This document shows, one piece after another, positions 1-64,000 of a stretch of DNA of 64,000 bases. The position numbers and the translations under genes were made by a program. Under the pieces are notes generated by a model. The model searched no databases, was not told where the DNA came from, and worked only from the letters and a program-made list of their open reading frames with translations. Each line of letters starts with the position of its first letter. The stretch's first letter is position 1. This stretch comes from an uncultured delta proteobacterium (lineage in GTDB: Bacteria > Myxococcota_A > Polyangia > Haliangiales > Haliangiaceae), in assembly GCA_963848295.1 (NCBI GenBank), contig CAWKDB010000010.1, positions 3,904,001 through 3,968,000 on the forward strand, given 5' to 3'.

Positions 1-22
1 CTGTCGTCTCCGCCGTCGGTGC

Positions 23-1021
23 TCACGGCGCAACCTCGACGCGGTTACGGCCTCGATCCTTCGCGCTGTACATCGCGACATCAGCGCGCTCGATCAGATC
101 GGGCATCGTCTCGCCTTCGTGCCATTGTGCGATGCCGACCGAGATCCGCAAGATCAGCGCGACCCCGTCGCCGACATCGAACGCGCGCTCGCACACGCGC
201 TGGCGCATGCGCTCGCCGATCTCCCAGGCGCGTCCGGCGTCGGCCTTCGGCAGCACGACGAGGAACTCTTCGCCGCCGTAGCGCACGAGCAGGTCGCCGC
301 CGCGGATCGCCCCGCGCAACCGGCGCGCGATCTCAGATAACACGACGTCGCCAGTACCGTGACCATGCTGATCGTTGACCGCCTTGAAATGGTCGACATC
401 GACGAGCGCGACCGACAGCGGCCGATCGCGATCGATCGCGGCTTCGATCTCCGACGGCAACCGCTGGTGCAGGAACTCGCGGTTGAACGCGCCGGTCAGC
501 GGGTCGGTCACCGCGACGCGATGCAGACGCACGTTCTCGATATCGAGCGCGATCGTCGTCGCGATGAACTTGACGAGCTCGAGATCGTCGGCGTGAAATG
601 CGTCTGGCGTCTCGGACGTCGCGGTCACGACGCCGACGCGTTCACCGCGCGAGATCAGCGGCACGCACAGCATCGACGCGATCGGCGTCTGATTCGCGGG
701 CAGCACGACGTAGCGCGCATCCTTCGCGACATCGTGGATCAGCGCCGCTTCGCCCCGTTCGACGACCCAGCCGGCGACGCCTTCGCCGATCGCGAACGAT
801 AGCGTGTGCATCCGCTCGGTGCGCAGGCCGTAGGCGGCCTTCGCGAGCAAGCGCTTGCGATCGGCATCGAGCAACATCACCGAGCACGCCTTCGCGCCGA
901 TCAGCTGGCACACGAGCTCGGCGATCCGCGACAACAGGATCCCCGGATCGAGGTCGGAGCCGACGAGCTTACCGATCTCGAACAGCACTGCAGGCAATCG
1001 CGCGAGCTGCTCGGGGGTCAT
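23..1021 (-). CDS. GAF-sensor diguanylate cyclase (GGDEF domain)
   Basis: N-terminal GAF-like region, TDPLTG motif, DVDHFKAVNDQHGH, RGGD I-site 5 aa before GGEEF. Confidence 0.93.
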   Translation of the reverse strand: MTPEQLARLPAVLFEIGKLVGSDLDPGILLSRIAELVCQLIGAKACSVMLLDADRKRLLAKAAYGLRTERMHTLSFAIGEGVAGWVVERGEAALIHDVAKDARYVVLPANQTPIASMLCVPLISRGERVGVVTATSETPDAFHADDLELVKFIATTIALDIENVRLHRVAVTDPLTGAFNREFLHQRLPSEIEAAIDRDRPLSVALVDVDHFKAVNDQHGHGTGDVVLSEIARRLRGAIRGGDLLVRYGGEEFLVVLPKADAGRAWEIGERMRQRVCERAFDVGDGVALILRISVGIAQWHEGETMPDLIERADVAMYSAKDRGRNRVEVAP

Positions 1022-1024
1022 AGA

Positions 1025-1588
<564 letters not shown>

Positions 1589-1635
1589 GGGGCCGAATGT
1601 ACATGAAGGCGACGACCGCGTTCGATCGGGGTACA

Positions 1636-3168
1636 ATGGATCGAATGGTCGTATCGGGCCACGAAGTCGACCCCGCGATCGGCGCGTTGCTCGGCGAGAC
1701 CACGACGGAGATCGATGTCGCCCGCAAGAACCGGGTGTTCTGTAATCGCAATCTCCGGATGGACTCGATCGAGATGATCGGGTTCGACATGGATTACACG
1801 CTCGCGCTGTACCACCAGGACAAGCTCGAGCAGCTGTCGATCGCGCTGACCCTCCAGAAGATGGTCGCGAACCACGGCTATCCGGAAGCGATCCGGGGCC
1901 TCGTCTACGACTCGCGTTGGGCGATCCGCGGCCTGATGGTCGATCGCGAGCTCGGCAACGTGTTCAAGATGGACCGCCACGCGCACGTCGGCCGCTGCTA
2001 CCACGGGTTGCGCGAGCTCGATCCCGAAGAGCGCAAGCACATCTATCGCCACGAGAAGATCAACCTGTCGGCGGATCGCTTCGAGTGGATCGACACGCTG
2101 TTCGGCCTGCCCGAGGCGGTGATGTACACGACGCTCGTCGATTGGTACGACCGCCAAGGCGGGACTGCCAACTACGACAAGCTGTTCGGCGATATCCGCC
2201 GTTCGATCGACGAGGCGCACCGCGACGACACGCTGAAGTCGGTGATCAAGGCGGACCTCGCGGCGTTCATCGTCAAGGATCCGTTGCTCGGCGAGACGCT
2301 TCACAAGTTCCGCAGCTCGGGCAAGAAGCTGTTCGTGCTCACGAACTCGGCATGGGACTACACGAGCGTCGTGATGAGCTACTTGCTCGACGGCGAGCGC
2401 AAGGCCTACCCGTCGTGGCGCAACTACTTCGACATCGTGATCGTCGGCGGCGCGAAGCCGGCGTTCTTCAACGAGCAGCGGCCGTTCGTCGTGATCGATC
2501 CGGTGACCGGCGCGCCTCCCGAGCCGAACGGCCACAACGGAGAGATCAAGCACCTGTCGCGCGACAAGGTCTATCAAGGCGGAAATGTCGTCGCGTTCGA
2601 GCAGATGACCGGCCTCAGGGGCGAGCAGGTGCTCTACATCGGCGATCACATCTACGGCGACATCCTGCGCCTGCGGAAGCAGCACATGTGGCGCACCGCG
2701 ATGGTGCTGCAAGAGCTCGAGCGCGAGATGTCGGTCAGCGATCGGCTCGAAGCGCAGATCGAGGACCTCGCGTTGCTCGATCGCCGTCATCGCAACCTCG
2801 AGTCCGAGATCGACTACCAGACCCTGCGGCTCAAGAAGTTGCAGCGCCTGCTCGACGAGCCGACGACGACGCCGGCGCTGCACGTTCGGCTCGACGACGA
2901 GCGCAAGCAGACGCGCGATAGCCTCGAGTCGCTGCGGGATCGCGCGCAGATGATGGACGTCGAGGTCGACTCGCTCGAGATCCGGATCGATCGCGCGTAC
3001 AACCCGCACTGGGGCAGCTGCCTGCGCGAGGGCAACGAGAACTCGCGGTTCGGCGAGCAGGTCAACGACTACGCCGATCTCTACACGTCGCGCGTGTCGA
3101 ACTTCAGCCCGTACTCGCCGCTGCGGTACTTCCGCGCGCCGCGCCGGCCGATGCCACACGAGATCTAG
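1636..3168 (+). CDS. HAD-IG family (cN-II-like IMP/GMP) 5'-nucleotidase
   Basis: GFDMDYTLA motif [26 protein letters not shown]; start uncertain (1597/1636/1645). Confidence 0.92.
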
Positions 3169-3183
3169 ATCGGCGCCTGATTC

Positions 3184-5037
3184 TCACAACGGGCGGATCA
3201 CCGAGATCTCACCGCGCGTCCCGCCGAGCACGTCAAGCCGCTCGGGGACGGTGGAGTAGCCCGACGGCGTGCCAACGACGAGGTCGTCGCCGCCGGGGCC
3301 GTCGATCAACGCACCGACGAATTCGACGAGGATCGGCATCCCGAGCGTGTCGCTGGCCGGATTCGTCAGCACCTGCGTCACGCCGGTGTCGAGGCCGGCG
3401 GAGGTGCCGACGTGGACCTCGGCGACGCTCGGCGAGCCGTCGCAATGATGCACACCCGTGCCGGTGCCATCGTGCACGCCGTCGATCTCGAGCAACACGT
3501 CGTCGAAGCCATCGCCGTCGAGGTCACCGCCGCCGATCAGCCAGCCTTGGCGCGGAAAGTTGTCGTACCCAGGCCCGTCGCCGTTCGAGCAACCGGGAAC
3601 GACGTCGACCGGCAGCGTCCATGGCGCGGCTACGCGCAATGTGCTGCTGCCGTACGCGATCACGATCTGCGCGGGCTGGATCCCCTGGAGGTATCCGCCG
3701 CCCTCGAGGTACGTAAACGTGTAGCCCGACGCGCGGAAGCTCCCTACATCGGCGAGGCCGTCGCCGTCGACGTCACCGAGCCCGACGACCTGATCGGTGA
3801 AAGGCAGTCGCGCGATCGTGCGCTGGTACGGATTCGTGCGAGCGCCGGCGAACACGTCGGCGTGGTGGAGCTGGCCGCTGACGACTCGGTCGACCGGATC
3901 GAGCGACTGGACCTCGAGCGCGAGATCGGGGAAGCCATCGCCATCGACATCGCCGACCGGTACGAGCACGTTGCCGGCAGCGGGCGAGAACGGTTGTTCG
4001 TCGTCGGGAACGGCAAACTGGACCACCTCGGGTGCGCCGACCCCGCTCGGACTGCCGTGCAGGATGTCGAGCTCGATGCCGGTGAAGTACGCGATCGTGC
4101 CGCCTTCGTCACCGACCGTAACTCGCGGAGGCAGGGTCAGCTGCACGCCGAGATCGGCGAAGCCATCACCGTCGACGTCGCCGAGCGAGAGCAAGCCGAC
4201 AAGCGTCTCGCCGGTCGGGATCGTGAAAGCGACCGTCTGGACGAGCTGGAGGTTGCTGTCGAGATCGAGCTGATAGCGCATCAGGTTGATCGGGTTGACC
4301 CCGAGCTGCTGCACGGTGACAACCTCGTCGCGGCCGTCGCCGTCGAGATCGAGCACCGGCGTCGCGTACGTGCCGAACGCGTAGTCGGAACCTTCGACAC
4401 TGGCCGTCTTGCCGCTCGCGAGCTCGAGCTCGAGGACTTGCGCCGACGAGTACTGCGACGCCGGCTCGACGCGGAGGATGTCTACCCTGCCATCGCGATC
4501 GAAGTCCGGCTCGAGGCCGAGCGGCTGGATCGTCGGCGCCGCGCCGCCGTTCGAGAAGATCACGCGCGTGGTCGTGTGGTCCGCGCCGATCACTTCGTGA
4601 CCGTCCGGCTGTTGCGAGCGGCCATAGCCGCGCACGAAGTACGCGCCGCGCACGAGCGGGTACGGGAGCGGCGCGCCGGCGGTACCCGTTAGCAGCGCGG
4701 TGACCTCCGAGCACTCGAGGTCGCGGCAGATCTTGACGAGGCTGTCGCTGGCCGCAGGCGACGAGGTCCACGCGACGACCGGGAGGCCCGACGTGCGCGC
4801 GCCCGAGATTGGCGATTGCAGGGTCGGAGCGCCGGGCTCCGCGATGCAGGTCTCGACCACGGTGTCGCACACCGTGCCGACGTCGCATCCGCCAGGGCAT
4901 GTGCGGTTGCGGTCCGAGTCCGGATCGCTGTCGGCGCCGTCGGCCTTGCCGCCGCTGGGCGGTAGCTGCGTCTGCGATGCGGCCGAGCAGCCGAGCGCGG
5001 ACAGCAGCACGGCGCAGATGAGGTCAGTTCGCTTCAT
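3184..5037 (-). CDS. FG-GAP/VCBS-repeat lipoprotein
   Basis: Lipobox ALGC, GGKADG motif, several GDVDGDG(F/L)xD calcium-binding repeats. Confidence 0.8.
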
Positions 5038-5170
5038 GGCGGCAGCCATATAGAGGCCCCGGACTGCCAAGCTCAACGACGGGTTTGTAACGAGTCCGCT
5101 ACCGCGAGCTTTGCGACAGTGATCACTAAACGGTTACTGGCATTGTCACTGATGTTGTAGCCTCGCTCGC

Positions 5171-5569
5171 GTGCGTACCTGGTGGCTCGTCGCGGTGCTG
5201 ATCGCGTGCGGCGACGCGGGGCGAGCGAAAGACTGCGACCAGCTCGCGGCGATGCTAAAGCCCGTGGGCGAGATGCCACCTCGCTACGACGAGTGGTCAG
5301 AGCTCGGCACGCACGATTGGCAGAATCCCGATGTACGCGCCACGGTGCACCAGTTTGTTGCGCCGTTTCGAATCGCACAATCCGGGCGCGACCCGATGGC
5401 GCGGTCTTTGTTCCCGACGGTTCGCACCTCGTTCGCGGGGATCGACTTCGGCTGGACGCTCTATACGCCTTACACGGTGGCTCCGCGCAATGACGCGTTC
5501 TCCTATCGTCGACGACCCGGTCGGTTCGCCGCGCTGCGTTCGGTGTGTCCGGCGATCTCGAGCGACTGA
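5171..5569 (+). CDS. Hypothetical lipoprotein
   Basis: GTG start, hydrophobic signal ending LIAC; fills gap between flanking genes. Confidence 0.5.
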   Translation: MRTWWLVAVLIACGDAGRAKDCDQLAAMLKPVGEMPPRYDEWSELGTHDWQNPDVRATVHQFVAPFRIAQSGRDPMARSLFPTVRTSFAGIDFGWTLYTPYTVAPRNDAFSYRRRPGRFAALRSVCPAISSD

Positions 5570-5570
5570 G

Positions 5571-6164
5571 TTACTTGATCACGAGCGAGCTCGCGATCGC
5601 GGCGCACGCGCTCCGCGATGTCGCGCCTTCGGGACCGACGCAGTTCAGCTGGTACATCCGCGCTTGCTCGGCGACGATGAGATACCAGCCGTACAAGCGG
5701 CGATGGTCCGCGGTGGTGACTTCGAAGACCTGAGTAGCTCGGCCTGCGAGCATTCCGGTCTCGTTCTTCGCGACCTTGCCACCGGCGGCGTCGGCGAGCG
5801 TCTGCGGCACGGACGCCAACGTGCCCGCAATCTCGGGCGGGATCGCGCCGTCCTCGACCGTGGCGATCGCAAACTGCACGTCGACCGGACTCCCCGGCAT
5901 CACCGCCTGCGCGTTGAACACCTCGACACCGCTCTGCGACATCATCTCGCCGGTGATCGTCGGCTTCTGCGGCAGCGTGATCGTCACGTGGCCACTGCCG
6001 TCGCTGACCACGAACGCGCCGGCTGTTTCGGTCACGTTCAGCGAACCATGCTTGCGAACATCGCCGTCGCTCGTCGCCGGGGCCTTGACCTCGACTGCGA
6101 TCGGTGTCGGTTCCGACTTCTTGCACGCGGCGACGATGCAGAGCACGAGTACGAGCCGGTTCAT
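5571..6164 (-). CDS. Hypothetical lipoprotein
   Basis: MNRLVLVLCIVAAC lipobox; longer upstream ORF overlaps next gene and is rejected. Confidence 0.7.
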   Translation of the reverse strand: MNRLVLVLCIVAACKKSEPTPIAVEVKAPATSDGDVRKHGSLNVTETAGAFVVSDGSGHVTITLPQKPTITGEMMSQSGVEVFNAQAVMPGSPVDVQFAIATVEDGAIPPEIAGTLASVPQTLADAAGGKVAKNETGMLAGRATQVFEVTTADHRRLYGWYLIVAEQARMYQLNCVGPEGATSRSACAAIASSLVIK

Positions 6165-6177
6165 GGCGGGCACTGTC

Positions 6178-7749
6178 TCACGGCGCCGGCGGGCGCGGCA
6201 GCTCGAGCGGGGCGGTGACGCCGAGCCACTTCGCGAGCATCGGCGCGATCTGCGTCGTCGGAATCTCGCCGGTCGGTGCGGTCGGCGCGGGATGGTTCGC
6301 GCGCTTGCCCGGCGGCACGACGAGCACCGGGACGAGGCGATCGTAGTCGTGCAGCGAGCCGTGCGCCGTCGCGAGTGGGGCATCGTCACTCTCGGTGATC
6401 CAGCCCTTCGCCGGCATGTAGAACAAGTCGCCGCTGCGCTCGGGATCGAACGAGTTGCACAGTGCTCGCGCATCGCCGGTGCGCGTCTCGCAATGGCCTT
6501 CGTACGGCGCGGTGCGATCGACCTTCTCGAGGCCGGGGAATGCGCGCAACGCGAACACGACGCGCCGCATCGCCGCGTCGAGCTCGCCCTTCGGCTGCGC
6601 GAGCATCGCCTTCGAGAAGTAGATGTTCGGGAAGTGTGCGTTGTCGATCCACGTGCCCGGGCCGAGCACCGCCGACGCCGCATCGTTCGCCGCCTTCTGG
6701 ATCTCGCTGTACTTGATCCGACCGCCGCCGAGGCGCTCGGGCATCGGGCTCGCGCCGTGATCGCTCGTCACGATCATCCCCCACGCGCCGGCGCCGACCG
6801 CGCGATCGAGCTCGCCGAGGAATTGCCCGAGCCGCGCGTCGAGGCGGAGGTCGCCGTCCCAGGTCTCCCACGACTCTTGCCCCCACGCGTGGCCGATGAA
6901 GTCGTGCGCCGACAGGCTGACGATGAGCAGATCGGGCGAGCGATGCGTGCCGAGGTGCTCGCCGGCGATCGCGGCGAGCGCGGTGTCGAACACGAGGTCG
7001 TTGCCGGCGGGCGCCGCGAAGATCGCGTCGTTGGGGTCCTTCGTCGCGCCGAGGTCGTGCGGGAACGTCGTGCCGAGCCCTCGGTCGCCGACCTCGCCGG
7101 GTTGGTCGTCGGGCACGCCCGACAGCTCCGCGAGATGCGCGGGATCGAGCGGCGTCCAGACCTCGTGCGTGCGCGCCGCGATCGGATGGCTCCGGTCGAG
7201 CTCGGCGAGCCATGCCGGCGGCTGTTGGCTCGTCATCTCGCCGGTCTTCGAGTCGTACCAGACCGCGAGCCCGCTGTGGCCGAGCGCCAGGATCGCGGCG
7301 CGATCTTTGAGGCTGATCGCGACCGCTTTCGCGCCGGTGTGCGCCGCCGCGATCGAATCGCCGAGCCCCGGCACGCGCAGCCACACCGCGCTCGTCGAGC
7401 CGTCCTCGGCTTCGGCCGCCTTGAGCGAGCGCCCGAGATCGCGATGCCACCACTCGTTCGAGACGATACCGCTGATCGAGGTCGGCGCGCCGGTGCCGAG
7501 CAACGCGTGCCCGGGCGCGGTCAGCGTCGCGGCGGTCGGATTGCGACCGACGAGCCACTCCCCGGCATCGAGCAAGCGATCGAAACCGCCGCCGTGCAGC
7601 GCGGGTCGCTTCGCTTCGAACGACCACTCCGGCCACTGATCGACGACGACGAGCACGACGAGCTTGGTGCCGGCGGCCGGCTTCGGATGGCTCGGTGCCG
7701 AGCAGGCGACGACCAGCATCGCCAGGAGCGCGCGCTGCATCGTCGGCAT
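6178..7749 (-). CDS. Alkaline phosphatase superfamily (PafA/NPP-like) lipoprotein
   Basis: LVVLVVVDQ, TLTAPGHA nucleophile motif, SLKDRAA, DFIGHAWG, TSDHG, HGS. Confidence 0.9.
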   Translation of the reverse strand: MPTMQRALLAMLVVACSAPSHPKPAAGTKLVVLVVVDQWPEWSFEAKRPALHGGGFDRLLDAGEWLVGRNPTAATLTAPGHALLGTGAPTSISGIVSNEWWHRDLGRSLKAAEAEDGSTSAVWLRVPGLGDSIAAAHTGAKAVAISLKDRAAILALGHSGLAVWYDSKTGEMTSQQPPAWLAELDRSHPIAARTHEVWTPLDPAHLAELSGVPDDQPGEVGDRGLGTTFPHDLGATKDPNDAIFAAPAGNDLVFDTALAAIAGEHLGTHRSPDLLIVSLSAHDFIGHAWGQESWETWDGDLRLDARLGQFLGELDRAVGAGAWGMIVTSDHGASPMPERLGGGRIKYSEIQKAANDAASAVLGPGTWIDNAHFPNIYFSKAMLAQPKGELDAAMRRVVFALRAFPGLEKVDRTAPYEGHCETRTGDARALCNSFDPERSGDLFYMPAKGWITESDDAPLATAHGSLHDYDRLVPVLVVPPGKRANHPAPTAPTGEIPTTQIAPMLAKWLGVTAPLELPRPPAP

Positions 7750-8577
7750 CTAGTGCCACAACGACGACAAGAGGTCGACGAGCGCTCCGCCCGAGCCGTA
7801 CGACGACACCCGTGGATCGATCGAGACTTGCAGCTTGTCCGCGCGCGCCTCGTCGCGTTCGCGGCGGATCTGATCGCGCATGCGCTCGAGGTCCTTGCGC
7901 TGCGCCTCTTCGAGCCCGCCCTGCATGACGAACTCGATGATCACCGGTAGCTCGCCGGCATCGAAGTACGTGCCGTGAGCGCGACAGACGTCGACGATCA
8001 CGCCGGTGCCCGCCGCGAACAGCTTGCGATTCATGATCTGCGCGCAGATCGGACACTTCACGTACATCTTGTCCGCCGGGCGCGTCATCGAGACCTCGTG
8101 CTTCGGGATCGCACCGAGCAGCGCGTCGGCGCGAGACTGCGCGCGATCGAAGATCACGCGCTTGATCGCGGTCTGATCGAGGAACAGCCCGAGGCACTGG
8201 CCGCACTCGTCGATCACGATGTCGGCGACGAGCCGCGCGCGCAGCGCGGTCGTGCAGCGCGGGCACGGCCGATCCTTGAGCGTCTCGCCGACCGCCGCGA
8301 CATCGAGCTCGGACCCGCACTCCGGGCAATGTTTGTGGCCCGCGAACACGCGCGACATGCAACGCGGGCACGCCTTGAGCAACAGCTCTTCGTTGCAGTA
8401 CTGGCACTTCGATGCGGTCGGCGACACGCCGCCGCCGCAATGCGGGCACATCAACAGGCCGGCTTGCTTCGGCTCGTGCAGCGTCATCATCGTGCCGCAT
8501 CGGCAGCGGAACTGCTGGCCGTCTTGGTGACCGGTGACGTCGTACCGGGTGTCGCACGAGGGGCACGCGAGGATCAT
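7750..8577 (-). CDS. Multi zinc-ribbon (zf-TFIIB-like) protein
   Basis: About ten CxxC/CxC pairs; [13 protein letters not shown] and [16 protein letters not shown] motifs. Confidence 0.8.
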
Positions 8578-10469
8578 CGCGGCGATGATAGCGCGATCGG
8601 GACCACGCGCTCGAATGCCACGTAGCGAGAACTGCGCGCGCGAGCGAGCGCTTGCTCGTACAGGGTGCGTTGCGCGCCGGGGAGCTCGCCGGCGAGCCGG
8701 GCTTCGTAGAGGTGCTCGTAGTAGTCGTCGGGGTGGACCTCGACGGTGATTCGCGCGGCGGTCGCCTCGGCTGTCCGGCCGCCGGACCAGGCGCGCGCCA
8801 TCGCGACATGCTCGCCCGGAGGGATCCGGGTATCGGCGCGCTCGTGCCAGCGGCCATCGAAGTAGACGTCGCGGCCGATCCGTAGCGAGTCCGCCGCGCC
8901 GGCGATCGCGGCGCCCGTGCAATCGACGAGCGCGATCCTCAGCCAGACCGCGGGAGTCGGCGTGGTCGGCAAGTCATGACCGGCGCCGATGTTCTCGAGC
9001 TCGGCGAGGACGGTGACGCGGTCGCTAGCCGGGACCCGCGCCCGGCCAGCAGCGCCGCCGAATGGCGGTGCGGTTAGATCGCTGCGATGCGCGCTCGCGG
9101 TCAGCTTCGCGCCCTGGCGGAACGTGGTCGGATCGTGAATGCCGAGCCAGGTGTGCTCGCGGTTCGGCATGTGGCAGCTCTGGCACTCGATGCCGCGCGG
9201 CATGTACGGACCTTCGAGCCACTCGCGATAGGTGTCGAGCAACGGCCGGCCGGCCACCGCGGTGCGCGCCGGCAGCTGGTGACACGGCATGCAGAAGTCG
9301 GCGCGCTCGTAGATCGTCTGCTCGACGCGCGGATAGCCCGGCGCCGCGAGCAACGTCGGCGACAGGTTCGGCGGGCCGTGCCGGACCCAGCCTCGAACGT
9401 GACACGCCGCGCACGTCGCGCCCTCGGTCGCGAGCTCGAGGTCGGCGCGCTGTTCGGCCAGCGGCGTGTGGCAACGCGGGCAGGTCTCGGGCTCGTCGCG
9501 CAGCCCGTGCGCGACCTGCGCCGAAAATCCCGGCGATGCGGCGGCGGCGTGCAGCGACGGCTGCCACTCGCGCACTTGCTTCGCGTGACAGCGGCCGCAT
9601 TGGCGAGCTGACAATGACGCCTCGGCCGGCGCGAGCTGAGCCAACGGCGGACCTTGCGCCGGGATCGCGGCGGGGAACAGCTGCGCACCGTCGCCCGCCG
9701 CCGGGTAGACGCCGACGATCGAGGTGTCGCTGGCGATCGCGCGACTCGGCAACGCGCGGTGATCCGCGGTCGCGCCCGCGCCGAGCGCGAGCACGTGATC
9801 GGCGAGCGACCAGACATCGTCGGGCTTGACCACGCCGTCGAACGCCGGCATCTGCGTGCCGCTGAGCCCGGTCAGGATGCTCATCGCGACCGCGGCGCGC
9901 TCGGCGCCCGGCGCGTGCGGGCGGTGGATCGGCTCGACCGCGAGGTCGTACGGCGGGATCGCGTAGGCCTTCGCGCTCGGACCATCGCCGCGGCCGTGCT
10001 CGCCGTGGCACGCCTCGCACAACTGCGTCCACAGCTGCGCGCCGCGGCCCGGATCTCCCGGCCGCGATGGCCCGAGCGCGATCGCGGCGCTCGCTGCGAA
10101 CGGCTTCGGCGCGAAGGCCCTGACGACATCGATCGCGCGATCGATCTGCCAGGCCGTGAGTATGTCGCCGAACGCGGGCATCGACGTGCCGTCGGCACCC
10201 CAGCGCACGGTCGCTCGCAGGTCGTCCTCGAGCGGATCTTGGCCGACTGGCGTCGACCGCCACTTGAACTGGCCATCGGTGAAGGCGCGCGGCGGACGCT
10301 GCGTGAACGCGGCGCCGGGGCCACGGCCATCGCCGGCTTCGCCGTGGCACGCGGCACAACGCGTGAGATAGATCGACCAACCTGGCAACGCCTGCGGATC
10401 GCCGGCGGCGCGCGCGGCCGGCGCGATCGCGATCGTCGCGGCAACTGTTACAGCGACGCAAAACCGCAC
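8574..10469 (-). CDS. Secreted multiheme c-type cytochrome (7 CxxCH)
   Basis: Signal peptide; CAACH, CEACH, CGRCH, CPRCH, CAACH, CMPCH, CQSCH; GAGHxLPT motif. Confidence 0.88.
9022..9083. repeat. 57-bp double-hairpin element inserted in frame in the cytochrome gene
   Basis: TCGCT at 9022 and 9079 (57 bp apart); hairpins GCCGGG/CCCGGC and GCGCCGCC/GGCGGTGC; similar to mutY repeat unit. Confidence 0.7.
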
Positions 10470-10516
10470 GAGGACCAGGCTGCAACAAACCCGAGGGCCA
10501 TGCTATCTCCCGCCGC

Positions 10517-10652
10517 ATGATCCGCACGAAGATCCTTGGCCTGGGCAGCTACGTGCCGGACCGGATCGTGCCGAACGAGGAGCTCCATTCCTCGATGATC
10601 AGCACGTCCGACAGGCGACGCAGCAAACCGAAACCAGCGACGCCTGATCTTC
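10517..10652 (+). pseudogene. fabH: 5' fragment of 3-oxoacyl-ACP synthase III (fabH-like)
   Basis: MIRTKILGLGSYVPDRIVPNEEL, then after a 1-nt shift FLDDQHVRQATQQTETSDA(W)I, matching the FabH N-terminus; similarity then stops. Confidence 0.65.
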
Positions 10653-10708
10653 ACGCTATGAATATCGTCGACATGGTCAAGGACGCCACCCGTGATACGC
10701 TGGATGAG

Positions 10709-10930
10709 ATGGCCGGCGCACGTGTGGTCCACTGGAATGGCAAGGATGTTCCCGATGAGCTACGCGAGCTGCCGGCGGGCGCCTACCTCCTCGAGCCAGT
10801 GGATCGATCCCCGCCGCTGACCGCCGAAGAAGAGGATGGGCTGCGAGCGGCGATGGCATCGCTTCGCGCCGACACGGGCCGCACCGTCGATCAGGTACGG
10901 CAGAGCATCGACACGATCCTCCGCCGGTGA
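10709..10930 (+). CDS. Putative antitoxin of the ParE/RelE pair
   Basis: 73-aa ORF (LTAEEEDGLRAAMASL...TVDQVR) overlapping the toxin start by GTGA. Confidence 0.65.
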   Translation: MAGARVVHWNGKDVPDELRELPAGAYLLEPVDRSPPLTAEEEDGLRAAMASLRADTGRTVDQVRQSIDTILRR

Positions 10931-11208
10931 CGATCTACTTCTCGCCGGAGGCGGAGGATGACCTCGCTGGCGTCATCGGCTATCTCGAAGCGGAATCCGA
11001 TCGCGGCGGCCGAGCTCGGACGCCGAATCTTCGAGATCATCGACAAGCTCGCACGTGGCGATTCGATGGACCTGAGCAGGCGCTGACGACGGGTGAGGTC
11101 GTGCATAGCTGGCCGGTACCCCCGCTACGCATCTACTACCAACGACACGTCGACACGTTCTGGGTATTGCGGATCTATCATCAGGCACAGCCTCCCATCA
11201 CTCGGTGA
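10927..11208 (+). CDS. ParE/RelE family toxin with two compensating indels
   Basis: FSPEAEDDLAGVIGYL N-terminus, RIYYQ..VLRIYH C-terminus; middle helix RNPIAAAELGRRIFEIIDKL lies in the +1 frame. Confidence 0.75.
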   Translation: MTIYFSPEAEDDLAGVIGYLEAESDRGGRARTPNLRDHRQARTWRFDGPEQALTTGEVVHSWPVPPLRIYYQRHVDTFWVLRIYHQAQPPITR

Positions 11209-13792
11209 GCGTCTGAGTCGTCGACCGGTGTCCAAGGCACTGAACGCAAGCTCTCCGAGCTCGAAGCGCAAGGATGATCACGAGCACGAGCGCGCCACTC
11301 GGATCGCCGCCGGCATCGCAGCAACCGCCGGTCGCGTGAGGTGCGATGCAACTCGCGGTCGGCGCGACCGCCGCGCGTTCGCCGGGCACGAGCGCGTGCA
11401 GCGTGCCGTCGTAGCTCGCCGCGACCAGCCAATCGCCGCTTACCGCCATGCTCGCGAGCACCGGCGCGCCGAGCGAGGTCCGCCATAGCTCCTGGCCGTC
11501 GCCGAGATCGAGCGCGACGAGCGCGCCGTCGGTCGCCGCGGTCCATACGATGCTGCCGGTGACGAGCGGCGACGCTTCGAACCCGGCCTCGTGCGCACCG
11601 CGATAGTGCGTCGCGCGCAAGATGCTCGGGCCGGCGGCATGGCGCCACAGCTCGGCGCCGGTCGACGCATCGAGCGCGACCAGGTCGCGATACAGCGTCG
11701 GCACGACGAGCACGCCGCGCGCGTACGCCGGCGCGCCGACGATCGCGTTGCCCCAGCCGAACCCCGCGCGATCGAGCTTGGTCTTCCACCGGATCGCGCC
11801 GGTGTCGAGATCGAGCGCGAGCACGCGGTCGGCCGCGTTCGCGATGAACGCGGTGTGGCCGACGATCACCGGCGCGGCGTTGATCGCGACGACGTCTTCG
11901 CCGCGCAACCGCCACAGCTCGCGTCCGGTCAGCCGATCCCACGCGACGAGCCCGCCGTACGTGCGCTCGAAGATGCCGAGCACGACGCCATCGCCGACCG
12001 CGAGCGCTGCGAGTGACTGGCCGTAGCTGCCTTCGGGCACCGGATCGACCGTCCAGCGCGGCGTGCCGGTCGCCGCGTCGATCACCGCGACCTGGCGCTG
12101 GTGGCCGACGATCACGTCATCGCCATCGACGGTCGGCGGCGAGAACACCGCGCCCGCCTCGATCCACACGTCGCTCGACAGGTCGTAGCGCCAGCGCACC
12201 GCGCCCGTCGCCGCATCGAGCGCGACGACCACGCCGTCGCTCTGCGCCGCGATCACGAGGTCGTGCCACACCGCGACGCCGCCGCGGATCGGCGCCGGTG
12301 CGCGATAGCGCCAGCGCACGTCGCCGGTCGCGAGCTCGAACGCGGTCACGCCGCCGGTGTCGCCGTCGCCGAGGTCGGTCGCGACCGCATAGACCGCGCC
12401 GTTGCTGATCGCGGGCGCCGCTTGCAGGGCATGGCCGCCGATCGCGGCGACCCAGCGCGTGACGAGCGGCGGCGGCAGGTCCTGCGTGCGCGCGCCGGTG
12501 TGCGCGGCGTTGCCGCCGAGCTGCGGCCAATCGCTACCGGTGCGCGGCGGCGCGGCCGGCGTGCACACCTCGAACGTCGTCATCGTCGAGACGTGCTCGC
12601 CGGTCCGGCTCTTCGCCTCGATCTCGACCTCGTGGCCACCCGGTGCGAGCGGCGGCAGCGTCAGCCGCCACGTCCAGCCACCGGCCCAGCGCATCGCGGT
12701 CGGCGTCCCGCAATCGATCCGCGCGGTCACGTCGCGTTGATCGGCGTCGAGCTCGGCCGCGACGAGCAGCTCGGTCGCGCCGCACTGCCCACTCGCCGGC
12801 GCGATCACCGACACGAACGGCGCGTCGACGACGGTCCGGTGCTCGGACGTCAACTTGCCGCCGGCGATCGTCACGACGCGATAGCCCGCGGGCGTGAAGT
12901 CCAACCCGCCCATCAGCAGCGGCTCGGTCGTGAGCTCGATCAGGCCGTCGTGATCGACCGCGCGATTCGTGTGGGTGTGACCGCTCAGCACGTAGTCGAC
13001 GCCAAGCGCGCGCAGCTGCGCCGTGATCGCCTCGGTCGGCGGCGCGTGGGTCAGCGCGACGATCGGCATGCCCTTCGCGACGTGCGCGAGCTCGCCGCGC
13101 AAGAACGCGTTCACGTCATCGGGCGTCATCGCCATGTTCCACACGATGAAGTGCACACCGCCGACATCGAAGCTGTAGTTGTCTGGACCGTGCGCCGCGG
13201 TCCACGTCGCGCCGTCATCGTACCAATCGTGATTGCCGGGCACCGGCACGAACGGTACGCCGAGCCCGTCGAGCGCCTGCGCGACCAGCGCGTGCTCGCT
13301 CGCCTTGCCGCCCTGGGTGAGGTCGCCGAGGATCGTGAAGAACGCGGGTGGCGGCTCGAGCGCGGTCGCCTCGCGCGCGATCGCGGCGAGCTCGCCGGCG
13401 TCCCAGAACTCTTGCGCCGCCGAGATGTGGCTGTCCGACGCGACGACAAAGCGCAGCGGCCGATCGATCGGCGCGGCGAGCCGATGCAACGCGATGGCGA
13501 CGGTCGCGGCCTTGCCGTCGTACGCCGCCCACGCCGGACCGGGCACGAACCCATCGGGCACGCGCGCCCAGATCGTCTCGGGGCCATCGACCTCGAGCGT
13601 GAACGCGCCGTCGCGGTCCGCGGTCGCGAACCGATCGATGCCGGCCGCGACCACGACATCGGCGACGCCGGGCTCGCCGGGCTGACGCACGCCATCGCCG
13701 TTCGCGTCATCGAACACGACGCCTTGGACCGTCGCCGCGCCGGCTGGTGCCGCGATCGCAACGAGAGCCAGGACGGTGAGACGCACGCTCAC
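11198..13792 (-). CDS. Secreted metallophosphoesterase plus PQQ-type beta-propeller protein with MYXO-CTERM-like tail
   Basis: GVVFDDANGDG, DSH, GDL, GNHD, GHTH motifs; repeated ALDAxTGxxRW blades; GGCCDAG-hydrophobic-RARR tail; start approximate. Confidence 0.82.
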   Translation of the reverse strand: MSVRLTVLALVAIAAPAGAATVQGVVFDDANGDGVRQPGEPGVADVVVAAGIDRFATADRDGAFTLEVDGPETIWARVPDGFVPGPAWAAYDGKAATVAIALHRLAAPIDRPLRFVVASDSHISAAQEFWDAGELAAIAREATALEPPPAFFTILGDLTQGGKASEHALVAQALDGLGVPFVPVPGNHDWYDDGATWTAAHGPDNYSFDVGGVHFIVWNMAMTPDDVNAFLRGELAHVAKGMPIVALTHAPPTEAITAQLRALGVDYVLSGHTHTNRAVDHDGLIELTTEPLLMGGLDFTPAGYRVVTIAGGKLTSEHRTVVDAPFVSVIAPASGQCGATELLVAAELDADQRDVTARIDCGTPTAMRWAGGWTWRLTLPPLAPGGHEVEIEAKSRTGEHVSTMTTFEVCTPAAPPRTGSDWPQLGGNAAHTGARTQDLPPPLVTRWVAAIGGHALQAAPAISNGAVYAVATDLGDGDTGGVTAFELATGDVRWRYRAPAPIRGGVAVWHDLVIAAQSDGVVVALDAATGAVRWRYDLSSDVWIEAGAVFSPPTVDGDDVIVGHQRQVAVIDAATGTPRWTVDPVPEGSYGQSLAALAVGDGVVLGIFERTYGGLVAWDRLTGRELWRLRGEDVVAINAAPVIVGHTAFIANAADRVLALDLDTGAIRWKTKLDRAGFGWGNAIVGAPAYARGVLVVPTLYRDLVALDASTGAELWRHAAGPSILRATHYRGAHEAGFEASPLVTGSIVWTAATDGALVALDLGDGQELWRTSLGAPVLASMAVSGDWLVAASYDGTLHALVPGERAAVAPTASCIAPHATGGCCDAGGDPSGALVLVIILALRARRACVQCLGHRSTTQTLTE

Positions 13793-13825
13793 GAGGATAG
13801 TGGATCGACGGTACGGTATAAGCGA

Positions 13826-15805
13826 GTGCGTGGCATCCACCTCGGCCGTGCGCTCGTGATCGGCCGGGCCGCGTTCACGCGCATGTGGGCCGCGCCCGGT
13901 CGCTGGTCGCGGTTGCTGCTCGCCGGGGCGTGCCTGCTGATCGTCAGCATGTACTGCACGAACAGCGACATGAACCACGATCCCGATTCGCCGCGCGGCG
14001 ACGGCACGTATCGGCCGGTGCTCGCACGAGGCGACGGTCACATGATGTACCTGATGGCGCGCTCGACCGCGCTCGACCTCGACTGGAACTTCGACAACGA
14101 CCTGAAGCGCTTCGGCGATCCGTGGTTCGAGCCGCGCACGAAGACCGGGCGCAAAGCGATCGTGCACCCGATCGGGCCGGCGCTCGCGTGGACGCCGTTG
14201 ATCTGGATCGCCGAGGCCGGCGCGGTCGTCGCGAACGTGTTCGGCGCGGACATCGCGCTGCATGGCTATACGTTGTGGCACCAGCGCTTCGTATTTCTGT
14301 CGAGCGCGTTGTTCGCGTGCGGGACCGTGCTGCTCGGCGCATGGCTCGCGCGGCGACTCGGCGCCGGGCGATGGGCCGCGGCCTACGCGGCGGTCGCGAT
14401 CCTGCTCGGCACGTCGTTGACGTACTACGCGACCTACATGCCGAGCTACGCGCACGCGATGGACGCCGCGGCGAGCGCCGGGTTCTTGGCCTATTGGGCC
14501 GCGACGATCGGGCGGCGCGATCGCCGGCGGTGGCTGGCGCTAGGCGTGCTGCTCGGGGTCGCGGCGCTGATCCGCGTGCAAGAGCTCGCGCTCGGCGTCG
14601 TCGTCGCGCTCGAGATCGCGGTCGAAGTGGTGCGCGCACGGCGCGACCGACGAGTCGCGCTCGCGTGGATCGCCGGCGGTGCGCTCGCGCTCGGCGTGGC
14701 GATCGTCGTGTTCATCCCGCAGCTCGTCGAGTGGCACGTCGTGTTCGGGGATGCCACGGCGCTGCCGCAAGGCGCCGCGTACACCCGGCCGGGCTCGCCG
14801 ATGGTCCTCGAGCTGCTGTTCTCGGCGCGCAACGGCTGGTTGGTCTCGACGCCGATCGCCTATGCCGCGTTGATCGGGATCGCGCTCGTGCCGAAGCGAG
14901 CGCGGTTCGTCGCCGTCGCCCTCGGTCTCGCGGTCGCGATCCAGATCTATCTCGACAGCACGATCCTCGATTGGTGGGGCGGCTCGTCGTTCGGGCAACG
15001 CCGGCTGTGCAACGTCACGCTGCCGCTCGTCGTCGGGCTCGCTGCCTTGCTCGCGCGGCTCCGTGGGTTCGTCGCTCGTTGGCCGCGGATCCCGCGCGGC
15101 GTGTGGCATGCGCTGGCCGCCCTCGGTCTCGGCAGTTGCGTCACATGGAACCTCGCGCGGGTCGGCGAGCTGCGTGCTGGCAAGGCGGCGTCGTCGGAGC
15201 TCGTGCCGACCTGTTGTGGTCGGATCGCGCGCTGGCTGCGCCCCGCGATCGAAGCGGTCTACGACCGGATCGGCAACCCGTTCGAGCTCCCGGCGAGCGC
15301 GCTCTACGCGCTTCGCCACGGCGTCGAGCTCCAGCGCTGGGACCACGCGGTCGGCAGGTATCCGCTCGTGCCCGCGTTCGGCGACGTTCGCGGCGATCGG
15401 CTCGCGGGCGTCCGAGGCAAGTGGTCGTTCGGCAGCGCCGCGATCAAACCATTCTTGCTCGACGGGTGGTCGACGGCGGTGACCGCCGATCGAACGTTCC
15501 GCTACACGCTCGCGCCGGTCGCGACCGCGGTGATCCCGAACCTGATGCCAAACGATCAGCGCTGGACACTGTGGCTCGCCGCCGCCGGTAGCCACGACGT
15601 GACTATCAGCTACGACGATGAGACGGTCGCGCATGCCGCGCTCGGGACCGGCTGGACCGCCGTCCAGTTCGATCTACGCGCGCCGGCGGTGGGCGATCAC
15701 GAGCTGTCGATCGAGGCGACGCCGGCGGCGGTCGCTCCTGGCTGGCCGGATCCGCATGCGCCGGTCGGCGTCGCGGTCGGCGACCTCGAGCTCGTGCTGC
15801 GCTAA
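13826..15805 (+). CDS. Polytopic membrane protein, probable GT-C (family 39-like) glycosyltransferase
   Basis: Many TM segments, RGDG.YY-like motif, WWGGSSFGQRR; start 13826 or 13883. Confidence 0.7.
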   Translation: MRGIHLGRALVIGRAAFTRMWAAPGRWSRLLLAGACLLIVSMYCTNSDMNHDPDSPRGDGTYRPVLARGDGHMMYLMARSTALDLDWNFDNDLKRFGDPWFEPRTKTGRKAIVHPIGPALAWTPLIWIAEAGAVVANVFGADIALHGYTLWHQRFVFLSSALFACGTVLLGAWLARRLGAGRWAAAYAAVAILLGTSLTYYATYMPSYAHAMDAAASAGFLAYWAATIGRRDRRRWLALGVLLGVAALIRVQELALGVVVALEIAVEVVRARRDRRVALAWIAGGALALGVAIVVFIPQLVEWHVVFGDATALPQGAAYTRPGSPMVLELLFSARNGWLVSTPIAYAALIGIALVPKRARFVAVALGLAVAIQIYLDSTILDWWGGSSFGQRRLCNVTLPLVVGLAALLARLRGFVARWPRIPRGVWHALAALGLGSCVTWNLARVGELRAGKAASSELVPTCCGRIARWLRPAIEAVYDRIGNPFELPASALYALRHGVELQRWDHAVGRYPLVPAFGDVRGDRLAGVRGKWSFGSAAIKPFLLDGWSTAVTADRTFRYTLAPVATAVIPNLMPNDQRWTLWLAAAGSHDVTISYDDETVAHAALGTGWTAVQFDLRAPAVGDHELSIEATPAAVAPGWPDPHAPVGVAVGDLELVLR

Positions 15806-16485
15806 CGGAAGGCCACGGTGAACGCCTCGAACGCGCCTCCCGAGTAGATCCAATCGGCGCCGTAGGATCCGGGATCGCCGGGGACGTAGTAGGCGATATC
15901 GCCGAACATCGTGTCGTCGAAGCTCGTGAACGGGCTGGTCGCCTCGATCCCTGCGACAGGGCCGCACGTGGCGACGCCCGAGACGACGACATCGCCGAGC
16001 ATCGCGTCGACGGCTGGAGCCGTGGCGCTCGGCATCGAGTCCTCCGAGGCCGTGGCCGCGTCGGCCGGGAACTTGCTCGTCACGTCGGCGATCTCGAGCA
16101 CGAACACATCGAACGGCATCACGCTCGACAACGTGACCTCGACGGATCGAGCACCCGCCGATGCGTCGCCGACCACATGGAGCGATGTCGTCGATAGGCA
16201 TCCATCAGCGTGAACCAACTGAATCATGAGTGGATCCCCGGCGTCGGTTTGCACCGTCACCGCCGGCACGGCAAGGTTTGCGTACGTCACGCCAACTACC
16301 AACAGCTCGCCGCCCTGCGTCGTCGGGATCTCGACCGACGCGGTCTTCGCGGTCAGCCGACCCGATGCCGCGGTCCTGACGCGAGTCCCGGGGTCGCCGC
16401 CTCCAAGGACGCCGAGGGTTCCATCCGGATCTCCCGGCGAGCTCGTACACGCCGCACACGCCACCAACCCAAGGACGAGCCGCAT
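15802..16485 (-). CDS. Hypothetical lipoprotein
   Basis: MRLVLGLVACAAC signal; beta-rich body. Confidence 0.65.
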   Translation of the reverse strand: MRLVLGLVACAACTSSPGDPDGTLGVLGGGDPGTRVRTAASGRLTAKTASVEIPTTQGGELLVVGVTYANLAVPAVTVQTDAGDPLMIQLVHADGCLSTTSLHVVGDASAGARSVEVTLSSVMPFDVFVLEIADVTSKFPADAATASEDSMPSATAPAVDAMLGDVVVSGVATCGPVAGIEATSPFTSFDDTMFGDIAYYVPGDPGSYGADWIYSGGAFEAFTVAFR

Positions 16486-16557
16486 CGGCGAAGCTTATCG
16501 CACGGCAACGGCCTGCTCCACTTGCATCCCGTCGCGTCGCAGGCGCATCTAATCACC

Positions 16558-17844
16558 ATGGCGCGACCGCACGTGGTCATCATCGGCGGCGGGTTCGGCG
16601 GGCTGACCGCTGCACGCGCGCTGGCGAAGGCCGACGTCGACGTCACGCTGATCGATCGCCGCAACCATCACCTGTTTCAGCCGTTGCTCTATCAGGTCGC
16701 GACCGCGGCGCTCAACGCGGCCGACATCGCGTATCCGATCCGCGCGGTGCTCGCGAAGCAGCGCAACGCGAACGTGTTGCTCGCCGAGGCGCGCGAGATC
16801 GACGTCGCGACTCACACGGTGACGCTCGACGCCGGCACGCTGCACTACGACTTCCTCGTGCTCGCGACCGGCGCGACGCACTCGTATTTCGGCAATCCGC
16901 AGTGGGCGCCGCGCGCGCCCGGGCTCAAGTCGATCGAGGATGCGCTCGAGATCCGCCGGCGGATCTTCCTCGCGTATGAAGCGGCGGAGCGCGAGACCGA
17001 TCCGGAGCTCCAGCGCGAATGGCTGACGTTCGCGGTCGTCGGCGGCGGGCCGACCGGCGTCGAGCTCGCCGGCGCGCTCGGCGAGATCGGGCTCACGACG
17101 CTCGCGCATGACTTTCGCCGCATCGACCCGACCTCGGTGCGCGTCGTGCTGTGCGAAGGCAACGCGCGCGTGCTCGGCACGTATCCCGAGAAGCTGTCGG
17201 CCGCGGCGAAGCGATCGCTCGAGAAGCGCCACGTCGAGGTCCGGCTCGACACGCTGGTCACCGCGATCGACGAGCGCGGGCTCACGGTCAAGTCCGGCGA
17301 GCGAATCGGCGCGCGCACCGTGTTGTGGGCGGCAGGCGTCGCGGCGTCGCCGCTCGGCGCGAGCCTCGGCGTCGCGCGCGATCGCGCGGGCCGGGTCGTC
17401 GTCGAGCCCGACTTATCGATCCCCGGTCATCCCGAGGTGTTCGTGATCGGCGATCTCGCGAAGATGATCTCGGACGGCGCCGAGGTGCCGGGCGTCGCGC
17501 AAGGTGCGCTGCAAGGCGGCAAGCACGTCGCGAAGATCATCGCGGGCGGCAAGCGCACGCCGTTTCACTATCACGACAAGGGCAACCTCGCGACGATCGG
17601 ACGCGCCGATGCGGTGGTAGCGACCAAGCATGTCGCGCGATCCGGTTTGCTCGCCTGGTTGCTGTGGTGGGTCGTTCACATCACGTTCCTCGTGGGGTTT
17701 CGCAATCGCGTGTTCGTGATGATCCAGTGGGCGTGGTCGTGGCTGACATTCCAGCGCGGCGCCCGGCTGATCACGGGCCCGATCGGCGTGCTGCCCGCGA
17801 TCAGCGAGGCGAAACCGGAAGCTGGCAAGCGCGCATCGGGGTAG
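16558..17844 (+). CDS. ndh: Type II NADH dehydrogenase
   Basis: IIGGGFGG, HLFQPLLYQVAT, VVGGGPTGVELAG, VFVIGD. Confidence 0.92.
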   Translation: MARPHVVIIGGGFGGLTAARALAKADVDVTLIDRRNHHLFQPLLYQVATAALNAADIAYPIRAVLAKQRNANVLLAEAREIDVATHTVTLDAGTLHYDFLVLATGATHSYFGNPQWAPRAPGLKSIEDALEIRRRIFLAYEAAERETDPELQREWLTFAVVGGGPTGVELAGALGEIGLTTLAHDFRRIDPTSVRVVLCEGNARVLGTYPEKLSAAAKRSLEKRHVEVRLDTLVTAIDERGLTVKSGERIGARTVLWAAGVAASPLGASLGVARDRAGRVVVEPDLSIPGHPEVFVIGDLAKMISDGAEVPGVAQGALQGGKHVAKIIAGGKRTPFHYHDKGNLATIGRADAVVATKHVARSGLLAWLLWWVVHITFLVGFRNRVFVMIQWAWSWLTFQRGARLITGPIGVLPAISEAKPEAGKRASG

Positions 17845-17873
17845 CACCTCGTCGCTCGACGGGTTCACCACGA

Positions 17874-17995
17874 CGGCTTCGCGCGGCTGCCTTGCGAGGG
17901 TGCCTCGGACCCGCTCCGGCGACGGCGCTGGCGCTGGAGGTTCCGGCGTCTTCGCGGAGCGACGCCGCTGCGCGGCGATCGCGCTGCGCGCGAGT
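17874..17995. repeat. 122-bp structured intergenic repeat, copy 1
   Basis: Ungapped match (about 12 mismatches) to reverse complement of 50324-50445. Confidence 0.85.
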
Positions 17996-18184
17996 CGGCG
18001 TGTTGACCGCGTGGCCTTGCGTCTCTTCGCGCGCGTGCCGTAGTCGCTCTCCGAGGCATCCCTCGCGGCGACGCCGCGCTCAGCGACGAGATCGCGAACG
18101 AAGGGGCGAAGAACGGAGTTGTGATGAGAACTCTCGAGCGTTCCGCGGTCTCGGCAACGCGCGGCGAGGCGCGGCGCGGCGGGG

Positions 18185-20893
18185 CTACGCGAGCGCGACG
18201 AGGTCTTCGAACGCGGCGTAGTAGCCGCGGCGAAACGCGGTGACGGTCGCCGCGCCGGCGCTCGCGCGATGCGTGACCAGGTTGCGCACCGCCGCGAGCG
18301 TGTGCAGGCGATGCGCGAGCGCGACCGTCTTGTCGGCGGACTTGCCGCCGAGCTTCATGAGGTTGCGAAAGCCACTCGACGGATGATCGACCGCGAACAG
18401 CACCATCAGCCGCGCCCACTCGGTGATCGACAGCGGCGAGTCGAGGCGCTTGCGGCGATGTTCGGTCAGCTCGCGCACCGCGTTCGGGATCGAGCGCAGC
18501 GGGATGTCGACCTTCGCGCTGCCGACCTCGATCGGATCTTTCCACTTCGGCTCGAGCCAGCGCTGGAATCCGGGCCAGCTCGCACCGATCACGCGATCGA
18601 CGTAGTCGAACAGCGTCGCCGGCTCGCGCTGGAGCCCCGCCATCCGCGGCCCGAGCCACGCGTGCACGTAGTTCTCGAGCACCTTCATCCACAGCGTGAT
18701 CGGCGGCGATAGATCGGCCTCGGTGGGCGTGCTCTGGAACAACGACTCGGCGGTGCGCAAGCTCTTCACGATCTCGGCGAACCCGCCCAGCTTGACGAGC
18801 TGCGCGAACGCGGGGAACGCGGCGATGATCTCGGCGTCGACGTCGAGCCCCGGTGCAGCGTCGCCGTGCGGCAGCGTCGCGAGCTTGAGCCGGACCAGCG
18901 GTTCGAACGCCGGGTCGTCGCCGCCGAGGTGCGCGAGCGCGGCGTCGATCGCGGGGGCGAGCTGGTCGGCGTGCGCGCGCGGCACCGTGATCGCGGCGGC
19001 GAGCTCGCCGCGCGTCGTCGGGTCGCCATCGCCGGCGACGAACCCGAGCACGAGCGCGAGCGCCTCGGGCGTCGCGAGCCGGACCAGCCCGGCGGCGGCG
19101 CGTTCGCGCACGGCCGGATCGTCGTCGCGGATCGCGGCGAGCAACGCCGCCTCGGTCGTCGCGTCGCCGAACGCGGTGAGCCGGCCGAGCGCTCCGATCG
19201 CGGCACCGCGCACCGCCGGCGAGTCGTCGCGAGCAAGCGCGACGAGCGAGCTCGGCGGCACCGCGCCGGCGAGCAAGCCCGCGAGCTCGGCACCGGCCTC
19301 GCGCTCGCGCGGATCGGCGAGCGTCAGCAGCTGGCCAGCGCGCCCGGACAACGACGCGAGCGCGGCGGCCTCGGGCGCAGCCGCGAGTAACGCGTTCGAC
19401 GCGGCTCCGAGCACGCGCGGATCGTCTTCGCGCCGCATCGCCGCGATCATGTCCGCTGGCGCGACGCGCAGCTCGCCGAGTGCGACGTAGCACGCGAGGC
19501 GCAGGTCGGGTGGCGACGTCGCCGCGACGAGCTTGGCGAGCTGAGGTGCGAGCTGATCGAGCCCGAGGTTGCCCGCGACGTACGACGCGCGCCGCCGGAC
19601 TCCGAGGTCGGCGTCGTCGAGCATCGGCGCGACGATCCGCGCGATCGTTGTCGCGTCGCCGTGCGTGCGCCGCGCGAGCTGCAGTGCCCACAACACCGCG
19701 CCGCGGATCGCCGGCTCGGCGCTGGCTGCGAGACCGCCGATCCGATCGATCAGCTCGGTGCTCTGCGCGAACGCACCCATCGCCTGCACCGCGGCGGCCC
19801 GGGTCGCGACATCGGCGGTCGCTTGGTGCGCGACCTTCGCGAGCGCGTCGCGCTCCCACGGTTGATCCGCTTCGATCGATCCGATCGCGCGCGCCCGGAC
19901 GATCGGATCGAGCGCAGGGCGCTCCGCGAGCTCGAGCAGATAACGCGTCACTTCCGGCTCGCGGAGCTCACCGAGGATCTGGACGACGCCGGCCGCGTCC
20001 TCTCCGAGCAGGATCTCCGCCTGCTCGATGACCTCCGCGACCGCGAGCGTACGCAAGCGGCGGGCGAGGATCGCGCGCACGGCGCGATCCGCTTCGCTGA
20101 GCGCGACGAGGAAGCGCTCGCCCGCGTCGCGATCGCGCTCGGCCTTGAGCGCGCGTGACGCCAGGTTCGCGGCGATGCGGATCTCGGCGTCTTCGTGCCG
20201 GGCGAGCCGGCGCAGCACCGGCAAGACCTCGAGCGCGCCGAGCTCGGCGAGGTAGCGCACCGCCGCGATCTGGAGCTCGGGCTCGAGCTCGCCGTCGACG
20301 ATCGCGATCGCCGCTGCGCGCGCCACCGGCGAGCGAATCTCGGTGAGCGCGGTCAGCGCGATCGCCGCCTCGATCGGATCGCCGCCGACGTACGACACGA
20401 GGCGCTCGGCCGCGCTCATCGCGCCCATCCGGCCGAGCGCGGCGATCGCGGCACGGCGCAGCGCGGGCGGTGCGCCATCGCTGACGAACCCGGCGACCGC
20501 CTCTTCGAGCGCTGGAAACCCGAGGCCGCCCGCGGCTTGCAGCGCGGCGACCGCGATCGTCGGATCGCGATCGGAGATCCGCCGGTGCACGAACGGCAGC
20601 AGCCAGATGTTGCGGAAGCCGCGGCCCATCGCCGCGACCACGCCGCGCCGATCCGCGGCCGTATCCGCGACCCGCGCGGCCTCGAGCAACGCGAACGCCG
20701 CGCGCTCCGCCGCGTCCCAGTCGGCACCGAGCGCGCGCCCCGCGAGATCGCCGAGCAGCCCGCAGGCCTCGAGCCGCGCGGTCCGAGTCGCCGCCTCGAC
20801 CGCCGCGAAGGCGAGCTGATCGACGACCGCGCCCGGGCTCGCCTGGCCGCGCTCGAGCCGGGCCCGCAACGCGCGTGCGCTGTCTTCACCCAT
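18185..20893 (-). CDS. HEAT-repeat protein
   Basis: Repeated D.D..VR.AA..ALG units, followed by a distinct C-terminal domain. Confidence 0.82.
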   Translation of the reverse strand: MGEDSARALRARLERGQASPGAVVDQLAFAAVEAATRTARLEACGLLGDLAGRALGADWDAAERAAFALLEAARVADTAADRRGVVAAMGRGFRNIWLLPFVHRRISDRDPTIAVAALQAAGGLGFPALEEAVAGFVSDGAPPALRRAAIAALGRMGAMSAAERLVSYVGGDPIEAAIALTALTEIRSPVARAAAIAIVDGELEPELQIAAVRYLAELGALEVLPVLRRLARHEDAEIRIAANLASRALKAERDRDAGERFLVALSEADRAVRAILARRLRTLAVAEVIEQAEILLGEDAAGVVQILGELREPEVTRYLLELAERPALDPIVRARAIGSIEADQPWERDALAKVAHQATADVATRAAAVQAMGAFAQSTELIDRIGGLAASAEPAIRGAVLWALQLARRTHGDATTIARIVAPMLDDADLGVRRRASYVAGNLGLDQLAPQLAKLVAATSPPDLRLACYVALGELRVAPADMIAAMRREDDPRVLGAASNALLAAAPEAAALASLSGRAGQLLTLADPREREAGAELAGLLAGAVPPSSLVALARDDSPAVRGAAIGALGRLTAFGDATTEAALLAAIRDDDPAVRERAAAGLVRLATPEALALVLGFVAGDGDPTTRGELAAAITVPRAHADQLAPAIDAALAHLGGDDPAFEPLVRLKLATLPHGDAAPGLDVDAEIIAAFPAFAQLVKLGGFAEIVKSLRTAESLFQSTPTEADLSPPITLWMKVLENYVHAWLGPRMAGLQREPATLFDYVDRVIGASWPGFQRWLEPKWKDPIEVGSAKVDIPLRSIPNAVRELTEHRRKRLDSPLSITEWARLMVLFAVDHPSSGFRNLMKLGGKSADKTVALAHRLHTLAAVRNLVTHRASAGAATVTAFRRGYYAAFEDLVALA

Positions 20894-20922
20894 GGGCGAA
20901 GCCTAACCGGTACAGTTGCCGG

Positions 20923-21330
20923 GTGGAGCGCTTCACCATGCCGATCGTCGCCGCCGCCGATGACATCGATGACCTGAATCACGTGTCGAACCTGGTCTAC
21001 GTGCGCTGGGTGCTCGACGTCGCGATGGCGCACTCGCGGTCGAAGGGCTGGGACCATCCGCAGTATCGGGCGCTCGGCGCGGTCTGGGTCGTGCGCCGGC
21101 ACGAGATCGATTACGTCCAGCAAGTCATGCTCGGCGACGAGCTGGTCGCGACGACGTGGGTCGACCTGTGGCGCGCCGCCTCGTGCGTGCGCAAGACCGA
21201 GCTGACGCGCGATGGTCAGATCGTGGCGCGCGGCTCGACGCTGTGGGCGTTGATCTCGTTCGAGACCGGTCGGCCGACGCGGATCACCGCCGATCTCAAG
21301 ACCGCTTTCATCGACGGTCATCCGAAATGA
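20923..21330 (+). CDS. Acyl-CoA thioesterase (4HBT/hotdog fold)
   Basis: DIDDLNHVSNLVYVRW, VVRRHEIDY, TGRP. Confidence 0.88.
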   Translation: MERFTMPIVAAADDIDDLNHVSNLVYVRWVLDVAMAHSRSKGWDHPQYRALGAVWVVRRHEIDYVQQVMLGDELVATTWVDLWRAASCVRKTELTRDGQIVARGSTLWALISFETGRPTRITADLKTAFIDGHPK

Positions 21331-22142
21331 TCTATCGCGACCAGGGCCTGGCTTGCCCCGGTTGCGGCGATCCGCTGCGCGAGTTCGCCGATCGGCTCGT
21401 GTGCGACGCGTGCGGCGGCATGTTGATCCGCGTCGAGGACTTCGCGCGTGCGCTCGCGGGCGTCGGCGGGCTCGAGCTCCGCGTCGTCCCGGATTCCGTG
21501 ACCCAGCGCGCGTGTCCGCGCTGCGCGACGCTGTTGCGATCGTGTCGCGTGTTCGCCGGCGCCGACTCGATCGATGAAGACATCCTGGGCTGCGTGCATC
21601 ACGGCCTGTGGTTCGCCGGCGGCATGCTCGAGTCGGTGTTCGAGCAACGCGGCCGTGCAGCGCATCGCGGCGCCGGCACGACCCGTGGCTTCAATCGCGG
21701 CGGTTTCGCGAGCGCGAGCGACAGCCTCGGCATTCGCAAGTGGTGGGACAAGCCGCGGCCCACCCGACACACGCCGTTCGAGAGCTCGCTCGTCGGGCAT
21801 CTGCTCGCGTGTCCGACATGCCGCGACCCGCTCTCACTGCAAGGCATGCTGTGGAAGTGCCGCGACCACGGCGTGTTCGTCGAGAACGCCGCGCTCGCCG
21901 CGCTGATCATGGAGATGGCGCAGCAGCCGTGGGACGTGCCGCCGGTCGTGGGCAAGCTCGGCGAGCGCTGTTGCCCGGCGTGCTCGGAGCTGTTCGTCGT
22001 CGAAGACTTCGAGGGTGTGCGCGTCGATCGCTGCGCCGCGCACGGCTTCTGGTTCGAGCCGTCGACGCTCGAAGCGGCGCTCGCGCACGCCGGCGCCGCG
22101 GCGCGCCCCGAACCCAGCTGGCTGCGCCGGTTCTTCGGCTAG
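21327..22142 (+). CDS. Tandem zf-TFIIB-like zinc-ribbon protein
   Basis: Repeated CPxC...CxxHG(L/V/F)(W/F) modules; ATGA overlap with thioesterase. Confidence 0.75.
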   Translation: MIYRDQGLACPGCGDPLREFADRLVCDACGGMLIRVEDFARALAGVGGLELRVVPDSVTQRACPRCATLLRSCRVFAGADSIDEDILGCVHHGLWFAGGMLESVFEQRGRAAHRGAGTTRGFNRGGFASASDSLGIRKWWDKPRPTRHTPFESSLVGHLLACPTCRDPLSLQGMLWKCRDHGVFVENAALAALIMEMAQQPWDVPPVVGKLGERCCPACSELFVVEDFEGVRVDRCAAHGFWFEPSTLEAALAHAGAAARPEPSWLRRFFG

Positions 22143-22157
22143 GTCTTCTGCGTTAGG

Positions 22158-22862
22158 TCAGGCTTCGAGCGCGACCGTGATCGCCCTGGCGAGCGCGGCG
22201 GGCTGCTCGAGCGTCGGGTCGTGGCCGCAGTCTGCGATCAGCGCGCGATGCGCGCCGGGCAACGACCGCGCGAGCTGCGCGTAGGCGGTATCGTCGGCGC
22301 CGGCGAGCCACGCGATGCGATGCGCGAGCGCCGGCAGCGCGGGGCGATAGTCCGGCATCGCGCCGGTGCCCATGACCTCGAGACAACGCGCGAGCTGCTC
22401 GGGATCGAGCGCGAGCCGCCGAGCGCGCCGTGCGGCGAGTTGGTCCGCGGCGACTCGGCGCTGGCTCGCGAACAACGGCTGCGCGGTCCACGCGTCGGCG
22501 AACTCGGCGATCCCGCGCGCGCGCAGCCCCGCGGCCCAGCGGGCGTCGTTCGCGATCCGCGCCGGGCGCTCGCCACCAGCGATCCCCGGGTTGCAGCCGA
22601 TCAGCACCGCCCGCAAGCTCGCACCCGCGGCGAGCACTCCGAGCGCGACCCGCGCACCGAACGAGTAGCCGACGACCGCGTCGCAGCCGACCAGCGCGTC
22701 GTTCACCACGGCGAGATTGTCGGCCCAGGTCGCGCGCACCGGGCCACCGCCGTGGCCGGGCAGCGCGATCGCGCGCGCTTCGATCGCGGCGGGCAGGCGA
22801 GCGATGACCGCATCCCAAGCGGACGGATCGCCGGCGAAGCCGTGCAGCAACGCGCACTTCAT
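22158..22862 (-). CDS. Alpha/beta hydrolase, MenH-like
   Basis: LLHGFAG, LPGHG, GYSFGAR nucleophile, W.AQPLFASQ, CGH. Confidence 0.8.
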   Translation of the reverse strand: MKCALLHGFAGDPSAWDAVIARLPAAIEARAIALPGHGGGPVRATWADNLAVVNDALVGCDAVVGYSFGARVALGVLAAGASLRAVLIGCNPGIAGGERPARIANDARWAAGLRARGIAEFADAWTAQPLFASQRRVAADQLAARRARRLALDPEQLARCLEVMGTGAMPDYRPALPALAHRIAWLAGADDTAYAQLARSLPGAHRALIADCGHDPTLEQPAALARAITVALEA

Positions 22863-22891
22863 GCGGCGCGAAGCTACCCCGTCTAGGACGC

Positions 22892-23497
22892 TCAGAGCGT
22901 CGTGATCTGCGGCGCGAGCACGAGCTTGACGAACTCCTCGCGGGTCGCCAACGACTCGAGGAACACGCCGCGCACACCACTGGTGACGAGCCGAGCTTCG
23001 TGCGCCCCGACACCTCGCGCCGCCATACACATGTGCAAGCCCTCGACGTAGACCGCGGAGCCGGCACTCTGCAGCTGGACGTGCAGGATGTCGGCGAGCT
23101 CGTGCGTGAGGTCTTCTTGCAAGCGCGGCGCGCGCGCGACGAGCTTGGCGATCCGCGTCAGCTTCGACAGCCCGAGCACCTTGTGCGTCGGGATGTACGC
23201 CATCGAGATGCGATAGATCACCGGCAGCAAATGGTGCGGGCACACTCCGAACGCGGTGTTGTGCTTCGAGATCACCATCTCGGTGTACTTCGCGGGGAAC
23301 GTCTTCGCTAACAGCGCGTCGATCTCGGTCTGCACGTGTTTTTCGTCGTGGATCAGCTCGTGGAGCGCCTTCGCCGCGCGCTTCGCGGTGTCGGTGAAGT
23401 TCTCGTCCGCGGCGTCATAGCCGAGCTGCGCGATGCCCTTGAGGATCGACTCGTAGCCGGTCGTGAAGAGCGAGAGGGCTTTGGGGTCGAGCTCCAT
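22892..23497 (-). CDS. folE: GTP cyclohydrolase I
   Basis: CPHHLLP, GLSKL.R, RLQEDLT, HMCMAARGV. Confidence 0.93.
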   Translation of the reverse strand: MELDPKALSLFTTGYESILKGIAQLGYDAADENFTDTAKRAAKALHELIHDEKHVQTEIDALLAKTFPAKYTEMVISKHNTAFGVCPHHLLPVIYRISMAYIPTHKVLGLSKLTRIAKLVARAPRLQEDLTHELADILHVQLQSAGSAVYVEGLHMCMAARGVGAHEARLVTSGVRGVFLESLATREEFVKLVLAPQITTL

Positions 23498-24834
23498 GGC
23501 GAGTCCTTGTACTTGGCGAGGATGGCGGTGGTCGCGGCCGCGACGCCGAGCTCACCCGCCGAGGTGATCGCGACCCGCGCGAACGCGTCGTAGCTCGGAT
23601 CAGCGCGATCGACAAGTCGGGCGGACGCCCGACGCGTAGCGCCGCCGGAGGCGGGGCGGAGTAGATCGACAAGTCGGGCGGACGCCCGACGCGTAGCGCC
23701 GCCGGAGGCGGGGCGGAGTAGATCGACAAGTCGGGCGGACGCCCGACGCGTAGCGCCGCCGGAGGCGGGGCGGAGTAGATCGACAAGTCGGGCGGACGCC
23801 CGACGCGTAGCGCCGCCGGAGGCGGGGCGGAGTAGATCGACAAGTCGGGCGGACGCCCGACGCGTAGCGCCGCCGGAGGCGGGGCGGAGTAGATCGACAA
23901 GTCGGGGCGGCATCACGGCGCGAAAAACCGCCACGCGCAATCGCCGGTGCGTGAGCGTCTGATCGTGGAACGCCACAGGCTCGCGATCGACGGCCGTGAC
24001 GCCGAGTCGGCGCGCGATCTCCAGTCGGTCGTCGGACTGCGGCAGCTCCCACAAGCCACCGAACAGCCCGTTCGGCGCTCGCCGAGCGAGCACGATCTCG
24101 CCCGCGTGCTCGAGCCACAACGCCGCGCGCGACAGGATCGGCAACTCGCTATGCTTGCGCCGCTTCGCGACGACCGGAAGCTGGCTCTGGCGCCCGGTGC
24201 GGCGCGCCGCGCACGAGCTCGCGATCGGACACGCGCCGCAGCTCGGCGAGGCCTTGCTGCACGTGGTCGCGCCGAGCTCCATCAGGCCTTGGTTGAGATC
24301 GCCGGGTGCCGCCGTCGCGGGCAAGGCCGCCATCAGCTCGCCGGCGCGTCGCCACAGCTCGCGCTGACCGCGCGTCGACTTGATGTCGTCGGTGATCGCG
24401 TAGACCCGCGCCAGCACGCGCGCGACGTTGCCGTCGACGAGGGGCGTGCGCTCGCCGAACGCGATCGACGCGATCGCACCCGCGGTGTACGCGCCGATGC
24501 CCGGGACCGCGCGCAGCTCGGAGGCGCGTCGCGGCAATCCGGTGCGAAACGCCTTCGCGCCGGCGTGGAGGTTGCGCGCGCGCGAGTAGTAGCCCAGGCC
24601 CGCCCACGCGGCGAGCACGTCGTCGAGCGGCGCGGTCGCGAGCGCGCCGAGCGTCGGGAACGCGGCCATCCAGCGCCGCCAGTACGGCACGACGGTCTCG
24701 ACCCGCGTCTGTTGCAGCATGACCTCGCTGACCCAGATCGCGTACGGATCACGCGTGCGCCGCCACGGCAGGTCGCGACGAACGCGTTGGAAATGCGCGA
24801 CGACGGCGGTCGCGATCTCTACAGCGGGCGGCAC
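23353..24834 (-). CDS. mutY: A/G-specific adenine glycosylase with in-frame repeat insertion
   Basis: RDLPWRRTRDPYAIWVSEVMLQQT, GLGYYSRARNL, PGIGAYTA, VDGNVARV, four-Cys Fe-S motif, GLWELP. Confidence 0.93.
   Translation of the reverse strand: MPPAVEIATAVVAHFQRVRRDLPWRRTRDPYAIWVSEVMLQQTRVETVVPYWRRWMAAFPTLGALATAPLDDVLAAWAGLGYYSRARNLHAGAKAFRTGLPRRASELRAVPGIGAYTAGAIASIAFGERTPLVDGNVARVLARVYAITDDIKSTRGQRELWRRAGELMAALPATAAPGDLNQGLMELGATTCSKASPSCGACPIASSCAARRTGRQSQLPVVAKRRKHSELPILSRAALWLEHAGEIVLARRAPNGLFGGLWELPQSDDRLEIARRLGVTAVDREPVAFHDQTLTHRRLRVAVFRAVMPPRLVDLLRPASGGATRRASARLVDLLRPASGGATRRASARLVDLLRPASGGATRRASARLVDLLRPASGGATRRASARLVDLLRPASGGATRRASARLVDRADPSYDAFARVAITSAGELGVAAATTAILAKYKDSPWSSTPKPSRSSRPATSRSSRASRSSAMTPRTRTSPTPRSARRRRSTS
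23607..23906. repeat. Five identical 57-bp tandem repeats plus 15-bp partial, in frame in mutY
   Basis: Unit GATCGACAAGTCGGGCGGACGCCCGACGCGTAGCGCCGCCGGAGGCGGGGCGGAGTA starts at 23607, 23664, 23721, 23778, 23835; partial at 23892. Confidence 0.97.
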
Positions 24835-24881
24835 GCCCGCACCGTATCAGTTGCCCCAGGGGACTCTTTCGCCGTAGGGAT

Positions 24882-24911
24882 CAACGCGTCCTTGCTGCGC
24901 CGGACGCGTTG
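24882..24911. terminator. Hairpin just downstream of the 24926-25684 gene
   Basis: CAACGCGTCC-10 nt-GGACGCGTTG perfect 10-bp stem; no U tract. Confidence 0.4.
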
Positions 24912-24925
24912 TCGATCGATCCGGC

Positions 24926-25684
24926 TCAATTGTACAAGTGGATCATCGCGAACACTTGCGGATCCCACTGCAATGCGAACGCGGTGGTCGACGACGTCAT
25001 ATCGTCCGCTCCGGGCACCTGCATGTCCGACTTCGTGTAGGTCAGCAGCGCGTTCGTCGCTGACAGGCTGACCTGGAGATGTTGCGACAGCCAATAGCCG
25101 ACCGCGACGCCGTAGCCGATCGCGATGGTCGTCGTGGTGGTGTTGTTGTTGTCGCCGTCGGGGTCGACCGTCTGCGTGTCGAACGACAAGCTGCCGAGCA
25201 ACTCGAGGTCGGTGTGCTTGTGCTTGATGATCGGGAACCGGACGAGCGCGCCCAAGCCGAGCTCGGTCGTCGCGTCGGTCGCCGTCGGGGCACCGGTGCC
25301 GGTGTCGGTCGTCGTCGACGAATGCGCGAGGCGAAGGAACGGTTCGAACTCGAGGCCGCTCACCAGTCGAACCCGAACGCTCGCGATATCCGGGGTCTCG
25401 AGAGACGTCGTCCCGTTGATGTTGTAGCCGGCACCGATCGCGATCGCGAGACTCTGCGGTCGGTCGGCGAGCGGCTCGGCAGGCGCGGACGGCTGTACGG
25501 GAGCCGGTGCTGGAGCCGGAGCCGGCGCGGGAGCCGGCGCAGGTGCAGGCGTCGGTGCGGGCGCCGGGTGCCCCATCGCCGGAGTCGGCGGCAGCTCGTC
25601 GTCGCCCGGTGCGGGTTGTGCTCTGGCCACGCGAGTGGCGCCGAGCGCGAGTGGGATCGTCAGCGCCAGTGTCGAATACCTCAT
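24926..25684 (-). CDS. Outer membrane beta-barrel protein with Pro-Ala linker
   Basis: Signal peptide, (PA)n tract, alternating beta strands, aromatic C-terminus. Confidence 0.72.
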   Translation of the reverse strand: MRYSTLALTIPLALGATRVARAQPAPGDDELPPTPAMGHPAPAPTPAPAPAPAPAPAPAPAPVQPSAPAEPLADRPQSLAIAIGAGYNINGTTSLETPDIASVRVRLVSGLEFEPFLRLAHSSTTTDTGTGAPTATDATTELGLGALVRFPIIKHKHTDLELLGSLSFDTQTVDPDGDNNNTTTTTIAIGYGVAVGYWLSQHLQVSLSATNALLTYTKSDMQVPGADDMTSSTTAFALQWDPQVFAMIHLYN

Positions 25685-25697
25685 CTACAGTTCTCCT

Positions 25698-25967
25698 TTA
25701 GGGCTGCTGCTGCTGCTGGAAGCAAAGGGGGGTGCACTCGTTCTCCATCGCGGCGCAGGCGCGCTCGTTATCGAAGACGCACTCGACGCACGCGGTAGAT
25801 GCCGAGCCGACCGCGGCGCTGATCTGCGAGGCGCAAGCGGCGTTGCCGGGATCGATGCAGTTGCACAACGAATCGACGACCTCGCCGTTCTCTTGCGCTT
25901 GAGTCGTGCCATGGCACGCCGCGAACGCCGCGCAGACGAATAGGACAGTGCCGACGAATCGCCGCAT
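25698..25967 (-). CDS. Small Cys-rich lipoprotein
   Basis: FAAC lipobox, about 8 further Cys. Confidence 0.55.
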   Translation of the reverse strand: MRRFVGTVLFVCAAFAACHGTTQAQENGEVVDSLCNCIDPGNAACASQISAAVGSASTACVECVFDNERACAAMENECTPLCFQQQQQP

Positions 25968-26021
25968 GGGCAGATCCTCGCTGGGACATCCTGCCCCCGC
26001 AAGTTTTTGTACGCCTAACCG

Positions 26022-26717
26022 CTACATCGCCGCGATTTGCCACACGCGCCACACGACGCCGCCCTGGGGGTCGCGCAGCACGACCACGAGCTGGCCGTCC
26101 TGAGGGTCGCTCGGTAACACGTGCAGGAACGCGTCGTGCTCGTCGTCGTCGTGCATCGTCCCGCACGAGGTCAGCCAGTTCACCTGATCGCTGTGGTCGG
26201 CGGTGATCTCGAGTGGCTCGTCGGTATCGGCCGGGACCGTGAGCGAGTCGGTGGCCGCGCCGACCGCCGAGCCCGCGATCGTGATCGGCCCGAGCACCGG
26301 GTTGTCGGCCGCGTCGCCGAGGTACATCGTCTTGACCGCGTTGAGCGTGATGCCGTTGCTCGGTGCGAACGCGATCCCGAGCACGAGCGGCACCGGCGAG
26401 CCCGGCGGTAACATCATCTGGGTCCGCGCCGCATCGATCACGCCTTCGCTCGGCGCGGTCACGGTCCAGGCGCCCGCCGCGTACACCGGATCGGCGACGC
26501 CGGGAAACGGAATCGCGATCGTGACGCCGATCGGCGCTTCGAGGTCGGTCGGTGCACCACCCGAGTGCGCGAGGAAGCCATCGATCGTCGACGTCGCGCC
26601 CGCGGGAATGTGCGGCGGGGTCGCGCGCACCGCGATGATCCGATCGTGATCGAGCTGCCAGCGTGGATCGACGTCGCCGCAGGCTGCGACCGCGACGAGC
26701 AACGCGAAGCGCTTCAC
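26022..26717 (-). CDS. Hypothetical lipoprotein coupled to TonB-dependent receptor
   Basis: VKRFALLVAVAAC, RIIAVRATPP; GTGA overlap with receptor stop. Confidence 0.72.
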   Translation of the reverse strand: MKRFALLVAVAACGDVDPRWQLDHDRIIAVRATPPHIPAGATSTIDGFLAHSGGAPTDLEAPIGVTIAIPFPGVADPVYAAGAWTVTAPSEGVIDAARTQMMLPPGSPVPLVLGIAFAPSNGITLNAVKTMYLGDAADNPVLGPITIAGSAVGAATDSLTVPADTDEPLEITADHSDQVNWLTSCGTMHDDDEHDAFLHVLPSDPQDGQLVVVLRDPQGGVVWRVWQIAAM

Positions 26718-29077
26718 AGCACGCCTCGCAGGCCGATCGACGGGATGATCGGGATCGACTTGAACGCGGTCTGTTGCGTGTAGTCGTAGCTGTAGAAATA
26801 CGCGGCGACGCTCTGGTCGAGGTAGACGTTCTGGACGTCGAGGAACCAGGTCATGTTGACCGGGCCCCACTTGAAGAAGCGATCGACCCGGATGTCGAGC
26901 TCGTGATGGATCGGCGCGCGCTCCGAGTTGGTCGGGCCGTAGATCGGGATGTACGTGTTCGTGTCGCTGTTGAACACCGAGCCGGTCACCGGCGTGTAGG
27001 GCAGCCCGGAGTAGAGCTGGAAGCGACCGCCGAGCTGCCACTTGCCCTTGCGCCAGCTCAACGCCGCGTTGAGGCTATGCGGTTGGTCGTAGTCGAACAG
27101 CCGTTCGGGATCGCCCGGATGATCGACGCGCGTCGAGTGCGAGTACGAGTACGCGAGCCACGCGAACCACGGGCCCTGGCGGTGGGTCGCGAGCAGCTCG
27201 GCGCCGTACGTCGTGCCGCGGCCGTCGTTGATCAGGCTCTTGCCATCGGCGCCGTAGACGAGCAGGTCGGTGCGATCGGTGTAGTAGAACGAGGTCTGGA
27301 TCCGCGTGCCCTCGCGCGGCTCGTACTCGAGGCCGGTGATCACCTGCGTCGACTTCTCGGGGTGGACGTTGCTCGCCAGGAGCTCGCTCTGGTACTCGGG
27401 CGGCCGGACGTAGCCGCCCGACGACAGTCGAGCGGTCAGGTGCTTCGACAGCTTGATCGCGAGCTCGCCGCGCGGCTGGATCGAGAAGTCGTGGATCCGC
27501 GCGAACTCGTCGACGCGCAAGCCGACCGTGAACTTGATCCGCGGATCGAGCGCGGCCGACAGCGCCATCCACTCCGCGAAGTCCGGCGTCCAGACGATGC
27601 CGTCGAACGTCTCGCTGGTGTCGTTCGGATCATTCCTCGTCGGCGGCGGTTGGCCCTCGCGCACTTCTTGGGGCAGCGCGAGCTGGATGCGATTGCGCGT
27701 GCCGACCGCTTCGCCACCGAACCGCCACGTCACGTGCTCGAGCCCGGCGAGCTCGTCGAACGTGCGCGTGACCTCGCCGCGTCCGGTCAAGCTCGGCGAT
27801 TGCACGTCGACGTGTTGCACCGCGCCGGCCTCGAACTCGAACTCGGGCAGCATCGTCGAGAGCGCGAGGTTCGCCGACCACGGTCCGTCGTGGTACCGCG
27901 CGCCGCCGGTGATCCGGATGAACCGCGTGCGCGTGAAGAACCGCTTGTCGGGGTTCTCGGTCTTGTCCGCGTAGAGCTCGAGCTGGTCGTCGGAGCCCAC
28001 GCTCGACAGCCGCAGGTCCCAGTGACTCGACAGCTTGTGATCGATGCGCAGCTGCTCGTCGTAGTACGCCGGCACTTCGGTCAACGACAGATCCGCGCTC
28101 GCCGGAATCAGATAGGGAAAGATCTGATCGATGATGGAGCGCCGGAACGCGACGAGGTAGTGCGTGTCGCCACCCTGCGCCGACCCTTGCGCGATCACGC
28201 CGCCATCGATCACCGAGACTTCAGCCTGCTCGCTGATCTTGTCCGAGCCGGGCCGCGTCGTGAGGTTGACGATGCCGGAGGCCGCGCGCCCGAACGCGAC
28301 GTCGAAGCCGCCCGGGATGTAGTCGAGCTTCTCGATCGACTCGGCCGGGATGATCGAGCGGAAGCCGATGTCATGGTAGAGCGTCGGCACTTCAAAATCG
28401 TCGACGAGGATCTTGGAGTCCTGGGGTGACGAACCGCGGATCACGACACCGCTGTAGCCGATCGGCAGCTGGAAGTTGACGACGCCCGGCATCGCGGTCA
28501 GCGTGCGCACGACATCGTTGCCGGTGCCGGGGATCCGCTGGAGCTCTTCACGATCGAGCTTTGCAGCGCCCGGTGCCTCGGGAGGGGCCTCACCTTTGAC
28601 CTCGATCGTCTCGCCGGCCTGCTTCTCGGTGAGCATCACGATGTCATCGATGATCGGGCCGCTCGCGATCCCGAGCGCGGTCTCGAAGCCTGGAGCGTTG
28701 ATGATGATCGTCGAGCCGATCGGTGTGTCGACGAGCTGGAACCGACCGAGCCGATCCGTGACGACGATCGAGACGCTGCCTTCGAGCTGGACCAGCGCGC
28801 CGCGGAGCGGGTGCCCGGTCGAGTCGATGATCCGACCTGACACCGTGACCTTGGCCGGCGCAGGTGCAGGTGTCGGCGCTGGCGGAGTCGCGGGACCCGC
28901 CGCGGGTGCAGGTGGAGTCGCAGGGGCCGGCGCAGGTGCGGGCTCCGCCGGCGGCGCGGTGGGCTTTTGCTCCGGTGGCGTCGTGGGAGCGGGCTGCGCC
29001 TGCACCGCGCGCGACCAAATCGCGACAGTCACGCCAGCAACAACGAATACGCGCACGAGCGCGCTAGGCGTCAGCAA
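26714..29077 (-). CDS. TonB-dependent receptor
   Basis: Carboxypeptidase-like N domain, plug (IPGTGND..MPGV, IRGS), barrel ending PIIPSIGLRGVL. Confidence 0.9.
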   Translation of the reverse strand: MLTPSALVRVFVVAGVTVAIWSRAVQAQPAPTTPPEQKPTAPPAEPAPAPAPATPPAPAAGPATPPAPTPAPAPAKVTVSGRIIDSTGHPLRGALVQLEGSVSIVVTDRLGRFQLVDTPIGSTIIINAPGFETALGIASGPIIDDIVMLTEKQAGETIEVKGEAPPEAPGAAKLDREELQRIPGTGNDVVRTLTAMPGVVNFQLPIGYSGVVIRGSSPQDSKILVDDFEVPTLYHDIGFRSIIPAESIEKLDYIPGGFDVAFGRAASGIVNLTTRPGSDKISEQAEVSVIDGGVIAQGSAQGGDTHYLVAFRRSIIDQIFPYLIPASADLSLTEVPAYYDEQLRIDHKLSSHWDLRLSSVGSDDQLELYADKTENPDKRFFTRTRFIRITGGARYHDGPWSANLALSTMLPEFEFEAGAVQHVDVQSPSLTGRGEVTRTFDELAGLEHVTWRFGGEAVGTRNRIQLALPQEVREGQPPPTRNDPNDTSETFDGIVWTPDFAEWMALSAALDPRIKFTVGLRVDEFARIHDFSIQPRGELAIKLSKHLTARLSSGGYVRPPEYQSELLASNVHPEKSTQVITGLEYEPREGTRIQTSFYYTDRTDLLVYGADGKSLINDGRGTTYGAELLATHRQGPWFAWLAYSYSHSTRVDHPGDPERLFDYDQPHSLNAALSWRKGKWQLGGRFQLYSGLPYTPVTGSVFNSDTNTYIPIYGPTNSERAPIHHELDIRVDRFFKWGPVNMTWFLDVQNVYLDQSVAAYFYSYDYTQQTAFKSIPIIPSIGLRGVL

Positions 29078-29286
29078 CCGCCGTGCCTGATCGAACGGCG
29101 TCGCCAGCCCATTTGGGCGGGTCCGGTCTGCGTAGATCTCCGACAGGTGCTGGCTTTCTGTCCACGTTCGCGATCGTGTGCGGACGCGGGCAGGCTAACA
29201 GCCCGGTCGTGCCATTGCCGTCGGACGGGACTCAATCATCACTGCGGCGCAACGCCGCGGGGGCGATCTCGCGCCGAAAATGCGAA

Positions 29287-29309
29287 GGGGCCCCACGAAC
29301 GGGCCCCTC
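29287..29309 (-). terminator. Intrinsic terminator after groEL
   Basis: AGGGGCCC/GGGCCCCT stem followed on the minus strand by a short T run. Confidence 0.6.
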
Positions 29310-29341
29310 GCGTACTCGACGCTAGTCGAGATCAGTCGTCC

Positions 29342-30978
<1,637 letters not shown>

Positions 30979-31022
30979 GGCTGTTGGTTCCTTGCGTGTG
31001 AGAGTGCGTGTGAAAGTCGGGG

Positions 31023-31310
31023 TTAGTCGAGAACGGCGAGGAGATCTTCTTCACGAAGGATCAGGTGCTCTTCGCCGTCGATCTTGATGTCCGAGCCGCT
31101 GTACTTGCTGAACAGCACGCGGTCACCCGCCTTGACGTCGAGCGGGATCAACTTCCCGTTCTTGTCATGCTTGCCAGCGCCAACGGCGATGACCTTGGCC
31201 TGGACCGGCTTCTCTTTCGCCGAGTCGGGAATGAACAGGCCACCAGAGGTCTTGGTCTCTTCATCGAGACGCTTGACCAAGATACGATCGTGCAACGGAC
31301 GGATTTTCAT
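31023..31310 (-). CDS. groES: Co-chaperonin GroES
   Basis: [29 protein letters not shown]. Confidence 0.96.
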
Positions 31311-31366
31311 CGGTGCTCTCCCAGAAAATGATTTCTCGCAGCTACCTTTAGCCACCGTTGGCGGCT

Positions 31367-31393
31367 TTGGCAACCCCTGGTGGCGAGTGCTAA
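31367..31393 (-). promoter_or_regulatory. CIRCE element (HrcA operator)
   Basis: Minus strand TTAGCACTC-N9-GGTTGCCAA versus consensus TTAGCACTC-N9-GAGTGCTAA, upstream of groES. Confidence 0.85.
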
Positions 31394-31490
31394 CAGCTAG
31401 CCGTATTTAGTAATGATTGTAATATATTGCGATTGATGAAACACGTCGTGCGGCGGCCGGTGATGGGCTCGTGGTAAATCGGCGACGCAG

Positions 31491-32195
31491 ATGGCGCTGA
31501 CCGACTACGAAAAGTACATCCGCACCGAAGAGCTGCTGTCGCTGCAGAAGTCGCCCGAGGCGATGACGTGTCACGACGAGATGCAGTTCCAGATCGTGCA
31601 CCAGGCGCACGAGCTGTACATGAAGCTGATCGACCACGAGCTGCGGTTCGTGTGCGAGCTGCTCGCGGCGGACGAGGTCGCGCGCGCGGTCACGACGCTC
31701 GGCCGGATCGCGCGAGCGCTGCGCGTGCTGCTGCAGTCGATCGAGCTGCTAGACACGATGGCGCCGACCGACTACATGACGATCCGCACCGGACTGGGCC
31801 GTGGCTCGGGCCAGGAGTCGCCGGGGTTTCGCACGCTGTTGAAGCTCCCTGGCGAGATCGTGTGGCCGGCGTTCGCGAGCTTTCTCGAGCGTCGCAAGCT
31901 GACGCTGCGCGAGATCTACGAGCACCCGCATGATCATCACGCGGTGTTTCAACTATGCGAAGGGCTCGTCGAGTACGACCAGCTGCTGCAGATGTGGCGG
32001 CAGCGCCACCTCACGCTGGTCTATCGCATTATCGGCACGGGCACGCCGTCGCTCAAGGGCAAGCACTCGGACCTGCTCGCGCACGGGATGAAGCAGCGGT
32101 TCTTCCCGAAGTTGTGGGACGTCCGCGACGAGGTGTTCGCAGACTGGACCGCGGCCCAGACCGCGAAGGGCAACGATCCTGGCTACCATGGTTAG
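31491..32195 (+). CDS. kynA: Tryptophan 2,3-dioxygenase family protein
   Basis: YEKYI...LLSLQ, HDEMQFQIVHQAHEL, GSGQESPGFR, WRQRH..RIIG, FFPKLW. Confidence 0.88.
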   Translation: MALTDYEKYIRTEELLSLQKSPEAMTCHDEMQFQIVHQAHELYMKLIDHELRFVCELLAADEVARAVTTLGRIARALRVLLQSIELLDTMAPTDYMTIRTGLGRGSGQESPGFRTLLKLPGEIVWPAFASFLERRKLTLREIYEHPHDHHAVFQLCEGLVEYDQLLQMWRQRHLTLVYRIIGTGTPSLKGKHSDLLAHGMKQRFFPKLWDVRDEVFADWTAAQTAKGNDPGYHG

Positions 32196-32754
32196 CGGGC
32201 CTTCCAGCTCGAAGCGCGCGATCGCGCTGACCGCCGCGCTCGCGATCGCGGCGCCGGGCTGCGAGTTCGCGGTCAAGCATCCAGCGATCACGACCGGGAT
32301 CGCGGCGGGAATCGTCGGCTTCGGCGGTTGCGAGCTCGATGCGCAGCGCGCCGGGCCGTGCGCGCTCGCCGGCGGGATCGTCGGAGTCGGGCTCGGCGGG
32401 ATCGCGGCGCTGGTGTTATGGGCGGTCGGCGATCGCAACACCGATCCAGATGCGGCGGCGATTCCGGATCCGAGCACGGGAGAGATCGGAGATGAGCCGG
32501 TGCGCGTGAGGGTGAAGACACAACACGACTTGCCGCCTGATCCGACGGTGGTGGCGCCGAATCCGACGCCGAATCCGAATCCGAATCCGAATCCGAATCC
32601 GAATCCGAATCCGAATCCGAACCCGAACCCGAACCCGAATCCGACGCTGAACCTGAACCCGAACCCGACACCGACGCCGAACCCGAACCCGAACCCGACA
32701 CCGAACCCGAACCCGACGCCGAACCCGACGCCGAACCCGACGCCGAACCCGTAG
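32188..32754 (+). CDS. Hypothetical membrane/lipoprotein with Pro-Asn tail
   Basis: Gly-rich hydrophobic helices followed by (PN/PT)n. Confidence 0.6.
   Translation: MVSGPSSSKRAIALTAALAIAAPGCEFAVKHPAITTGIAAGIVGFGGCELDAQRAGPCALAGGIVGVGLGGIAALVLWAVGDRNTDPDAAAIPDPSTGEIGDEPVRVRVKTQHDLPPDPTVVAPNPTPNPNPNPNPNPNPNPNPNPNPNPNPTLNLNPNPTPTPNPNPNPTPNPNPTPNPTPNPTPNP
32557..32751. repeat. Hexanucleotide microsatellite CCGAAT/CCGAAC/CCGACG
   Basis: About 32 near-tandem hexamers read directly. Confidence 0.9.
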
Positions 32755-33429
32755 TCACATTCCGTCGATGGCGCGGATGTGAAATCCGAGCGTCACGATG
32801 ATCTGATGATCGCGCGAGTCGAGGAGGCTCTGCCCGAAGGTCAACGCGGCCGAGACCCCACCGGCGACGAACAGCTCGCCGCGGAACCGCGCTTCGAGCT
32901 CGCCGTGGTTCTGGCCGGCGGATAGCTGACTGCACGCGGCCGACGCGCACGCGTAGAACGCTTCGCTTCGAAACCCCGTCGCGAGCTCGGTCGCGAACGA
33001 CAACCGATCGACCTCGGCGTGAAGCCCCGCGAACGCGTGCAGGGCGCCGGCGTCGCCACCTCCGGACGGTGGTAGACCGCGCAAGCCCGACTCGATCTCA
33101 GCGTCGCCGATCTCGAGCTCGCCGCCGACGTAGAACAGCCGGCTCAGCCCGCCCGCGATGCGGAGCAAGGCACCGCGCGTGTTCGTGCGCAGCGAGCTCG
33201 GCTCTTGGTCGATCTGCTCGGTGTGGCCGAGGGCGAACCGATGGCTCGCGTAGTGATGGTCGAACATCCCGAGCTCGATCCACAGCCGCGGGATGTCGCT
33301 GTCGCGCGACCACTCGCCGAACCCCGAGCAATGCTCGAACCCGACCACGTAGCTCGTCTCGTGACAGCCCTTCGCATCGGCGCGCCCGGCGCTGGCCGAT
33401 ACGATCGCGATCGCGATCGCGACTCTCAT
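32755..33429 (-). CDS. Hypothetical secreted/outer-membrane beta-rich protein
   Basis: Signal peptide MRVAIAIAIV; ATGA overlap with upstream gene. Confidence 0.6.
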   Translation of the reverse strand: MRVAIAIAIVSASAGRADAKGCHETSYVVGFEHCSGFGEWSRDSDIPRLWIELGMFDHHYASHRFALGHTEQIDQEPSSLRTNTRGALLRIAGGLSRLFYVGGELEIGDAEIESGLRGLPPSGGGDAGALHAFAGLHAEVDRLSFATELATGFRSEAFYACASAACSQLSAGQNHGELEARFRGELFVAGGVSAALTFGQSLLDSRDHQIIVTLGFHIRAIDGM

Positions 33430-34526
33430 GGCGTCGCTCCGATCCACGGCTCGCGCAAGAAGTCGTCGAGGCCGAGCGGCGGTGCGGTCAGCGCCCACTG
33501 CGGATCGTCGGGCGTGTGATCCCGCGCGAACTGACCCGGCGGCATGAACAAGTATTCGGTCGACACCGTGCCGTGGTCCGCGTGATCCCACGTCGCGTCG
33601 ATCAGGGCCCACTCGCCGTCGAAGTTGACCGCGTTCCAGGCGTGGCCGTGTCCGCCCTCGGTGTGCGGCTCGTTGTCGTCGCCGCCGGACGCTTGGCCGC
33701 CGACGTAACGAATGTCGACCCCGGCCGCGTCCCCGAGCGCCACGAGTAACCGCGCGTAGCCCTCACACACGCCGGTGCGGTGCGCGAACACGGTCTCGGC
33801 GTCCTGCGAGAGCGCATCCGGCAGGCCGGCGTCGCGGTTCTTGCGAGTGTCGTCGTCGTAGTGCAGCCGCAACACCACGTAGTCGTGCAGCGCTTTGACC
33901 AAGCGATGCTTGTCGCTGATCCGCGCCGCGAGGTAGCGACCGACGGTCTCGATCCGATCCTGCGCTTCTGCCGGCATCGCGACGACTTCGGGCTCGGGAG
34001 TCGTCGATGCCGGCCATGGGATGGTGGCGGGGCGCGGTCCGGTCGGGATCCCGCGCGACGCCTGCAGCTCGGCGCCGAGCCCGAGGTCCCACGCGCCGAA
34101 GCACAGCCAATGCGCCGTGACGTGCGCGGCGGGCTCGACCGCGCCGACGTCGACGCAGATCGCGGTCGGCGTCGCGCCGTCGTCCGACTCGTATGCGATC
34201 TGCTCGGTCGCGCTGCTCCACAGCTCGACGCGCAGCGGCCGGAGCTCGTGCTGCGGATCGATTGCATGCATCGGATGGATGCCGTCGCTGTAGCGCCCCA
34301 CCGCGTGGATCGCCGACAGATCGATCGGCGCGAGATGCGCACAGCGATTGCCGAACGTGTACGCGAGCACCGTGCCGCGCGCGCCGGCGTCGACGGTCTG
34401 GGCGACCGCGAGATCGATGCAATCGCCAAACGTGACGCGTTGCCCGATGAATGGATCCCGGACCCGGTAGCGGCCGGAGTAGCAGCCGGCGATCACGATC
34501 AGCGCGACGATGGACCGAAGGCGCAT
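33426..34526 (-). CDS. Transglutaminase-like domain lipoprotein
   Basis: IAGC lipobox; GVCEGYA, HAWNAV, IDATWD catalytic triad motifs. Confidence 0.88.
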   Translation of the reverse strand: MRLRSIVALIVIAGCYSGRYRVRDPFIGQRVTFGDCIDLAVAQTVDAGARGTVLAYTFGNRCAHLAPIDLSAIHAVGRYSDGIHPMHAIDPQHELRPLRVELWSSATEQIAYESDDGATPTAICVDVGAVEPAAHVTAHWLCFGAWDLGLGAELQASRGIPTGPRPATIPWPASTTPEPEVVAMPAEAQDRIETVGRYLAARISDKHRLVKALHDYVVLRLHYDDDTRKNRDAGLPDALSQDAETVFAHRTGVCEGYARLLVALGDAAGVDIRYVGGQASGGDDNEPHTEGGHGHAWNAVNFDGEWALIDATWDHADHGTVSTEYLFMPPGQFARDHTPDDPQWALTAPPLGLDDFLREPWIGATP

Positions 34527-34679
34527 GCCTGATCGAGCCACGCCGAGTGGCTACAGTCGCAGCCGTTAACGAAGCCTTAGGATTAAGACGGCGTAGTCCC
34601 GATCCCTGTTGACATTGAGGTGGCGGTCCAACCGACCCCGAGAGAATTCTCGGGGCTCAAAAACCGGAAGGAACCGCCG

Positions 34680-35987
34680 ATGAAGAAGATTGCCAGGAAC
34701 AGACGCCCCGCGGAAGCCACTCGCCCTCAGCTCCGGACCGTTCTCGGAGAAGTCGCTCGCGACGCGGAGCTCGCCCTCGGGCTCAGGAACCTCGTGCGCG
34801 AGAACCTGCGAGAGTTCGTGATCGGCGCTGGGACCGCCGCGCTGGCCGCAATGCTCGAAGAGGAGCGCACTCAGATCGTCGGGCCGCGGTACGCGCATCT
34901 GCCGACGCGTGAAGCTCGACGATCGGGATCGGCTCCGGGTGAGCTGGTGATGGGAGGTCGACGCGTGCAGGTCCGACGACCGCGTGCACGTACGCTCGAC
35001 GGTCAGGAGGTGCAATTGCCCTCGTGGACGGCGTTCGGCGTCGAGGATCCGCTGCGCGAGCGGGCTGTCGAGCAGATGCTCGTCGGCGTCACGACACGTC
35101 GCTACGCTCGATCGCTGGAGCCGCTGCCGGCGGACCTGCCGTCGCGTGGCACGAGCCGTAGTGCGGTGAGCCGTCGCTTCGTCGCTGCCACCGAGCGGCA
35201 GATGGCCGAGTGGCTCGGTCGCGATCTCGGCGCGCTCGATCTCGGCGTGCTCATGATCGACGGCGTGCACATCGACGAGCACGTGCTGCTCGTCGCGCTC
35301 GGCATCGACGCCGACGGCAAGAAGCACGTGCTCGGTGTTCGCGAGGGCGCAACCGAGAACGCTGCCGCGTGCACGGCGCTGCTCGCCGATCTGCGCGATC
35401 GTGGTCTCCGCACCGACCGTCCGACCCTCGTCGTGATCGACGGGTCGAAGGCACTCGCGAAGGCGGTGCGCAACGTATTCGGTGACCGCGCGATCGTCCA
35501 GCGCTGCCAGGCGCACAAGACTCGCAACGTTCTCGACCAGCTTCCCGACGAGATAAAGCCGTCGGTGCGGCAGGCTTTGCGCGACGCGTACGCCGCGAGC
35601 GACGCCGATCGTGCACGTTCGACGCTGACGAACCTCGTGCGTCGTCTCCGGAACGATCATCCTGGTGCGGCGGCGTCCCTCGAAGAAGGGCTCGACGAGA
35701 CGCTCGCCGTGAAGCGCCTCGGCCTCCCGAAACAGCTCGAACGGCAGCTCTCAACGACGAACGCGATCGAGAACCTCATGGGCTCGGTCCGTCAGCTCTC
35801 ACGCCGCGTGAAGCGCTGGCGTGGCGGCAAGATGATCTTGCGGTGGACGGTGACAGCTGTCGCCGATGCCGCAACGCGCTTCCGCAGGATCACAGGTGCG
35901 CGCGATGGCATGACCCAGCTGATGCGCGCGCTCGCGCATCACGAGAACTCCATCGCACCCGTTGCATCGCGAACGAAGGCCGCGTAG
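34680..35987 (+). CDS. IS256 family DDE transposase
   Basis: LMIDG, VVIDGSKAL, QRCQAHK (CxxH), TTNAIEN; GGAAGG RBS before ATG. Confidence 0.93.
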   Translation: MKKIARNRRPAEATRPQLRTVLGEVARDAELALGLRNLVRENLREFVIGAGTAALAAMLEEERTQIVGPRYAHLPTREARRSGSAPGELVMGGRRVQVRRPRARTLDGQEVQLPSWTAFGVEDPLRERAVEQMLVGVTTRRYARSLEPLPADLPSRGTSRSAVSRRFVAATERQMAEWLGRDLGALDLGVLMIDGVHIDEHVLLVALGIDADGKKHVLGVREGATENAAACTALLADLRDRGLRTDRPTLVVIDGSKALAKAVRNVFGDRAIVQRCQAHKTRNVLDQLPDEIKPSVRQALRDAYAASDADRARSTLTNLVRRLRNDHPGAAASLEEGLDETLAVKRLGLPKQLERQLSTTNAIENLMGSVRQLSRRVKRWRGGKMILRWTVTAVADAATRFRRITGARDGMTQLMRALAHHENSIAPVASRTKAA

Positions 35988-36031
35988 CGATGCGATGACG
36001 ACCGCGTCGGAGCCGTGCTACTTCACATGGC

Positions 36032-37732
36032 GTGAGTATCTTCGACCGGTTTCGTAAGACAAAGCAGACCGCTGCGCCACTGCCGGTCACGACCGCGCCC
36101 GAAGTGCCGGTTCGCGCGACGATCGCGACATTCTTGGTCGCCGATGCGGTCGGGACGCTCGCGCTTGAGAGCGGCGAGGGACTTCGGTTCGGTCGATCGG
36201 CGTGTAAAGGCTTCGAACCCGTCGTCGGTGCGTCGGTGATCGTCGAGGAGATCGCTTCCGACCCGCGCGGCTGGAAGGCTCGGGTCGTGAAGCTCGCTCC
36301 AGCCGACGCGAACTACGATGCGTTGCTGTCAGCGCGCGACGCGCAGCAAGGGCTTCCTAGCCGCACCCAGCCGCCCGCGCAGGCTGCTGCGACGGCGCGC
36401 CAACTTGGGATCATCACCGTGTTGCTGGGCGAGCCGTTGCCGACGGGCCACCAGGCTGTGCGTACATGGGCTGCGGCGCGCGGGTTCCCGCGCGATGGCT
36501 TCGACGTGAAAGTCGAGCGCGACCTGGAGTTCGCGATGCCGGGAGGCAACGTGTTGACATACGCGGGGCGCGCGACGTTCCCGAAAGATGGGCTCGATGC
36601 GCGCAACGTGGCCGAGGATTTCGACCTCGGTCGCTCGTTTATCGGCCTCGGCATGGGCCTGCCCGGCGGCGAGCGTCAGGCTCGAGCGATCCTCGCCAAC
36701 ACGCGCGACTGCTGGGCGCCCGACGGCTCGATGCGCCAGCTCAGCCGACTCGTTTGCATGCTCGCGGACTCGGCGACGGGCGTCGTGCTGCATCGTGCAG
36801 GTGATCTCGTCGTACCGATCGACGAGTTCGTGCGCGCACTCGGCGAACTCGACGATCCTGAGTGTCGGCCGTTCGCGGCCTGGCTCGATGTCGCGATCAC
36901 GCGACGCGACGGCGAGGCGAGGTACGCGACGTTCGGCATGGACGTATTCGGCCTGCCCGACGTGCTTGCGGCGGTGAATGCCGATGATCGCTGGAGTCGG
37001 TCGCGCCGCCACGAGGCCGTGCTCTACGCGTGCTATCGGATGATCCGCGACAATCGCGAATTTCAAGCGGGCGATACGATCTCTGTGCCGGTGCGACTCT
37101 CCATCGGAGCGTGGCCACTTGAGATCGACGACCGTGGTGCGGCGACGACCTACGCAGTCACTGATCTCGACGGCAACCTCGAGCTCGTTGCAAGAGGCGA
37201 ACTCTCCGTCGACGGCGACATCGCGGTGAACCTCTACCAGGCGCTATTCGATCGCGGCCTCGCCGAGCTCGTACCGAGTCACATCGTTCGTGACGTCCCT
37301 GCAAACAGCCGGCAACCGCTGGAGCACAACGTCGAGGTGCGCGCACGCGAAGACGGTCGCGGGTTCCTTGTCGTCACGAACGGGTTTGGCCGCAAGGCGC
37401 GGTTTGAAGTCGCTGCGTGGGTCCCCCTCGAGACGCTTGAGCTCGTGAAGCTCGTCGGCGTGCTGGCCTCGTTCGCGCTCGAAGCGCCAACCGGTTGGAA
37501 GGTCGGCGATACGGTCGCTGCACCGATCGAGGAACTGAGGATCGGTGGCTTCGTGATCGCCGACGGCGGCACAGTCGCAATGGGCACCGCGCAAAGCGTT
37601 CGCATCTTGCTGCTTGTTCCACTCGCCGAGACCGACTACGCGCGCGTGCGCGGCGGTGGTGCCGAGGCGTGGCTCGCACGCAATCCGCCGACTGAGGCCG
37701 CGTGGGATACGTTCATCGCAGCGCCCGACTGA
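36032..37732 (+). CDS. Passenger protein: OB/cold-shock-like plus DUF4261-like plus SUFU-like domains
   Basis: TFGMDVFGLPDV..AGDTI (DUF4261-like); LVVTNG..FE..GDTV..LLLVPLAETDY (SUFU-like); domains assigned by eye. Confidence 0.65.
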   Translation: MSIFDRFRKTKQTAAPLPVTTAPEVPVRATIATFLVADAVGTLALESGEGLRFGRSACKGFEPVVGASVIVEEIASDPRGWKARVVKLAPADANYDALLSARDAQQGLPSRTQPPAQAAATARQLGIITVLLGEPLPTGHQAVRTWAAARGFPRDGFDVKVERDLEFAMPGGNVLTYAGRATFPKDGLDARNVAEDFDLGRSFIGLGMGLPGGERQARAILANTRDCWAPDGSMRQLSRLVCMLADSATGVVLHRAGDLVVPIDEFVRALGELDDPECRPFAAWLDVAITRRDGEARYATFGMDVFGLPDVLAAVNADDRWSRSRRHEAVLYACYRMIRDNREFQAGDTISVPVRLSIGAWPLEIDDRGAATTYAVTDLDGNLELVARGELSVDGDIAVNLYQALFDRGLAELVPSHIVRDVPANSRQPLEHNVEVRAREDGRGFLVVTNGFGRKARFEVAAWVPLETLELVKLVGVLASFALEAPTGWKVGDTVAAPIEELRIGGFVIADGGTVAMGTAQSVRILLLVPLAETDYARVRGGGAEAWLARNPPTEAAWDTFIAAPD

Positions 37733-37870
37733 CCGCGCTCATTCACGAAACACGAACGCACCCGTTGCAACGTGAACGAAGGCCCCGTAGTGATCACCAC
37801 CGCAACCGTCACCAAGATTCAACAACAGACGGGACATCGCCGATTAAGACCTCGTGCTAAGTCAGTGGAG

Positions 37871-39037
37871 ATGTCGGACCCGGTCGCAGAGAGCTTGCTC
37901 GACTACCGCAAACAGTTCCCGGCGCTCGAGCAGTGCGTGCACCTGATCTCTCACTCGCTCGGCTGCGTCCCGGCGCAAGCGGCGGAGGATCTCGGCACGT
38001 TCTTCGAGCTGTGGCGCACGAAGTCGATCACCGCGTGGGGCGACTGGTTGCCCGAGGTCGATCGCGCTGCCGAGCGGATCCAGAAGATCATCTCGGCGCC
38101 GGCCGGCACCGTGATCATGAATCACAACGTGTCGGCGATCATGGCGCTGCTCGCGTCGTGCCTCGAGTACACACCCGAGCGCAACAAGGTCGTCTACGAG
38201 GCACTTCAGTTCCCGACCGTGTCGTACGTGTGGCAGGCGGAGCAACGGCGCGGTGCGAAGTGCGTGCTCGTCGAATCGAAGGACGGCATCACGATCGACG
38301 CCGACGCGATGTGTGCCGCGATCGACGAGCACACGTTGGTCGTGCCGATGTCGCACGTCGTATTCTCGTCGAGCTACATCCAGGAGGCGAAGAAGATCAT
38401 CGAGCGCGCGAAGCAAGTCGGCGCGCACGTGATCCTCGATTGCTATCAATCGATCGGCGTGCTCCCGCTCGATGTGGTCGACCTCGGCGTGTCGTTCGCG
38501 TGCGGAGGCTCGGTCAAGTACCTGTGCGGCGGCCCGGGCGCGGCGTGGCTCTACGTCCGCAAGGATCTGATCGAGTCGTTCGCGCCGCGCGTCACCGGGT
38601 GGTTCGGCAACGAAGCCCCGTTCGCGTTCACGATGCCCGGGCAGAGCTACGCCGACAACATCTGGCGCTACATGGCGGGCACGCCCGCGATCGCGGCGCT
38701 CTATCAGAGCCGCGCCGGCCAGCAGATCATCGGCGAGATCGGCGCGCGCAAGATCCGCGACAAGAGCCTCGTGATGACCCAAGCCTGCATCGATTGGATC
38801 GACGAGCTCGGGATGACCTTGCGTTCGCCGCGGCCAGAAGCCCAGCGCGGCGGCTCGGTCGTGTTTGACTTCGTCGGATCTGCGGACGTGTGCCGCGAGC
38901 TCAATCGGCGCAAGTACTTCTGCGACCATCGGCCTGGCGCGGGCATCCGGATCGCGCCGCACTTCTACACCAAGCGCGAAGAGCTCGAGCTGTTCTTCGG
39001 CGAGCTCAAGAAGATCCGCGGCGGAACTGGCCGCTAG
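37871..39037 (+). CDS. kynU: Kynureninase (class V PLP enzyme)
   Basis: HSLG, QFPT, DCYQSIG, GGSVKYLCGGPG, TGWFG, GTP. Confidence 0.85.
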   Translation: MSDPVAESLLDYRKQFPALEQCVHLISHSLGCVPAQAAEDLGTFFELWRTKSITAWGDWLPEVDRAAERIQKIISAPAGTVIMNHNVSAIMALLASCLEYTPERNKVVYEALQFPTVSYVWQAEQRRGAKCVLVESKDGITIDADAMCAAIDEHTLVVPMSHVVFSSSYIQEAKKIIERAKQVGAHVILDCYQSIGVLPLDVVDLGVSFACGGSVKYLCGGPGAAWLYVRKDLIESFAPRVTGWFGNEAPFAFTMPGQSYADNIWRYMAGTPAIAALYQSRAGQQIIGEIGARKIRDKSLVMTQACIDWIDELGMTLRSPRPEAQRGGSVVFDFVGSADVCRELNRRKYFCDHRPGAGIRIAPHFYTKREELELFFGELKKIRGGTGR

Positions 39038-41601
39038 CGGCGACGGCGGCGACGCGCACCCGCGCCGATCGCGATCACGACGATCGCGGCCCAGCCGGTC
39101 GATGGCCCGCTCTCGCACCCGCCGCACGAGCTACCGCCACCGCTGCCGCTGCCGGCATCGCCGAGCGGCGTCACAGGCTCGGTCTGGCCGACGAGCATCA
39201 CGGTGAGCGCGGTAGCGAGTGACGGCGACGAGATCGTGAGCGTGCCGTGATAGCTGAGCGGCGGGTCGGTGTCCGGGCCGGGCCTCGTCGGGTGAAAGCC
39301 GACGCTGAACGTCACCGAGCCCTGCGGCGGCAGCGACGTTGGAAAGTTGGGACTCTCGATCGAGAACGGTTCCTGGATCACCGGTGGCTCGAGCTCGAGC
39401 GTATTCGTGACGTCACAGTTCTGCAGCGTCACGCTCTGGGCGTTCGCTTCGACGACGTGGATCGGCGCCTTGTTGAAGTCGAGCACGCCGGGCGCGATCG
39501 CGCCGCCGGTCGCGGTGAACGTCGCGGTGACCGGTGTCGTCGCGGTCGCGCCGCTGCCGGTGTCATCGGTCGACCAGACGAGCGTGTCGGCGACGCTGCC
39601 AGACGTCAGCTGGCGCAACGGCAACAGCTCGACGCTAGCGGTTTGCTGAGGCCCGATCAGGCTCGGATAGGTCGAGGGTGCGGTGTATTCGAGGACGAAC
39701 GGCGAGGCGTCTCCGAGTTGCAGCGTCGGCGCCATCAGCTCGAGCGTCGCCGGCCCGTTGGTCAGCGCGGCGCGCTTTGCGGTCGTCGGTTGGCCGACGC
39801 AGAACGTCCCGACGTCGATCGGCTGCACCGCGTAGCTCGGCGTCGCGCTGTGCCCGCTGATCGGGATCGAGAGCGTGTTGCCATCGGTGTCGGTCACGGT
39901 CACGTGGTTGCCGAGATCGTGATCTTGCTGCGCATCGTCGATCGGGGTGACGGTGACGGTGAACGTCGCCGGGGTCATCGCCGAGTCGTAGCTCGATAGC
40001 GAGAGGGTCGCGTCGTTGCCGACGAGCGCCGGGTCGCCTTGCAGCCCGACGTGAGCGCCGCCGATCTCCTGGACCACGATGGGCACGGTCACCGCGCCGC
40101 CATCGCTGCGGACCTCGCCGAGCATGATCGCGGTCGGATCGGCGACGAGCCCGGACGATGTTCCGGTACACGACGCGTCGAGCTGGATCGGCGGGCTCGC
40201 GAACGTGTCCGAGCCGGCGCCGGTGATCGTCGCGGTGGTCGTTCCGGGCGCGGTCGGCGCGCACGACGCCGAGAACTTGGTCGGCGTGACGCCGGGCGCG
40301 ACGGGGCCCATCGATGGCGTGACGTCGAACGGGCCGGTCGTCGGCACGAGCGTGAACGTCGCGGTCGTCGGCCGGGTGCCCGGTGTGTTGATCGCGTCGA
40401 GCGCGATCGTCGATGTGCCGGTCGTCGCGACGGTGCCGAAGTCCAACGCGGTCGAACCGCCGAGCAGCGAGAGCGAAGCGCCGCCGCCGGTGCCGTCGAG
40501 CGGGATCGTCAGCGTTCGTTCCGCGGTGTCGTGATAGCTCACGAGCAACGACGCGCGACGCACCGCGATCTGCGACGGATCGAACGTCACGGCGAGGTCG
40601 ACTTCGTCGCCTTGCACGAGGGTACAGGTCGACATCGCCGAGATCGTGCCGCTGCACTTTCCACTCGCGATGTAGGACCAGTCGGCGCCGGCGCCCTCAT
40701 CGACGTCGATCGGCGGCTCGACGTCATCGATCACGAGCGAGCCCCCGCCGGTGTTCGAGACCCGGATCGTCGAGCTCGCGGTGCCCGAGATGACCTCGAC
40801 CGGCGTGGCGACCTCGATCGCGAGCGGTGAAGCGTCGAGCACGGGCGACGACGTCGCGACTCCGGTGCACGTCAACTGGACCGGCGCCGCCAACATCTGG
40901 CCGGTGTCGGTCGCGATGTAGAGGTTCGCGCTCAGCGGCCCGCTGTGCTTGGGCGCGCACGACACGACGATCGGCGTCGAGCTCCCGGTCGGCAGCGGGG
41001 CGATCGGCGCTTCACAAGACGGCTCGTCGATCGGACACGGCAGTTGGACCAGGAAGTCACCGTCGAGATCGTCGAGCTGGAGCGACAGCCGGTCGATCGT
41101 CGTAGCTCCGGTGTTGGTCACCATCAGCGTGGTCGTGCTCGGGATGCCCATCACGACCGTGGAGAAGTCGAAGGTCGCGGGGCTCGCGGTCAACGTCGCG
41201 GCCGTCGCGTAACCACATACGCCCATGAAATCGACGACCGGCAGCCCCGCGTTGTCGCTGCCGTGGAACAGGCACCGCTCCATCCCCGACGGCTCGCCCG
41301 CCAGGCACGAGATCGTGACGTTCTTCGTCGCGCCGGCCGTGAGCGTGATCGGCGTGCCGCCGGCGACGGTCTCGGTGACCGCGGTCTGACACGACGGGTC
41401 GCGGGTGATCGTCTGGATCGTGAAGTCGGTGGTCGCGCTCGTGTTCTTGAGCTGCTGGGTGCCGTTCGCGCCGAACACGACGAGCGCCTCGGGCACGGCC
41501 ACGACGCTCGAGCTCCCGCCGCCTGCGGCGAAAGCGGCTGTGGCTCCCGCGATCGCGACGCACGCGAGCGACATCAGCCGAGAGCGTGCACGTCGCGTCA
41601 T
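39034..41601 (-). CDS. Large surface protein with repeated Ig-like (ASH/choice-of-anchor D type) domains and MYXO-CTERM-like tail
   Basis: Repeated LDFG.V/V.NTG/F.P motifs; SCGGC-hydrophobic-RRRRRR C-terminus. Confidence 0.8.
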   Translation of the reverse strand: MTRRARSRLMSLACVAIAGATAAFAAGGGSSSVVAVPEALVVFGANGTQQLKNTSATTDFTIQTITRDPSCQTAVTETVAGGTPITLTAGATKNVTISCLAGEPSGMERCLFHGSDNAGLPVVDFMGVCGYATAATLTASPATFDFSTVVMGIPSTTTLMVTNTGATTIDRLSLQLDDLDGDFLVQLPCPIDEPSCEAPIAPLPTGSSTPIVVSCAPKHSGPLSANLYIATDTGQMLAAPVQLTCTGVATSSPVLDASPLAIEVATPVEVISGTASSTIRVSNTGGGSLVIDDVEPPIDVDEGAGADWSYIASGKCSGTISAMSTCTLVQGDEVDLAVTFDPSQIAVRRASLLVSYHDTAERTLTIPLDGTGGGASLSLLGGSTALDFGTVATTGTSTIALDAINTPGTRPTTATFTLVPTTGPFDVTPSMGPVAPGVTPTKFSASCAPTAPGTTTATITGAGSDTFASPPIQLDASCTGTSSGLVADPTAIMLGEVRSDGGAVTVPIVVQEIGGAHVGLQGDPALVGNDATLSLSSYDSAMTPATFTVTVTPIDDAQQDHDLGNHVTVTDTDGNTLSIPISGHSATPSYAVQPIDVGTFCVGQPTTAKRAALTNGPATLELMAPTLQLGDASPFVLEYTAPSTYPSLIGPQQTASVELLPLRQLTSGSVADTLVWSTDDTGSGATATTPVTATFTATGGAIAPGVLDFNKAPIHVVEANAQSVTLQNCDVTNTLELEPPVIQEPFSIESPNFPTSLPPQGSVTFSVGFHPTRPGPDTDPPLSYHGTLTISSPSLATALTVMLVGQTEPVTPLGDAGSGSGGGSSCGGCESGPSTGWAAIVVIAIGAGARRRRRR

Positions 41602-41696
41602 CACGGTCGCTCGATCAACCAAGGATGCGCTCGCCGGTCACGGCTTTCAACCGCCTCGACGTGGCCAAGAGTAGGCGTGCTAACCTGCGCCGAGCG

Positions 41697-42065
41697 ATGC
41701 CGGGATTTCAGCGCCACGTGTTCGTCTGCATCAACGAGCGCCCGCCAGACCACCCGAAGGGCTCGTGCAAGGCGCGCTGCGGCGTCGAGGTCCGCGACCG
41801 GCTCAAGGCCGAGCTCGGTGCCCGCGGGATCGCGAAGCTCGTGCGCGCGAACAACGCCGGCTGCCTGGACCAGTGCGAGCACGGTGTCACGATGGTCGTT
41901 TACCCGGAGCAAGTCTGGTACGGGGCGGTCACGGTCGATGACATCCCCGAGATCGTCGACAAGCACGTCATCGGCGGCGAGGCGGTCGAACGTCTGATGA
42001 TCCCGGACCAACCGCACCTCGCGGATCGTCGAACGTTTCCGCCGCTGCGCACGGACAAGCCGTGA
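41697..42065 (+). CDS. Thioredoxin-like [2Fe-2S] ferredoxin
   Basis: HVFVCINER..HPKGSC, AGCLDQC, VVYPEQVWY. Confidence 0.92.
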   Translation: MPGFQRHVFVCINERPPDHPKGSCKARCGVEVRDRLKAELGARGIAKLVRANNAGCLDQCEHGVTMVVYPEQVWYGAVTVDDIPEIVDKHVIGGEAVERLMIPDQPHLADRRTFPPLRTDKP

Positions 42066-42670
42066 AGCTCGCACTCGCCTTGCTCGCAGCGGTCGCGGTC
42101 CCTGCGCGTGCGCACGCGGATGCGCCGTCGGCCAAGCCGGAAGTCGACGACGCCTCGGTCGAAGCGGCGAGCGAGGCGAACCTCGAATCGCAGGCGCCGC
42201 GTCGTGGCACGACGTTCTCGCTCGCGGTCGGCGGTGCGGCGACGTTCGGGCTCGGCATCGACGACTCGACCGGCCGCGGCGGGTCGCTGTCGTTGCGCGT
42301 CGGCCACGTCATGACCCCGCGTGCGCTGCTGACGTTCGAGCTGACCTCGTTCGCGACGCTGCACGAGATTGGGATGGCGCCGACGACGCTGTTGACGAAC
42401 ACCGACGTCAACCTGCTGGTCGGCGTCCAGCAGTACACCTCGCCATCGCTGTGGGTGCGCGCGGCCGGCGGCATCGGTGCATACAAGCTCGAGCGGGGCG
42501 CGATGCCGACGCTGCACTACGCGGGCCCGACGAGCGCGGTCGGCATCGGCGTCGACATCATCCGCCGCCACTATCTCGTCGTCGCGATCGAGGCCGTGAC
42601 GACCGGGATGCTCAACCGCGACGGCGTGCTGATCTCGAGCATGCTCGGCCTCGGCATCTCGTACTACTGA
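42062..42670 (+). CDS. Outer membrane beta-barrel-like protein
   Basis: Signal peptide, amphipathic strands, terminal GLGISYY. Confidence 0.65.
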   Translation: MKLALALLAAVAVPARAHADAPSAKPEVDDASVEAASEANLESQAPRRGTTFSLAVGGAATFGLGIDDSTGRGGSLSLRVGHVMTPRALLTFELTSFATLHEIGMAPTTLLTNTDVNLLVGVQQYTSPSLWVRAAGGIGAYKLERGAMPTLHYAGPTSAVGIGVDIIRRHYLVVAIEAVTTGMLNRDGVLISSMLGLGISYY

Positions 42671-42844
42671 GTTGATCGCGAACGCGCGCGCTGGCTGCGC
42701 TGTCACAGGGTCCTGCGCGCGGCGCGCGACCGGCGGTGCGGGACCATGGGCGGTGCAACACGTCTTGATACGCCGACGCGTGATGGTCGACTTGGAAGTT
42801 ACGCGCTTGGACCTGTGCAGCTCCGCCTGTCGCGGGGTGGACCC

Positions 42845-42869
42845 GACCGGAGGTTCTTTCGTCCGGCCG
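42845..42869. repeat. Hairpin at 3' side of RAYT-like gene, inverted relative to 44011-44033
   Basis: Reverse complement CGGCCGGAC-GAAAGA-ACCTCCGGTC versus CGGCCGGAC-AATT-ACCTCCGGTT. Confidence 0.65.
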
Positions 42870-43028
42870 TCGGCGAACCGGCGAGCGAATCTCGCGGGTC
42901 GCGCGCCCGCGATGACGCTCGGGCCTACCCGGCGCAACCGACGCCGCCACGGTTGGCCATGCAGCGGCGACGCACGACGGTCGGTCGAGCGTTGATAGCG
43001 GCGTCAAACTCGGCGGTGGTGGAGTCGC

Positions 43029-43922
43029 TCAGAGCGGGACGGGTTCCGTGGCAACGCCGGCGAACCGCGAGAGCCAATAGGTGCCGGATGGAAACAGGGA
43101 GGCGACTCGCGCCCGCCAGACCGCGAGCGCGAACCGGTACGCGGCAAGGAACGAGCGGTACTTGCCGAGCGCGTCAATGCGCGCCTCGATTTGTCCCGCG
43201 AAGCGCGGACGTAGGTTGCGCCGGGGCGCGAGGGTGGTGGGCGCCTCGTCCCAGCGTTGCTCCAGGATTTGGCGGCGCCCGCAAACCGACGTACCGGTCT
43301 CACGCCGCAGCTCGGCAACCTCGCGCTCGACGCGCTCGACGCCCGCGCGTACCTCGGCGATGAACGCGTCGGCCGGGCCGAGCTCGGCAGGAATCGTCAT
43401 GCGGAGCTCGATCTCGTCGGGCAGCGTACCCGCGTCGCGAAAAAAGTGCCGAGGTCGCGTTGCCCGCAGCGCCCGTCCCGACAGGAGGTTCGTATACGTG
43501 TTCACGCCGGGCCAATGGTGGACGCGCTCGACGAGCCGATCTTTGACCGGATTGGTGACGCCATAGACGACTTTGGCGATCACGGTCTCGCGATCGAGGA
43601 GCCGGGTCACGCATGGCTCCTCCGCGGCCCAGAAGTTCTCCCAGCGTCCGCGCAGCGCATTCTGGCTGCGAGCGACCAGGCTATGAAAGTACGTGATGAA
43701 CTCGGGACATCGACCGTCGCGGTCGTAGATCGTGGTGTGGTGGTGATTCGACTCGGCGAGTGTATGGACCACGTCCATCCCGCAGCGTTGCGCGGCGACC
43801 GCGAGGCAGTAGGCATACGCGTTGTTCGTCGCGGCGTCGGGCCGCAGCAAGAACCACCGGTTCGCACACCGTCGAGTGAGCAAGTAGAACTGGTTGCGCA
43901 GGACTTGGCGAGGTCGCGTCAC
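43029..43922 (-). CDS. HUH/Y1 transposase, REP-associated tyrosine transposase (RAYT)-like
   Basis: YLLTRRC..FLLRPD, SNHHH (HUH), NFW, Y..TNPVK catalytic Tyr motif, WPG. Confidence 0.85.
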   Translation of the reverse strand: MTRPRQVLRNQFYLLTRRCANRWFLLRPDAATNNAYAYCLAVAAQRCGMDVVHTLAESNHHHTTIYDRDGRCPEFITYFHSLVARSQNALRGRWENFWAAEEPCVTRLLDRETVIAKVVYGVTNPVKDRLVERVHHWPGVNTYTNLLSGRALRATRPRHFFRDAGTLPDEIELRMTIPAELGPADAFIAEVRAGVERVEREVAELRRETGTSVCGRRQILEQRWDEAPTTLAPRRNLRPRFAGQIEARIDALGKYRSFLAAYRFALAVWRARVASLFPSGTYWLSRFAGVATEPVPL

Positions 43923-44010
43923 ACGCCAGACGTTCGCAAGAACTGCACCATCCGAACCCCGTGATTCTTCCTGAGCGTTTGTCCGAGCTGTCCGAATCTT
44001 GGCCGAGATC

Positions 44011-44325
44011 CGGCCGGACAATTACCTCCGGTTCATCTCGCTCAGGTCTCGTCTCGCTCAGGTCTCACCTCGCGGCAATTACTCCGGGCCGGTCTCGCTC
44101 GCCCGGCTCCTCGCCGCGGTCCAATTTACCAACGGTCCGGCCTCGGGGCAATTACCTCCGGTCCGGCCTCGCCCCCAATTACCTCCGGTCCGGCCTCGCC
44201 CCCGCCGGCAATTACCCCCGGTCCGGCCTCGGGCCTCGCCCCGCCGGGCAATTACCTCCGGTCCGGCCTCGCCCGCCCGATCCCCAACGGTCCGGCCTCG
44301 GGGCAATTACCTCCGGTCCGGTCCG
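44011..44325. repeat. Irregular array of about 9 copies of CAATTACCTCCGGTCCGGCCTCG
   Basis: Exact at 44149, 44176, 44249; 1 mismatch at 44209; partial or degenerate at 44019, 44076, 44122, 44284, 44304. Confidence 0.93.
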
Positions 44326-44333
44326 ATCCCCTG

Positions 44334-44407
44334 AGCGCGCGCAGCCGCGAGGGCGCAACGTCGCGATAGCGCGCGCAGCCGCGAGGGCGCAACGTCGCGA
44401 TAGCGCG
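44334..44407. repeat. Perfect 34-bp tandem duplication
   Basis: AGCGCGCGCAGCCGCGAGGGCGCAACGTCGCGAT at 44334 and 44368, then AGCGCG. Confidence 0.9.
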
Positions 44408-44417
44408 ATGCTCGGCG

Positions 44418-46220
44418 CTACAGATCGCCCGGCGTGCCGAGGCGGAAGTCGACGATCTCGCTGTCGACGTTCGCGGTGCCGACCTCGTCGTTCGCGAGGT
44501 TGTCGCCAGCTTGCGCGGACAGGTGTGCGCCCGAGACCGTGTGGATCTCGTAGCGTCCAGTCGAGTCCGTCTCCGCGGTCACCGGCGGCGTGGTCCCCTC
44601 GACCGTCGCGGTCACCGTCGCGCCGGCGATCGGCCGACCGTCTGCGTCGGAGACGACGCCGCTCACGGACTTCCTGTGGCGCGGGCCGACCCCGAGCTCG
44701 ATCTGCGCAGCCGCACCGGCGGGCACCGTGACTTGCACCGGCAGCACGCGGTCGCGCCAGCGCGTCAGCATCGTCAGATCGCACGCCGGGACGTCGTCGA
44801 TCGTGAAGCGCCCGCCGGTCACCGTCACGAGCCGCGGCTCGTGCGACAGCGGGACGCCTCCGCACGACATCAACACCGCGAGGAAGCTGCCTTCGGCGAG
44901 CTCGCTCGTCGTGCCTTCGATCCGGCCGGTACCGGACAACACGAGCCGCGTGTCTTTCGAGGGCGACATCACGGTTTGCTCCGCGATGCCGCGGCTGCCG
45001 GCTTGGACGCGAACGCTGTATTCGCCCGGCACCATGTCGTAGATGTGCCAGCGGCCCTGCTCGTCGGCGCGCTCTTGTTGGCCGAACGCGCCGGCCGCGT
45101 TCGTGGTCGGCAAGATATCGAGATACGCGAGCGGCACCGGATCGCCGTTCGCGTCGACGACGACGCCCGACATCGTCGGCTCGCGCGCCGGAATCTGGAA
45201 CACGACATCGGTGAACCGCGCGCCCGACTGACACGTGAACGTGCGCGGCTGCGACGGCGGTGACTTCCACGGCCACGCGCGCAACGCGACCTCGCCTTCG
45301 ATCGGCATCGACCAGTGGAACGCGCCGCCGTGCTCGATCCTGCCCGACGGGTTGAACCCGCCCTCGATCTGCATCTCGATCGCGCCGTCGGGTGCGGGCT
45401 TGCCCTCGGCATCGACGACGCGCCCGGTGACGATACAACCCGCCGCGAGCGTGACGTTGCTCGTGACGCTCTCGCCCGCGTTGACGTGGAACACCGCGCC
45501 GCGACTCGTCGTGAACCGCGGTTCGCTCGCTTCGACGAGGTAGCGACCCTCGGCAACGCGCAGCGAGAACCGCCCGTCCGCGTCGCTCTCGGTGACGTCG
45601 GTGCCCAGCGCCGGCCGGAGCAGGCCTCCGCGGGCACGGACCGCCGCGCCCGAGATCGGCCGATTCTGCTCGTCGGTCACGCGTCCTTCGATCTTCGCGC
45701 CGCGCACGACGAGCAATTCGACGTGACCGACGTCCGCATTCGCCACGACGCGCGGCATCAGCGCTTCATCGGGCAGCCCCGCGATGTCGAGGCGCGGAGT
45801 AAAATCGTTGCGCACGCGATCGCGTGGTCCGACGGTGAGCACCGTATCGTCGCGCACGAACAGCCGGTACTCTCCGCGCGCGACCTCGACGTGGAACGTC
45901 CCGTCGGCGCCGGCCGTGATCGATTCGTCGCCGAGCGCGCTGCGCACGACGATCTCGACGTTACCGACCGGAGTCGCCGTCGCCGTGTCGAGCACGGTGC
46001 CCGAGATCGTGACGGTGCCAGACTCGTGCGGGAAGGCGATCGGCCCGCGCACCTTCGCACGGCGAAGCGCGTCCGCGAGATCGGGCACGATGCCGGTCCG
46101 CGCGTTCGGGTCGTGGCGCGCCTCCGCGGCCTGGTCGTGGCCGCCACCGCGCAGGACGAGCCACAGCGCGATCACCAGCGCGAGGCACGCGGCGAGCGAT
46201 ACGCGGGACCTGCGCGTCAT
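44418..46220 (-). CDS. Membrane-anchored protein with repeated carboxypeptidase regulatory-like domains
   Basis: Repeated G.V.D..G.P(I/V).GA.V and TD.DGRF motifs. Confidence 0.85.
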   Translation of the reverse strand: MTRRSRVSLAACLALVIALWLVLRGGGHDQAAEARHDPNARTGIVPDLADALRRAKVRGPIAFPHESGTVTISGTVLDTATATPVGNVEIVVRSALGDESITAGADGTFHVEVARGEYRLFVRDDTVLTVGPRDRVRNDFTPRLDIAGLPDEALMPRVVANADVGHVELLVVRGAKIEGRVTDEQNRPISGAAVRARGGLLRPALGTDVTESDADGRFSLRVAEGRYLVEASEPRFTTSRGAVFHVNAGESVTSNVTLAAGCIVTGRVVDAEGKPAPDGAIEMQIEGGFNPSGRIEHGGAFHWSMPIEGEVALRAWPWKSPPSQPRTFTCQSGARFTDVVFQIPAREPTMSGVVVDANGDPVPLAYLDILPTTNAAGAFGQQERADEQGRWHIYDMVPGEYSVRVQAGSRGIAEQTVMSPSKDTRLVLSGTGRIEGTTSELAEGSFLAVLMSCGGVPLSHEPRLVTVTGGRFTIDDVPACDLTMLTRWRDRVLPVQVTVPAGAAAQIELGVGPRHRKSVSGVVSDADGRPIAGATVTATVEGTTPPVTAETDSTGRYEIHTVSGAHLSAQAGDNLANDEVGTANVDSEIVDFRLGTPGDL

Positions 46221-46277
46221 GGCAATGAGACACCGCGACCGGTGCCGTGGTTTCCTGGTGGTAGCACCAAGGCCGAG

Positions 46278-47066
46278 TCAGGCCAGGGCTTCGATGAGGA
46301 CGGCGGTGATGTTGTCTTTGCCGCCGCGTTGGTTCGCGAGGCCAATTGCCGCTTCGGCGCACTCGTCGAGCGCGCCCTCGGCGCACAGCTCGGTAACCTC
46401 GCGATCCGTCGTGAAATAGCCGTGTAGGCCATCACTGCACAACAGGAAGCGATCGCCGACGCCGATGTCGATGTCGGCGGTATCGACCTGGACATAGTCC
46501 TTGTGACCAACAGCGCGGGTGATGACGTTCTTCCCGCTCGCCTTTTCGGCCTCCTCTTTCGTCATCATCCCGTGCTTGACCTTGTAGTTGATCAGCGTGT
46601 GGTCCTCGGTCAGCTGGAGCACGTTCTGCTGGCGGACGCGATAGACCCGCGAATCACCGACGTGGGCCGCGAACGCCAACCCGGCCCGGATCAGCAACGC
46701 CGACAGCGTGGTCGACATGCCCTTTTTCTCGGGGTCGAGCTCGGCCATCCCGAACACCATGTAGCAAGCCTGCTTGACCCCGCTCTCGAGGAGTCGGCGG
46801 ATCTCCCACACGCACTCCGCGTCGCCGAACGTGACGCGTTCGACGAGCCGGTCGAGGTCGCGCGAGGCGCCGTAGACCCACGAGGTCAGCAGCTCGACCG
46901 CCTCGCGGCTCGCGATCTCCCCCTTGTTGTGACCGCCGACACCGTCGGCGACGATGTAGAACCCACGCGAATCATCGCGGAAGAACGCGTCCTCGTTGAT
47001 CTGACGCTTCCTCCCGACGTCCGTACGCGCCACCGACTGAAGCTTCACGGGCGTAAAGCGTATCAT
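46278..47066 (-). CDS. PP2C-family Ser/Thr phosphatase
   Basis: TDVGRKR..NED, VADGVGG, HVGDSR, TEDH, LLCSDGL, GGKDNIT. Confidence 0.93.
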   Translation of the reverse strand: MIRFTPVKLQSVARTDVGRKRQINEDAFFRDDSRGFYIVADGVGGHNKGEIASREAVELLTSWVYGASRDLDRLVERVTFGDAECVWEIRRLLESGVKQACYMVFGMAELDPEKKGMSTTLSALLIRAGLAFAAHVGDSRVYRVRQQNVLQLTEDHTLINYKVKHGMMTKEEAEKASGKNVITRAVGHKDYVQVDTADIDIGVGDRFLLCSDGLHGYFTTDREVTELCAEGALDECAEAAIGLANQRGGKDNITAVLIEALA

Positions 47067-47101
47067 GGCGATAACAGCGCCCGCTTGCTACGATCGTCGA
47101 G

Positions 47102-47952
47102 ATGAGCGATGGGGCGGACACCGCGGAGCCGGTATCGGCGTTGACCGCCGTGCTGCGCGAGCGATCCAGCGAGATCCTCGCGAGCTGGCTCGTGCGGTTC
47201 GAGCGCTCTTCCCTGCGGTTTCAGCGCGCGACGAAGGCGTCCGACCACACCGCGCAAGTCGCGAGCCTGATCGAGGGGCTGACGGTCGCGGCCGCGACCG
47301 GCGAGCTGCAATCCGGGTCCGATGCGACGCGCGAGCTCGAGCGCACCGCCGCGTTTCTCGGCGCCCAATTCGCGAGCCAGGGCGCGACCGGGTTCGATGT
47401 CGCGGCCGTGCTTGCTCGAGCTGCGCGACGTGCTCGCCGGAGTCGCGCCGCCCGCCGATGCCGCGGCGTTGACCCGCTTGTTCGAGTGGCTCTCGGTGAT
47501 CGCGCTCGATCAGTTCGCGGCGGGGGGCCTCCAGTCGTTGCGCGAGCAGACCGCCGAGCAACTCGACTCCGGAACGCCGGTGCTCGAGCTGCTTCCGAAA
47601 GTGCCTGCGGTCATGCTCGTCGGGGCGCCGAGCGCGGGAGTCGTCGATAGCCTGCTCGCGCGTGCCTGGATGCTCGCGGTCGGGCACGGGGGCGCCCTGC
47701 CTCGTGATCCACTGCGCCGGACTTAACGAAGCGGGCGAACGCAGCCTCGAGCGCAGCTACGACGGGTTCCTCGAGCAAGTCGAAGGCAGCGCGCTCCAGA
47801 TCTTGCTCGCGGGGGCGCGCCGTCAGGTGCGCGACGTCCTGACCGCGAAGACGACCGAGCGCGGCCTCGCGATCCAGCACTTCGATAGGCTCGACAGCGC
47901 GGTCGCGCACGCCGTCGAACGCGCAGGGTATTTGCTCATGCGCCGAACCTAA
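47102..47952 (+). CDS. RsbR-like protein (N-terminal helical domain plus degenerate STAS), two apparent frameshifts (about 47412 and 47683)
   Basis: Three consecutive frames join; TPVLEL..V.AVMLVG resembles the RsbR STAS start. Confidence 0.6.
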
Positions 47953-47987
47953 AGTCCGACGACGGACTGTGTTAACCTCTACGCACG

Positions 47988-50213
47988 GTGGGCGATTTCC
48001 CCATCGGCTTCGGCCGGTACCAGCTCGTCGAGCGCCTCGCGGTGGGCGGGATGGCCGAGATCTTCGTGGCCACCGCTCCCGGTGAGCACGGGTTCCAGAA
48101 GCGCGTCGTGATCAAGCGGCTGCTGCCGCACCTGTCGTCCGACGATACGTACAACGCGATGTTCATCGACGAGGCGAAGCTGACCGCGCGCCTCGTCCAC
48201 CCGAAAATCGCGCAGACGTTCGAGCTCGGCAAGGTCGACGACACGCTGTTCATCGCGATGGAGTACATCGACGGCATCGATGTGCTCGCGCTGTTGCGCG
48301 AGTACGCGCAACGCAAGCGCCGGGTCGAGCCGATGATCGCGGCGTACATCGCCCACGAAGTGCTCGACGCGCTCGACTACGCGCACAGCCTCGCGGACGA
48401 GCACAAGAGCTCGCTCGGGATCGTCCATCGCGACATCTCGCCGTCGAACGTGCTGCTCAGCGTGCGCGGTGACGTCAAGCTCGTCGACTTCGGGATCGCG
48501 CGCGCGAAGGATCCGGATCGCGCGCACAAGAGCAAGACCGGCACACTCAAGGGCAAGTACGGCTACATGTCGCCGGAGCAGGTGATCGAGCAATCGCTCG
48601 ACGGGCGGTCCGACGTGTTCTCGGTCGGCGTCGTGCTCGCCGAGCTGCTGACCGGCCGGCGGTTGTTCGCCGCGGCGAACGAGCTCGACGTGCTGCTGAT
48701 GGTGCGCGACGCCAAGCTCGCGCGGCTCGACAAGTACGGCGTCGATATCGATCCCGGGCTCAACGCGATCGTGCGCAAGGCACTCAAGAAGTCGCTCGAC
48801 GAGCGGTGGAGCGGCGCGGCCGCGTTTCGCGATGCCCTCGCCGAGTGGCTGTTCGAGCAGCGCAAGCGCGTCACGCCGAAGCAGATCGCGGAGGTCGTCG
48901 CCGAGCTCCACGACGCGGTCGTCAGTCGACGCCAGCGCGGGCCCGAGGCGGGTGGTGCGACCGCGGTGATCGACGACATCATGCCGCAACGGCCACCGAG
49001 CGAGAGCGACGGGATGCCGATCGTGGTGGTCGAACAGGGCGACAGCCTGAGCATGCCGGTGATCTCGATGAGCTACGACGCGGGAGATGACGCGGCCAAG
49101 GCGCCGTCGAGACCGGTGTCCGTCGCCGAGCTCGCGGCGCCGCCGTCCAAGCGGGCCGAGACCGTGCGCGCGAAGCAGGCGATCCAGGTTCCGACCGTCG
49201 TGCCCTCGCGTGGCGCGCCCGCGGGCATGGGCCGAGCCGCGCAAGGCAGCGCGCCGCCGGTGGTCACGATCGCAGAAGCCGCGGTCGAGATTCCGATCGC
49301 CGATACGATCAGCGCGGCGGTCGAGGCGATCGTCTTGCCCGAGGCGCGCGAGCCGCGCAGCGAAGACTCGGTCACGCGCGCGTTCGACGATCTGACCGAG
49401 GACCCACCGGCGACGCGGTCGAAGGACATCCGGATTCCTTCGCCCGACGAGCTCGCGCGCAAGAAGCCGCCGACCCCGCCCGCGCTATCCGACATCGCCG
49501 AGCCGCCCGACGATGCCGGCGACTTCTCGACGACGTCGCCGCTGCGCGTCCTGTTCCGGCTGATGACCGCACGTGCGACCGGCCTGCTCGTCGTCGCGGT
49601 CGGCGGGATCAAGAAAGAGATCTACGTTCGCGACGGGCAACCCGAGTACGTGTCGTCGAACGTCGCGAGCGAGTTGTTCGGCAACTATCTCGTGACGAAG
49701 GGCGTGTTGTCCGACGGCGAGCTCGCGATGGCGCTCGCGATGATGCCGCACTACGGCGGCAAGCTCGGTGACACGCTCGTCGGGCTCGGCTTGTTGAAGC
49801 CGCTCGAGGTGTTCCGCCACCTGACGCGCCAGGTCCGCACGAAGATCATCGACGTCTGTACGTGGAACCGCGGCGGGTTCGGCTGGTACGCCGGTCGCGA
49901 GAATCCGCGCGAGGCGTTCCCGCTCGACTTCAACGCGTTCGAGATCCTCGGCGCCGGCGCGATGGCGATCGCCGACGACCAGGTCGAGCACTGGGTCGCG
50001 AAGCACGGCTCGCTCAGGCTGCGGGCGTCGCGCACGCGGCGAGTCGGCCCCGAGCGGTTCGAGGTCAAAGGCCTGGTCGAGCTGTTCGAGACCCTCGACG
50101 GCAAGGCGTCGGTCGGCGATCTCGTCGACGCGCACCACGATCGCGCGGAGCGACTCAAGCTCGGCCGCATGCTATGCCTGCTCGAGTCGTGCGACCTCGC
50201 GCGCCCGGCGTAA
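47988..50213 (+). CDS. Ser/Thr protein kinase with C-terminal DUF4388-like domain
   Basis: LAVGGMAEIF, VIKR, HRDISPSN, DFGIA, YMSPEQ; C-terminal TGLL...IYVRDGQP. Confidence 0.93.
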   Translation: MGDFPIGFGRYQLVERLAVGGMAEIFVATAPGEHGFQKRVVIKRLLPHLSSDDTYNAMFIDEAKLTARLVHPKIAQTFELGKVDDTLFIAMEYIDGIDVLALLREYAQRKRRVEPMIAAYIAHEVLDALDYAHSLADEHKSSLGIVHRDISPSNVLLSVRGDVKLVDFGIARAKDPDRAHKSKTGTLKGKYGYMSPEQVIEQSLDGRSDVFSVGVVLAELLTGRRLFAAANELDVLLMVRDAKLARLDKYGVDIDPGLNAIVRKALKKSLDERWSGAAAFRDALAEWLFEQRKRVTPKQIAEVVAELHDAVVSRRQRGPEAGGATAVIDDIMPQRPPSESDGMPIVVVEQGDSLSMPVISMSYDAGDDAAKAPSRPVSVAELAAPPSKRAETVRAKQAIQVPTVVPSRGAPAGMGRAAQGSAPPVVTIAEAAVEIPIADTISAAVEAIVLPEAREPRSEDSVTRAFDDLTEDPPATRSKDIRIPSPDELARKKPPTPPALSDIAEPPDDAGDFSTTSPLRVLFRLMTARATGLLVVAVGGIKKEIYVRDGQPEYVSSNVASELFGNYLVTKGVLSDGELAMALAMMPHYGGKLGDTLVGLGLLKPLEVFRHLTRQVRTKIIDVCTWNRGGFGWYAGRENPREAFPLDFNAFEILGAGAMAIADDQVEHWVAKHGSLRLRASRTRRVGPERFEVKGLVELFETLDGKASVGDLVDAHHDRAERLKLGRMLCLLESCDLARPA

Positions 50214-50227
50214 CGACGGCGGTCTAA

Positions 50228-50523
50228 TCCGCCGGGCCCCATCTCGCCGGCTTGCAATTGGCCCGGCGTCAACCTCGCACTCTCGTTCGAGTGCGGCGTG
50301 GGAACGCGCGGTTGGGCTAGCGCACTCGCGCGCAGCGCGATCGCCGCGCAGCGTCGTCGCTCCGCGGAGGCGCCCGAACCACCACGGCCTGCGCCGTCGC
50401 CCGAGCGAGTCCGGGGCGCCCTCGCAAGGCAGCCGCGCGAAGCCGCTGCGTCGGATCAGCACGAGCATGAATGCGAGGTGGACGCCGAGCCCACTGCAAG
50501 CTCGCGAGACGGGGCCCGGCGGA
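50228..50523. repeat. 55-bp imperfect inverted repeats (50228-50282 and 50469-50523) enclosing the 122-bp repeat
   Basis: 47/55 identity counted by eye. Confidence 0.85.
50324..50445. repeat. 122-bp structured intergenic repeat, copy 2 (inverted relative to copy 1)
   Basis: Matches 17874-17995. Confidence 0.85.
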
Positions 50524-50524
50524 G

Positions 50525-51415
50525 CTAGCGGGCTCGGTCGGTGTGCTGAAACGGCATCTCGTCGCCGTAGACGACGACGACCCAGATCGCGCCGTTGCCG
50601 ATCTCGGGATGCGGCGCTTGCCTTACGGCGACGCCGATGTCGTCCGCGGTCTGGCCGTTCAACAGCTTCTCGACCATACGATCGCGGGGCAGCGCGTCGA
50701 GCGTAGACAGCTTCGTCACGCTGTAGCGGAACCTGACGTACTTGCGATCGACCTCCGACAACTGGCTCTGCATCGCCGGCCAGACGTCGTCGGCCTTGGC
50801 GCCGGTCGCGAGCTCGGCCGCGAACTTGCGTGCCACGATCTCGAGCGCGGTATCGAGTCGAGGGCCGTGGTCCGTGGTCAGCACCGAGGTGATGCGCGAA
50901 GCAACGAGCCGCGTGTCGGTCGCGCGCGTCACGTCGAACACGATCGCGGTCGCGCACACGGTGTGATCGGGTGCCTCGACGACGCCGACGCCGATCTGGC
51001 TGACGTTCGGCGACAGCAGATCGTGGTGCTCGCGCGGCGAGCTCATCCACGCGAGCTCGGCATCGTCGACGGTCGGCGCGCGCGCGCTGTTCTCGGTTAG
51101 CCCAACCAGAGACAGGTCGCCGTAGTCGGAGTCGCGCAACGAGGCCTCGGAGGGAACGTCGCGGATCCGCGCGGACGACACGCGCGCGACGAGCGAGACC
51201 TGTTCGTTCCACGCGAGCACGGGCAGCCTTGCCGTGGCGCGCGCGTCGTTGATCAGGCCGAACAACCGGCGCTCGGCGTCGGTGGCGGCGGCGAGCGGAT
51301 AGCGCGGCGCCTCGATCACCGGTGGCTTCGGCGGCTCGATCACACGCGGTGGCGTGCAGGCGGTGGCGACGAGCGCGAGCAGCGCGAGGCGCCTCGCTAC
51401 CAAAACTTCCACCAC
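50525..51415 (-). CDS. CAP/SCP domain lipoprotein
   Basis: ATAC lipobox; LINDAR, L.W, EN, WMSS..H...LL, IGVGV; start uncertain. Confidence 0.75.
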   Translation of the reverse strand: MVEVLVARRLALLALVATACTPPRVIEPPKPPVIEAPRYPLAAATDAERRLFGLINDARATARLPVLAWNEQVSLVARVSSARIRDVPSEASLRDSDYGDLSLVGLTENSARAPTVDDAELAWMSSPREHHDLLSPNVSQIGVGVVEAPDHTVCATAIVFDVTRATDTRLVASRITSVLTTDHGPRLDTALEIVARKFAAELATGAKADDVWPAMQSQLSEVDRKYVRFRYSVTKLSTLDALPRDRMVEKLLNGQTADDIGVAVRQAPHPEIGNGAIWVVVVYGDEMPFQHTDRAR

Positions 51416-51987
51416 GGCTTGCGAGCGGGCGGTTCGGCCGGCGTCGCCGCGGGCTTCGCGGTCTTCGCTCGGGTCGGGCGGGGTGCGATCAGCACGCGGA
51501 ACGGCGCGATGCCCTCGAACAACGGCCGCAAGCCGAACCGCTGCCAGATCGTCTCGACGTTATCGCCGGTGAGCGCGGCCGGCTCGATCCCGTCTTCCTC
51601 GGGGATCGGTTCGCCGCTCAGCTCCCAGTCGTTCTGGATCCACCGCATCGACTCGCCATCGCGGAACATGCCGAACGCATACGAACCGCCGTGATCGCCG
51701 ATCATCGCGAACAACACGGTGCCGAGCTCGACGCTGAGCGCGACGAGCTGGTCGTCGTCGGCGAGCAGCAGCTCGCTCTCCGCCCAGCACGTGTACGGAC
51801 CGTCTTGCCACAACACGACGAGCGCGCCGTCGTCGTTCTTGTAGATCTGCTCCAGCGCGCTCCTGTCGGTGCGCTTGCGATTCTCTGCGAGCACGCCGGT
51901 GAGCATCTCGCCGTAGCGCTTGCGCAACGCGGTCTCGACCTGATCGATCTTCGCCGTCGCGGCATAGAAGAACGCCGTGACCCCCAT
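51397..51987 (-). CDS. Hypothetical protein
   Basis: Starts 2 nt after upstream stop; ends KPWWKFW. Confidence 0.65.
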   Translation of the reverse strand: MGVTAFFYAATAKIDQVETALRKRYGEMLTGVLAENRKRTDRSALEQIYKNDDGALVVLWQDGPYTCWAESELLLADDDQLVALSVELGTVLFAMIGDHGGSYAFGMFRDGESMRWIQNDWELSGEPIPEEDGIEPAALTGDNVETIWQRFGLRPLFEGIAPFRVLIAPRPTRAKTAKPAATPAEPPARKPWWKFW

Positions 51988-51989
51988 CG

Positions 51990-52913
51990 TTACAGCCCGA
52001 TCGACGTCAGCGCGGCGGTGAAACGCGCGGGTAGTGGAGCCTCGATCACGAGCTGCTCGCCCGCGAACAGCAGCTCGATGCGCGCGCCGTGCAGATAGAA
52101 CCCGGGATGGTCCGCGATCGGGTCGCCGCCGTATAGGGCGTCGCCGGCGATCGGCGAGCCGACGTGCGCGAGGTGGGCGCGGACCTGGTGCATCCGGCCG
52201 GTGCGCGCGGTGCAGCGCACGAGCGCGTGGGTCGCGTTTGCGCGCTCGACCGCGAACACGGTGTGAGCGGACAGCCCGTCGGTGTAATCGACCGCGACGT
52301 GATCGCCGCGCTGCGCGAGCGGGGCATCGCATTCGCGCGACACCGGCCGGCCGACGGTCAGCGCGAGATACTGCTTGTCGACCGAGCCGGCGCCAAACGC
52401 CGCGCGTAACGCGCGATACGCGTCGGCGGTGCGAGCGGCGATCAACGCGCCCGACGTGCCGATATCGAGGCGATGGACCAAGCCACCATCGCGCGCGTCG
52501 TAACCGATGCCGTCCTCGGGCTCGAGCGCGGCGCACTCGGGCCAGCGCGCGGCGATCGCGTTTGCGGCGGTGCCGGTCTCGCCGGCGCGGAGCGGCTGCG
52601 ACGGCATGCCTGCGGGTTTCGCGATCACGACGAGCTCGGGGCGCTCGATCAACACCTCGAGCTGCGCGGCGGCGGCTGGATCGGCGACGGGACGCAGCGC
52701 GTCGCCCGATGCAGGCGGGTGAGCGAGCTCGATGACATCGCCAGCGGCGACGCGATCGCCTTTCTTCGCGCGTGCGCCGCGAATTCGCACCGCGCCATCG
52801 TCGAACAGCTGCGCGAGCTCCCGCCGCCCCGCGCTCGGAAACTGGCGCGCGAGCGCTTTGTCGACGCGGCCTTCGCCGCCGGCCTCGATCGTGACGGTGA
52901 CCTTCTCGTTCAT
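51990..52913 (-). CDS. RluA/RluD family pseudouridine synthase with S4 domain
   Basis: RVDKAL, KPAG, VHRLDIGTSG, TGRMHQVRAHL, GDALYG. Confidence 0.92.
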   Translation of the reverse strand: MNEKVTVTIEAGGEGRVDKALARQFPSAGRRELAQLFDDGAVRIRGARAKKGDRVAAGDVIELAHPPASGDALRPVADPAAAAQLEVLIERPELVVIAKPAGMPSQPLRAGETGTAANAIAARWPECAALEPEDGIGYDARDGGLVHRLDIGTSGALIAARTADAYRALRAAFGAGSVDKQYLALTVGRPVSRECDAPLAQRGDHVAVDYTDGLSAHTVFAVERANATHALVRCTARTGRMHQVRAHLAHVGSPIAGDALYGGDPIADHPGFYLHGARIELLFAGEQLVIEAPLPARFTAALTSIGL

Positions 52914-54103
52914 ACCGCCTCCAGCAGGATCGCCGGCACGATCGCGTTCGGCAAGACCTCCGTGGTCTCGGCCGCGAGCTCGAGCAGCGCGTTGCAGCCG
53001 ACGAGCGAGGTCAGGATCGCCGAGCCCTGCTTCGGGTGCGGGTGCGCGACGAGGTGCTCGCCGTTGCGCACGACCTTGGCGCGAACGAAGTGGGTGCGCC
53101 CGGCTTGCTTGCGATAGCCGCGCACGACGGTGACGGGCGCGCGAGGCCTCGCGATGACCGCGGCGCCTTGCAACGCCAGTAGCGCCGGCCGCACGAACAG
53201 CTCGAACGCGACGAACGTCGAGACCGGATTGCCCGGCAGGCCGAACACCGGCACCGCGCCGTTGACGCCGAACGAGAACGGCTTGCCCGGCTTCATCGCG
53301 ACCTTCCACAGCTCGAGCTCGACCCCGGCGGCCGCGAGCGCCGCGCGCACGTGATCGCGATCGCCGACCGACACGCCGCCGGTCGTGATCACGACGTCGT
53401 GATCGAACGCGCTCGCGATCATCGCCGCGACCGTCATCGGATCGTCTTTCGCGATGCCGAAGTACGTCGAGGTACCTCCGGCCGCGGTGACCTGCGCGGC
53501 GAGCGCGTGCGCCGACGAATCGACGCTCTGACCCGGGCCGAGCGGTTGCGATGCATCGACCAGCTCGTCGCCGGTCGCGATCAGCGCGACTCGAGGCGCG
53601 CGAAACACCGGCACCTCACCGATCCCGAGCGCGGCGAGCAGGCCGAGCTCGCCTGCGCCGAGCCGGACCCCCGCGGTCACGGCGACCTCGCCGATCGCGA
53701 TATCCTCGCCGGCGCGTCGCACGTTGTCGCCGACCGGCGATTCGGGCAGCACGACCGCGTTCGCCAGCTCGTCGAGGTTGACGTCCTCCTGCATGACCAC
53801 GGTGTCGAGCTCGGACGGTAGCGCCGCACCGGTCATGATCCGCACCGCGGATCGCTCGGGGATCGGCCCGGTATGAGGCGAGCCGGCGAAGATCCGCGCG
53901 ACGATCGGCAGCGTCGCCGGCAGCTCGGCCGAGCGCGCGGCGTAGCCATCCATCGCCGAGTTGTCGAACCCGGGCAGCGCGCGCGGAGCGACCATGTCCT
54001 CGGCGAGCACTCGGCCGGCGGCCTCACGCAGCGGTATGCGCTGCACCGCCAGTGGCACGAGCCGCGCGGCGATCGCTGCGCTCGCTTCATCGACCGAAAC
54101 CAT
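52910..54103 (-). CDS. moeA: Molybdopterin molybdotransferase
   Basis: FDNSAMDGYA, IMTGA, ATGDEL, TTGGVSVGDRD, MKPGKP, LPGNPVS. Confidence 0.95.
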   Translation of the reverse strand: MVSVDEASAAIAARLVPLAVQRIPLREAAGRVLAEDMVAPRALPGFDNSAMDGYAARSAELPATLPIVARIFAGSPHTGPIPERSAVRIMTGAALPSELDTVVMQEDVNLDELANAVVLPESPVGDNVRRAGEDIAIGEVAVTAGVRLGAGELGLLAALGIGEVPVFRAPRVALIATGDELVDASQPLGPGQSVDSSAHALAAQVTAAGGTSTYFGIAKDDPMTVAAMIASAFDHDVVITTGGVSVGDRDHVRAALAAAGVELELWKVAMKPGKPFSFGVNGAVPVFGLPGNPVSTFVAFELFVRPALLALQGAAVIARPRAPVTVVRGYRKQAGRTHFVRAKVVRNGEHLVAHPHPKQGSAILTSLVGCNALLELAAETTEVLPNAIVPAILLEAV

Positions 54104-54120
54104 CGTGCGAGCTTCTTACC

Positions 54121-55467
54121 TCAGATCTCGAGGTGCAAGCGCAGCGAGCCGACCACGACCGGGCCGCGATCGACGTTGTAGCCGGGGTGATCGATGACCT
54201 GGACGTCGGCCGCCGGCGAGACCCCGCGCCATACGTGCACGGTGTAGTAGACCTCGGCGATGTCTTCGCGGCCGTAGTGCAACTCGCCGTCCCCGAGCAA
54301 GAACCCCTTGCCACCGAGCTCGAGATACGTGCGATGCGGCACCGAGATACCGTTCGAGACGACCGCGACGCCGATCTTGTCGCGCGGTCGGGACCACGCG
54401 GTGCCGGCGAGATCGAAGCCGACGAGCGCGGTGTTGTCGACCTCGGTATACGCGAACGATTCGGTCGCGCCGTCGTTCCAGCCGAGCCGCATGAAGCCGC
54501 GCAGCGAGTTGCCGATCTGCTGCTCGGCGTTTAGCCCGAACCCGTACTTGATGCGATTCTTCGCCCGCGTCGCGGTGATGTCGAGCGCATCGATGATGCC
54601 CTGGTTGAATTCGGCGATCGTGTCGTCGTAGTTGCCCATCTGCGCGTGGTTGAGGTACGCGAGGACGCGCACGACGCCGGGGTTGCCGAGGACGCAGCCG
54701 CGGACCACGCCCTCGAGGTTCTCGCCGCGCGCGTTCGCGACGTCGTAGTCGTAGTGGATGCCGTTCGCGATCGTCGGCATCAACGCCTCGCCGAGCCGGA
54801 TCGCGAACCGAGGCTCGATGTACTGGATCACCGCGCCGAGCGTGTAGCCGCGCGTATCGGCGGCGTAGTCCCAGGCGCCGTTGTTGTCGACGGTCCAGTT
54901 CATGAACTGGAGGTGGCTATCGGTGCCGGCGCCGTTGAGGTCGAAGTAGTCCGGCATCCCGATCTTGCCCACGATGATCTCGATCCGGCGCTTCGCGACC
55001 CTCGCAAAAGGGCGCAGCGGGCCGCGACCGGCGTCGACCTTGTCGTCGGACAACGGGATGACCTGATCGATAAACGCCCGCCCGATGTACGGGTTCGGTC
55101 CGAGCGCTGGGTTGCGCACGACGTCGAGATCGGTGAAGCCGGCGATGCCGAGCGCGGACGATAGGCCCGTGCCGCTCGCCGATTCCGGCGACAACACGAG
55201 CGCGGTCGTCGAGGTCAGCGCGTAGCCGGCGTACACCGTCTCGACGAACGACGTCTCCTCGTGGTCGTCCGGCCGAAAGCTGTTGCTGCCCTCGTACGGC
55301 GAATGAAACCCGGGTTGCGCCTGCGTGATCGTGTTGACCTGCGCGGACAACCACCACGACGCCACCGCATGGGGTGCGAGATAGGTGTCGCGATCCACCT
55401 CACCATCGTCCGCCGCGGAGATCGCAGGTGCGCTCATGATGGCTAGCGCGAACAGGTACCGCGGCAT
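54121..55467 (-). CDS. Carbohydrate-selective porin (OprB-like)
   Basis: FMNW...GAWDYAADTRGYT, GFLLGDG.L.Y, PGYN.DRGPV, beta-barrel C-terminus. Confidence 0.8.
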   Translation of the reverse strand: MPRYLFALAIMSAPAISAADDGEVDRDTYLAPHAVASWWLSAQVNTITQAQPGFHSPYEGSNSFRPDDHEETSFVETVYAGYALTSTTALVLSPESASGTGLSSALGIAGFTDLDVVRNPALGPNPYIGRAFIDQVIPLSDDKVDAGRGPLRPFARVAKRRIEIIVGKIGMPDYFDLNGAGTDSHLQFMNWTVDNNGAWDYAADTRGYTLGAVIQYIEPRFAIRLGEALMPTIANGIHYDYDVANARGENLEGVVRGCVLGNPGVVRVLAYLNHAQMGNYDDTIAEFNQGIIDALDITATRAKNRIKYGFGLNAEQQIGNSLRGFMRLGWNDGATESFAYTEVDNTALVGFDLAGTAWSRPRDKIGVAVVSNGISVPHRTYLELGGKGFLLGDGELHYGREDIAEVYYTVHVWRGVSPAADVQVIDHPGYNVDRGPVVVGSLRLHLEI

Positions 55468-55539
55468 GAACCCTGATTGTTCACTCACCGCGTGGCCGGC
55501 GGCAACAAACCGCGCGCGCTACGGCGTAGGCTACTCGCG

Positions 55540-58350
55540 ATGACGGGATCTACCTCGCGGATGTTGATCGTCGCGCTCGCTGTGGCCGCCGGCTGCTGCC
55601 CAGAGCCACCGAAACCGAAGACGGTCGCGACGGCGAAGCCGGCCACGATCGATCTGGCCACGCCTCAGGAGGTCCACCTCAAGAACCTGCGCCAGTTGAC
55701 GTTCGGCGCTGACAACGCGGAGGCGTACTGGGCGTTCGGCGGCGACAAGTTGATCATGCAGACCAACCACAAGCCGTACAAGTGCGATCAGATCGAGGAG
55801 ATGCCGTTGTCCGGGGCACCGGGCACGCTGGTGTCGGACGGCAAGGGTCGCGACACGTGCTCGTACTTCTTGAAGGGCGACCAGGAGATCATCTACTCGT
55901 CGACCGAAGCGACGTCACCCGACTGCCCGACGCCGCCCGACATGTCGAAGGGCTACAACTGGGGCCTGTTCGAGTACGACATCTATCGCGCGAACGCGGA
56001 TGGCTCGAACAAGCGCTTGTTGATCGGCGGCCCCGGCTATGACGCGGAAGCGACGGTGTGCCCGGTCGACGGCTCGATCATCTTCACGTCCGAGCGCGGC
56101 GGCGATCTCGATCTATGGCGCGCGGATGCCGACGGTAAGAACCTGCGCCAGATCACCAACCTACCGGGCTACGACGGCGGCGCGTTCTTCTCCGCCGACT
56201 GCACGAAGATCGTGTGGCGCGCGTCGCGGCCCGAAGGCGAGGACCTCGTCAAGTACAAGGCGTTGCTCGCGCAGCACCTCGTGCGGCCGACGAAGATGGA
56301 CCTGTGGGTCGCGAACGCCGATGGCACCGAGGCGCGCCAGATCACGTATCTGCCGGGCGCTTCGTTCGGGCCGTACTTCTACCCGAGCGGCAAGCGCGTG
56401 ATCTTCGCCTCGAACTACTTGCAGCCGACCGGGCCGGAGTTCGACCTGTTCGCGATCGACATCGACGGCACGCACCTCGAGCGCCTGACGTACGCCGGCG
56501 GCTTCGACGGCTTCCCGGTGTTCTCGCCCGACGGCACGAAGCTGTCGTTCTCGTCGAACCGGCGATTCGGCGTGACGAAGAAGCCGGATGGCACCGAGGT
56601 GTACGCGGCGACGGGTGGCGTCGCCGGGATCCACGACACGAACGTGTTTCTCGCCGATTGGTCGGCGGAGCGCGGTCCCGAGCAGCCCGAGACCGCGGTG
56701 GCGAACCGCTATGCGGACGACGTGAAGTATCTCGCCGACGATGCGCGCGAGGGTCGCGGCATCGGCACCCAAGGGCTCGCGGACGCCGCGGACTACGTCC
56801 AGAGACAGCTCGAGTCGGTCGGCGTGCAGGTCACGCGGCAGACGTTCGAGGTCACGACCTCGATCGAGCGCGGCGAGAACACGGTCGTCGCGATCGATCG
56901 CAAGCCGCTCGCCGACTCCGGGTTCGCGCCGATGGGGTTCTCGGCGAACGGCAAGGTCGAAGCGCAAGTCGTCGCGGCGGGGTGGGGCATCGTCGATGCG
57001 GACAGCAAGCTCGACGACTACAAAGGCAAGAACGTCAAAGGCAAGATCGCGCTCGTCCATCGCTTCGCGCCACAAGCCGATCAGAAGAGCAAAGAGCAAG
57101 ATCCGAAGATGGCGCGGCTCGGCGACCTGCGGTGGAAGGCGATGATCGCGCGCCAGCACGGCGCGGTCGGTCTGCTCGTCGTCGATGACGGTGATCTCAA
57201 GCAAGACGAAGCTCCGTTGCCTATTCTCGGTCCGGACGACGTGATCGGTGGCGGCGCCGATGTCGGTCTGCCGGTCGTCGTGCTGACTCGCGATGCGGCG
57301 AAGGTGCTCGCGCGGGGCACGCACAGGGCGAAGCTCGAGGTCGCGCTCGAACCGCGTCGCGCTCCGACCGATAACGTCATCGGCGTGATCCACGCCGGCG
57401 CGGCGACGAAGCAACCCGGCGTCGTCGTGATCGGTGCGCACCTCGACCACCTCGGGATGGGCGGCGGCTCGAACGCGCTCGACCCGAAAGTCCATGCCGT
57501 CCACAACGGCGCCGATGACAACGCCTCGGGCGTCGCGGCGCTGCTCGAGGTCGCGCGGACGTTGTCGGGCAAGGCCGGTCAGCTCCAGCGCGACGTCTAC
57601 TTCGTCGCGTTCTCCGGCGAAGAGGAGGGCGATCTCGGCTCGAGCTACTTCGTCAAGCACCCGCCGACTGCCGATCCTATCGTCGCGATGATCAACATGG
57701 ATATGGTCGGCCGGATGCGTAACAACCAGCTCGCGGTCAACGGCGGCGACTCGGCGAAGGAGTGGCGCGAGCTCGTCCAGCCCGCCTGCGATGCCGCGCG
57801 CGTACACTGCACGATCGGCGGCTCGGGCTACGGTCCGAGCGATCACATGGCGTTCTATGTCACCGGCGTTCCAGTGCTGTTCCTGTTCACCGGCAGCCAC
57901 CTCGACTATCACACCGCGACCGACGACTCCGACAAGATCAACGCCGCGGGCGGGGCACGCGTCGCGATGATCGCCGCGGACGTCGCGTTCAGCGTCGCGA
58001 ATCGCTCGGGCACGCTGACCTACGTCAAGGCGCCACCCGAGATGACGGGCGGCGACGTGCGGCGGCGCGGCGGCTCACTCGGCACCGTGCCATCGTATGA
58101 CGAAGATCCGAATCAGCCGCCGGGGGTCCAGCTCTCCGATGTCATCCCCGATGGCCCGGCGGCGAAGGCCGGACTCAAAGGCGGCGATCGCATCATCAAG
58201 GTGGGCACGATCGAGATTCGCAACATCAACGATCTGATGTTCGTGCTCGAGGCCGCGAAACCGGGCACCGTGACGTCGATCACCTACGTTCGAGCCGGCA
58301 AGACCGAGACCGCAACGGCGACGTTCGGCCAGCCGCGCGGCAAGCGTTAG
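55540..58350 (+). CDS. TolB-like (PD40) propeller fused to M28 peptidase with PA and PDZ domains
   Basis: NAEAY, GYDAEAT, YDGGAFFS; GAHLDHLG, NGADDNASG, FSGEE, NMDMVG, SDH, DYH; PDZ GPAAKAGL. Confidence 0.88.
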   Translation: MTGSTSRMLIVALAVAAGCCPEPPKPKTVATAKPATIDLATPQEVHLKNLRQLTFGADNAEAYWAFGGDKLIMQTNHKPYKCDQIEEMPLSGAPGTLVSDGKGRDTCSYFLKGDQEIIYSSTEATSPDCPTPPDMSKGYNWGLFEYDIYRANADGSNKRLLIGGPGYDAEATVCPVDGSIIFTSERGGDLDLWRADADGKNLRQITNLPGYDGGAFFSADCTKIVWRASRPEGEDLVKYKALLAQHLVRPTKMDLWVANADGTEARQITYLPGASFGPYFYPSGKRVIFASNYLQPTGPEFDLFAIDIDGTHLERLTYAGGFDGFPVFSPDGTKLSFSSNRRFGVTKKPDGTEVYAATGGVAGIHDTNVFLADWSAERGPEQPETAVANRYADDVKYLADDAREGRGIGTQGLADAADYVQRQLESVGVQVTRQTFEVTTSIERGENTVVAIDRKPLADSGFAPMGFSANGKVEAQVVAAGWGIVDADSKLDDYKGKNVKGKIALVHRFAPQADQKSKEQDPKMARLGDLRWKAMIARQHGAVGLLVVDDGDLKQDEAPLPILGPDDVIGGGADVGLPVVVLTRDAAKVLARGTHRAKLEVALEPRRAPTDNVIGVIHAGAATKQPGVVVIGAHLDHLGMGGGSNALDPKVHAVHNGADDNASGVAALLEVARTLSGKAGQLQRDVYFVAFSGEEEGDLGSSYFVKHPPTADPIVAMINMDMVGRMRNNQLAVNGGDSAKEWRELVQPACDAARVHCTIGGSGYGPSDHMAFYVTGVPVLFLFTGSHLDYHTATDDSDKINAAGGARVAMIAADVAFSVANRSGTLTYVKAPPEMTGGDVRRRGGSLGTVPSYDEDPNQPPGVQLSDVIPDGPAAKAGLKGGDRIIKVGTIEIRNINDLMFVLEAAKPGTVTSITYVRAGKTETATATFGQPRGKR

Positions 58351-58352
58351 CG

Positions 58353-58823
58353 ATGGCGAAGAAGTCGACCGTGGTCGCGCTCGTAGCGGTGGGCATCCTC
58401 GTGGCCGCTGGCGGCATCGTCGCGTTCGTGCTCGCGATCAAAGGCGCGATCACCAACGAGGTGCACGGCACGGTGACCGCGCACGGCAAACAGGTCGGCA
58501 ATTGGACGATGACGCCCGATGTCTGTGTGTCCGGCGAGCGCAACCAGTTTCACGGCGCGCAGTTCTTCGTCGACGGCAATGACGTGCTCGGCATCTCGTT
58601 CATCCAGCCGATCGGCCAAGACCCGGCGCTCACGGTCAACCTGCCGGGGAAGCATCAGGCGGCGCGGTTCGGACCGGCCGACTGCAAGACACTGTCAGGC
58701 CACGTCGAGCGCCAGAACAGCATGGTCAACCGGATCACGAATGTTCGCGGGTCGGTAACGTTCGATTGCGGGGCGGCGGACGACCGGGTCTCGGGCGAGC
58801 TGACGTTCTCGAACTGCCACTGA
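58353..58823 (+). CDS. Hypothetical membrane-anchored protein
   Basis: N-terminal TM helix; begins 2 nt after upstream stop. Confidence 0.65.
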   Translation: MAKKSTVVALVAVGILVAAGGIVAFVLAIKGAITNEVHGTVTAHGKQVGNWTMTPDVCVSGERNQFHGAQFFVDGNDVLGISFIQPIGQDPALTVNLPGKHQAARFGPADCKTLSGHVERQNSMVNRITNVRGSVTFDCGAADDRVSGELTFSNCH

Positions 58824-58860
58824 GCGCCCACTGTCAGGACGATCTGGTAGATCCGTTACG

Positions 58861-59538
58861 TTGCGCGAAGACCTACAGCGATTTCTCGCGAACGCACGGG
58901 GCACCGGCGCGGCGTCGGTCCGCACGCTCGACGAGCTCCGCGCACCCGAGCAACTCGAAGCGCGGTGGGGGCTCGCGGCGTTGCGCGGCCGCTTGGTCGA
59001 GCTCTCGGCGCGCGGCGCGGTGGCAACGCTGACTGCAGCGATCGAGCTCGTCGTCGAAGCGCAAACCGAGAGCGAGCCGGTCGCGTGGATCACGCTCGCC
59101 GCCGGCACGTTCTATCCACCTGATGTCGCCGATAGCGGCGTCGATCTCGCAGCGCTCGTGGTTGTCCGGGTTCCGGACGCTGCCGCCGCGGCGCGGTCGG
59201 CCGAGAAGCTGCTGCGCTCCGGCGCGTTCGGCATGGTCGCGATCGATCTCGGTGGCTCGCCGCGCGCCGATGGTCGGGGCGGTTACAACGATATCTCGAT
59301 GGCGATGCAAGGTCGGCTCGTGACGCTCGCGCAAGCTCACGACGCTGCGGTCGTGTGCATCACGCAGAAATCCGATGACGCTGCGTCGCTCGGATCGCTC
59401 GTGTCGCTGCGCGCCGAAGCGCTGCGCATTCGCGGCCCTGCGAGCTTCTCGATCACCGTGCGCGCGCTCAAAGACAAGCGGCGCGGGCCGGGTTGGACTC
59501 ACAGCGCGAAGCGCAACGGCCCGGCCGGTTTGCTGTAG
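58861..59538 (+). CDS. ImuA-like (degenerate RecA-fold) protein
   Basis: GRLVELS with degenerate Walker A, FYPPD...GVDL, LLRSGAFG.V.IDL, SLGSLVSLR, KDKRRGPG; start uncertain. Confidence 0.75.
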   Translation: MREDLQRFLANARGTGAASVRTLDELRAPEQLEARWGLAALRGRLVELSARGAVATLTAAIELVVEAQTESEPVAWITLAAGTFYPPDVADSGVDLAALVVVRVPDAAAAARSAEKLLRSGAFGMVAIDLGGSPRADGRGGYNDISMAMQGRLVTLAQAHDAAVVCITQKSDDAASLGSLVSLRAEALRIRGPASFSITVRALKDKRRGPGWTHSAKRNGPAGLL

Positions 59539-59637
59539 AGATCAGCGCATCTAGCTCCCCGCGTGGTCGCCGGAATCAACGCGAGACCGAGTTGTTCTCG
59601 TCACGACGGTTGCGCTGACAGAGGCAACGCATAGGAT

Positions 59638-61122
59638 GTGGGCCGGATGAGCTCGCTGCTTTCCGCTCCTCAGCAGCTACGCCTGGAATTTCCTGGCGTA
59701 ACGACGCGTGCACAGAAGAGTGCGCTCGGTCAGTTCATGACGCCTGTGCCGGTCGCACGGTTCATGTCCTCGCTCTTTCGTCCGAACAAAGGTTCTTGCC
59801 GCGTGCTCGAACCAGGAGCCGGGTTTGGTGCACTTGCGAAGGCGATGTTGGAACGCTGGGCGCGTGGCGAGTTGGGGCGTGGACGCATCGAGCTAGTGGC
59901 TCACGAAGTGGACGATCGGCTACTCCCTATTCTGGAGAATGTCCTCGCGCCGTTCGCACATGCCGGCGCACGAGTTCGGATCGTGGCAGGCGACTACCTC
60001 GCCCACGCTGCCGATGCGGTCGAGGTTGGTGCACCAACGTTCACGCACGCAATCCTCAATCCGCCATATAAGAAGATCGGCTCGTCGTCCGATGCGCGAC
60101 ATACATGTCGGCGCGTTGGGTTGGAGACCGTCAACCTCTACTCGGCCTTCGTGGGCCTCGCGCTGAGTCAGCTCGCCCCGAGAGGACAGCTCGTTGCGAT
60201 CGTCCCGCGTAGCTTCTGCAATGGCCCGTACTACAAACCGTTCCGCCACTTCGTGTTAACGCGAGCTGCGATCCATCAGATCCATTTGTTTGACAGCCGA
60301 GACAAGGCGTTCAGCGACGACGACGTCTTGCAGGAGAACGTCATCATTCTGCTCGAACGCGGTGGCGTACAGGGCAGCGTTCGGATCTCGACATCGACCG
60401 ACGGCCTGTTCTCGGACCTGCGCGAACGCGTCGTTCCGTTTAGCGACGTGATCAAGCCGGACGACACCGATGCGTTCATACACATCCCGGCGACCGACGA
60501 CATCGATCATCTAGGGACCGCGAGCAAGATCCAGCACGGTCTGGAGGATCTCGGCATCGCCGTGTCGACCGGACCTGTCGTTGATTTTCGAATGCGCGAG
60601 CACTTGGTGGCGATGCCGCGAAAGGGCACCGTGCCGTTGCTCTATCCCGCTCATGTCTCGGGTCGAGACACCACATGGCCGATTGAAGGACTCAAGAAAG
60701 CGAACGCCATCGCACGCAATGAGGTGACCGAGCGTTGGCTGTTTCCGCCTGGTGCGTACACCGTCGTGCGCCGCTTCTCGTCCAAGGAAGAACGGCGTCG
60801 CGTCGTCGCTTCGATCGTGCTCCCTGACGCGCTCGCACAGTGCAAGGCGATCGGCTTCGAGAATCATCTTAACGTCTTTCACCAGAACAAGAGCGGCCTA
60901 CCAGTTCATCTGGCGTGGGGACTGCTCGCGTACCTGAACTGCTCGGCGGTAGACGCTCACTTCAGGCGGTTCAATGGTCATACGCAGGTCAACGCGACCG
61001 ATCTGCGTGCCCTCCGGTACCCGAACCTCGACGCACTGACCGCTCTCGGGAAGTGGGCCGCATCTGCCAAGTCGCTCGAACAAAGCGACATCGACCGCCA
61101 GATGACGAGCCTATTAAGGTGA
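59638..61122 (+). CDS. N6-adenine DNA methyltransferase, BsuBI/PstI-type
   Basis: LGQFMTP, LEPGAGFG motif I, ILNPPY motif IV, FNGHTQVNATDL. Confidence 0.88.
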   Translation: MGRMSSLLSAPQQLRLEFPGVTTRAQKSALGQFMTPVPVARFMSSLFRPNKGSCRVLEPGAGFGALAKAMLERWARGELGRGRIELVAHEVDDRLLPILENVLAPFAHAGARVRIVAGDYLAHAADAVEVGAPTFTHAILNPPYKKIGSSSDARHTCRRVGLETVNLYSAFVGLALSQLAPRGQLVAIVPRSFCNGPYYKPFRHFVLTRAAIHQIHLFDSRDKAFSDDDVLQENVIILLERGGVQGSVRISTSTDGLFSDLRERVVPFSDVIKPDDTDAFIHIPATDDIDHLGTASKIQHGLEDLGIAVSTGPVVDFRMREHLVAMPRKGTVPLLYPAHVSGRDTTWPIEGLKKANAIARNEVTERWLFPPGAYTVVRRFSSKEERRRVVASIVLPDALAQCKAIGFENHLNVFHQNKSGLPVHLAWGLLAYLNCSAVDAHFRRFNGHTQVNATDLRALRYPNLDALTALGKWAASAKSLEQSDIDRQMTSLLR

Positions 61123-62075
61123 GTACTCGTGCCGACGAGGCGATGGAGATCCTCGTCGCGTTGGGGTTGCCACGCGCGCAGCTCAACGAGCGTTCGGCGC
61201 TTTGCCTCTTGGCACTCGCGGACATCAAGCCCCGCACGCGTTGGGCGAAGGCGTCGAATCCGCTGATGGGGATAACGCCGATCATGGACTGGATCCGCGA
61301 GCACTACGGCAAGGACTACAAGCCGAACACCCGCGAGACCATCCGTCGCAAGACGATGCACCAGTTTGTCGCGGCAGGCCTGGTGATCTACAACCCGGAC
61401 GATCCAACGCGCGCGGTGAACAGTCCAAAGGCCGTCTATCAGGCGGAACCCACGACGCTCGAGCTCCTGCGACAGTTTGGAGCTCGTTCGTGGACGAAGA
61501 GTCTTCACGACTACACTCGGAACAGACCGTCATTGAGCGAGGTGTACGCGAAGCGGCGCAGCCTGAATCAAATCCCGATTCGACTGGAAGATGGCGCCAC
61601 GATCAAGCTCACTCCGGGTGCTCATAGCGCGTTGATCAAGACGATCATCAACCAGTTCGCGCCGCGTTTCGCGCCGGGATCTGAGCTTATCTACGCTGGA
61701 GACACCGGGAAGAAGTGGGGCTACTTCGACGAAGCCAAGCTGAAGTCGTTGGGGGTTAACGTCGATAGTCACGGCAAGATGCCCGACGTCGTGCTGTTCG
61801 ATCGTAAGCGCGGATGGCTGTTGCTTGTCGAAGCCGTCACGAGTCATGGACCGGTCGACGGAAAACGGCACGAAGAGTTGGCCTCATTATTCAGCGCAGC
61901 GACCGCCGGACTCGTCTACGTGACGGCGTTCCCTTCGCGCTCGGTTATGGCGAAGTACCTGACCGAGATCGCCTGGGAGACCGAGGTGTGGACCTGCGAG
62001 GCGCCGGACCATCTGATCCACTTCAACGGTGAGCGGTTCCTCGGCCCATATAGGGCATCGCAGCGAAGCACCTAG
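61119..62075 (+). CDS. BsuBI/PstI family type II restriction endonuclease
   Basis: NERSALCLLAL, Y.PNTRETIR, HGKMPDVV, EAVTSHGP, IAWETEVW; GTGA overlap with MTase. Confidence 0.9.
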   Translation: MSTRADEAMEILVALGLPRAQLNERSALCLLALADIKPRTRWAKASNPLMGITPIMDWIREHYGKDYKPNTRETIRRKTMHQFVAAGLVIYNPDDPTRAVNSPKAVYQAEPTTLELLRQFGARSWTKSLHDYTRNRPSLSEVYAKRRSLNQIPIRLEDGATIKLTPGAHSALIKTIINQFAPRFAPGSELIYAGDTGKKWGYFDEAKLKSLGVNVDSHGKMPDVVLFDRKRGWLLLVEAVTSHGPVDGKRHEELASLFSAATAGLVYVTAFPSRSVMAKYLTEIAWETEVWTCEAPDHLIHFNGERFLGPYRASQRST

Positions 62076-62084
62076 CTTCGTCGC

Positions 62085-62867
62085 CTAGCGCGGCGGCGTC
62101 GTGAACGGCGGCTGGCTCTCGATCACCGCGACGTCTTCGGCTGCAAAGTAGCGCGCGGTGAGATCGTGCAGGAACTGCCGCGTGTAGACCTCGGCGCGCG
62201 GCGTCTCGACGAGGTTCGCGATCACGTCGGCGACCTCTTCGACCGGCTGCGCGTTCTGAATCCGCCGCGAATCGACCCCGCCGTACAGCGCGTTCGCGCC
62301 GAAGTCGGTCGCGACGACGCCGGGGATCACGGTCGAGCAATGGATGTCGGGATACTCGGCGCGCAGCTCGAGTCGCAGGCTCGCCATCAGCAAGTTGACC
62401 GCGGCTTTCGATGCGCTGTACGCGCTGCGGAACGCCGCGAGCGGCAATCGGCTAAGCCCCGATGACACGGCGATGATGTGGCCGCGCTTGCGCTCGCGAA
62501 AGTGCGCGAGCGACGACTGGATCGAGTACAGCACCGACTTGAGGTTGACGGTCATCATGTCGTCGAGGTCGGCGTCGGTGAGCTGACTGACCGGCCGCGA
62601 GATGCCGCGCCCGGCGTTGGCGACCCACACGTCGATGTGACCGAACTTCGCGATCGCGCGATCGCGCAGCTCGTCGTGGTCGGAGCGCTTCGTGACATCG
62701 GTGACGACCGCGAACGCGTTGCCACCGAGCTTGCCGACCAGCGCATCGAGCTCGGGCTTGCGGCGCGCCGCGACCACGACCTTCGCTCCCCGCGCGACGG
62801 CGGTCGTGGCGAGCGCGGCACCGATGCCCGCCGAGCCACCGGTGATGACGATGACCATGTCTTTCAT
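62085..62867 (-). CDS. SDR family oxidoreductase
   Basis: TGGSAGIG, ANAG, YSASK. Confidence 0.92.
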   Translation of the reverse strand: MKDMVIVITGGSAGIGAALATTAVARGAKVVVAARRKPELDALVGKLGGNAFAVVTDVTKRSDHDELRDRAIAKFGHIDVWVANAGRGISRPVSQLTDADLDDMMTVNLKSVLYSIQSSLAHFRERKRGHIIAVSSGLSRLPLAAFRSAYSASKAAVNLLMASLRLELRAEYPDIHCSTVIPGVVATDFGANALYGGVDSRRIQNAQPVEEVADVIANLVETPRAEVYTRQFLHDLTARYFAAEDVAVIESQPPFTTPPR

Positions 62868-62882
62868 GCGCGCAAGATACGC

Positions 62883-63953
62883 CTACTTCGTAGCTTTGCC
62901 ACCGGCACCCGCGGCGCCGCCTGCCGTGCGCGGTATCGCGTTGTACAGGCCATTGAGGACTCCCGGCGGGAACAAGAACTGCGGGACCTTCGAGAAGTCG
63001 CCGAGCAAGATCGTCGTGCCCGAGCCGCCGAGCTGACCAAGCGCCTCGTAGGCCTTCATCTGCACGCTGAGCGGTGAGATCGCTTGGGTCTGCGCGCGGT
63101 TCTCGTCGGCGTGCGCCTTCGCGAGGATCGTGATCGCCTCTGCCTCGGCGTGGGCCTTCGCGACCGTGCCCGCGGCCTTCGCCTTCTCGAGCAACGCGTC
63201 TTCTTCGGCGATCGCGCGCTCGTTCTTCTTTTCTTCGAGCTCCTTCTTCATCCGGAGCTCCTCGGCTTCAGCTTCGTTCTGGATCTGCAGCTGTCGGCTC
63301 GCTGCTTCTTGCTCGGCGGCGAGCTTCTTGCGGAGCGCGTCGTTCTCCATCGCAGCCTTCTGACGGATCGCCTCCTGCTCGGCGACGAGCCGCTGCTCGT
63401 TCGCCTCGAGGATCGCCGGTGCGTAGTGGATCGACTCGATCGTAATGGATTCGATCGCGACGTGCTTGCCCTTCGTGCGGCGGCGCACGTCGGCTTCGAT
63501 CTCGTTCTCGATCGCTTCCTTCGACGCGTGGATCTCTTGGTACATGTGATGCGCGAACACGCCGCTCGCCGCGCTGCGGAACTCCGGGCCGATGACCTCG
63601 TCGAAGTAGTTCGCGCCGCCGATCTCGGTCTGCAGCTCGTAGAGCTCCGAGATGATCGGCTTGTAGATCACGCTGAGCTCGAGATCGAGCGCGAGGTGAT
63701 CCTGCGACGTCGTGTGCAGCTCGGCGTGTTTGGTCGAGAACGTGACGTCGAAGTCTTCGATCCCGCCGCAATCGTGCAAGAAACAGAAGATGCCGAGCTG
63801 ATGCTTGCCCTCGGACAAGATCTCGCGCTGTAACCCGCCGTGCGGCTCGAAGCGCAAGCCGCGATGGCCAGATGCGATGGTTTGGTACGCGCACGCCGGG
63901 ATCACGGCGACCGCGAGCGGCAAGATATAGGCGAGACGGACGGATCGAAACAT
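62883..63953 (-). CDS. SPFH/prohibitin (band 7) protein
   Basis: N-terminal anchor, I..GHRG, TSQD, AE-rich coiled coil. Confidence 0.85.
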   Translation of the reverse strand: MFRSVRLAYILPLAVAVIPACAYQTIASGHRGLRFEPHGGLQREILSEGKHQLGIFCFLHDCGGIEDFDVTFSTKHAELHTTSQDHLALDLELSVIYKPIISELYELQTEIGGANYFDEVIGPEFRSAASGVFAHHMYQEIHASKEAIENEIEADVRRRTKGKHVAIESITIESIHYAPAILEANEQRLVAEQEAIRQKAAMENDALRKKLAAEQEAASRQLQIQNEAEAEELRMKKELEEKKNERAIAEEDALLEKAKAAGTVAKAHAEAEAITILAKAHADENRAQTQAISPLSVQMKAYEALGQLGGSGTTILLGDFSKVPQFLFPPGVLNGLYNAIPRTAGGAAGAGGKATK

Positions 63954-64000
63954 AGCGAGCTCCTTTAGTCGTGAGTTAGGGCCGCAGGCCCTCGAGCCAA

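Follow-up and report, generated by a model that had tools for sequence, protein, structure and literature searches.

The tandem repeats beside a transposase gene of an uncultured delta proteobacterium are tentatively explained here as nested copies of the tip of a transposon, made in place by its own enzyme through a single nick about 14 nt past a terminal motif, recopying and rejoining. We give this reading slightly less than an even chance; the readings in which the enzyme triggers the duplications are, taken together, very probable. The window, meaning the whole stretch of DNA that was analysed, covers 64,000 nucleotides of contig CAWKDB010000010.1 (GenBank assembly GCA_963848295.1, positions 3,904,001 to 3,968,000). 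The locus within it is one copy of a multi-copy mobile element of soil myxobacteria, common in Kofleriaceae-type Myxococcota. The element extends from about 42835 to 44332 (~1.5 kb), and the genome (G000) holds four full copies and one partial copy, with proteins 84-91% identical to the window protein.

The initial annotation had placed a Y1/HUH gene at 43029-43922, and this open reading frame is present on the minus strand (43922-43029) with its catalytic residues. It encodes 297 aa from a GTG and carries the NHHH and Y-x-x-x-NP motifs (H60-H61-H62, W94/W98 and Y120-x3-N124-P125), as well as a C-terminal extension of ~90 aa that lacks a Pfam match. H60, H62, W98, Y120, N124 and P125 are invariant in 58/58 aligned homologues, and W94 is nearly invariant. 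For the predicted structure (pLDDT 90.2), the best fold match was E. coli TnpA_REP (4ER8; Z 14.6, rmsd 2.8 Å, 155 aligned residues), followed by IS608 TnpA (2VHG; Z 8.9); matches to Thg1 and cytochrome bc1 were set aside as common-fold or weak. The motif and fold features of TnpA_Y1 class 2 (RAYT-like; Quentin et al. 2018) were all found, namely HUH, a conserved W, Y-x-x-x-NP and a TnpA_REP core, the Y-x-x-x-NP signature being given for class 2 in the accessible text of that paper (PMC6006769). By motif and predicted fold, the protein is a RAYT-like Y1/HUH enzyme of class 2. Judged from rough dN/dS values of 0.12-0.21 in three paralog pairs, the transposase gene is under purifying selection.

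A Pfam search with the window protein gave no match, the NF047646 profile scored 27.7 bits against a cut-off of 80, and Pfam Y1_Tnp was reached at E<=0.01 by 1/58 aligned homologues. A PDB sequence search with the protein returned nothing useful. The family comprises 1932 proteins at E<=1e-10 and 998 clusters (50% identity) at E<=1e-30. It is present in 29/41 related genomes and, at E<=1e-30, in 24/151 genomes of the phylum, with up to 31 matches per genome (these are matches, not copy numbers), and six copies that are 90-98% identical were found in genome G185. The best 79 genome loci are mostly from assemblies titled Kofleriaceae, Haliangiales and Myxococcales. An Atlas search yielded only transposase or hypothetical clusters, mostly of Myxococcota, and the plasmid and phage collections contained no match to the family.

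Positions at the ends of the element are counted outward from the gene, starting at the first G of the motif GG. The downstream end (42835..42858, minus strand) holds one copy of the terminal motif, with GG at 42848-42847 and a tail to +13. The innermost upstream motif (44020..44036, plus strand; GG at 44030-44031) is inverted relative to it and is followed by an array of nested upstream-end copies (44037..44331, plus strand), in which the last GG lies at 44315 and the tail reaches +16. About eight further copies had been reported at the start, and eight were found between 44076 and 44331, of which five are nearly perfect and the remaining three degenerate or partial. The 38-bp duplication reported with them is also real (44129-44166 = 44284-44321). 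Two perfect tandem duplications lie on the plus strand: one of 27 nt (44149..44203) with its junction at +16/+17 of the motif GG, and one of 7 nt (44225..44238) with a blunt junction at +12. Upstream of the start codon lies a subterminal GTCCG/CGGAC cluster (43981..44019, unstranded), the source of the 5' arm of a putative upstream hairpin. Within 160 nt, at least one GTCCG occurs in 161/183 and at least one CGGAC in 154/183 upstream flanks of the family, as raw counts. A variant of a conserved box, with the family form GCGGCGTG, was matched by eye at 42957..42972 on the minus strand, ~50-60 nt after the stop codon; the box points outward in 42/78 downstream flanks versus 3 inward.

The element was inserted into a MITE-like dispersed repeat of ~170 bp, the main part of which lies at 42676..42834 and a terminal part of the same family at 44333..44407, the latter with its own 34-bp tandem duplication (44334-44401). 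This repeat occupies 15 intervals (2569 bp in total) in the genome. The window element sits inside one repeat copy, paralog C abuts another, and L159, a locus of another data set whose protein is 92% identical, has pieces of the repeat at both ends; these three cases suggest a target preference. The convergent neighbours are a gene for a 202-aa protein without a Pfam match (42062-42670, plus strand) and one for 600 aa with several carboxypeptidase regulatory-like domains according to Pfam (44418-46220, minus strand).

Both ends of the element carry an outward-pointing terminal motif with the consensus AAYYAACCYCGGTSSGG, which contains no GTAG. It was found outward at 125/161 training flanks, compared to 5 inward and 1 in shuffled sequence, and at 99/114 independent flanks of the metagenome set, on which it had not been trained, compared to 5 inward. 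More distant copies bear it less often (28/79 outward versus 3). The motif is present at both ends in 48/78 loci, and the two ends of a locus are more alike (14.2 of 22 identical) than ends of different loci (12.4). In a scan of the genome, all 16 matches to AATTACCTCCGG were tied to these genes, 14 at element ends and the others at two end remnants, and 20/37 matches to ACCTCCGGTC lay inside element loci with the remainder scattered singly. These distributions rule out REP-like dispersal of the motif. The proposal of a poorly described non-GTAG RAYT-like group holds up. Gene-less remnants of element ends were seen on C10 of this genome (547.4 kb, 548.3 kb and 552.4 kb) and at C2:1138392, and the remnant at 547.4 kb is preceded by a short piece of the gene's 3' part. 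Three loci apparently from an unpublished genome (G010) enter the counts for array frequency, the box, motif training and the window array; they were left out of the statistics on junctions, the boundary and validation, and no conclusion rests on them.

A hairpin of the form CCGGA-loop-TCCGG had been described on each side of the gene. The sequences are there, at 42847-42866 and 44014-44031, and they are inverted, but they do not fold beyond shuffled controls (z of +0.73, +0.41, -1.82 and -2.09 for the fold stability of the window palindromes). Across the family, a 5-bp complementary arm exists at only 5/272 ends and the folding energy equals that of shuffles; hairpin ends were rejected for these reasons. 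What is conserved at the ends is a terminal motif, linear and inverted, and hairpin recognition is not supported.

The limits of the element were read from pairs of copies that are at least 90% identical and lie at different sites. After six same-site or same-locus pairs were dropped from the 28 found, 17 of the 22 remaining pairs diverged at +9..+14 and the rest at +3, +7, +17, +17 and +18. The host repeat of the window begins at +14 at the downstream end and at +18 at the upstream end. Compared in this way, the element-host boundary is at about +12 to +15, and the last few tail bases turn over rapidly. Target-site duplication was sought in 87 loci with both ends, and the lengths of direct repeats equalled those in shuffled pairings. 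An empty site was also sought through shared host flanks, which gave same-site orthologues and strain pairs and no clean empty site. In L037, L029 and L049 (about 3065-3450), from three genomes, a motif-like downstream end runs straight into the 3' end of a tmRNA gene, and about 33 nt of that tmRNA end recur at the downstream end of L215, which lies at another site.

Examined for motifs, the flanks of homologous loci turned out to carry cognate ends and arrays as well. An 11-mer present at least three times occurred in 48/144 near flanks versus 4/123 far flanks. Since this was true of only 70/3000 random 450-nt windows of the genome, and since AATTACCTCCGG is confined to ends and remnants, the window array is not attributed to chance. 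Arrays were also found in 29/91 flanks of the second (metagenome) set and were rarer in distant members (6/45 flanks). Overall, about one third of ends have an array and two thirds do not. In the 65 loci with both flanks long enough, the array was upstream only in 15, downstream only in 8, at both ends in 9 and absent in 33. The one-sided polarity noted initially is peculiar to the window copy: arrays flank both sides of two paralogs (C10:3190297 and C10:3663521). A second multi-copy Y1_Tnp family in this genome has nine matches (C10 261800, 1439500, 3040575, 3445968, 3657655, 3806926 and 4550601; C2 330154 and 1374309), and arrays were absent at the 8 of these loci that were covered. Several of these loci share a different upstream repeat of about 150 bp.

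Could the arrays have been produced by assembly? A public run, possibly of the source sample, provided two unitigs that agree with 43954-44106 and 44208-44363 at every position; each covers part of the window array, and none of the listed unitigs spans the whole of it. Flank swaps among the near-identical copies L191, L210 and L213 may be chimeric and would point the same way as the lack of a spanning contig. However, the exact unitig matches, together with a junction rule (described below) that recurs in two separate collections and on a contig of another run, make an artefact extremely improbable.

Copies of earlier same-strand sequence make up 74% of array bases, and the other 26% are not copied. 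Foreign stretches of at least 22 nt numbered 51, in 38/157 multi-copy flanks, and 35 of the 51 lay just after the innermost copy. One trapped piece was traced within this genome (G000:C10:3664656-3664690 = G000:C4:310807-310841, 35/35 nt). It lies between the first and second copies of the downstream end of paralog C, is partly recopied into later units, and corresponds to two thirds, on the right side, of a distant palindrome with a long stem. CRISPR-like spacer capture was considered and rejected, since this single 35-nt piece was the only one traceable when sources were sought in this genome and the foreign stretches are irregular and mostly come after the innermost copy. Two other repeat types were seen in passing: the upstream flanks of L267-L270 (G185) have changed-motif arrays adjoining CCGAGA-type hexamer microsatellite tracts, and G000:C11:700850-701120 holds five perfect 57-bp tandem repeats unrelated to the element motif.

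Each array unit repeats the tip of the element over 6-683 nt; the start varies from unit to unit, and the junction mostly lies 12-17 nt past the motif. The initial annotation had described the units as loop plus 3' arm, i.e. half-hairpins, separated by C/G-rich linkers. Neither description survives: the fixed point is ~14 nt past the motif and not the hairpin axis, and most of the linker sequence belongs to the unit, as its distal tip (+12 to +16). Perfect duplications with two copies numbered 149 within 40 nt of a motif; the junction is compatible with +12..+17 in 115 of them (69% of the weight, compared to 15% if junctions were uniform) and lies outside in the other 34. The second set gave 41/49 compatible junctions. 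A contig of another run follows the same rule, jumping back after +12 plus one base. The junction position coincides with the element-host boundary. Among 78 longer-range copies, 53 start at +12..+17, and four of these 53 derive from inside the gene (259, 296, 412 and 683 nt). Unit starts are most frequent at -2..+1 and +3..+5, at the two CGG-like triplets; a single 6-nt window accounts for 43% of them, and the distribution tails off to -75.

Independently of the enzyme, a GC-rich repeat could also expand through ordinary replication slippage or unequal recombination; as the source of the arrays, this is disfavoured and very improbable. Such processes will act once an array exists, and the multi-copy runs and the 34/149 junctions outside the window of +12..+17 fit them. 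On the other hand, 119 single-motif ends had 21 junctions in +12..+17 versus 60 over the other 48 windows, with a maximum of 4 in any of these, which is about a 17-fold excess in one 6-nt window. The distal copy shares at least 30 nt with an inner copy in 1/58 arrays and the proximal copy shares at least 22 nt upstream in 12/58, and arrays are absent beside the 8 covered loci of the other Y1 family; both results speak against slippage.

Units come and go in place between otherwise identical strains, and assembly collapse could explain part of this. Over the flanks compared, L198 and L201 are identical apart from a unit of 13 nt at one end and a unit of 44 nt at the opposite end; the 44-nt unit of L201 contains the only substitution, located in its inner copy. 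L196 and L217 differ in similar fashion. In paralogs C and D, the genes are ~99% identical over most of their length and arrays are found only in C. Identity between C and D is 97-100% in the first 800 nt of the gene and 92% for the whole element, a contrast that suggests recombination or gene conversion between copies. L055 and L074 hold the element at an orthologous site in genomes about 76% identical, the upstream end being apparently lost in both, and this comparison indicates long residence of some copies. When 14 arrays were compared for which copy is derived, the outer copy was more derived in 8 and the inner copy in 5; decay of the inner versus the outer copy was seen in 16 versus 11 of 44.

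Another possible explanation is that the arrays are selected structures of a domesticated gene, as in REPtrons, and serve as decoy binding sites, spare ends or a record of earlier sites. The purifying selection on the gene, the long residence at one site in L055 and L074 and the host DNA trapped in an array are in keeping with this. We consider it very improbable, since two thirds of ends have no array and the units are irregular and differ between identical strains. Also, the element is multi-copy and recently moved, and its motif is not spread through the genome.

In the single-nick model that we tentatively favour, the enzyme would bind the motif and cut at a set distance, as with a ruler, and not at a set sequence. 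The nick would fall on the strand reading into the element, and the tyrosine would stay on the element's 5' end. HUH cleavage is described in the accessible text of PMC8266576 as yielding a 5'-phosphotyrosine, with the 3'-OH able either to serve as a primer for synthesis or to resolve the link. The host 3'-OH would prime strand-displacement synthesis inward by a host polymerase, synthesis would halt early, after 6 to several hundred nt, and the new 3'-OH would attack the phosphotyrosine. After the next replication, one daughter would gain one extra copy of the tip. Each end would thereby act much as a rolling-circle origin does, and the arrays would result from initiations that aborted, with no benefit to the host implied. 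Nick-primed strand-displacement copying is suggested by the pattern of junctions and sizes, and imprecise joining combined with a ruler cut would explain both the turnover of tail bases and the host DNA trapped between copies.

The single-nick model is supported by the fold and catalytic residues, the dN/dS values, the outward motif and the occurrence of arrays at near flanks. It is further supported by junctions fixed at +12..+17, including those of copies from inside the gene, by the agreement of the junction with the element-host boundary and the small overlap there, and by the differences between L198 and L201 and between the arrays of C and D. Several results weaken it: the 51 foreign stretches and the 26% of non-copied bases, which simple recopying does not produce, the off-window junctions, the rarity of arrays in distant members, the search for an empty site that yielded none, the 8 versus 5 split between outer and inner derived copies, the 16 versus 11 split in decay, and the position of the L201 substitution in the inner copy. 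Read from the sequences, the arrays do look like the scars of repeated cut-and-rejoin events that the initial annotation proposed.

The peaks of unit starts at CGG-like triplets could mean a second preferred cut, which would count against a single nick. If amplification took two nicks, or circles re-inserted, as proposed for E. coli BIMEs, the first nick would fall on the outward-reading strand inside or upstream of the motif, its 3'-OH would be extended through the end, and the new strand would then be nicked at about +14, this second nick attacking the first phosphotyrosine. This route has a published BIME model behind it (PMC3333891, accessible parts including the Fig. 7 legend) and an enzyme of the same fold in TnpA_REP. 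Besides the start peaks, the L201 substitution in the inner copy fits it, and the trapped host pieces could have travelled on circles. According to the accessible text of PMC8266576 and PMC3333891, the cleavage sites of TnpA_REP are C|T or C|A, so a shared dinucleotide would be expected at every junction. Yet no dinucleotide is common to the junctions: out of 114 distinct ones, 35 are blunt and 38 share one base (73 with 0-1 nt overlap), and the blunt junctions have no consensus on either side. Starts also range continuously to 683 nt. We regard two nicks as unlikely.

The mean junction overlap, 1.49 nt versus 0.91 nt under the null, is somewhat above expectation and weakens the single-nick model as well. 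This mild excess of 1-4-nt microhomology could reflect host repair. In this explanation, the enzyme only breaks the end and the host makes the copies, either through a 3' end that slips back and primes again or through a staggered break that is filled in and end-joined. The 1-6 nt inserts held by 60/215 junctions, the rapid turnover of the last tail bases and the trapped foreign DNA are consistent with it. However, processive synthesis better accounts for exact copies that run over hundreds of bases and end at a single position, and 35/114 junctions are blunt, which leaves host repair rather unlikely.

A bolder reading seems possible, with the balance leaning against it. Here the element would have two equivalent inverted ends, each a rolling-circle origin with a sequence-independent ruler of ~14 nt beyond a 17-nt linear motif. 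A small Y1 enzyme would write tandem duplications of 6 to about 700 nt without homology and would move by joining element 5' ends to targets, unlike peel-and-paste or ori/ter rolling circle transposition. Models for the amplification of repeats by RAYT-type enzymes date back to 2011, but REP/BIME arrays make it hard to discern what a single event has left in the genome. The more than 150 perfect single events with one fixed and one variable end predict a cut site at +12 to +17 that is independent of sequence, and the mechanism thereby becomes directly testable with oligonucleotides. They offer a first substrate and mechanism to test for TIR-flanked Y1 transposases, in a large family that Pfam nearly misses (1/58). 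A small enzyme making site-anchored tandem duplications could also be a useful tool.

The element was compared to known systems on the basis of the accessible parts of the papers cited here and of PMC5581495. No description of the family's ends or arrays was found in the literature covered, most subscription papers lying outside this coverage. Six myxobacterial names had no match in two supplement files of PMC6006769, and the accessible text of PMC3733652 contains no myxobacterial name, although its Fig. 9 and alignment supplement could list such genes. The TIRtrons and their TIRYT genes (Di Nocera et al. 2013, PMC3733652) resemble the element in their RAYT-like Y1 gene, their terminal inverted repeats that are not GTAG REPs, the Y-x-x-x-NP motif and the C-terminal extension; in the classification of Quentin et al. 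2018 (PMC6006769), TIRYT probably corresponds to subclass 2.1. By its sequence features, the element falls within the broad TIRtron definition. However, its end is AAYYAACCYCGGTSSGG and not GGGGWSAS, the TIRtron motif given for most, not all, TIRs in the accessible text. The 20 TIRYT of subclass 2.1 are described there as having a C-terminal HTH, whereas no HTH/Bac_DnaA_C match from Pfam was found in 58 members here; the structural comparison barely reached residues beyond about 210. Also, the element ends are not a dispersed repeat family, and nested end duplications with a fixed junction are absent from the TIRtron descriptions in the parts accessible.

REPtrons, i.e. RAYTs with REP-BIME sequences (E. 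coli TnpA_REP, 4ER8; PMC3333891, PMC8266576 and PMC3116915, accessible text), share the fold, and tandem amplification near the gene has been proposed for them through nicking, extension and strand transfer. The element differs in having no GTAG, no conserved hairpin and no genome-wide spread. Its units are direct, nested and unequal, in contrast to REP/iREP pairs of fixed period, and tandem REPIN and REP clusters are evenly spaced as described in the accessible text of PMC3116915. Its junctions lack C|T or C|A, and its gene moves with its ends; a REPtron gene does not duplicate as a unit, and this gene does, in four full copies and one partial copy here and six copies in G185. IS200/IS605 TnpA (IS608, ISDra2) has in common with the element the Y1 HUH fold, multiple copies and no detected target duplication. 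The protein of the element is twice as long (297 aa) and has Y-x-x-x-NP in place of Y-x-x-x-Q, its ends are inverted and linear in contrast to hairpin ends processed on one strand, and no tnpB lies between them.

Under the proposed model, the element would be like the rolling-circle HUH transposons (IS91, ISCR, Helitrons and Replitrons; PMC10288648, accessible text) in nicking one end at a fixed place, copying to a variable extent and capturing flanks. It differs from them in that its enzyme is RAYT-type and not Rep-type, copies are added in place at either end, and its two ends are equivalent and inverted as opposed to a distinct origin and terminator. One-ended transposition is a property of IS91. 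The element is not a rolling-circle transposon, but it may function in a similar way. Compared to what is known, the new feature read from these loci is a TIR-flanked RAYT-like transposon whose ends appear to record single duplication events with a predictable cut position, as a family-wide feature.
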